Source of the DNA: Promethearchaeota archaeon
Lineage (GTDB): Archaea; Asgardarchaeota; Lokiarchaeia; Sigyniarchaeales; Promethearchaeaceae
Assembly: GCA_016933055.1 (NCBI GenBank)
Contig: JAFGBS010000014.1
Location: 30,001 to 62,000, forward strand
Direction: 5' to 3'
DNA length: 32,000 nucleotides
The position numbers were made by a program, and so were the translations under genes. Within the stretch, counting starts at the first letter, position 1. Each line of letters opens with the position of its first letter. This document shows, one piece after another, positions 1-32,000 of this stretch. The notes under the pieces were generated by a model, which was given only the letters and a program-made list of their open reading frames with translations, was not told the origin of the DNA and made no database searches.

Positions 1-257
1 GTCAATTCTGGGTTAGTGGCTTTAATTGCCATGGCAACAGCTAAGGGGCGACCATGTAATCCATTAAACATATGTCCTTTCATATATTGAGGTAGTTTAG
101 CAGCTTGTCCGATTCCCGATACAAAAACTGTTTCTTCTGGAGTTATTCCCAGTTCTGTTAAGGCTTCTTTCAATGTTTTATGCAAAGTGAAGTTACCACA
201 ACCTGGACACCAAGCGATCTCTTCGGTGTTGTAATCAAAAGGATTTCCCATTATCAT
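1..257 (-). CDS. 2-oxoacid:ferredoxin oxidoreductase beta subunit (5' part, runs off the window edge)
   Basis: Not in the ORF track. Manual translation of the minus strand gives MIMGNPFDYNTEEIAWCPGCGNFTLHKTLKEAL...VSGIGQAAKLPQYMKGHMFNGLHGRPLAVAMAIKATNPEL. WCPGCG, SGIG and HGR are OFOR-beta motifs. The ATG at 257 overlaps the alpha stop (ATGA). An alternative ATG at 251 is better spaced from the GGAGG at 261-265. Confidence 0.93.
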   Translation of the reverse strand, partial: MIMGNPFDYNTEEIAWCPGCGNFTLHKTLKEALTELGITPEETVFVSGIGQAAKLPQYMKGHMFNGLHGRPLAVAMAIKATNPEL

Positions 258-1975
258 TTTCCTCCTTTTATTTTAGATCGAATAAAGGATATGACTTCTT
301 CCACGGAAAAAGGTTCTCCATTGGATTTCAAGTAGACTCGATTTTTTTTAATATCAATGTCTGTATATAATTTTAGGAGTTTAAGGAATTGTCCCGTTGC
401 ATTTCCCTCAATCAATAGTAAATTTTTGGCTTCATGAAGAACTGATTTTGTATTTTTGGGCACAGGAAATACTTGAGAAAAATGAACTCCTGCGATTTGG
501 GAATCATTCAACTCTTCCAACGCCTCTTTTACAATTAAGTAACTCGATCCCCAACAGATTACTAAGGTATCAAATTCTTCACTTCCAAAAGGTTCCAATG
601 GAATTGGAGGTTCTATTTGCGAAATGGTTAACCCTTTCTTATAAATACGTTTATCGATCATTTTCTCCCGTACACCTCGTAAGTCTTCGGTAATATGCCC
701 CCATTCATCGTGTTCATCACTATCTATTCTCACAAAACCTTCTCCAAATCCAGGAACTCCACGAGGAGATATGCCATTTTTTGTATATACATACCTTTTA
801 TACTCCGAATCCGTCTCTATAAAAGCATGTCTAATCCCAATAATGTTCATATCTTCCGGAGGGACATTATAATACGAATCTACCAGATATTGATCCGTTA
901 GGATGAACACAGGAATTTGTAATGCATCTGCAAGATTAAATGCATGTTGGGTGAGAAAAAATGCTTGTTCTATTGATCCGGGAGCAAAAATGATGCGGTG
1001 AAATTCTCCATGACCTGCATTCAATGCTAGATTTAGATCTCCTTGAGCGGTTCTTGTAGGTAATCCCGTTGCTGGTCCCGGTCTTTGCGCTAAATGAATT
1101 ACTAAGGGAGATTCGATCATTCCTGTCAAAGATAACCCCTCACTCATTAGTGAAAATCCCCCACCTGAAGTAGATGCTATTCCTCTCGCTCCTGTATACC
1201 ATGCTCCGATTGCTTTATTAATCGCTGCGATTTCATCTTCGGCTTGATCAACAACGATATCAAATTTTCTGGAATGTTGGGCAAGAAATACCAGTGTTCC
1301 AGTCGATGGGCTCATGGGATAAGCGGAAATAAAATTGCATCCACCCGCAATTGCACCTAATCCTACTGATTGATTCCCGTCTAATAGAATCTCATTTATG
1401 ACATTTGGTTCCTTTTCCATCTCGGGTATTATATCTTTAAGTGTTTCACCCTTTTTATGACCTCTATTAAAGGAATTAATATTTTTATTTAAGATCAACT
1501 CTCCTTTTGTTTCAAACCGTTGTTTGATAAACTGCAGTGCACTTTTTTCAGGAATTCTGAAAATTCCAGATAGGACACCTACTGCAAATACATTCATAAA
1601 TTTTGAACCAATTTCCTTTTTAATTTTCGTAAAAGGAACCGCAATGCATTGGTAATCAGGGTATTCTCTCTGGTTAATTAAATCGGGATCTGTGAGAATT
1701 ATTGTAGATTTAGATAAACGATGTTGTACATGCTCAATTGCATTTTTATGTAAAGGGATAAGTAAATCAATCCGGTCAACATAAGCTCGTACCCTCTTCT
1801 TTCCCGATCCAATGCGCAATTCTGTCGAATTCATACCACCTCTCACTCGACTCATATACTCTTTCGTAGCGTAGACATTATATCCCGTCATTTTAAAGAG
1901 ATTTACCATGAATTGTTCCACAGTTTGAATGCCTTGTCCTGCTGCGCCGACAAGTACAATAGATAAATCATCCAT
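254..1975 (-). CDS. 2-oxoacid:acceptor oxidoreductase alpha subunit (gamma domain fused at the N-terminus)
   Basis: N-terminal GAAGQGIQT and EYMSRVRGG gamma-domain motifs, then YPMSPST, QAEDEIAA, TSGGGFSLMSE, QRPGPATGLPT and SDEHDE. Directly upstream of the beta subunit. Confidence 0.95.
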   Translation of the reverse strand: MDDLSIVLVGAAGQGIQTVEQFMVNLFKMTGYNVYATKEYMSRVRGGMNSTELRIGSGKKRVRAYVDRIDLLIPLHKNAIEHVQHRLSKSTIILTDPDLINQREYPDYQCIAVPFTKIKKEIGSKFMNVFAVGVLSGIFRIPEKSALQFIKQRFETKGELILNKNINSFNRGHKKGETLKDIIPEMEKEPNVINEILLDGNQSVGLGAIAGGCNFISAYPMSPSTGTLVFLAQHSRKFDIVVDQAEDEIAAINKAIGAWYTGARGIASTSGGGFSLMSEGLSLTGMIESPLVIHLAQRPGPATGLPTRTAQGDLNLALNAGHGEFHRIIFAPGSIEQAFFLTQHAFNLADALQIPVFILTDQYLVDSYYNVPPEDMNIIGIRHAFIETDSEYKRYVYTKNGISPRGVPGFGEGFVRIDSDEHDEWGHITEDLRGVREKMIDKRIYKKGLTISQIEPPIPLEPFGSEEFDTLVICWGSSYLIVKEALEELNDSQIAGVHFSQVFPVPKNTKSVLHEAKNLLLIEGNATGQFLKLLKLYTDIDIKKNRVYLKSNGEPFSVEEVISFIRSKIKGGK

Positions 1976-2041
1976 TTGGGTTTCACATCATAGTTTTGAT
2001 ATGTGGTACATTTATTTCGAATCAATTTAAAGATAAGACTA

Positions 2042-3223
2042 ATGAAATTAAATTTTAGTGTGCCCAACTATGCAAATGGAAGTCTAGTAAATCTAATGAG
2101 TACAATTATGCATCATTTCGGCGGGAAATCGTTATACAGTCCACTCAAATCACTGCCAGTGTCCCAATTGAATGAAATGGATAATATTGTCCTGATTACG
2201 ATAGATGGATTAGGGTATAATTATTTTACTCAAAATGCATCTTCCTTGAAGTTTCCCATAACAAATTATCTTCACGCAAAAATCACATCAGTTTTTCCCT
2301 CTACTACCGCTGCTGCGATGACCACCATTTATACAGGAGTTGCCCCTAAAAATCATGGATGTCTTGCATGGTTTACTTATCTAAAGGAACTCGGTGTAAT
2401 TTCTACTATTCCTCCCCTTAAGAGAAGGCACTATGATGATCTAGTTACCACTAAATATATTAAAGCAACGGATATCTTGCAGTTCCAATCAATATTCACA
2501 AAACTTCCAAACATTGAGGGATATTTTGTAATATCCGAGAAATTGAAAGATACACCCTATGATAGTGTAGTATCTCAAGGGGCTAGATCAATAGGTTTTA
2601 CCAATTTCTCTGATTCCATAAATCAGATTTATAAAATTCTGCAAACTGATAATGCCAAAAAAAAATTCATTTTGCATTATTGGGATGGTTTCGATGCAAA
2701 GTGTCACACCGATGGAATCTCAAACTCAGTCCCTCATTTTGTTGATTTATTTACAGAAATTCACTTTTTATTTAAGAAGATAACTCAATTAAAGAAGAAA
2801 ACAGCTGTAATCGTCACTGCAGACCATGGGATGGTTGATGTTCCAGAAAACAAAGTCATCTATTTAAAAGATCATGATAAACTAGAAGAAACCTTAACTC
2901 TGCCTTTATGTGGTGAGGGACGAGTTCCCTTCTGCTATGTCCGTGCACCTTATAAGAAGCAGTTCGAATCTTATATAAATAAAGAATTTCAGGAGTATTG
3001 TGATCTACTAACTATGGAGGACCTATTAAATATGGAATTGTTTGGATTAAGTGAATCACATCCGCGTTTTAAGTACAGAATTCCAGATTATTGTTTATTA
3101 ATGAAGGAGAATTATATACTTGTTGACAATATGCTAAAAGAAAACAGATTTCAGTTAAAAGCAGTGCATGGTGGCTTATCAGACGAGGAATTATACGTTC
3201 CTCTTATAGTGTTTAAGAATTAA
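2042..3223 (+). CDS. Alkaline phosphatase superfamily protein (nucleotide pyrophosphatase/phosphodiesterase-like)
   Basis: IDGLG metal ligand, FPSTTAAA nucleophile motif, TADHG and C-terminal HGGLS. The ORF track starts at 2003; the ATG at 2042 is the likelier start. Confidence 0.85.
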   Translation: MKLNFSVPNYANGSLVNLMSTIMHHFGGKSLYSPLKSLPVSQLNEMDNIVLITIDGLGYNYFTQNASSLKFPITNYLHAKITSVFPSTTAAAMTTIYTGVAPKNHGCLAWFTYLKELGVISTIPPLKRRHYDDLVTTKYIKATDILQFQSIFTKLPNIEGYFVISEKLKDTPYDSVVSQGARSIGFTNFSDSINQIYKILQTDNAKKKFILHYWDGFDAKCHTDGISNSVPHFVDLFTEIHFLFKKITQLKKKTAVIVTADHGMVDVPENKVIYLKDHDKLEETLTLPLCGEGRVPFCYVRAPYKKQFESYINKEFQEYCDLLTMEDLLNMELFGLSESHPRFKYRIPDYCLLMKENYILVDNMLKENRFQLKAVHGGLSDEELYVPLIVFKN

Positions 3224-4032
3224 AGGGTGCGAGTCCAGAAAACTAAACCAAGTTCTAAAAGTAATCTCTGAACTCCAAATATTACTGCAACTGTCACTGT
3301 GTATGCCCCAAGAATCAATAATACCGATTTCCATAGAATTAGTTCCCGATTTTTTGGAACCTTCCCCATTCGAGGGAAAAAAAACCCTGTTGTTGATCGA
3401 TATTCGAGATAATCTTCTCCTATTTTTGTAATTAATATTTTTTCTTCTATTAGAGAGGATATCGACATGAGTGCTACGATTAGAATCCAAGATAAAATCT
3501 CTCCTAAGCGAATTCCGGGGTCAATGTGAAATGGAAATGCAAGTGGAATAGGTACATAGAGAGTAAAGGGAAAAATCATTAGTAAAATCCCAAGATTTTG
3601 GGGGTGACGTATATATCGATATATTCCGTCTTTGACCAGTTTTTCTTTTTTAATTCTTCCTTTTACCATGTATATAAGCCCCAGAATGAAGATGATAAAC
3701 CCACTAACAAAAAAAATAGCTTCAATAATATAAAGAGGAATATACACGTTGGGTTCACTATAATTTATCATAAGATAACTATTTGCCCAGGTATTATGTC
3801 CCCAAGAGGCAAAAAGAAGCCAAGATGAAAAAACTAATGGCGCGATATAGATCATTGGGAGAAGAATACCCGCAATCAATCCGATAAAACTCCATACCAT
3901 TCCAAATACTGTGGATATTTGCTCAATAATAAGCTTTCGTTTCTCCTTATTCATGTGTATGAGATTCAAAATCAATTTATAAATTCTTAGGACCAGTTTT
4001 TGAACAGAATTGTGATAGTGTTTTTCAAACAT
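3220..4032 (-). CDS. Isoprenylcysteine carboxyl methyltransferase / PEMT family membrane protein
   Basis: Several hydrophobic TM segments, GIYRYIRHPQNLG motif, and EEKIL...GEDYLEYRSTTGFFFP tail typical of the ICMT/PEMT family. The true start may be the ATG at 3954. Confidence 0.72.
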   Translation of the reverse strand: MFEKHYHNSVQKLVLRIYKLILNLIHMNKEKRKLIIEQISTVFGMVWSFIGLIAGILLPMIYIAPLVFSSWLLFASWGHNTWANSYLMINYSEPNVYIPLYIIEAIFFVSGFIIFILGLIYMVKGRIKKEKLVKDGIYRYIRHPQNLGILLMIFPFTLYVPIPLAFPFHIDPGIRLGEILSWILIVALMSISSLIEEKILITKIGEDYLEYRSTTGFFFPRMGKVPKNRELILWKSVLLILGAYTVTVAVIFGVQRLLLELGLVFWTRTL

Positions 4033-4055
4033 GAGAGAATAACACTAGGTATTCT

Positions 4056-5486
4056 ATGGATACCTTTACTTCATCCCAAAATACTTTAAAATCCTCCGGA
4101 ATTGCCTCCACTTGGCCCCTATTATTAACTACTGCAATAGTGTCAACCAATTTCTCCATTATCGTTGTAAATATGCCATTTTTATCTACTTTGATCTGGC
4201 CCGGAGATCCATTTCACGCGGTGGAAATGGGGGGAGTGATTGCTATAAAAACTTGGATATTAGCTTTGTCAGGAATACTCTTTGGAACCTTTGCGGATAG
4301 ATTTTCTCGAAAACATCAATTTTTTTTTAGTACGGTATTATTAGGACTGAGTTATGTAGGAAATGGCTTCATTCCAGAAGGACAAGGTAATGTTAGCTAT
4401 CTTTTGTTGATGATATGCCAAGGAGTCGCGGGATTCGCCGTTGGAGCACGAAACCCTCTTATGCAGAGTTACATTAATGATAAGGTAGAAGTTTCTCACC
4501 GATCTCAGTTTTTTGGAATTGATATGGCTTTGCAGCAATTTTTTATGGTGTTAGGAATGATTCTATCTACATTTATATTCCAATGGGGGTATTGGAGGTG
4601 GCTCTTTTGGGGAATTGGTTTCTTGATAATTATTGGAGGAATTTTTATTTATTTCTTTATTGAGGAGCCAAAACGAGGAAGTAAAATGAAGCACTTGAAG
4701 GGTGTTTTAACTCAAGGAACCACACAATATAATTACAGAATTAACAAACAGACTTTAAAATCAACAATGCTATCCCGTACGAATATAATTGCATTGGTCG
4801 AGGGAATTTCCACGCGAATGGCAATTGGAATGACCTTATTTCTCATTATTAACTATATGCAATTAGAAAAAAATATTGCAGCTTCTTCAACCGGAATTTT
4901 TATGAGTCTTTTTGGATTACCGGGTGCTTTAGTTGGAAATTTAGCATTTGCACGGTTATCCGATCGGTTAGGGCGAAAAGATTTAAGATATCGAACTTAT
5001 CTTATCGCATTCTCTATTCTATTCTTGGAGGGATGTTTCGCTTTAATCTTTTTTCTCCCTTTACCTGTATTAACCATAGATCAAGGATTAAATTTTAGAT
5101 TTCTTATGTCAAATACCATCTTTTGGATTTTAGGAATTTTATTATTTGGACAAAGGATGGTTCAAGGTATTTATTGGATTAATCAATCCCCTATTCTACA
5201 AAAGATCAATCTACCAGAAGCGCAAGGAAAAATCACAGCATGGAACCAATTTCTAGAGAGAATAGGGAATGGAATCGGACCTTTATTTGCTGGTGCATTA
5301 TTGATGTGGACAGCAAATAATTTTCAAATTACTGCACTGGTCTGTATACTCGTTGGATTACCCGGTACTATTGTTTGGTTGATTGCGAACAAGACAATAA
5401 CCCAAGATGTTCAAACGATAGAAGATATATTGGAATCTCGCGCAAGCGAATTGGTTAGTAAGGAGAATGAGGATAGAATTATTTAA
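4056..5486 (+). CDS. MFS transporter
   Basis: About 12 hydrophobic segments. MFS motif A appears in both halves (GTFADRFSRK; ARLSDRLGRK). Confidence 0.9.
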   Translation: MDTFTSSQNTLKSSGIASTWPLLLTTAIVSTNFSIIVVNMPFLSTLIWPGDPFHAVEMGGVIAIKTWILALSGILFGTFADRFSRKHQFFFSTVLLGLSYVGNGFIPEGQGNVSYLLLMICQGVAGFAVGARNPLMQSYINDKVEVSHRSQFFGIDMALQQFFMVLGMILSTFIFQWGYWRWLFWGIGFLIIIGGIFIYFFIEEPKRGSKMKHLKGVLTQGTTQYNYRINKQTLKSTMLSRTNIIALVEGISTRMAIGMTLFLIINYMQLEKNIAASSTGIFMSLFGLPGALVGNLAFARLSDRLGRKDLRYRTYLIAFSILFLEGCFALIFFLPLPVLTIDQGLNFRFLMSNTIFWILGILLFGQRMVQGIYWINQSPILQKINLPEAQGKITAWNQFLERIGNGIGPLFAGALLMWTANNFQITALVCILVGLPGTIVWLIANKTITQDVQTIEDILESRASELVSKENEDRII

Positions 5487-6405
5487 AGACGCCCATAACT
5501 AGCCCAATAATGGCTTTACGCATCATTAATCCATAATAAGTTTGTTTAAAATAAATTGCATGAGGACTATCATCGACTTGCGAACTAATTTCATTAACAC
5601 GTGGAAGGGGATGCATAATTTTCGCATTTGGTTTTAGAAGATCTAAGTACTCCTTTTCGAACTTGAAAGTATCCTTAACTGACTCATATTCTTCAGGATC
5701 GGGAAAGCGTTCTTTTTGGATCCGTGTCATGTATATCACATCCAATTTTGGTAAAGCTTCTATAAAATTGGTGGTTTCCTTAATTTTAACATTCCCTTTT
5801 CCTTGGATATAATCCATGACTCTATTTTGCATTTTTAAACTATGAGGACTTATGAGAAAGAGATTGATATCATAATTCGCTAAAAGATATGTCAAAGAAT
5901 GCACAGTCCTTCCAAACTTGAGGTCACCTATCAAACCGATATTCAAACCGTCAATTTTACCACACTCTTGCTGAATTGTCAATAAATCTAGTAAGGATTG
6001 GGTAGGATGCTCCCCGCTTCCACTTCCTGCATTTATAACGGGAATTTCAGTACATCTCGCTGCGAAGGTTGCAGCTCCATCATTATTATGACGTAAAACT
6101 ATCAAATCAGAATAATGAGCGACTGTCCGAATAGTATCTGCAAGAGTTTCCCCTTTTTTGACTGATGACACACTGGATGAGGAGAATCCAATTACGGTAC
6201 CCCCTAAACGATGCATTGCACTTTCAAAGGACAGACGTGTACGTGTGGAAGGTTCATAAAAAAGAGTAGCCATGATGGTCCCTTGCATAGATTTAGCATA
6301 GTTTCCCTTGTCATTCTCTATTTTTATTGCCCAATTTAAGATATACTCAAGTTCTTCTCGTGAGAACTGTTTTGCACTGATTATATCTTTCCTTTCTAGT
6401 GACAT
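5479..6405 (-). CDS. pyrB: Aspartate carbamoyltransferase catalytic subunit
   Basis: FYEPSTRTRLSFE, HPTQSLLD, GDLKFGRTVHSL, YMTRIQKERF and HPLPR motifs. Confidence 0.97.
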   Translation of the reverse strand: MSLERKDIISAKQFSREELEYILNWAIKIENDKGNYAKSMQGTIMATLFYEPSTRTRLSFESAMHRLGGTVIGFSSSSVSSVKKGETLADTIRTVAHYSDLIVLRHNNDGAATFAARCTEIPVINAGSGSGEHPTQSLLDLLTIQQECGKIDGLNIGLIGDLKFGRTVHSLTYLLANYDINLFLISPHSLKMQNRVMDYIQGKGNVKIKETTNFIEALPKLDVIYMTRIQKERFPDPEEYESVKDTFKFEKEYLDLLKPNAKIMHPLPRVNEISSQVDDSPHAIYFKQTYYGLMMRKAIIGLVMGVFK

Positions 6406-6568
6406 TATGTTCTTATCATCTATCTTTATATGAAAACTTTCACTACCTAGTTTATTCGGGTGTTATTAATAAAAGCCTGAGAAAAAGGATCTAACGAATC
6501 AAACGAAAAAATTTTTAATTTATGCAGAGTACCACATTTTATTCGCGAAACAGATCACTGTAGGAATA

Positions 6569-6862
6569 GTGCCGCTTGAAATGAAAGTACCGAAAAAAAC
6601 TATGTCTTTATGTCCTCGTTGTAAGAAACATACGGAATTCACGATTTCCATCTACAAAAAGGGAAAGAAAAGAACGTTAGCAGAGGGTCAAAGACGTTAT
6701 GAACGAAAGAAAAGGGGATATGGAAGCCAACCAAAAGAAGTATTCCGAAAAAATGCAAAAGTAAACAAGAAAACTACCCCTCTTTTAACATGTAGTGAAT
6801 GTGGGTATAAAAAGTATGGAAGACCACAGAAAGTTAAGAAATATGAAATAATCACAAATTAG
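6569..6862 (+). CDS. rpl44e: 50S ribosomal protein L44e (eL42)
   Basis: MKVPK...CPRCKKHT, GQRRYERKKRGYGSQPK and CSECG zinc ligands. The start may be the ATG at 6581. Confidence 0.95.
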   Translation: MPLEMKVPKKTMSLCPRCKKHTEFTISIYKKGKKRTLAEGQRRYERKKRGYGSQPKEVFRKNAKVNKKTTPLLTCSECGYKKYGRPQKVKKYEIITN

Positions 6863-7065
6863 TGAACCTTATGAGCCAAAAAGAACTCGTACCTAAACCT
6901 AAAAGTCGTTTTTTAAAAATTGTGTGTCTTAATTGTGGATCTACGCAAATTGTTTTTGGATGTTCCTCTACCGAAGTTAAATGTCAGACTTGTCAAAAAG
7001 TGCTTGTACAACCTACTGGTGGTAAAAGTAGAATTTTAACTAAAATCTCTGACGTGTTAACCTAA
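6862..7065 (+). CDS. rps27e: 30S ribosomal protein S27e (eS27)
   Basis: PKSRFLKIVCLNCG...VKCQTCQKVLVQPTGGKS. Overlaps the rpl44e stop, the conserved archaeal gene pairing. Confidence 0.95.
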   Translation: MNLMSQKELVPKPKSRFLKIVCLNCGSTQIVFGCSSTEVKCQTCQKVLVQPTGGKSRILTKISDVLT

Positions 7066-7083
7066 TTTTTCTTTGTGAGGATT

Positions 7084-7422
7084 ATGGTACAATTCTGTCC
7101 AAATTGCGAAAATATGCTTAGAAACCGCAAGGAGGAGGATGGTAAAATTTTTCTTATCTGTCCTTCTTGTGGATATAAGCTAGAGGTTTCCAGAGAAAGA
7201 GAGACGAAAAAACCATTACCTTATCAAAAAAGAAATCTTATCAAGAAGACTGTTATTCTAGAAGACATTAATATCGTTGAAAATCCTACCACCGAAGTGT
7301 TATGCCCAAAATGTGGTTATACCAAAGCTGAATATTTTCAACAGCAAACTAGGTCAGCAGATGAACCACCAACAACTTTTTTCCGTTGTTTGAAATGTGA
7401 TCACCGTTGGCGAGAATATTAA
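7084..7422 (+). CDS. tfs: Transcription factor S (TFS / RpoM family)
   Basis: Two zinc ribbons (FCPNC...CPSCG; CPKCG...CLKC) and the acidic hairpin QTRSADEPPTTFF. The ATG at 7084 follows a GTGAGG SD-like sequence; the track start is 7075. Confidence 0.93.
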   Translation: MVQFCPNCENMLRNRKEEDGKIFLICPSCGYKLEVSRERETKKPLPYQKRNLIKKTVILEDINIVENPTTEVLCPKCGYTKAEYFQQQTRSADEPPTTFFRCLKCDHRWREY

Positions 7423-7509
7423 TTGTAGGAATTTATTTTTACCAACCGAGGATTACACTCAAGATATTTCTAGAATATATTTAAACAAGAAAGATGTGGT
7501 ACTGATAAC

Positions 7510-7839
7510 ATGGAGTTCAATGATACTACCTATAAAGCACAAGTGATTGCAGATCTATCCAACCAAGATCACTTTATCCAATTGATTGGGGTAGTGCAAG
7601 ATTGGAAAAATGGCTCAAAATTTACCTTAAAAGATGAATCGGGAGAGATATCTATTGAAGTCCCAACTGACGAACCAATCTTCCTGATTTTAAAAGATGA
7701 GATGATCGTCAAGGTATTCGGTATTGTTTCTGAAACCCTTGAGTCTGTTAAGGCTGAAATCATTTCAGATTATTCGGGGATGGATCTGGAGATTTTAAAA
7801 AAAACACGAAAATTGCGTAAACAATTTCTGCAAGATTAA
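7510..7839 (+). CDS. Single OB-fold protein, RPA3/RPA14-like replication protein A small subunit
   Basis: OB-fold pattern IQLIGVV / FTLKDESGEISIE / IVKVFGIV, followed by AEIISDYSGMDLEILKKTRKL. This resembles the C-terminal trimerisation helix of Thermococcales Rpa3 and eukaryotic RPA14 as I recall them. Lies in a replication gene cluster. Confidence 0.65.
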   Translation: MEFNDTTYKAQVIADLSNQDHFIQLIGVVQDWKNGSKFTLKDESGEISIEVPTDEPIFLILKDEMIVKVFGIVSETLESVKAEIISDYSGMDLEILKKTRKLRKQFLQD

Positions 7840-7970
7840 AACTCAATATTTTTGTAAACTCTCACTATTTTTATGGAAAAAATACAAGATACCAACACAT
7901 TAACAAGGTAATTTTTAAAATCACGCATTATTCATAGTCTATACTATAAGACTAAAACTTGGAGATAATT

Positions 7971-8759
7971 ATGTTCGAATTAACTATGAATGATTCACGA
8001 GCAATACAAGGTGTATTTGATGCTGTTGCAGCTATCATTGATGAGACCGAGATTAATTTCAATCCCAATGGCATAAGCCTAACGTCAATTGATGCAGGAC
8101 GAGTATGTTTAATCAGTTTGAATTTGGATAAGGAAGATTTTGATGCCTATAAGTGCGATAAAGAGGAAAAAATCGGGTTAAATATTGAAGATCTGGTTAA
8201 GATATTAAAACGAAGTTCAGTGAATGACAGCATCGTATTCCAATATGCAGATACTTCGAATAAATTGGTTATTTTAATGCAAAGTAGTGAGGGAAAGAAA
8301 ATCAGGAAATTCTCCATTACTTTAAAGGATATCAGTATGCCCCCTATTAAACCCGAATCTCTGGAGAAAATATCCTATAATAACAGCGTATCTCTCCCTA
8401 TCGGATATTTACAAGAAGCGATTAAAGATGCAGACATATATAATGATACTGTAATTATCCGTATGAATGATCAAAGTCTCGTGTTTCGATCCGAAGGCAA
8501 TGTTGGGGATACGGAATGTATTATGGATAAAGAAGATACTATGTTAACGAACTTCGTTGCATCCGATGATGCTGAGGGTACTTTTGCATTAAAATTTCTC
8601 AATCATATGTTAAAAGTTAGCTCAGTACCTAATGTAACTCAAGTAGAAGTATCTGTGAGTACGGATCAACCATTAAAAGCTTCATTCAATATTATGGGAG
8701 CAAGTTCGATAAAATATTATCTTGCTCCAAGAATTGAAGATGAGGATGAAGAATATTAG
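7971..8759 (+). CDS. pcn: Proliferating cell nuclear antigen (DNA sliding clamp)
   Basis: SIDAGRVCLISLNL, IGLNIEDLVKILK and KYYLAPRIEDE motifs. The ATG at 7971 is preceded by GGAG at 7961; the track start is a TTG at 7959. Confidence 0.96.
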   Translation: MFELTMNDSRAIQGVFDAVAAIIDETEINFNPNGISLTSIDAGRVCLISLNLDKEDFDAYKCDKEEKIGLNIEDLVKILKRSSVNDSIVFQYADTSNKLVILMQSSEGKKIRKFSITLKDISMPPIKPESLEKISYNNSVSLPIGYLQEAIKDADIYNDTVIIRMNDQSLVFRSEGNVGDTECIMDKEDTMLTNFVASDDAEGTFALKFLNHMLKVSSVPNVTQVEVSVSTDQPLKASFNIMGASSIKYYLAPRIEDEDEEY

Positions 8760-8837
8760 ATCTTAGAATCTATTATTCTCCCATTCTTTTTCAATTCCAT
8801 TTCGTAAGAAACATCATCATTGTAATTAGCTGAGTCT

Positions 8838-10019
8838 ATGTCATATTATAATGCATATGGTCTAGTGTACAAATATCCTTGGCTGGAAGGGGGCCGGGAG
8901 ATGTTTGATCCCATTGTAGAGAGCGAATCTGCAGAACCACTTGTAGATTACTATAACCGGTTATTCTCGGATTATTTTTCTATATACCCTGAATTGTATC
9001 AAAAATTATTAGATGTTTTTATTTTCGCATTAGATAAAAAAGAATCTGGCATAGTTCTCACTGATGATAAATTAAATATTATCCTATTTTACACGGTCAA
9101 AACCTTATTGACTGCATTTGACAACCGCATTTTAGACAATCATGTTGCCAATTTATTATCAAAATTATATCATAAACGTTTATTGCAAGAGAATCCCCAA
9201 GATCTTGTCATAATTAGTAAAAAAATGGGACTCCCTTGTCATTTTGATCGGAAGGGAAAGGATTTTGGTGGTGTGATACATCACTTTTGGGTAGAAATAC
9301 ACCAATATGTTCCTATTGCTGCATTATTACGTGATTCTAATTATCAACTTATTAACAGAATGGTCCAGAATGGAAAAGTATTCCTGATCAAGGATCATAT
9401 GGCACGTTTATTACAAGAAGTTGCACGTCGTGAGATCATCCCTGATCATCAAGGAATTAGTGGGGAATTATTAACATTATTAAAAAAAATCAATCCCATA
9501 TCAGCAATTATTAATGAAATAGCGATAATTATCGAAGAAAAGAAATATTCTCAAAGTCCGTATGAGAAAACTAATGTATACGAAAATATGGTATATGTAT
9601 TATATCCTCCTTGTATTAAATTCATTCTCAATAAAGCAACTAATGGTGTAAATTTAACACATAGCGAACGACTTCATATTGCATTCTTCTATGCAAATAC
9701 TAATCATACAGTTGAAGAAACTGTAGATGTATTTCGTACACTACCAGATTTTGATGAAAAAATCGCTCGGTATAATATAGAATTTTCTAGGGGAATTGGA
9801 GGAAAAGGGAAAAAATATTCCGTGTATAGTTGTGCAAAATTAAAAAGCATTAAGTTGTGTAAAGCAACAGATAAAGAATATGGCGATCCCATATGTGCAG
9901 AAGGAGTGTATAGAAAGGGGCACGGAGATACCAAAGTTCCAATAAAGAATCCGAAGGATTTCGTGTTTTGGAAAAACGTAGAGATTCAAAGAAAATTACA
10001 AAACATACCAAAGAAGTGA
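8838..10019 (+). CDS. priL: DNA primase large subunit with C-terminal 4Fe-4S domain
   Basis: YPPCI, LTHSERLHIAFFY, PDFDEKIARYNI, YSVYSCAKL and LC...C Fe-S ligand pattern. Lies upstream of priS. Confidence 0.9.
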   Translation: MSYYNAYGLVYKYPWLEGGREMFDPIVESESAEPLVDYYNRLFSDYFSIYPELYQKLLDVFIFALDKKESGIVLTDDKLNIILFYTVKTLLTAFDNRILDNHVANLLSKLYHKRLLQENPQDLVIISKKMGLPCHFDRKGKDFGGVIHHFWVEIHQYVPIAALLRDSNYQLINRMVQNGKVFLIKDHMARLLQEVARREIIPDHQGISGELLTLLKKINPISAIINEIAIIIEEKKYSQSPYEKTNVYENMVYVLYPPCIKFILNKATNGVNLTHSERLHIAFFYANTNHTVEETVDVFRTLPDFDEKIARYNIEFSRGIGGKGKKYSVYSCAKLKSIKLCKATDKEYGDPICAEGVYRKGHGDTKVPIKNPKDFVFWKNVEIQRKLQNIPKK

Positions 10020-11299
10020 CAAGTTTGGAAGATACAACACTCGAATTGAGAAAAAAATTCACACTGAAATATGCAGAACTTGTCAAATATTTTCCGAAAA
10101 TTCCTGAAATAGCATCTCGTGAGTTCGCATTTTTATTTTGGGATAGAAATTACATGATACGGCATCGAGGGTTTACTAATCCCCAGCACTTACTCTCAGA
10201 ATTGAAAAATATTAATCCAAAACATGTATATCATAGTGCAGCGTTGTATAAAGATCCTGCAAATAAAATCATGAGTGAAAAGGGATGGATGGGTTGTGAT
10301 TTTGTGGTAGACATCGATGCGGATCATATGGAACTTTCATGTCAAGAAAATCATGATTACTACATCTGCATGAAATGCGACTATGTACACCGAGAAAAAG
10401 TCACCAAATGTCAGAAATGTGAAGGTCCCATACGAAAACAGATATGGCTTTGTGATAAGTGCTTGGAAGCTAGTAAATATGAAGTAATAAAACTTGTAGA
10501 TGATTTTCTTCCAGATTTTGGGTTTACTAAAAATGATATTGACCTAAACTTTTCGGGCCATCGAGGGTATCATGTTCATTTGCGGGACAAATTTATTCGT
10601 ACTTTAAGTTCTGAGGAACGTCGGCAGATGGTGGATTATATTACAGGAACAAATTTTGATCCCACTGATTATCTAATATATAAATCGAGTAATGGTTATT
10701 TCATCGGCACCACGATTGATGATGCCGGATGGAAGGGGAGAATTGCTCGGAATTTCCTAAAAATTTTAACAACCCACGATTCCATCGATTCATTCAATAA
10801 GGAATATTCAAAATACAATTTGGATACTAAAATTAAGCAGATTTTATTGAATCCAGATAATCGGAATCAATTAATACACCAATTAACAATTAAAAACCAG
10901 TATTGGACCATAAAAGAGTTAGCAAAAGGAAGCTGGAAAAAAATCAAGGAGTTTCTTATCCAAGTAAGTATGTGCGATATTGACGTTCCAGTATCGATTG
11001 ACACCCATAGGTTGATCCGAGTTCAAGGTTCTATACATGGAAAAACAGGATTTTTGGTGAAACCATTAAATTACTATGATATGGTAAATTTTGAACCGTT
11101 TAGTGATCCAATAATATTTTCAACAGAAAAAGAAGCTTGTATGAAACTGGAGATAAATACTCCTATCTGCCCAGAAATTAGGATTAAGGATATAATTTAT
11201 GGACCGTATAAAAAGCATGAACAAATTGAGGTGCCAGAAGCGGTAGCAATATTTTTAACCTGTAAAGGAGTAGCAGATTTACTATCAAGGGGAAATTGA
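10016..11299 (+). CDS. priS: DNA primase small (catalytic) subunit
   Basis: REFAF, RH..F, DFVVDIDAD catalytic aspartates, FSGHRGYHVH, and IDVPVSIDTHRLIRVQGSIHGKTG. The GTG at 10016 overlaps the priL TGA (GTGA); the track start is 9968. Confidence 0.95.
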   Translation: MTSLEDTTLELRKKFTLKYAELVKYFPKIPEIASREFAFLFWDRNYMIRHRGFTNPQHLLSELKNINPKHVYHSAALYKDPANKIMSEKGWMGCDFVVDIDADHMELSCQENHDYYICMKCDYVHREKVTKCQKCEGPIRKQIWLCDKCLEASKYEVIKLVDDFLPDFGFTKNDIDLNFSGHRGYHVHLRDKFIRTLSSEERRQMVDYITGTNFDPTDYLIYKSSNGYFIGTTIDDAGWKGRIARNFLKILTTHDSIDSFNKEYSKYNLDTKIKQILLNPDNRNQLIHQLTIKNQYWTIKELAKGSWKKIKEFLIQVSMCDIDVPVSIDTHRLIRVQGSIHGKTGFLVKPLNYYDMVNFEPFSDPIIFSTEKEACMKLEINTPICPEIRIKDIIYGPYKKHEQIEVPEAVAIFLTCKGVADLLSRGN

Positions 11300-11938
11300 A
11301 TGGATAAACGAGAATTTAAGACAATATACGAGGAATTGTTATTCAATTGGGAATTAGAATGCAGTTCGGAAGAAATTACGACATTTCCAGAAATGAAATT
11401 AAAGAAATTCCAAAATTTCCAAAAGGAAATTCATCAACTTGAGCATCATGCCCCCCCAACAGATGCCACGGAACAAGATAAAGCAATATTATGGGAACTA
11501 AAAAGAGAAAGTAGTAAGAATATTGATTATATCTTAAACGATCTACTCGCTATTCGTCAGGAGAAAATTATTCGAATGTGTATTGATTTGGAAGTAATCG
11601 ATCTAAAGAACTTAACTTTGTCAGAACAAGATTTTTATCGTAATTTACTATCAGCTTTTAAAGGTTACAAAAAAACTAAACAGTATTACAATGCGATCGC
11701 AGATACATGCTCTGAAGAGGAGAGCCTTATCCCTCCAGAAGAAACATGTGAACCTATGGATGCATCAACTCCCTCAAAAATTGAATATTGTGACGTTCGG
11801 ATTTTAAAAAATTGGTCAGCCTTGGTAGGACCAGATTTGGTAACCTATGGGCCATTTCAAAAAGAGGACATCGTGAGACTACCTAAAAAATCGGCACGTA
11901 TAATGGAAAAGGAGAAAATTGCTGAACTACTTGAATAA
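11300..11938 (+). CDS. GINS complex subunit (Gins51/Gins15 type, A domain then B domain)
   Basis: Helical N-terminal domain, acidic linker, and C-terminal B domain VRILKNWSALVGPDLVTYGPFQKEDIVRLPKKSARIM. Immediately follows priS, as in many archaea. Confidence 0.85.
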   Translation: MDKREFKTIYEELLFNWELECSSEEITTFPEMKLKKFQNFQKEIHQLEHHAPPTDATEQDKAILWELKRESSKNIDYILNDLLAIRQEKIIRMCIDLEVIDLKNLTLSEQDFYRNLLSAFKGYKKTKQYYNAIADTCSEEESLIPPEETCEPMDASTPSKIEYCDVRILKNWSALVGPDLVTYGPFQKEDIVRLPKKSARIMEKEKIAELLE

Positions 11939-12142
11939 AATACTATCATTACAAAATGATATACACTAGAATGATAGGACAAGAATAACAAATTCTTATG
12001 AATTTTTTAGTAATTTGAAGCACCGTTACTTTGATATCTTAGAATTTCTATATGGGTGGGTTTAAAAAAAGTTAAAAAGTCATGAAGGCTTTACCCAGAT
12101 ATAAATCTTTGATTAAAAATAGATATTTAGCGTGAAATATAC

Positions 12143-12529
12143 ATGGCAAAGCGTGGACGCACCGATGCGGATATGAAAATGAAGCGTCGAAAAAGGACAT
12201 CAAGAAAAAAAGAAGCAGATATCAATAAATTGATAAATGTTTGTGTAAAAACAGGAAAAACTGTCATTGGTACACAAAGTGTACTTAACTATATTAATAC
12301 GGATAGTTTTAGAGTGATAATACTTGCTCAGAATTGCCCGGCAAACATTCAATCACAAATTGAAGCTATGATCAATGCTAAACATGAAAACAGGATACCT
12401 GTGTATGAATATCCTAATTCTAGCTGGGAATTAGGAACAGCTGCTGGTAAACCACACATGATCGCTGTAATGGGAATCATCAACCCTGGTGACTCTTCAA
12501 TTTTAGATGTGATTTCACAACAAAAATAA
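12143..12529 (+). CDS. rpl30e: 50S ribosomal protein L30e (eL30)
   Basis: VKTGKTVIG, IILAQNCP, and ELGTAAGKPHMIAVMGIINPGDSSIL. Confidence 0.93.
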   Translation: MAKRGRTDADMKMKRRKRTSRKKEADINKLINVCVKTGKTVIGTQSVLNYINTDSFRVIILAQNCPANIQSQIEAMINAKHENRIPVYEYPNSSWELGTAAGKPHMIAVMGIINPGDSSILDVISQQK

Positions 12530-12572
12530 ATTTTTATAATTCATGGATTTTATTTATGGAAATTGAGGGAAT

Positions 12573-13028
12573 ATGGGATCTGGGAAATCTATAAAATTCC
12601 AACGAGAAGAAATGGAATTAATTCGACTTTTTGATACAATAACGGGTGCAGTAACCTTAGATTGTGTAATTTTACCTGATGGTGAGGATAGTGAACGCGT
12701 CATCTTTATGGTGAATCGACAGGATTTACGAAGAGCTGTGGGTAAAAACGGAATTAATGTTAAAAAATTAAAAGAAAGACTATCGAAAACTATAGAAATT
12801 ATTGCCTACTCTGATGATTTGAACCGTTTTATAGGTTATTTGCTTTATCCGGCAAAGATCACTCAGATCACTGAACAACCAAGGAATGATAATAAAAAAG
12901 TCCTAATAGTGTCTGTAAGGCAAGAAGATAAAGGTTTGGCAATTGGTAAGAATGGACGTAATATCGAAAAAGCTAATACGTTACTACGAAGACATTATCC
13001 AGACATAGAAAGTATCATTGTAAATTAA
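12573..13028 (+). CDS. nusA: Archaeal NusA (KH-domain transcription factor)
   Basis: Two KH GxxG motifs (AVGKNGINVK; AIGKNGRNIE). Conserved position between rpl30e and rps12. Confidence 0.92.
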   Translation: MGSGKSIKFQREEMELIRLFDTITGAVTLDCVILPDGEDSERVIFMVNRQDLRRAVGKNGINVKKLKERLSKTIEIIAYSDDLNRFIGYLLYPAKITQITEQPRNDNKKVLIVSVRQEDKGLAIGKNGRNIEKANTLLRRHYPDIESIIVN

Positions 13029-13177
13029 TCCCCTAATTGCATGAAATCAATGATTCTATAAAACTACACTCTGAGAAGCTTTTATATTACCACCGTTAAG
13101 ATCCGAAAAAAATAAATTCAATCTATTATTAGCACAATTCATTCTGAGTTAATAAAATTAAGAAATAGGTGTAAAAT

Positions 13178-13621
13178 ATTCCAGGTTCAAAATCTCCAAG
13201 AGGTATGTATAGCGCCCGAACATTAGTTAGAAAACGTAAGAAACTTCGATGGAAAGACAGGGCATGGAAACGCTCATTCCTCCAGTTGGACAAAAAAACA
13301 GATCCCCTACAAAAGGCTCCTGCCGCGAGGGGTATTGTACTAGAAAAGGTGGGAAGAGAGTCTAAACAACCAAATAGTGCAATTCGAAAGTGTGTTCGAG
13401 TACAATTACGTAAAAATGGAAAAGTAATAACAGCCTTTTTGCCAGGTGATGGAGCTTTAACTTATATTGAAGAACATGATAGTGTTGTAGTTGAAGGAAT
13501 TGGGGGAGCAAAGGGGAGAGCAATTGGAGATCTTCCTGGAGTGCGATGGAAGGTCATTAAAGTGAACGGAGTTTCTCTGAAAGAACTCATCTACAAACGA
13601 AAAGAAAAACCGATGCGATAG
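13178..13621 (+). CDS. rps12: 30S ribosomal protein S12 (uS12)
   Basis: [22 protein letters not shown] and [10 protein letters not shown]. The track starts at ATG 13205, but the conserved N-terminus PGSKSPRG is encoded in frame from an ATT at 13178 (see findings). Confidence 0.95.
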
Positions 13622-13631
13622 AGGCAGAAAT

Positions 13632-14426
13632 ATGGCGAAGAAGAAATCCTCCACGGAAATGGACACGAAAAAAGAAACTATGGAAGAAAAACAAGTAGAT
13701 TCTGAAATACAAGAAAAAGAAGAGGAATTAAAACCTGAGAAACTTGACGAAGCGTTAGATGCAAGTGAACCCGAAGAAGAAGAAGATGGAACATCAAGGG
13801 ATGAAAAATCCAAAAAGAAGAGCACAGAAATTAAACTGTTCAACCGTTGGAGTTTTGAATCATTAGAAGTTCCAGATCCAAGTTTAGAGAGGTATATTAA
13901 TCTTAACCCCGTTATTATTCCTCATTCTGGAGGAAAACACGAACATAAGAGATTTTGGAAAACCCTTCATGTATCTTTTGTAGAACGATTCATTAATAAA
14001 ATTCTTGCACCTGGTCTTGTTCGACGACGCATCAAAGGAAGAGGATCAGCATGGAATGCAGGAAAGAAACAGAAAATCTTAGGAATTATTCAGAATGCAT
14101 TTACAATTATTGAACAAAAAACCGGAGATAATCCCCTCCAAGTACTCATTGATGCAATTGTTAATGCAGCGCCTCGAGAGGAGACGACAAAGATATCTTT
14201 AGGTGGAATATCCTACCAAACAGCAGTTGATATCGCACCACAACGACGAGTAGATCTAGCAATTCGTTTATTAGTCCAAGGAGCTGTGGGACAAACATAT
14301 AATTCCCTCAAAACAATCGATGAATGCATAGCAAACGAAATTATATATGCTGCACGTAATGATCAAAACTCTCGAGCGATTAAACGAAAGGACGAAATGG
14401 AAAGAATAGCCATTTCTGCAAGATAG
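13632..14426 (+). CDS. rps7: 30S ribosomal protein S7 (uS7) with acidic N-terminal extension
   Basis: IKLFNRWS, NPLQVLIDAIVNAAPREE, AVDIAPQRRVDLAIR, and KRKDEMERIAISAR. Confidence 0.96.
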   Translation: MAKKKSSTEMDTKKETMEEKQVDSEIQEKEEELKPEKLDEALDASEPEEEEDGTSRDEKSKKKSTEIKLFNRWSFESLEVPDPSLERYINLNPVIIPHSGGKHEHKRFWKTLHVSFVERFINKILAPGLVRRRIKGRGSAWNAGKKQKILGIIQNAFTIIEQKTGDNPLQVLIDAIVNAAPREETTKISLGGISYQTAVDIAPQRRVDLAIRLLVQGAVGQTYNSLKTIDECIANEIIYAARNDQNSRAIKRKDEMERIAISAR

Positions 14427-14451
14427 AAAGAAAATTTTTTATTTCTTTTAT

Positions 14452-15006
14452 TTATTGGGCTGTTACAATCCCAGAACTGGTTAGAATTAATTCCTTTTTT
14501 GTTTGAGATAATATAATATCCCGCATTGCTTCCATATTAGACCTTTTAATCGCTATCATACCATAAGTCTTTACGCCTAAACGTTTAGAGACCTCTTCCG
14601 GAGTGAGACTACCGACCAAATCTTGCTTATTTGCAATAGCGATGATCTCGCTACCCAATTTTTTTCCGTATTTCTCTAGCATGGTTTTGGTTTCATTAAC
14701 ATTTTTTTCCGATGAATCTGTCACAACAACTGTTAGTCCAGAACCTTTGATCCATTCATCCCACAAAAACTGGAAACGTTTTTGACCCCCAAAATCCCAG
14801 ACCATCACTGATATGGTATTATTTTCGCATTCTTCGAAGTCAATTTTTTCAACATCTACGCCAATAGTTGGGATCCGCTGAATTTGTATTTCCTTTCCTT
14901 GAAGAAGGCGTAGTAATGATGTTTTCCCGACTCCCCCTTCACCGATAAAAATACATTTTGAACCGTTATCGATCATCGTTGACCACAATGTCTTGTAGTG
15001 AGTCAA
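14452..15006 (-). CDS. Small Ras-superfamily GTPase, Arf-like
   Basis: G1 GEGGVGKT, G2 PTIG, G3 WDFGGQ, RFQFLWDEW, and G4 ANKQDL, the Arf-type context. G5 is degenerate (GMIAI). The start is uncertain (TTG 15006 or ATG 14976). Confidence 0.85.
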   Translation of the reverse strand: MTHYKTLWSTMIDNGSKCIFIGEGGVGKTSLLRLLQGKEIQIQRIPTIGVDVEKIDFEECENNTISVMVWDFGGQKRFQFLWDEWIKGSGLTVVVTDSSEKNVNETKTMLEKYGKKLGSEIIAIANKQDLVGSLTPEEVSKRLGVKTYGMIAIKRSNMEAMRDIILSQTKKELILTSSGIVTAQ

Positions 15007-15070
15007 GGGAAAAATAGACGTAAATGGATTTATTTGAGGGTATTATCTAAATAATACAGCACAATATCAC

Positions 15071-16948
15071 TCATTTGTTTTTTTTTTTACTTGCTTTGCG
15101 TATTAATTCTTTAAATACCTGTATTTGTTTTTCTTCCTCGGGTATTTCTACATTTGTCCTATATTCCTCTTCAGTTAGGTGTTGTTCACGTTTTTGTTCC
15201 TCTTTTTGTTTTACCACTCCTGAAATCATCTTAGATATATTCTGGAGCTCTTGAAGTTCTTGTTGCTTACGGAAATCTTCAGCTTGTTTCTGCGCTTTTT
15301 GTTGCTGCTTTTCTTGCTGTTGGACTAGTTGCTTTAATTGCAAATCAGAAAGTTGTTGGTTTTTCAACTTAAGAATTTTCTCAATTTCTTCTTCCATATA
15401 CGGAATCTGTTCAAACCATTTTAGAGTTTTAAATTTTTCAATAGCTTCCTCGTAGGCACGAATAGCACTGTCAAATTCTAAATTCTTTTCATATTTTTTG
15501 GCTTCATCTAAATATTTAAATGCTGTATTCTCAATTGATTGAATAGATTGTTGCTGTTCTTGGAATTTAAGGAGACTGGCTTTTTGAGACTCCTTTTCAA
15601 TATCAAATTCTTTCATGTAATTTATAATTCGGGATAAAAAATCCTCCAATAATGAAATAGCATGATTTTTAATATGTTCTAAAGTTTCGATTCTTTGTTT
15701 ACGTATGTCTAAATTTTTATACAAAATGTCTATGATAGATTGTACTTTCGATTTTTCCTCCGACCATTGCGATTTTTCTATCAAATGATGGGCAACTTTA
15801 TACAACTCAATTTTTCGTTTGGATGACGGTTCATCTGTACCTTCGATTTGGGAAGCATCAGTTATAGTTTCAAATACTTGTTGTTCGTAAGATTTCGTTT
15901 TAGGTTGCAGAGAAGAAGATTCTGTTGAATGGAAGGGTTTACCTTTCTCATTTTCTTTCTCCAATATTTTTTCCTTAAAATATTTACGGATGTCATCACT
16001 AAGACGAATTTTTTCGATATACGCAAGATGCTCTTGCTGTTCCATTAATTCATGCTGAAATTGATTTTCCCTAACCGTAGAAATTATTTCGGTTAATCGA
16101 GATACTCCATCCTGCCATCCTACATTGATAAGATTTTGTGCAGCTTGTTGCAAAATTTGGTAGATAGAGGCATAATTGAGATTATCAATTGCTACTTCAC
16201 ATTCTCGAATAAGCTGGGATCCCCTAATTAAATAGTTATATTGGTTTTTTTTACGCTCATCGAACTCCTTAATACTAATCTTCCGAGACTCAATTTCTTT
16301 TTGGAGAGTTTCTCGACTTTTTCGAAACACATCAAAATCCTCTAATTCTGGTTGAACTATCTGCTTTTGGAGAGATATGTTATAATTCTTTAAGTCTTGA
16401 ACCCATTGATCTATCTGTTCTCGTATTCGTGGAGTATATGATTGCCATCCAATAGAATTCAGCAAAATTATCGCTTGATTATAATTTTTTATTGCTTGTT
16501 CAAAGTTTTTTTGGTTGGCAAGAGTAACTCCCGCATCCATTAAATCAAAGGCTTCTCTCTGGATATTTTCTTCATGCTGTTTGTGCAATTCAAATTCTTT
16601 GAGACTTTGATTTTGGGTGCGATATAACCTTCGGGGGGTTTCTAACTGGGATTTTTCTTCAACAACCGTTGTATCTTCACTTTTTATTGGGATACTTATC
16701 TCTTCAGTGATCGATTCCCGTAATTCTTGGATTACTTCCTGAATTTTTTTAGTGATATTTGTCCATCGCAATTCATTTAAAATATCAATTAATTCCAAAT
16801 ATATCGTAATTGCTTCCTCTTTCTTATCTTCGTTAACAAGAGATTCGGCTTGTTGCAACATCAAAAATGCTTTGTCTTGCAGTTCCCGTACATCACTTTT
16901 ACGTTTTTGTACATCGTCCTTAAATTCCATGGAATTCACTTCTATCAA
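15071..16948 (-). CDS. All-helical repeat protein: five TPR/MIT-like units about 110 aa apart plus a C-terminal coiled coil
   Basis: Recurring AFxxLxxA...F/YxxAIxxYxxAIxxL...W units with Trp at aa 62, 168, 278, 395 and 511. Q/E/K-rich tail. Confidence 0.7.
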   Translation of the reverse strand: MIEVNSMEFKDDVQKRKSDVRELQDKAFLMLQQAESLVNEDKKEEAITIYLELIDILNELRWTNITKKIQEVIQELRESITEEISIPIKSEDTTVVEEKSQLETPRRLYRTQNQSLKEFELHKQHEENIQREAFDLMDAGVTLANQKNFEQAIKNYNQAIILLNSIGWQSYTPRIREQIDQWVQDLKNYNISLQKQIVQPELEDFDVFRKSRETLQKEIESRKISIKEFDERKKNQYNYLIRGSQLIRECEVAIDNLNYASIYQILQQAAQNLINVGWQDGVSRLTEIISTVRENQFQHELMEQQEHLAYIEKIRLSDDIRKYFKEKILEKENEKGKPFHSTESSSLQPKTKSYEQQVFETITDASQIEGTDEPSSKRKIELYKVAHHLIEKSQWSEEKSKVQSIIDILYKNLDIRKQRIETLEHIKNHAISLLEDFLSRIINYMKEFDIEKESQKASLLKFQEQQQSIQSIENTAFKYLDEAKKYEKNLEFDSAIRAYEEAIEKFKTLKWFEQIPYMEEEIEKILKLKNQQLSDLQLKQLVQQQEKQQQKAQKQAEDFRKQQELQELQNISKMISGVVKQKEEQKREQHLTEEEYRTNVEIPEEEKQIQVFKELIRKASKKKNK

Positions 16949-17026
16949 GAGTATTAATGAGTAAGAAATTTAACACATAAAAATATCAAATTGGTATTGT
17001 TACAACTCATTTCGTAAATCAATTAA

Positions 17027-17920
17027 ATGTTGGTTTTTGAGATAATGCACACCATAGATTCTCTTTCGAGTTTTCTGGAAAATCAGACACAGAAAAATGC
17101 TAAATATGCATTTCTATTAGATACAGGTTTAATCATAAAAAGTACTATATCCGAAGAGAATCTTATGCAACTAGTGAAGTTCATCCCTCGTATATGTAAA
17201 GAAGTGAAACCTGGGACTTATTTACATAAATCTAAATTATATATCTATCGATTAACATCCCAATTTATTATTTTTTTGCTAACCAACAAAGAACACCAAG
17301 ATGTCGATGCGATTTTAGAAGAAGTTGCTGATCGTTATTCACTAAAAATCTCTCGAGAGTTCAACCTTCAATCTCAAGGCACTATAGGACACATAATTAA
17401 AACCATTGTGTTTTCAGTAACAACAGAAAGAGGACCCGAGTTGATGGATTGGATGGTAAATGACCACGCTGTTGGAGATAAGGATGCTTATAAAATTGCC
17501 ATGAAAACTATGCTAAATCTAACTGATGAAATTGAAGGGGCAAAAAATCGTGTACTGTTTTTTCAACCATTTCTAAGTTATAATTCCTTAGGTATCTCCT
17601 ATTTATTTCAGATCCCCTATCCTGGAGCACGAGGGGGGGCTTTTGATAGCGCTATCACAATTCTCGTCGATTTTCAGCATCGTCCTATAATATACTCTTC
17701 ATATAAAGAATTAGAAGATATTTTACAAAAATTCGAACCATTAATTGCTAAGAAATTTCAAGAGACCTATATAGAAGACGCTTGTGTGAAAAGTGATGAT
17801 TTTAATGGTATCTTAATTGACTTACACAATCGAATTAATACGATTCAGATGAAAATGGTTGATTCTGAGATATTAATGGATGAAATGTTGGACGCTATTC
17901 GAGCTTTAAACGAATTATAG
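17027..17920 (+). CDS. Roadblock/profilin-like domain fused to a uDENN/longin-like domain
   Basis: The N-terminal ~110 aa fit an alpha-beta-beta-alpha-beta-beta-beta-alpha pattern. The C-terminal domain has IVFSVTTERGPEL and LFQIPYPGARGGAFDSAITILVD, resembling longin/uDENN motifs. Fold inferred by eye. Confidence 0.55.
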   Translation: MLVFEIMHTIDSLSSFLENQTQKNAKYAFLLDTGLIIKSTISEENLMQLVKFIPRICKEVKPGTYLHKSKLYIYRLTSQFIIFLLTNKEHQDVDAILEEVADRYSLKISREFNLQSQGTIGHIIKTIVFSVTTERGPELMDWMVNDHAVGDKDAYKIAMKTMLNLTDEIEGAKNRVLFFQPFLSYNSLGISYLFQIPYPGARGGAFDSAITILVDFQHRPIIYSSYKELEDILQKFEPLIAKKFQETYIEDACVKSDDFNGILIDLHNRINTIQMKMVDSEILMDEMLDAIRALNEL

Positions 17921-17934
17921 GACTGAGGTAAAAA

Positions 17935-19893
17935 GTGAAACATATCTTAATTGTGGAACCAATATCAAAACGCATTGAGGTTAAAAGTGGTGCTAGCATT
18001 TATGATGCACTAATTGCTTTAAATTATCCGATTGGCGCGTTGTGTGGTGGAAAGGGAACTTGTGGAAAATGTAAAATCTTATGTGTTAAAAATCAAGAAA
18101 ATTTGTCCCCCCTAAACGTAATTGAGAAAAATTTATTGACTCCCGAGGAACAAAAAAATAATATACGACTAGCATGTCAATCTTTCATTTTTGGGGATAC
18201 TCGCATCTCTTTATTAGAAGGATTAATCTCTCATGGGAATAAAATTCTGATTGATAGCGATTTGCTTGCAGTTAGAGGTAATATCCAAGAGAAATTTGAT
18301 CCATTCATCAAATTAATGCATCTAAAAATTCCTCTTCCTACTTTGCATAACAATGGGGATGATTTATACCGTATGACCTCAATTATTCGAAAATCTTTTC
18401 CTGAACGGGTTTTGCATTTGTCCCCAATTATGATAGATAATGATCTTTATACGATCACAAGATCGATGTCCACTAAAATTCGATCTAAGGAAGGCAAAAT
18501 TACATTATATTATTGGTTAAAGGATGAAACTCTCGAAATCCTTGATGTTGAAGAAGGTTATAATAAGAAATTATATGGTATTGCAATTGATTTGGGTACC
18601 ACTACTATTGTAGGATATTTAATAAATTTACTTTCAGGGGATATTGTATCAATATCCTCGATGTTAAACCCTCAAGTAAGTATTGGAGAAGATTTGATAA
18701 CCAGAATAAGTTATATTTGTCAAAATGAAGCCAAACATACAGCACAAACATTACTGATTTCTGCGTTAAATCAGATCCTTACAGATACCTGTGAGAAAGC
18801 AAAAGTTTCCAAACTAGATGTAAAGGAATTAGTTGTTGTAGGCAACACGGGCATGCATCACATGTTATATGGTCTCAATTCAGAACAATTGGCTCGTACA
18901 CCCTTTGTCCCTGTATTTAAAGCCCCAATTTATATCAATTCAGCACAATTGGGGATTCAAGCTTCTCCACAAGGGCGTTTATATAGCCCCCCAGTTGTTG
19001 CTGGATTTGTAGGTACAGACACGATTGGGTGTATAGTATCATCCCGAATTGATACCTACGAAAAATTTAGCTTGTTAATTGATATTGGTACAAACGGAGA
19101 ATTAGTTATGGGAAATCGAAAGGGGCTGATTACGGGTTCATGCGCTGCAGGATCTGCTTTAGAGGGAGCTCACATTTCATTAGGAATGCGAGCAGCAGAA
19201 GGTGCTATTGAATCTCTTACAATTGATCCAAAATCTTTTCACTGCACTATTAATACTATCGGAAATCTCAAACCAATTGGTATGTGCGGCTCAGGGTTGA
19301 TTGATTTAATTGCCGAAATGATAAAATGCAAAATAATAACTCGAAACGGAAATTTTAACGTCCATAATCTTCCAGAACGAGTATTATATTCTTCAAATGG
19401 AGATTTAAATTATATCATTTATGATTCTGAAAAAGACGGAATCTATTTTGAGGATGACCGAAAAAAATTCACTATTGGGATATCTCAAAAAGACATCCGA
19501 CAACTACAATTAGCGAAAGGTGCATTTCTCTCAGGTGCTTATTTACTCAATAAACAGTATCCTTCCGAAAATTTAGAACAGATTTTACTTGCAGGAGCAT
19601 TTGGAAGTTATATTGATAAAGAAAATGCAAGGATTATCGGATTATTTCCAGAAATAACACCCACCAAAATTTATCAAATCGGAAACGCTGCTGGATTAGG
19701 AGCACAAATTTGCTTGAAAGATCAAAATATGAGAAAATTTGCTAATGAGATTGCCAATAAAGTGGAATATTTCGAAATTGCTTCATCCAAAGATTTTCAG
19801 AAGGAATTTGCATTAAGTATGTATTTTCCCCATTATGAATTACACCGATTCCCATCATTAAGAACTATTTATCAAGACCTCCCAATCCGATAA
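17935..19893 (+). CDS. ASKHA-domain reductive activator of corrinoid proteins (RACo/DUF4445 type) with N-terminal 2Fe-2S ferredoxin
   Basis: CGGKGTCGKC...RLACQ 2Fe-2S motif, AIDLGTTT, VGNTGM, GFVGTD, LLIDIGTNGE, GMCGSG, LAGAFGSY, and GNAAGLGA. Confidence 0.9.
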   Translation: MKHILIVEPISKRIEVKSGASIYDALIALNYPIGALCGGKGTCGKCKILCVKNQENLSPLNVIEKNLLTPEEQKNNIRLACQSFIFGDTRISLLEGLISHGNKILIDSDLLAVRGNIQEKFDPFIKLMHLKIPLPTLHNNGDDLYRMTSIIRKSFPERVLHLSPIMIDNDLYTITRSMSTKIRSKEGKITLYYWLKDETLEILDVEEGYNKKLYGIAIDLGTTTIVGYLINLLSGDIVSISSMLNPQVSIGEDLITRISYICQNEAKHTAQTLLISALNQILTDTCEKAKVSKLDVKELVVVGNTGMHHMLYGLNSEQLARTPFVPVFKAPIYINSAQLGIQASPQGRLYSPPVVAGFVGTDTIGCIVSSRIDTYEKFSLLIDIGTNGELVMGNRKGLITGSCAAGSALEGAHISLGMRAAEGAIESLTIDPKSFHCTINTIGNLKPIGMCGSGLIDLIAEMIKCKIITRNGNFNVHNLPERVLYSSNGDLNYIIYDSEKDGIYFEDDRKKFTIGISQKDIRQLQLAKGAFLSGAYLLNKQYPSENLEQILLAGAFGSYIDKENARIIGLFPEITPTKIYQIGNAAGLGAQICLKDQNMRKFANEIANKVEYFEIASSKDFQKEFALSMYFPHYELHRFPSLRTIYQDLPIR

Positions 19894-19929
19894 AAAAACA
19901 TTAAAAGCAAATACGAATAGCTCTTAAAA

Positions 19930-21120
19930 ATGGACAAAGTAGGATTCATTTATACTGAAGATTATTATAAATATAATTTCGGGAAACATCATCCTTTACA
20001 ACCAGTTCGTTTAGAATTAACTTATAAATTAATGGAATCCTATGGACTTTTGAATAATTCGCGATTAGAAATAAGGAAACCCAAAATAGCAACACGAGAA
20101 GAACTATATTTAATCCACGATAAGGAATACGTGGATGCAGTAAAAAAATATAGTGATAATCCCCAACAAATAGTTGGAGAACGACCTAATAGCACTTTTG
20201 GGATGGGGTCTATGGATAATCCGGTTTTCCCCGGTATGTTTGAAGCCTCCTCTATGGCAGTAGGAGCAAGTATTACTGCAGCAGAAATAGTCATGGAAGA
20301 AGAAAATGAAATTAGTACCGCTTTCAATATTGCGGGTGGATTACATCATGCAATGCGTAATTTAGCCCATGGTTTTTGTATTTTTAATGATGTCTCCATT
20401 GCCATACAGAAAATACGTGTAAAATATCCCGATCTTAAAGTGATGTATTTGGACGTAGACGCTCATCATGGGGATGGGGTGCAAGCGGCTTTTTATGATG
20501 ATCCTGAAGTATTGACACTTTCAATTCACCAAGATGGACATACTTTATTCCCTGGGACAGGATTTATGGAAGAAAGAGGAAGAAATCGAGGAAAGGGATA
20601 CTCGATAAATTTTCCCTTATATCCAGGAACTTACGATAGTGCATACATCGATTTATTTCGAACTCAAGTTCCTTCTATTATGAAAAGATTCCAACCAGAT
20701 GTTCTATTTACTCAATTAGGTGTGGATACATATTTTGCAGATCCCCTCACTCAATTAGGATTATCGACTTCGGGACATTATAAAATTTTCAATCTACTGA
20801 AGGAGTATTCCCAGAATTATGCCAAAGGGAGATGGATTGCAATGGGTGGAGGCGGTTATTTAATGGGCGCTGTACCACGCAGCTGGACTCTTGCATTGTC
20901 CGTAATGCTGGAAGAGGAACTTCCAAATGCTATTCCATTAGAATGGATTACTTTTTTTGAACAAAAACACATTGATGAGCCCACTCCTTACGAATTAAGA
21001 GACATGAATTATCGTGTCGAGGAACAGATTCTTAAAAACCCCATGTTCTCAGTTCGAATCGAAGAACGCATAGATGCAATTGAAAAATATGTAGTAGACG
21101 AAGTTTTACCAAATCTTTAG
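19930..21120 (+). CDS. Histone deacetylase family (AcuC-like) Zn-dependent deacetylase
   Basis: HPLQPVR, AGGLHHA, GFCIFND, DVDAHHGDG, QLGVD and GGGGY. The catalytic residues are intact. Confidence 0.93.
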   Translation: MDKVGFIYTEDYYKYNFGKHHPLQPVRLELTYKLMESYGLLNNSRLEIRKPKIATREELYLIHDKEYVDAVKKYSDNPQQIVGERPNSTFGMGSMDNPVFPGMFEASSMAVGASITAAEIVMEEENEISTAFNIAGGLHHAMRNLAHGFCIFNDVSIAIQKIRVKYPDLKVMYLDVDAHHGDGVQAAFYDDPEVLTLSIHQDGHTLFPGTGFMEERGRNRGKGYSINFPLYPGTYDSAYIDLFRTQVPSIMKRFQPDVLFTQLGVDTYFADPLTQLGLSTSGHYKIFNLLKEYSQNYAKGRWIAMGGGGYLMGAVPRSWTLALSVMLEEELPNAIPLEWITFFEQKHIDEPTPYELRDMNYRVEEQILKNPMFSVRIEERIDAIEKYVVDEVLPNL

Positions 21121-21266
21121 GATAAACAATTTAGGAATAGCAATCAAAATTAAAATAAGAAGCAATTATAACTAAACAAATAAATTTAACCAACTATCAA
21201 CATAAATATATTAAATAAAAAAGACTAACCAAATATTAAGCAGAGTTCAACTGGTGTAAAAAAAGT

Positions 21267-21785
21267 ATGACAAGTAGTTACAAGCTTAAAGTGCTCCTTT
21301 GCGGTCCAGCTGGAGTTGGCAAGACGAGTCTAATCATGCGATTCATCAAATCAAAATTCCAAACCGATTACAAACTCACTGTGGGAGTCGATATCTTGAC
21401 AAAAGACGTTGAATTACCAAATGATCAGATATGTACACTCAGTATTTGGGACATCGGAGGGCAAGAGCGTTTCTCATTTATCCGAAGTACTTTTTATAAG
21501 GGCGCAGCAGGGGCATTACTGGTGTTTGATTTGAGTCGTGCAGCTACTTGGGATGAAATAAAAAATTGGAGAGCAGAAGTTAAACAATTTGCGGGTGATA
21601 TTCCTTTCGTACTAATTGGAAACAAATTAGATCTATTAGCGGATGTAGGTGAGGTAATCGATCGAGATGAAGCTCGTGCGTATGCGGAAAGTCAAGGCTC
21701 AGTTTATATTGAAACCTCCGCAAAAGATAATACTAATGTAGATGAGGCATTCCTTACCTTAACTAAGAGAATTGTAATTGGTTAG
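21267..21785 (+). CDS. Small Rab-like GTPase
   Basis: GPAGVGKTS, TVGVD, IWDIGGQERF, FYKGAAGALLVFDL, GNKLDL and ETSAK. No C-terminal Cys prenylation motif. Confidence 0.93.
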   Translation: MTSSYKLKVLLCGPAGVGKTSLIMRFIKSKFQTDYKLTVGVDILTKDVELPNDQICTLSIWDIGGQERFSFIRSTFYKGAAGALLVFDLSRAATWDEIKNWRAEVKQFAGDIPFVLIGNKLDLLADVGEVIDRDEARAYAESQGSVYIETSAKDNTNVDEAFLTLTKRIVIG

Positions 21786-21866
21786 ATAAATTTAAGGATT
21801 CTTTTTGGTTTTCACCACTTTCTTGGCAAACCCCGATTTTTTATTTTGGGATTCTCTATTCTTTGT

Positions 21867-22643
21867 ATGAAGATTATTTCATGGAATGTCAATGGGATCA
21901 ATTCGATTGCCGGAAAAGATCCAGGACTAATTCAATTTATGTATAAGGAACAAGCAGATGTGTATTGTTTCCAAGAAGTAAAAGTATCGGAAAAAACAAT
22001 TCGAAAAGAATTATTGCATATAAAAGGATACGAAAAATATTATTGGAATTCATCTGAAATTAAGAAAGGGCATGCTGGAGTCATAACTTATGTAAAAAAC
22101 GGATTGAAACCCATAAATGATTATATCAATATTGGTATTAACAAGATAGATAGACAAGGACGGGTAGTTACCCTAGAATTTGACAATTATTTTGTTGTAA
22201 ATTGTTATTACACCAATGCTGGTCGAGAATTAGTTAATATAGATGAGAAGATGCAATTTGATGACGACCTACTTTCCTATTTTGACCAGTTGCGTAAGAA
22301 AAAACCAGTTGTCATTTGCGGAGATTTTAATGTCGCCCATAAGGAAATTGATATTGCAAATCCCTCAGCTAACCGTAGAAATGCAGGATTCACGGATGAG
22401 GAGAGAGAAAAATTCACAGAACTCTTAGAACATGGTTACATTGACAGTTTTCGCGAATTTATCAAGGAAGGAGGGCATTATACATGGTGGAGTTACCGAA
22501 CTCGAGCACGTGAGCGTAATGTGGGATGGAGATTAGATTATTTCGTCATTTCCAAGGAACTTCTGCCAGAATTAGTAGATAGTTCCATCTTAAGTGAGGT
22601 ATATGGATCAGATCATTGCCCCATTCGATTAGTACTTCAGTAA
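21867..22643 (+). CDS. xth: Exodeoxyribonuclease III / AP endonuclease
   Basis: ISWNVNG, CFQEVK, CGDFNVAH, YTWWSYR, GWRLDYF and SDHCP. ATG at 21867; the track start is 21846. Confidence 0.95.
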   Translation: MKIISWNVNGINSIAGKDPGLIQFMYKEQADVYCFQEVKVSEKTIRKELLHIKGYEKYYWNSSEIKKGHAGVITYVKNGLKPINDYINIGINKIDRQGRVVTLEFDNYFVVNCYYTNAGRELVNIDEKMQFDDDLLSYFDQLRKKKPVVICGDFNVAHKEIDIANPSANRRNAGFTDEEREKFTELLEHGYIDSFREFIKEGGHYTWWSYRTRARERNVGWRLDYFVISKELLPELVDSSILSEVYGSDHCPIRLVLQ

Positions 22644-22715
22644 TTGCATTTAGGTGTGGATTCATTGAATTAGGTAATCTGAAAATCTTCTAAATTACCG
22701 ATATCAATAAGAACA

Positions 22716-23288
22716 GTGATTCAAATGTCATCTCGATTCGAGCATTTTGTGACGCGTGTGGCACGACGTAGTGATTTTCTCCCCATTCGTAACCAACTTC
22801 TTATCACAATGAAACGAGATGCGGAAGCTAAATACAAAAACTACCCCCGGACTGTTGAACGGATGAAAAAAACATGGGAAGAAGAAAGTTATATGCGTAA
22901 TAACGATATTTCAGGTTTGATTGCTAATAATATTGAAGAATTTTTAGTATCATATCTCATTATGTTGTTTCCCTTTCGAAAAAGGGGAATAACGCTTGAG
23001 AAAGTCTCTACGCCTTCACGATTGGATGTTGTTATAGGTATAAGTTACGATTTTTCTGAAAAAGAGTTAAAAATTATCCAAAATACGTTGGAAACCAGAG
23101 AATTTCCCAAAGATCCGACAACAGAAAAAATTTGTAAATTTTTATTTTTATATTGCATCAATTCCTTTGCGTATCCCATAGAAGAAGTGTTCCAACGACC
23201 GTTCGCATTTATGCCCCAATCTGTAAAAGCAGAATGGATTGATGAACGCCTTAAAGTGATAGTATCCGTGCAAGGTCGCGAACAATAA
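22716..23288 (+). CDS. Hypothetical protein
   Basis: 190-aa ORF that fills the gap between flanking genes and has protein-like composition. No motif recognised. Possible ATG start at 22725. Confidence 0.65.
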   Translation: MIQMSSRFEHFVTRVARRSDFLPIRNQLLITMKRDAEAKYKNYPRTVERMKKTWEEESYMRNNDISGLIANNIEEFLVSYLIMLFPFRKRGITLEKVSTPSRLDVVIGISYDFSEKELKIIQNTLETREFPKDPTTEKICKFLFLYCINSFAYPIEEVFQRPFAFMPQSVKAEWIDERLKVIVSVQGREQ

Positions 23289-23318
23289 ATCAAAATAGAT
23301 AAGAAAATCTGATTTTAG

Positions 23319-23804
23319 TTATTTATTATTTTTTAGAAAGGAATTAAGGTCCGTGGAATCCCCATCGCGCTTTTTCACCGTAATTTTTGGACCAATCCCT
23401 AAAATTTTACGTTCTAATTGTTGAATTTGAATTAAATCTAATATATTTGCACGTAACATCCCTTGAGCTCGATAGGTCAATAATACATCAATCTGCTGCA
23501 AAATATCTGGAGGAAGAATAAACTGAAGAATTCGGTGATATAATGCCTTATCCTTGGTTTGAATTTCTTTATAATATCGGAATGCATCAGGTGTCATGAT
23601 AGTTTCTAAAATTACGTCTATTTTATCTTGTAACGAGGGGACGGCGGAAGCACGTTGAGAATTTTGCTGCTGACGTAAAAGGGATTCCATTCTTTTCAAA
23701 CGCAGTTTTTCTAATTCATGATCAACTTCTATATTTTCTTTGTTATTAAATTGGTTTTGATCAGGTTTCTTGGAATTACCAGAATCGTCTTCAGAATCAG
23801 TCAT
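23319..23804 (-). CDS. PDCD5-like (archaeal DNA-binding, programmed cell death 5 family) protein
   Basis: DHELEKLRLKRMESL...ILETIMTPDAF...GPKITVKKR follows the PDCD5 pattern (ELExIRxRR; ILxxILTPEA; basic C-terminal IxRR). The ATG at 23804 is preferred over the track start at 23876. Confidence 0.6.
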   Translation of the reverse strand: MTDSEDDSGNSKKPDQNQFNNKENIEVDHELEKLRLKRMESLLRQQQNSQRASAVPSLQDKIDVILETIMTPDAFRYYKEIQTKDKALYHRILQFILPPDILQQIDVLLTYRAQGMLRANILDLIQIQQLERKILGIGPKITVKKRDGDSTDLNSFLKNNK

Positions 23805-23942
23805 TTGATTGAGAATATGGAGCATCCTTATAAATTGTTTGCAACTTTGAGTAAAAAAAGTGTGACAAAATGCCAATACTTAATTATAGGTTGATAAGGA
23901 TATTTTGAGAAGGTGCAACAGAATTAATCTATAAACCATATT

Positions 23943-23950
23943 TTTATAAA
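23943..23950 (+). promoter_or_regulatory. Candidate TATA box (TTTATAAA) 22 nt upstream of structured element 1
   Basis: Archaeal TATA consensus at typical spacing. The box is palindromic, so it could instead serve the minus-strand PDCD5-like gene. Confidence 0.4.
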
Positions 23951-23972
23951 TTTCAATTACCACTGTTTACTT

Positions 23973-24127
23973 GGAATAACGGTGGGGTGCGGGTATCGTT
24001 TTTGTAACTTGACACAATAAGTCAAGTAATAATAAAGTTTCGCCCTAAAATTTTTCTCCCTCAAATAAACCCCCCAACATTATGTCGGGGCCCTCTTTTT
24101 ATTTTTTACCCACCCCCGCCTTATTCC
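23973..24127. ncRNA. Candidate structured ncRNA (or MITE-like element) 1
   Basis: The GC-rich ends 23973-23995 and 24107-24127 are imperfect reverse complements. Internal hairpins at 24007-24027 and 24072-24090. Confidence 0.5.
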
Positions 24128-24317
24128 CCCGAATTCTATGAAAAATATTTTCATATTCTTATGCAAGCAATTTTGACTCTCTTAAAGAAAACTTTGTTTT
24201 ATTGCTATATCTCTCATCAATGAATAAAATATAATTTCATGGAGAAGGATCTTCCCCACACTGTTTTGGTATTTGATAAATCCGAACATATAATAATTAA
24301 TTCCCGCACAATTACAT

Positions 24318-25541
24318 ATGCGAACAAAAGTGCTGTTAGATGGGATCTGGTATTTCCATGCAGACCCCGACGACATCGGACGAGATCAACAATGGTATTT
24401 GGAAGAAAATTTCCAATACCTCGAACGACTCTTTACCGCAATAGTACCGGGTTGCTGGAATCAATATGATGAAATATTGAAAGATTATTGTGGGATTGGA
24501 TGGTATTTTAAGAATTTCGAGATCCCCCGCGACTTAGTAAGCAAGAAGATATTCTTACACTTTGAGGGAGTAAATGGTACTGGATCAACCGAGATATTTT
24601 TAGATGGAAAAAAAATTAGCACTCAAAAAGGTGCATATTCCCCTTTCAAAATCGAATTGACCGGTATCATTTCTGAGCAATCGCATTTCCTTGGAATCCG
24701 AATGCAAAGTTCACCTGATGAGAAAAAAAATAGGGGAATTGATCGTAGTGTGTACCTTGAATATAGCGACTGGATCTATATTGATGATAATCATATTTTA
24801 CAAAAAATCGAATGGACACCTCAAAAACATCCTAAATCGGTTGAATTGACAATTAAGTCGTTTTTGCGAAATGATTCGATTCAGGAATGGGTAGGATCCA
24901 TCGAATATAATATCACACATCAAAAAGCAATTATTTCAACCACCAAACGAAATTTTAATATCCAAAACAAAAATTCACGATTATTAACCACCGTAATTAT
25001 TATTGAGTCTCCAGAATTGTGGTCTCCATCGTCACCCAATCCCTTTTTGTATGAAATCCATGTAAAGGTGCAAGATTCTGAATACCATCTAGTGGATGAA
25101 CATTACACACATATAGGCATTCGAGAAATTGATTCTAGAGAAGGAAAATTATACATTAACCAACAAGAATTACCCATGCATGGTATAAAGATGGAATATT
25201 CCTCCAAATTATTTTGTTCTGCAATACCAACTATCTATCTTCTGAACAAACTAATGGAATTGAGGAAAGAGGGAGTCAACCTCATCTTCTTAGAACATCT
25301 TCCTGATAAACGATTCTTAGATATTACTGACAGGTTAGGATTTACTGTAATAGAAAACGCAGATCGATTTGAAATTATTGATGACCATGCAGAAACACTG
25401 ATTAAAACCATGATATTCCGGGATAGAAATCATGCTTCAGTAATTAGCTGGAAATATACACGAGAGATGGATTCCAGTCGATCCATAAATTCCGAACTGG
25501 TGACAAGATGGATTCGTTCCTTCGAGAAATATACTTTATAG
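24318..25541 (+). CDS. Glycoside hydrolase family 2-like protein, C-terminally truncated and probably non-catalytic
   Basis: GH2 N-terminal motifs (LDGIWYF, VPGCWN, GIGWY, LHFEGV, GIDRSVYL), Ig domain LWSPSSP..LY, IGIREI, and RDRNHASVISW. The TIM barrel ends shortly afterwards. Confidence 0.8.
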   Translation: MRTKVLLDGIWYFHADPDDIGRDQQWYLEENFQYLERLFTAIVPGCWNQYDEILKDYCGIGWYFKNFEIPRDLVSKKIFLHFEGVNGTGSTEIFLDGKKISTQKGAYSPFKIELTGIISEQSHFLGIRMQSSPDEKKNRGIDRSVYLEYSDWIYIDDNHILQKIEWTPQKHPKSVELTIKSFLRNDSIQEWVGSIEYNITHQKAIISTTKRNFNIQNKNSRLLTTVIIIESPELWSPSSPNPFLYEIHVKVQDSEYHLVDEHYTHIGIREIDSREGKLYINQQELPMHGIKMEYSSKLFCSAIPTIYLLNKLMELRKEGVNLIFLEHLPDKRFLDITDRLGFTVIENADRFEIIDDHAETLIKTMIFRDRNHASVISWKYTREMDSSRSINSELVTRWIRSFEKYTL

Positions 25542-25624
25542 GATTGGTTAAGAAATCTTAGTATAAAAACTGGTCTCTATAATCGCTAAATATAACATTT
25601 CTTTTTCATACTTAGTGGGAAAAA

Positions 25625-25786
25625 ATGAAACAATCCCGAAATAAACAATCTAAAAGATCCGGTTCGTTATCTTCTAAATTACAGTATGATTTTAGTAAAT
25701 TTATAAAAGATGAAAAGATGCTGAAAAGAGTCCTAGAGATTGAACCTAAAAAGCAGAAATTACTAGATCTACCTTATTATATCTGA
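25625..25786 (+). CDS. Possible small basic protein (53 aa)
   Basis: Manual translation MKQSRNKQSKRSGSLSSKLQYDFSKFIKDEKMLKRVLEIEPKKQKLLDLPYYI, with a purine-rich GTGGGAAAAA upstream. Below the ORF-track cutoff; no homology recognised. Confidence 0.35.
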   Translation: MKQSRNKQSKRSGSLSSKLQYDFSKFIKDEKMLKRVLEIEPKKQKLLDLPYYI

Positions 25787-25788
25787 TT

Positions 25789-26844
25789 ATGATCAAGAAT
25801 ACATTTCATTCAGATTTTTTAATTACTTCAATCACACGTAAAATGTACACCTTTCATAAGATGAAAAAAATGGCTGGTAAAAATTCAATTGCTATGGAGA
25901 TAAACCACCTAACCAAGATTTATTCGGAGGGGAATGTTTTAGCCGTGGACAATATTTCCTTTAAAGTGAAAAAGGGGGAAATTTTTTCATTTCTTGGTCC
26001 TAATGGAGCGGGAAAAACTACGACAATACAGATGGCAGCGACAGCCCTGAAAATCACCGATGGTACAATAAAAATATATGGATATGATGTTGAAAAGGAA
26101 CGGGAAGAAGTACGTAAACATATAGGTATATGTCCTCAGGATCTGGTTTTTTACGATAAATTGACCGTGTTAGAGAATGCGATGTTTTTCGGGAAGATGT
26201 ATAATATTCCAACGGAAAAATTAAAGACGTATGCGAATGAGTTAATTGATAAGCTTGGGTTGTCTGATAAACGCAAAACTCTAGCTTCAAAACTTAGCGG
26301 TGGAATGAAAAGACGTTTAAATCTTATAATCGCATTGGTGAATAATCCAGAATTCCTATTTTTAGACGAACCAACATCAGGATTAGATCCGCAGACCCGT
26401 CATGTTGTGTGGAATTTCATAAAGGAGTTAAAGAAACAAGGAAAAACCATTTTTTTGACTACCCATTACATGGATGAAGCAGATACCTTGAGTGATACGG
26501 TAGCGATTATCGATCATGGTAAAATTATAGCTTTGGACTCACCTTTTAACTTAAAACAGCAATATTCTACGGGAGATTTAGTGGAATTAAAATTTGATGT
26601 ATCTAGGGCTATGTTGGAAGAAAAATTACAGATTTTACAGCAAAATTCAGAATACCAAGAATCCTATATAGTAGAAGATGAAGAGATTTTGCGTATTTCT
26701 ATTCGAAACGGCTTGAAGAATATTGCTAAGTTGATTGATGCATTAGAGAAACAGGAATTGAATATCATCGATATGGGAATCCGTTCCAACAGTTTAGAAA
26801 ATGTATTTATTACACTTACAGGGAGAACCTTACGAGATACGTAG
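25789..26844 (+). CDS. ABC transporter ATP-binding protein (ABC-2/DrrA-type exporter)
   Basis: Walker A GPNGAGKTT, signature LSGGMKRR, Walker B FLDEPT, and TTHYMDEA. The true start is probably near 25861-25870. Confidence 0.95.
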   Translation: MIKNTFHSDFLITSITRKMYTFHKMKKMAGKNSIAMEINHLTKIYSEGNVLAVDNISFKVKKGEIFSFLGPNGAGKTTTIQMAATALKITDGTIKIYGYDVEKEREEVRKHIGICPQDLVFYDKLTVLENAMFFGKMYNIPTEKLKTYANELIDKLGLSDKRKTLASKLSGGMKRRLNLIIALVNNPEFLFLDEPTSGLDPQTRHVVWNFIKELKKQGKTIFLTTHYMDEADTLSDTVAIIDHGKIIALDSPFNLKQQYSTGDLVELKFDVSRAMLEEKLQILQQNSEYQESYIVEDEEILRISIRNGLKNIAKLIDALEKQELNIIDMGIRSNSLENVFITLTGRTLRDT

Positions 26845-26856
26845 GAGGAAAATATC

Positions 26857-32000: not shown

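Follow-up and report, generated by a model that had tools for sequence, protein, structure and literature searches.

The window analysed here, a 32,000-nucleotide stretch of Promethearchaeota archaeon DNA, contains a conserved unit that probably comprises a five-repeat helical protein, a protein combining a Roadblock and a longin domain (RBLG) and a Rab-like small GTPase. In the explanation that we favor, with a probability of about 0.55, RBLG acts as a homodimeric longin-type GAP, with the helical protein as a scaffold beside it. Synteny and domain fusions point to the Rab-like GTPase as the client of RBLG, rather than the adjacent Arf-like one.

Features of the locus, in positions of the window
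Feature	Positions	Strand	Remarks
Arf-like small GTPase	14452-15006	-	longest ORF 184 aa
Five-repeat MIT/TPR-like helical protein	15071-16948	-	longest ORF 625 aa
Repeat units	about 16697-16891, 16373-16573, 16043-16243, 15695-15898, 15341-15544	-	repeat alignment
Divergent intergenic region between repeat-protein gene and RBLG	16949-17044	.	read directly
RBLG (Roadblock + longin protein)	17027-17920	+	longest ORF 297 aa
N-terminal Roadblock domain	17045-17359	+	residues 1-105 of 291-aa RBLG; VIA
C-terminal longin domain, FLCN/FNIP/SMCR8/NPRL class	17375-17857	+	RBLG residues 111-271; VIA
Gly130-Pro131 (GP motif)	17432-17437	+	directly before longin strand 2 (DSSP on RBLG model)
Arg196, ARGG loop between longin strands 4 and 5	17630-17632	+	candidate arginine finger
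RACo-like [2Fe-2S] + ASKHA ATPase	17935-19893	+	Pfam RACo_C_ter 1.1e-80, Raco_middle 4.2e-49, Fer2 2.1e-7
Histone-deacetylase-family gene	19930-21120	+	Pfam Hist_deacetyl 8.7e-89
Rab-like small GTPase	21267-21785	+	172 aa; Pfam Ras 8e-49

The open reading frames, their distances and the five-repeat helical protein described in an earlier, sequence-only reading of this DNA are real and lie where that reading placed them. For the longest open reading frames, it was right about the 64-nt gap between the co-oriented Arf-like GTPase and repeat-protein genes (15007-15070), the 78-nt gap between the divergent repeat-protein and RBLG genes (16949-17026) and the stretch of about 3.3 kb from RBLG to the second GTPase (17921-21266). 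The true starts are probably internal ATGs, at 14976 for the Arf-like GTPase (174 aa), 16930 for the repeat protein (619 aa) and 17045 for RBLG (291 aa), as judged from how the genes are annotated in database copies and in relatives and from the replacement of the upstream ATG by ATA in L003; with these starts the two gaps would measure 94 and 114 nt. The intergenic region upstream of RBLG is partially conserved among four close relatives.

Profile and fold comparisons bore out the proposal that the protein starting at 17027 is of the Roadblock/longin type and place its longin domain in the FLCN/SMCR8/NPRL class. In Pfam searches, the window protein had no match of its own and no DENN domain was detected. 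The family profile matched PDB entries 8yqk/8yql ("Roadblock domain", E 5.6e-26) and 8yqg ("Longin domain", E 7.6e-54), which derive from the "Roadblock-Longin protein" DSAG12_01965 of Ca. Prometheoarchaeum syntrophicum MK-D1, the RBLG ortholog in G142. VIA comparisons of the AF2 model (pLDDT 82) returned the same structures, with Z 22.5 for 8yqg_B (rmsd 1.9, 154 aligned) and Z 19.1 for 8yql_C (rmsd 1.3, 105 aligned). By the same method, the Roadblock domain resembles MglB (6hjm_E; Z 12.1, rmsd 2.4, 103 aligned), MK-D1 Roadblock3 (9jue_B; Z 11.5) and the Rag C-terminal and LAMTOR roadblock domains (Z about 10-11). In the model, the longin domain is nearest to those of Lst4/FNIP, SMCR8/C9orf72, FLCN and NPRL (Z 11.4-14.2), with matches to Lst4 (4zy8_D; Z 14.2, rmsd 2.8, 138 aligned), C9orf72-SMCR8 (7o2w_A; Z 12.4), the FLCN GAP complex (8dhb_J; Z 12.1) and GATOR1 (8fw5_C; Z 11.4). 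Of 30 family members, 11 gave weak matches to Pfam Folliculin (PF11704), the best with E 2.2e-4, and the Atlas structural matches to the longin domain include Folliculin-bearing Heimdall proteins, C9orf72, SMCR8 and NPRL2.

RBLG carries both hallmarks of GAP longins. The GP motif is invariant in the family (30/30 representatives and 16/16 module-linked members), and Arg196 is found in all 30 representatives and in 14 of the 16 module-linked members, or 44 of 46 sequences over both alignments, being absent only from MK-D1 and G140. The combination of GP motif and arginine finger has been described as specific to FLCN, NPRL2, SMCR8 and one Asgard longin class, and GEF and other non-GAP longins lack this signature (PMC12290439), in contrast to the invariant GP and near-invariant Arg of the RBLG family. 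Arg196 is a candidate counterpart of FLCN R164, SMCR8 R147 or NPRL2 R78. Since the crystallised MK-D1 ortholog and that of G140 lack the arginine, catalysis cannot be family-wide, and the role kept in these two proteins may be non-catalytic.

Complex prediction with two RBLG chains, the Rab-like GTPase, GTP and Mg supported the pairing, with a score of 0.62 compared to 0.01 for the best of three controls, which were unrelated proteins with no other small GTPases among them. Of 80 solved complexes, 58 attained this mark, as did 2 of 110 mismatched pairs; both counts are rough, as own alignments and ligands were used. Contacts agreed to at least 94% between runs, and partner pLDDT was at least 87. 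The predicted interface joins RBLG residues 126, 128-132, 146-165, 196-198 and 201 to GTPase residues 34-45 and 66-79, and brings the GP motifs and the Arg loop up against both switch regions and the catalytic Gln: the GP motif contacts Gln66, and in switch I, residues 36-37 and 39 are touched by RBLG residues 196-198 and Asp201. Complexes of like kind have been solved, namely FLCN-RagC, GATOR1-RagA and C9orf72-SMCR8-Arf1, and for this reason the pass at 0.62 may mirror likeness rather than binding of this particular copy.

Across genomes, RBLG, the central member of the module, adjoins the repeat protein, usually divergently, in about nine genera of one order. The two genes are neighbours in G169, G149, G130, G133, G141, G137, G142 and G280/L004, one gene apart in G279 and about 4 kb apart in L005, and in the non-close relatives with kept synteny RBLG identity is only 27-45%. 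Orthologs of the Rab-like GTPase lie within 5 kb of RBLG in G137, G140, G141, G142, G149, G169, G280, G282, L004 and L005; these linked orthologs (58-80% identity) come from no fewer than seven genera and, in addition, from two metagenome contigs, and none was found within 9 kb either side of RBLG in G279 and G130. G000, the genome of the window, encodes about 41 small GTPases, and among these each linked ortholog tested had the window gene as its best match; the genome has just a single full-length RBLG and a single repeat protein of this kind. The sequence-only reading had proposed a co-regulated unit of GTPase, regulator and scaffold in which the Arf-like protein was the GTPase and the Rab-like gene merely lay "further on". 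Of this proposal, the pairing of RBLG with the repeat protein and the presence of one small GTPase held up in the synteny comparison; the Arf-like protein did not, and the conserved GTPase is the Rab-like one.

The Rab-like protein matches Pfam Ras with 165.8 bits, with Rab11A (E 4e-38) and a Thorarchaeota Rab (4.5e-36) as best solved relatives. The Arf-like protein scores 70.7 bits for Arf in a near tie with Roc (69.1), and 55.3 for Ras, with Arf1/Arf2 as nearest solved relatives (about 7e-15). In P0059, a longin domain of the same type (GP and Arg kept; hhalign probability 98.8%, E 4.6e-17) is fused to a Ras/Rab-type GTPase domain, and an Atlas cluster of 341-aa longin plus Ras/Rab-type GTPase fusions has 274 members. 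Because the complex controls were unrelated proteins, a preference of RBLG for the Rab-like GTPase over the Arf-like one is drawn from synteny and fusions alone.

The repeat protein matches Pfam MIT with 36.8 bits (cut-off 30) and TPR_2 with 28.3 bits. Its five units, each of about 65 aa at a spacing of about 110 aa, all contain an invariant Trp, and the AF2 model (pLDDT 79.6) consists of five three-helix units linked by long helices. Longer relatives reach up to 109 bits for MIT; the repeat profile matches the Vps4A MIT domain weakly (E 0.013), and consensus TPR proteins score higher. The matches behind the MIT assignment are partial and cover mostly helices 1-2, which TPRs have as well. Pfam MIT matches in module genomes comprise Vps4, the RBLG neighbour and few others (1-3 non-Vps4 MIT-type genes). 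The protein shares the three-helix unit and an above-cut-off MIT score with the MIT domains of Vps4, Vta1 and spastin; in contrast to these, it has the invariant Trp after helix 2, and its family carries from five to more than 15 units per chain.

In the proposed mechanism, RBLG would dimerise through its longin domains, as predicted here and as stated for the MK-D1 ortholog in the title of PDB 8YQG. Between them, the two longin domains would make a pocket whose lining includes the Gly130-Pro131 motif of each chain and Arg196 from one of the two protomers. This pocket is predicted to dock on the GTP-bound Rab-like GTPase at its two switch regions and its catalytic Gln66. There, Arg196 would serve as an arginine finger that speeds GTP hydrolysis, as in eukaryotic FLCN, NPRL2 and SMCR8. 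The repeat protein, with its three-helix units on long helical linkers, would be transcribed from the shared divergent region and most likely acts as a multivalent scaffold or effector, placing the switch or reading it out. A rearrangement in one genus-level lineage would have brought the Arf-like GTPase beside the unit, and the RACo-like ATPase often lies between RBLG and the Rab-like GTPase. The tight RBLG-RACo linkage falls outside the GAP model's account.

Longin pairs also function as GEFs, as in Mon1-Ccz1, TRAPP and DENN. RBLG might thus regulate the Rab-like GTPase as a Mon1-Ccz1/TRAPP-like GEF or as a non-catalytic platform comparable to Ragulator or, in some settings, MglB, a tentative reading that we consider less likely than a GAP. 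Foldseek lists Mon1-Ccz1, Fuzzy-Inturned and BLOC-3 for RBLG (rows 7-46), the Roadblock domain resembles those of LAMTOR and Rag, the Arg-lacking genes of MK-D1 and G140 still sit beside the repeat protein, and the predicted switch I/II interface would fit a GEF as well, leaving the two activities undistinguished. However, the GP motif and Arg196 are traits missing from non-GAP longins (PMC12290439), and the GAP-class single-domain matches (rmsd about 3 Å) are better than the two-domain match to Mon1/Ccz1 (Z 10, rmsd about 15 Å). A functional module made up of the Arf-like GTPase, the repeat protein and RBLG, in which RBLG would target either the Arf-like GTPase by itself or both GTPases, appears unlikely. 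In the window and close relatives, the Arf-like gene does lie 3' of the repeat-protein gene on the same strand across 64-94 nt, C9orf72-SMCR8 is an Arf GAP (PMC12290439), and the genome also encodes a fusion of longin and Arf-like GTPase domains (L007:1543-2907). Yet the gene adjoins the module only in the window, G131 and L001-L003, the genus-level group of the window. In G169, G130, G142 and G137, its reciprocal-best orthologs (44-49% identity) either do not share a contig with RBLG or are over 1 Mb away from it; in G169 and G130 they are some 5 kb from GINS/primase, in agreement with the housekeeping block in the left part of the window, and none was found in the neighbourhoods of the divergent module loci. 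Gene order thus suggests that the Arf-like GTPase is probably a lineage-specific neighbour and not a core part of the module.

The RACo-like gene, absent from the unit of the sequence-only reading, starts 14 nt past RBLG in the window and is also directly 3' of it in L001, L003, L037, L005, L039, L040 and L043; the presence of the histone-deacetylase-family gene between it and the Rab-like GTPase is confined to the window, L001-L003 and L037. RBLG and RACo form co-oriented pairs with gaps of 7-34 nt in the window group, L005, G169, G149 and G133, which are five separate lineages, and the gene is the sole RACo homolog of G000, with CdhD/E, the likely substrate genes, on another contig. These observations would suit an RBLG whose main partner is the RACo-like ATPase and whose GTPase link is secondary; it might, for instance, serve corrinoid-protein reductive activation as a regulator or assembly factor. 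We regard this as very unlikely: the trio is kept in G137, G141 and G142, where no RACo-like gene was found with the window RACo as query, RACo lies elsewhere in G279 and G126, and the RBLG fold is unrelated to corrinoid or Fe-S chemistry. The ATPase, which scores 419 bits against NCBIfam AcsV (cut-off 800), is by its distribution a frequent, dispensable neighbour. It is highly improbable, finally, that the neighbourhood is inherited gene order devoid of functional coupling. Whole-block synteny from primase to glycosidase in close relatives implies that much local order is simply inherited; in divergent genomes, however, the trio persists despite different flanks, changing orientations and a variable set of genes in between, longin-GTPase fusions exist, and chance adjacency (one ortholog among about 41 GTPases, or one of 1-3 non-Vps4 MIT-type genes, in a 4-Mb genome) would be on the rough order of 1e-3 per genome.

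Among known systems, FLCN-FNIP, GATOR1 (NPRL2-NPRL3) and C9orf72-SMCR8-WDR41 share the longin fold class, the GP motif before strand 2 and a conserved Arg with RBLG, for which a two-longin pocket set on small-GTPase switch regions is predicted. Unlike these longin-DENN heterodimers, RBLG would be a homodimer of a 291-aa Roadblock plus longin chain without a DENN or NPRL C-terminal domain, partnered by a helical repeat protein outside any lysosome/mTOR context; its likely client is Rab-like instead of Rag or Arf, and its GAP activity is a candidate one. The tri-longin RabGEFs (Mon1-Ccz1, Fuzzy-Inturned, BLOC-3), which act on Rab, also contain tandem longin/roadblock-type domains, but in another order and relative orientation (rmsd 15-17 Å over two domains). 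MglA-MglB of Myxococcus and Thermus, a Ras-like GTPase and its Roadblock-dimer GAP, is likewise a prokaryotic pair of GTPase and regulator genes, and MglB resembles the N-terminal domain of RBLG. MglB has no longin domain and is not known to have an arginine finger, whereas in the predicted RBLG complex it is the longin dimer, and not the Roadblock dimer, that holds the GTPase.

An Asgard operon in which a Rab-like GTPase gene is joined by genes for a DENN-domain protein and a LAMTOR1-like Roadblock protein has been proposed to act in GTPase regulation (Liu et al., 10.1101/2020.10.19.343400). It resembles the window in uniting a Roadblock-superfamily protein, a Rab-like GTPase and a longin-related regulator in a neighbourhood conserved in Asgard; in the window, a single chain carries both Roadblock and longin, the search detected no DENN domain, and the MIT/TPR-like repeat protein is the product of the third conserved gene. 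The MK-D1 Roadblock-Longin protein, on which our literature search found no paper, has the same two-domain build as the window RBLG at about 30% identity and differs in the missing Arg of the ARGG loop. Its gene adjoins the repeat-protein gene and lies 4 kb from the Rab-like ortholog, and its 90% cluster includes the crystallised Roadblock domain.

The window is AT-rich (GC ~35%) and its genome assembly comprises 3.76 Mb in 36 contigs, with an estimated completeness of 91%. The gene arrangement proposed in the sequence-only reading was confirmed as a whole: the gaps of 64 nt (Arf-like GTPase to repeat protein), 78 nt (repeat protein to Roadblock-longin protein) and ~3.3 kb (on to the Rab-like GTPase) are exact for the longest open reading frames. 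Translation more probably begins at internal ATGs (14976, 16930 and 17045), judging from the gene calls of database copies and from one relative in which ATA replaces the upstream ATG; with these starts, the two short gaps become 94 nt and 114 nt. Residue numbers of the Roadblock-longin protein refer below to the 291-aa product of the last of these starts.

Features of the locus, in window coordinates
Feature	Position	Strand
Housekeeping block: primase, GINS, L7Ae, KH protein, S12, S7	left of the Arf-like GTPase	
Ribosomal protein S7 (264 aa)	13632-14426	
Small GTPase (Arf-like)	14452-15006	-
Helical repeat protein, 625 aa	15071-16948	-
Roadblock-longin protein (RBLG), 297 aa from the longest ORF	17027-17920	+
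RACo-like protein	17935-19893	+
Deacetylase-family gene	19930-21120	+
Second small GTPase (Rab-like)	21267-21785	+
185-aa protein	23319-23876	-

Two minor features flank these genes. Pfam S7 matches the ribosomal protein only from residue 86, and the N-terminal extension of ~85 aa is common to its relatives (259-265 aa). The 185-aa protein matches the Not3 / Not1-binding N-terminal domain weakly and below the cut-off (E 9.6e-4), and is probably just a coiled coil.

RBLG alone has no match in Pfam or NCBIfam and was recognized only via its family profile and fold. Its family is small (13 clusters in a word-indexed search, 42 representatives in an exhaustive one), with members of 270-300 aa. The family profile matched the PDB entries for a 'Roadblock domain' (8YQK/8YQL, E 5.6e-26) and a 'Longin domain' (8YQG, E 7.6e-54), and the AlphaFold model of RBLG (pLDDT 82) aligned with chains 8yqg_B (Z 22.5, rmsd 1.9, 154 aligned) and 8yql_C (Z 19.1, rmsd 1.3, 105 aligned). 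These entries were released in March 2025 under the title 'Lokiarchaeota archaeon Roadblock-Longin protein', and RBLG displays both features of this Asgard family, an N-terminal Roadblock and a C-terminal longin domain in one chain of ~290 aa. The protein class is already recognized by structural biologists; a search of one literature library with the PDB codes, 'Roadblock-Longin' and locus tags found no paper on it.

Outside its own family, the N-terminal domain of RBLG is nearest to MglB (Z 12.1), with further matches to other Asgard Roadblock proteins and to Rag C-terminal and LAMTOR domains. The C-terminal domain is nearest to Lst4/FNIP (Z 14.2) and also matches C9orf72-SMCR8 (Z 12.4), the FLCN GAP complex (Z 12.1) and GATOR1 (Z 11.4). 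The longin fold is closest to the GAP-type class (FLCN, NPRL2, SMCR8), albeit by a small margin, since the SNARE longins Ykt6 (Z 11.3) and VAMP7 (Z 10.8) follow closely. Pfam Folliculin weakly matches 11 of 30 family members, and the structural neighbours of RBLG in the Atlas include Folliculin-type, C9orf72, SMCR8 and NPRL2 clusters. Together with the profile and fold matches, these results show that the protein had rightly been labelled 'Roadblock/longin-like'.

A 2025 survey described a GP motif beside an arginine finger that is common to FLCN, NPRL2, SMCR8 and C9orf72, and located it before, or at the start of, longin strand 2 (PMC12290439). Non-GAP longins lack this motif, and one class of Asgard longins has it (PMC12290439). 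Aligning 30 RBLG representatives, we found seven invariant positions, including Gly130-Pro131 and Arg196. The GP motif of RBLG corresponds to that of GAP-type longins: it lies in the modelled turn between longin strands 1 and 2 (residues 118-127 and 130-138) and is kept in 30/30 representatives and in 16/16 module-linked members. Arg196, carried in the model by an A-R-G-G loop that links strands 4 and 5, is the candidate arginine finger, a putative counterpart of FLCN R164, SMCR8 R147 or NPRL2 R78, positioned beside the GP motif at the predicted interface. Unlike FLCN, FNIP, SMCR8 and C9orf72, RBLG has no C-terminal DENN domain, and it also lacks an NPRL-specific domain; the chain stops ~20 residues past the longin helices, with no Pfam DENN or NPR2 match.

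In the second alignment, that of the 16 module-linked members, the arginine is absent from Ca. Prometheoarchaeum syntrophicum MK-D1 (genome G142) and one genus-mate (G140), the GP motif being invariant; it is retained in a third member of that genus (G141) and in Ca. Lokiarchaeum ossiferum (G137). The replacing loops read P-E-K and K-G-K (L048:9007-9813 in MK-D1; L047:4963-5769 in G140). The crystallised Roadblock-Longin protein is that of MK-D1, i.e. the Arg-less one, and 8YQG bears the title 'Dimeric structure of the Longin domain'. The L. ossiferum and MK-D1 proteins would thus offer a natural comparison of a predicted active with a predicted inactive form.

Close relatives of the window (loci L001-L003 and genome G131; RBLG 65-69% identical) keep the whole 17-kb gene order, which says little about function; we therefore searched for RBLG in 400 genomes of the phylum. 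Full-length proteins were found in ~20 genomes, all within one order and spread over four of its families; more distant paralogs occurred as well. Flanks of up to 9 kb per side were taken for 20 matches and annotated with the window's own proteins, Pfam and tblastn; absences are soft in this annotation because two Rab-like genes overlooked by the ORF caller were recovered with tblastn. The distant paralogs (families f5-f7, E 1e-8 to 1e-16), whose neighbours differ, were excluded from the synteny count, and the short contigs L009, L014 and L017 lay outside the analysis.

At divergent loci, where RBLG is only 27-45% identical, the repeat protein directly adjoins it in G169, G149, G130, G133, G141, G137, G142, G280 and metagenome contig L004, with divergent transcription in most of these lineages; it lies one gene away in G279 and ~4 kb off in L005. 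The repeat proteins, that of the window included, are 625-1891 aa long and score up to 109 bits with Pfam MIT. An ortholog of the Rab-like GTPase (58-80% identical to that of the window) is encoded within 5 kb of RBLG in G137, G140, G141, G142, G149, G169, G280, G282, L004 and L005. The window's genome contains a close paralog (282 bits) that score alone cannot part from the orthologs; in 8/8 tested orthologs, the best match among its ~41 small GTPases was the window's Rab-like protein. The closest Rab-like paralog in this genome is on contig C28 (176696-177247). The module is found in both cultured Lokiarchaeia, L. ossiferum (NEF87_004396 and NEF87_004397) and MK-D1 (DSAG12_01965), the latter having two inserted genes between the Rab-like ortholog and RBLG. 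A literature search on Asgard, MIT and longin found no description of the module. No RNA data set was listed for the stretch, and two metatranscriptome runs of the same study gave no contig over it, which is silent on its expression either way; a second DNA run yielded only short pieces of it.

Could this arrangement simply reflect inherited gene order? The close relatives alone would fit such an explanation. At the divergent loci, flanks, orientations and inserted genes vary between lineages, and the genes concerned are rare: RBLG, such a repeat protein and RACo are single copies in the window's genome, and six-frame Pfam MIT matches in it and five other genomes comprise, besides Vps4 and the RBLG neighbour, only one or two more. 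We roughly estimate the probability of lying next to these specific genes by chance at ~1e-3 per genome, and regard mere inheritance of the order as highly improbable. The sequence-only reading had combined the Arf-like GTPase, the repeat scaffold and the Roadblock/longin regulator into one unit. This interpretation is partly supported and had to be redrawn: across divergent genomes, the repeat protein and the Rab-like GTPase stay beside RBLG, whereas the Arf-like GTPase does not. In G169, G130, G142 and G137, the reciprocal-best orthologs of this GTPase (44-49% identity) map to other contigs or to positions 2.3-2.8 Mb from RBLG, and those of G169 and G130 lie ~5 kb from GINS/primase, the block left of the gene in the window. 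On the simplest reading, the Arf-like gene belongs to this left-hand block and the module to a right-hand one, the two having been joined in one genus-level lineage. The Arf-like GTPase may have been functionally recruited there secondarily; a unit centred on it is unlikely.

The Arf label itself is tentative, the Arf models leading only narrowly, with 70.7 bits for Pfam Arf versus 69.1 for Roc, and PDB matches to Arf1 (7e-15) and Rab1 (3e-12). Among Arf traits are a Leu-Asp pair as second and third residues of G1 (GxxxxGK[ST]) and a Gly as third residue of G3 (DxxG) (PMC11914678). The protein's G1, G-E-G-G-V-G-K-T, is without Leu-Asp; its G3, D-F-G-G, has the glycine, and switch I carries an Arf-like P-T-I-G. 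It has no N-terminal amphipathic helix: only ~7 residues separate its probable ATG from strand 1, and gene calls in relatives give 169-171 aa. Most Asgard Arf-like proteins also lack this helix (PMC11914678).

The Rab-like GTPase is more clearly assigned, its best solved relatives being Rab11A (4e-38) and a Thorarchaeota Rab (4.5e-36), and 11 orthologs share its GxxxxGKT, DxxGQ, NKxD and SAK motifs without variation. Its tail contains no Cys and hence no C-terminal prenylation motif, as expected in archaeal Rab-like proteins. Typical Rabs have D-T-A-G-Q in G3. Here G3 reads D-I-G-G-Q, the third-position Gly being invariant in all 11 orthologs, and Gly at this position has been described as an Arf-family trait (PMC11914678).

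To this GTPase (11-row alignment) we added two copies of RBLG (30-row alignment), GTP and Mg, and predicted the structure of the complex. It scored 0.62 (0.61-0.63 between runs) versus 0.01 for the best of three controls, which were unrelated proteins rather than GTPases, so that the prediction does not discriminate between a Rab-like and an Arf-like partner. Among solved complexes, 58 of 80 attained this mark, as did 2 of 110 mismatched pairs; these counts apply only roughly here because custom alignments were used and ligands included. Contacts agreed by at least 94% between runs, and partner pLDDT was at least 87. In the predicted complex, the longin domains of both RBLG copies contact the GTPase and would form a shared pocket. 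The predicted interface comprises RBLG residues 126, 128-132 (GP), 146-165, 196-198 (Arg loop) and Asp201, and, on the GTPase, switch I (34-45), Gln66 and switch II (66-79), and the pairs Gly130/Pro131 to Gln66 and Arg196 to residues 36-37 are among those of lowest error. The predicted geometry is that expected of an FLCN/SMCR8-type GAP. Complexes of this kind have already been solved, so the pass may reflect likeness rather than binding of this copy.

Natural fusions provide independent support for a longin-Rab link. The 341-aa protein P0059, found on ten contigs, joins an RBLG-family longin domain (hhalign probability 98.8%, E 4.6e-17; GP and Arg both kept) to a Ras/Rab-type GTPase domain (Pfam Ras 7e-38; 32% identity to the window's Rab-like protein), and the Atlas places an archaeal cluster with 274 members, proteins of this kind of 341 aa, among the structural neighbours of RBLG. 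At its locus (L061:5001-6681, also L062), the next gene after P0059 encodes a YdjM-family membrane protein; in G279, a YdjM gene separates the repeat protein from RBLG (L041:8098-8862). Two other fusion candidates were discarded: the extra part of P0053 (621 aa) has no Pfam domain, and P0058 was an unrelated low-complexity match. A locus on contig C11 of the window's genome (L007:398-2907) encodes a 454-aa protein that fuses an N-terminal longin (RBLG profile E 1.4e-9) to an Arf-like GTPase (Pfam Arf 7.9e-9, residues 162-317). The gene ahead of it encodes a zinc-ribbon and Roadblock/LC7 protein, and most genomes of the neighbouring family f3 have ~470-500-aa proteins with the same longin domain.

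The RACo-like ATPase contains the Fer2, linker, middle and ASKHA C-terminal Pfam domains in order, with an intact [2Fe-2S] Cys pattern; it matches NCBIfam AcsV over its full length at 419 bits, below the cut-off of 800. Its linkage to RBLG is real: RACo lies directly 3' of RBLG in five lineages, with gaps of 7-34 nt (14 nt in the window). Searches found no RACo in G137, G141 and G142, where the module is otherwise intact, and in two further genomes it lies away from RBLG. CdhD/E are its likely substrates; the window's RACo, the only homolog in its genome, is far from the CdhD/E genes (contig C17), and co-occurrence is mixed, since G137 has CdhD/E without a RACo match and G141 and G142 gave only partial matches. 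A role of RBLG centred on RACo is very unlikely. In a more speculative, long-shot reading, which echoes the nutrient-sensing roles of FLCN and GATOR1, the linked redox ATPase would pass metabolic state to the GTPase switch. A role for RBLG as a GEF or platform is a tentative option that we consider somewhat unlikely. In the best-supported model, to which we assign a probability of about 0.55, RBLG would be a longin-type GAP that acts as a homodimer on the Rab-like GTPase, together with a multivalent helical partner.

Longin-type GAPs such as FLCN, GATOR1 and C9orf72-SMCR8 are central in eukaryotic nutrient signalling and membrane traffic. Confirmation of the GAP model would place the origin of a longin GAP dedicated to a Rab-like switch before eukaryotes. 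The survey that described the GP motif asked which Asgard GTPases the GP/Arg longins serve (PMC12290439). For one Lokiarchaeial family, the locus suggests a concrete answer: a single orthologous Rab-like GTPase, indicated alike by conserved gene order, by the natural fusions and by a predicted interface that resembles an active site.

The helical repeat partner is an unexpected addition to this longin-GTPase picture. Its AlphaFold model (pLDDT 79.6) consists of five three-helix units, each with a third helix that continues as a long connector and an invariant Trp after helix 2, and has disordered stretches at 78-108, 190-195 and 332-343. Pfam MIT scores 36.8 bits (cut-off 30), with stretches spanning model positions 3-36 or 3-54 of 66 and a good match to helices 1-2 only, and the repeat profile matched consensus TPR proteins more strongly than the Vps4 MIT domain (E 0.013); we therefore call the units MIT/TPR-like. 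A whole-chain Foldseek search returned nothing at E <= 0.001, and the Atlas rows were uninformative. From its conserved linkage, the protein would be a scaffold or effector. More speculatively, the module could be a GTPase-gated ESCRT adaptor, in which the Rab-like GTPase, timed by its GAP, would recruit or release a protein whose many MIT-like units would bind several ESCRT-III tails at once; Vps4 is the only other clear MIT protein in these genomes. We consider this a long shot; if true, it would represent an archaeal forerunner of GTPase-controlled membrane remodelling.

Variations on the repeat-protein gene were observed at several loci. In family f4 (L054:2973-8631) and on contig L004 (9056-14648), two MIT/TPR-like repeat proteins come after RBLG, with a ~318-aa protein between them that matches IFT52-GIFT / ABC_transp_aux (Pfam E 6.7e-12 and 8.4e-13). 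In L. ossiferum (L046:13203-14171) and MK-D1 (L048:13106-14044), the gene after that of the repeat protein belongs to the D-aminoacyl-tRNA deacylase family (Pfam E ~1e-47) and has an N-terminal extension of ~90 aa.

Follow-up and report, generated by a model that had tools for sequence, protein, structure and literature searches.

The window, by which the whole 32,000-nucleotide stretch of DNA analysed here is meant, is low-GC DNA (about 35%) from a Lokiarchaeial (Promethearchaeota) genome of 3.76 Mb. The gene under study codes for a Roadblock domain followed by a longin domain, and its genome holds one copy of it. An earlier note had claimed an open reading frame at 17027-17920 on the plus strand; this frame is real and open, gives 297 aa on translation and yields a protein in which the strings quoted in that note are found. 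An alternative start at M7 (17045) is possible and is where the database copy begins; contrary to this start, the MLVF N-terminus is kept in five homologues. The features of the gene and its surroundings are listed here.

14452..15006, minus strand: Arf/Roc-like small GTPase "A", the alternative candidate substrate (Pfam Arf, 1.3e-19)
15071..16948, minus strand: MIT/TPR-repeat protein of 625 aa, divergently transcribed (Pfam MIT, 4.3e-9)
17027..17920, plus strand: Roadblock-longin gene, 297 aa, TAG stop at 17918-17920 (open reading frame and translation)
17030..17365, plus strand: Roadblock domain, aa 2-113 (secondary structure of the model and VIA matches)
17396..17917, plus strand: longin domain and C-terminal helices, aa 124-297 (model and VIA)
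17432..17437, plus strand: G136-P137, the "GP motif", in the beta1-beta2 turn
17630..17632, plus strand: R202 (CGA), the candidate arginine finger, in the beta4-beta5 loop
17935..19893, plus strand: RACo/AcsV-like corrinoid activase, the operon partner (Pfam RACo_C_ter, 1e-80)
21267..21785, plus strand: Rab11-like small GTPase "B", the candidate substrate (Pfam Ras, 8e-49)

Downstream of the Roadblock-longin gene the order is RACo, a histone-deacetylase-family gene and then GTPase B. The GTG start of RACo is preceded by a 14-nt spacer with GAGGT after the Roadblock-longin stop codon, and its product matches the NCBIfam model AcsV at 2e-125 yet falls below the family cut-off. GTPase B finds its best PDB matches in Rab11A (4e-38) and a Thorarchaeota Rab; it has complete G1-G5 motifs with the catalytic Gln, Q66, and lacks an obvious intrinsic arginine. 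The GTPases near the Roadblock-longin gene are Rab-like and Arf-like, not Rag-like, and the genome as a whole encodes about 50 small GTPases.

The ribosomal protein uS7 (13632-14426, plus strand) is extended at its N-terminus by about 85 aa, acidic and rich in Lys, ahead of its Pfam S7 domain (aa 86-264), and so are its counterparts in two other loci, L004 and L025. Just 3' of GTPase B, two open reading frames of about 185-190 aa, at 22716-23288 (plus strand) and 23319-23876 (minus strand), have no significant Pfam family. The MIT/TPR-repeat neighbour ranges in size from 625 aa in the window through 1020 aa in locus L006 to more than 1890 aa in L003 (1-2107) and 2121 aa in L046 (896-7261), which suggests repeat expansion of one scaffold protein. 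A scan for sigma-70 promoters and terminators gave fewer sites than shuffled sequences and was set aside, as these models do not apply to archaea.

Two domains in one chain

The full-length protein matched no family in Pfam or NCBIfam. Among PDB entries, phmmer matched aa 119-275 to 8YQG, entered as "Longin domain" (E 7e-18), and aa 11-112 to 8YQK and 8YQL, entered as "Roadblock domain" (E 7e-8), and a profile of the family reached E 2.7e-53 for 8YQG and E 4e-26 for 8YQK. All three entries are of the nearest relative, a "Lokiarchaeota archaeon Roadblock-Longin protein", and were released on 2025-03-26; a literature search found no paper describing them. The protein is a member of the same Lokiarchaeial Roadblock-longin family as 8YQG, 8YQK and 8YQL, and the fusion of a Roadblock and a longin domain in a single chain, as proposed earlier, was borne out by its matches to both domains of the PDB protein. 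Clustering at 50% leaves 42 representatives of this small family, and most are 270-300 aa long and matched over both domains.

The crystallised protein is 100% identical to a 268-aa open reading frame in the complete genome G328, which falls in the same taxonomic family as the genome of the window. The two proteins have the same domain order, a similar length and a kept GP motif, and they are 31-32% identical in the longin domain and 26-28% identical in the Roadblock domain. According to the title of 8YQG in the Foldseek listing, the longin domain is dimeric.

An AlphaFold2 model of the window's protein, made with 34 homologues, is confident (mean pLDDT 89.2, pTM 0.66). Within it, aa 2-113 run as a helix, two strands, a helix, three strands and a helix, which is the Roadblock topology. 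By VIA, this half superposes on 8YQK with a Z of 18.8 (rmsd 1.3 Å across 106 residues) and on MglB with a Z of 12.3 (rmsd 2.5 Å across 110 residues), and these two matches uphold the earlier assignment of the N-terminal ~110 aa to the Roadblock fold. An MK-D1 Roadblock follows at Z 10.9-11.4, and the C-terminal domains of Gtr/Rag proteins and LAMTOR at Z 10.2-10.8 (about 11). The Pfam model PF03259 (Robl_LC7) left aa 1-118 unmatched even at E up to 10. In the MglB-MglA systems of Myxococcus and Thermus, MglB, with its superposable fold, forms a dimeric platform for the control of a small GTPase; unlike the Roadblock-longin protein, it has no longin domain, and it supplies no arginine finger.

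The second half of the model has the longin topology of two strands, a helix and three strands (aa 124-215), and its sheet is followed by three helices (aa 216-296), of which the first is long (aa 216-247). The stretch IVFSVTTERGPEL (aa 127-139) forms the beta1-beta2 hairpin, and the ARG-containing stretch of aa 193-215 comprises beta4, the ARG-bearing loop and beta5, so that the beta-hairpins and the long amphipathic helix first described from the sequence are present in the model, the helix as H216-247. Neither a DENN core nor the C-terminal domain of NPRL2 was found after the longin sheet, where there are three helices only, with no Pfam match. By VIA, the longin half superposes on 8YQG with a Z of 24.3 and an rmsd of 1.6 Å, and its matches in named eukaryotic proteins include Lst4 (Z 14.4), a C9orf72-SMCR8 chain (13.2), FLCN (11.1-11.8) and GATOR1 chains (11.2). 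The SNARE longin Ykt6 reaches a Z of 11.3 against the 11-14 of the GAP longins, so the fold alone identifies a longin and does not clearly separate out the GAP type.

A folliculin-type longin with both GAP signatures

Eukaryotic longin GAPs act on several kinds of small GTPase: FLCN-FNIP2 on RagC/D, C9orf72-SMCR8 on Arf and Rab8/11, and GATOR1, through NPRL2-NPRL3, on RagA/B. In the ESM Atlas, the nearest named structural clusters of the longin half all belong to this GAP group (C9orf72, SMCR8, "uDENN FLCN/SMCR8-type" and NPRL2), and further neighbours are Asgard fusions of a longin with a GTPase and one Heimdall cluster that carries Pfam Folliculin. When the longin half alone was compared with Pfam, Folliculin (PF11704) was the sole family listed, at E 0.16 and 12.2 bits, below the gathering threshold of 23.3. 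A family member of 275 aa at locus L013 passes this threshold with 37.3 bits (E 3.1e-9) and is the best Pfam Folliculin match across the 301 genomes of the phylum; three of 34 family members have an E below 0.01. An hhalign comparison of the family's longin profile with Pfam-Folliculin-positive Asgard longins gave a probability of 98.2% and an E of 6e-14, and both GP and ARGG fall in register. The remaining Folliculin-positive Asgard proteins, either fusions of longin, GTPase and Roadblock or longins that stand alone, have GP and ARG(G) in common with the family.

The C-terminal domain is therefore a longin of the folliculin/SMCR8/NPRL2 type with the two signatures that mark eukaryotic longin GAPs, the GP turn and a loop arginine. 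Its likeness to the longins of FLCN and SMCR8 had been proposed beforehand, and Foldseek, VIA, the Atlas neighbours, the hhalign probability of 98% and the score of L013 above the Pfam Folliculin cut-off all agree with it. Membership of the Roadblock-longin family with a folliculin-type longin that bears both signatures is well supported.

The two signatures stand out in an alignment of 34 family sequences extending down to 20% identity, in which only four columns are invariant: G136, P137, R202 and E230. A201-R202-G203 is encoded at 17627-17635. All 34 representatives of the family have R202, as do 18 of 20 further copies from genomes; for G136-P137 the counts are 34/34 and 19/20, respectively. 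Strand 1 of a longin sheet runs next to strand 5, a topology that would place the GP turn and the R202 loop side by side. A GP motif beside an arginine finger has been described for FLCN, NPRL2, SMCR8, C9orf72 and an Asgard longin class, and the paper in question (PMC12290439, 2025) reports the motif as absent from non-GAP longins. The published fingers are R164 in FLCN, R147 in SMCR8 and R78 in NPRL2; SMCR8 R147 is directed at BeF3 in the complex with Arf1, and the R147A exchange abolishes GAP activity (PMC8213707; bioRxiv 10.1101/2020.04.15.042515).

A profile of the longin cores aligns the ARG of the family with A163-R164-G165 of FLCN (PDB 6ULG, chain L) at an E of 1.3, which is not significant alone. 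When the trimmed longin profile was run against the PDB, human folliculin was the only named longin after 8YQG, at E 0.5-1.3; FLCN was not among the matches when the PDB was searched by sequence with the profile of the whole family. The register with FLCN R164 is also supported by the hhalign comparison with the Folliculin-positive Asgard longins. The proposal that the arginine occupies the folliculin-equivalent loop position has thus fared well in alignment, where the profile puts the family Arg on FLCN R164, and its predicted conservation among homologues was confirmed as almost invariant by the counts given above. Equivalence of R202 and FLCN R164 in three dimensions is probable on the grounds of topology and alignment.

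The crystallised relative is itself an exception. In place of the ARGG stretch it has NLKEPEK, without the loop arginine kept by the window's protein and by nearly all members, and as the crystallised member is Arg-less, the existing structures are unable to settle the GAP question. In G363, a second species of the same genus, the Arg is also replaced (NLKEKGK, with Lys-Gly there), and in a third species, G285, the ARG is kept. The Roadblock-longin genes of G328, G363 and G285 are all intact, each with GTPase B as a neighbour. Since the Arg-less genes of G328 and G363 are intact and linked to GTPase B, the protein has a role that survives loss of the arginine, and this could be that of a platform or scaffold, or a GAP activity that relies not solely on the arginine.

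These natural variants bear on the main rival explanation, doubtful though possible: that the protein is a non-catalytic platform, either a GEF or a scaffold for a Rab-like GTPase, in the manner of the multi-longin Rab GEFs Mon1-Ccz1 and Fuzzy-Inturned or of Ragulator, with the Arg and GP shaping a binding surface. GEFs and scaffolds make up the majority of longin/Roadblock platforms (PMC10933270), the linked GTPase B is Rab-like, and the Arg-less members remain intact and linked. Foldseek lists chains of Mon1-Ccz1, Fuzzy-Inturned and BLOC-3 over both domains, with VIA Z scores of 10.5-11; the two-domain matches, however, have an rmsd of 14-19 Å and hence amount to a fit of single domains only. 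Also against a purely non-catalytic role are the reported lack of the GP motif in non-GAP longins (PMC12290439) and the near-invariance of a surface-loop Arg-Gly over a divergence to 20% identity, which is typical of a catalytic residue.

The gene block and its small GTPases

With about 50 small GTPases in the genome, a random GTPase nearby is unremarkable, and it is the recurrence of one orthologue that is remarkable. Linkage was counted in 27 loci from metagenome contigs and genomes. Orthologues of GTPase B (58-96% identical) lie at most 5 kb from the Roadblock-longin gene in 13 of these, RACo adjoins the gene in 11, and MIT-repeat proteins are near it in at least 10. Gene orders differ among the linked loci, and their Roadblock-longin proteins are only 26-68% identical. 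In four of five genomes tested (G328, G285, G207 and G362), GTPase B finds its single best match in the entire genome close to the Roadblock-longin gene, at 58-74% identity (next best at most 46%) and at a distance of 0.2-4 kb, again in differing gene orders. In family f31 (L034-L036), the Roadblock-longin gene lies directly beside GTPase B, without RACo; the distant class-level copies in f3 and f4 have no GTPase B nearby.

The sister family f2 tempers this picture. Orthologues of GTPase B occur in 118 of 127 genomes sampled from it, and a full-length Roadblock-longin protein is found among the matches listed in two only; in f2 genomes, the MIT-repeat protein, a divergent RACo and GTPase B are intact, with nothing in the Roadblock-longin place. 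A test of phyletic co-occurrence between the Roadblock-longin gene and GTPase B accordingly failed, GTPase B being nearly universal in the order and the Roadblock-longin gene patchy. As the block persists in f2 without that gene, its core is made up of the MIT-repeat protein, RACo and GTPase B, to which the Roadblock-longin gene is facultative, and the linkage is moderate evidence only for a partner. It is compatible with a functional tie and may also be inherited synteny.

The same evidence bears on which GTPase would be the substrate of a Roadblock-longin GAP. It is improbable, but worth weighing, that this is Arf-like GTPase A or a GTPase encoded elsewhere, for instance the genome's own degenerate longin-GTPase-Roadblock protein. 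GTPase A and the MIT-repeat protein form a divergent unit beside the gene in the window and in L004, L025 and L006, C9orf72-SMCR8, structurally the closest named GAP, prefers Arf, and the genome encodes roughly 50 small GTPases. Against this, orthologues of GTPase A are found near the gene in close relatives only, namely those same three loci, whereas GTPase B is kept nearby across families f1, f2 and f31 and on metagenome contigs whose Roadblock-longin proteins are 26-35% identical.

RACo raises a different prospect, which is very improbable: that the partner is the co-transcribed RACo-type ATPase, and that the Roadblock-longin protein takes part in corrinoid reactivation as a subunit for regulation or assembly. 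The beginning of RACo 14 nt past the stop codon, behind GAGGT, the adjacency in 11 loci and the lack of a second RACo homologue in the genome all speak for it. ASKHA ATPases, however, are not known as targets of any Roadblock or longin protein; RACo stays beside GTPase B in blocks that lack the Roadblock-longin gene, and the f31 loci L034-L036 have the Roadblock-longin gene without RACo.

The RACo/AcsV-type activase (17918-19893 in the window) is translationally coupled to the Roadblock-longin gene and is the sole RACo homologue in the genome. It keeps adjoining GTPase B and a giant MIT-repeat protein across the order, even without the Roadblock-longin gene (L046 and L050), which ties a corrinoid activase to a Rab-like GTPase.

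Two further observations concern GTPase B itself. A paralogue in the same genome (G000:C28:176696-177244), 76% identical, carries Glu at the Ser/Thr position of the P-loop (GSGKE) and may be a pseudo-GTPase, judging by this replacement; no longin or Roadblock-longin gene was found within 10 kb of it. In G291 (L032:11489-12025, minus strand), G138 and G316 (L051 and L053), the orthologues carry a 30-nt insert inside WDIGGQ (G3), which in G316 is placed 9 nt further 3'. These inserts have in-frame stops and an internal hairpin, and their excision restores the conserved frame exactly, which makes them candidate tRNA-type mini-introns in mRNA.

The only other match to the family profile in the genome of the window is a 454-aa longin-GTPase-Roadblock protein at locus L010 (G000:C11, 335-2844; fusion gene at 1480-2844) with the same GP and ARG motifs. 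Its gene is preceded by one for a 363-aa protein in which a low-complexity linker joins a zinc ribbon to a Roadblock domain. The fusion of the same longin class in cis to a GTPase counts in favour of a link between the Roadblock-longin protein and GTPases.

A putative GAP and its place among known systems

The main reading, given a probability of roughly 45%, is that the Roadblock-longin protein may be an arginine-finger GAP, acting most likely on its neighbour GTPase B. By way of both domains the protein would form a dimeric platform, to which a small GTPase would bind with its switch regions. R202, which adjoins the GP turn at the sheet's upper rim, would then enter the nucleotide pocket and speed up the hydrolysis of GTP, in an action modelled on that of SMCR8 R147 on Arf1 and FLCN R164 on RagC. 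The most likely substrate would be the Rab11-like GTPase B encoded 3.3 kb downstream, and the Roadblock half, together with the MIT-repeat neighbour, would provide the dimerisation and scaffold parts.

This GAP reading is weakened by the position of the window's protein itself below the Folliculin cut-off, by the E of 1.3 for the FLCN alignment and by Z scores near that of Ykt6. It is weakened also by the build of the eukaryotic longin GAPs, which are DENN-bearing heterodimers, the Roadblock-longin protein having no DENN. The Arg-less yet intact genes of G328 and G363 count against it as well, and so does the persistence of the block in f2 without the Roadblock-longin gene. A predicted complex of the protein, in two copies, with GTPase B, GTP and Mg scored 0.60, against 0.49 in a control with chain 1 replaced, and was counted neither way.

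A more far-reaching version is tentative and rather unlikely. In it, a single gene would supply a homodimeric longin GAP that is sufficient by itself and acts on a Rab11-like GTPase; the protein would belong to a conserved Lokiarchaeial module with a giant MIT-repeat scaffold and would represent a minimal prokaryotic counterpart of FLCN-FNIP, C9orf72-SMCR8 and GATOR1. The Arg-less variants within one genus would then mark a recent switch from GAP to scaffold.

Set beside FLCN-FNIP2, C9orf72-SMCR8 and GATOR1, the Roadblock-longin protein has the longin fold, the GP turn after beta1, a beta4-beta5 Arg aligned with FLCN R164 and, by the title of 8YQG, a dimeric longin platform. Unlike them, it has a fused Roadblock domain and neither a DENN core nor the NPRL2-specific C-terminal domain. 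It is probably a homodimer, whereas the eukaryotic longin GAPs pair a catalytic with a non-catalytic longin, and its neighbouring GTPases are Rab-like and Arf-like, in contrast to the Rag targets of FLCN-FNIP2 and GATOR1.

Several Asgard proteins come closer. The "FLCN/SMCR8-type" longins (Traffic 2025, PMC12290439) have the same motifs in the same arrangement; the text of that paper features Heimdallarchaeial proteins and 14 other predicted structures and does not mention a Roadblock fusion. The longin-GTPase-Roadblock Rag-like proteins of Lokiarchaeia (Tran et al. 2024, PMC10933270) use the same three building blocks and the same longin class with GP and ARG; in the Roadblock-longin protein, by contrast, the GTPase is outside the chain and the order is Roadblock, then longin. 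An Asgard operon for a LAMTOR1-like Roadblock protein, a Rab-like GTPase and a DENN protein (Liu et al., bioRxiv 10.1101/2020.10.19.343400) likewise combines a protein of the Roadblock superfamily with a Rab-like, non-Rag GTPase in a conserved neighbourhood, and differs from the Roadblock-longin block in having a separate DENN-domain protein.

The architecture and the motif of the Roadblock-longin protein are already public, the fusion in the PDB and the motif pair in published Asgard longins, and related fusions have been listed before (PMC10933270; Liu et al.). The present analysis adds the conservation across the family, the natural Arg-less variants, the crystallised protein among them, and the recurring set of neighbouring genes, subject to the reservations given. 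GAPs with longin domains regulate Rag, Arf and Rab GTPases at the lysosome, and how they arose is a question for the study of eukaryogenesis. The Roadblock-longin family offers a small, soluble, single-gene protein with a crystallised relative, both catalytic signatures and a candidate substrate encoded nearby, and the occurrence of Arg-less and Arg-bearing versions within one genus provides a natural control. The hypothesis that Asgard longins were already GAPs is thereby directly testable in vitro.
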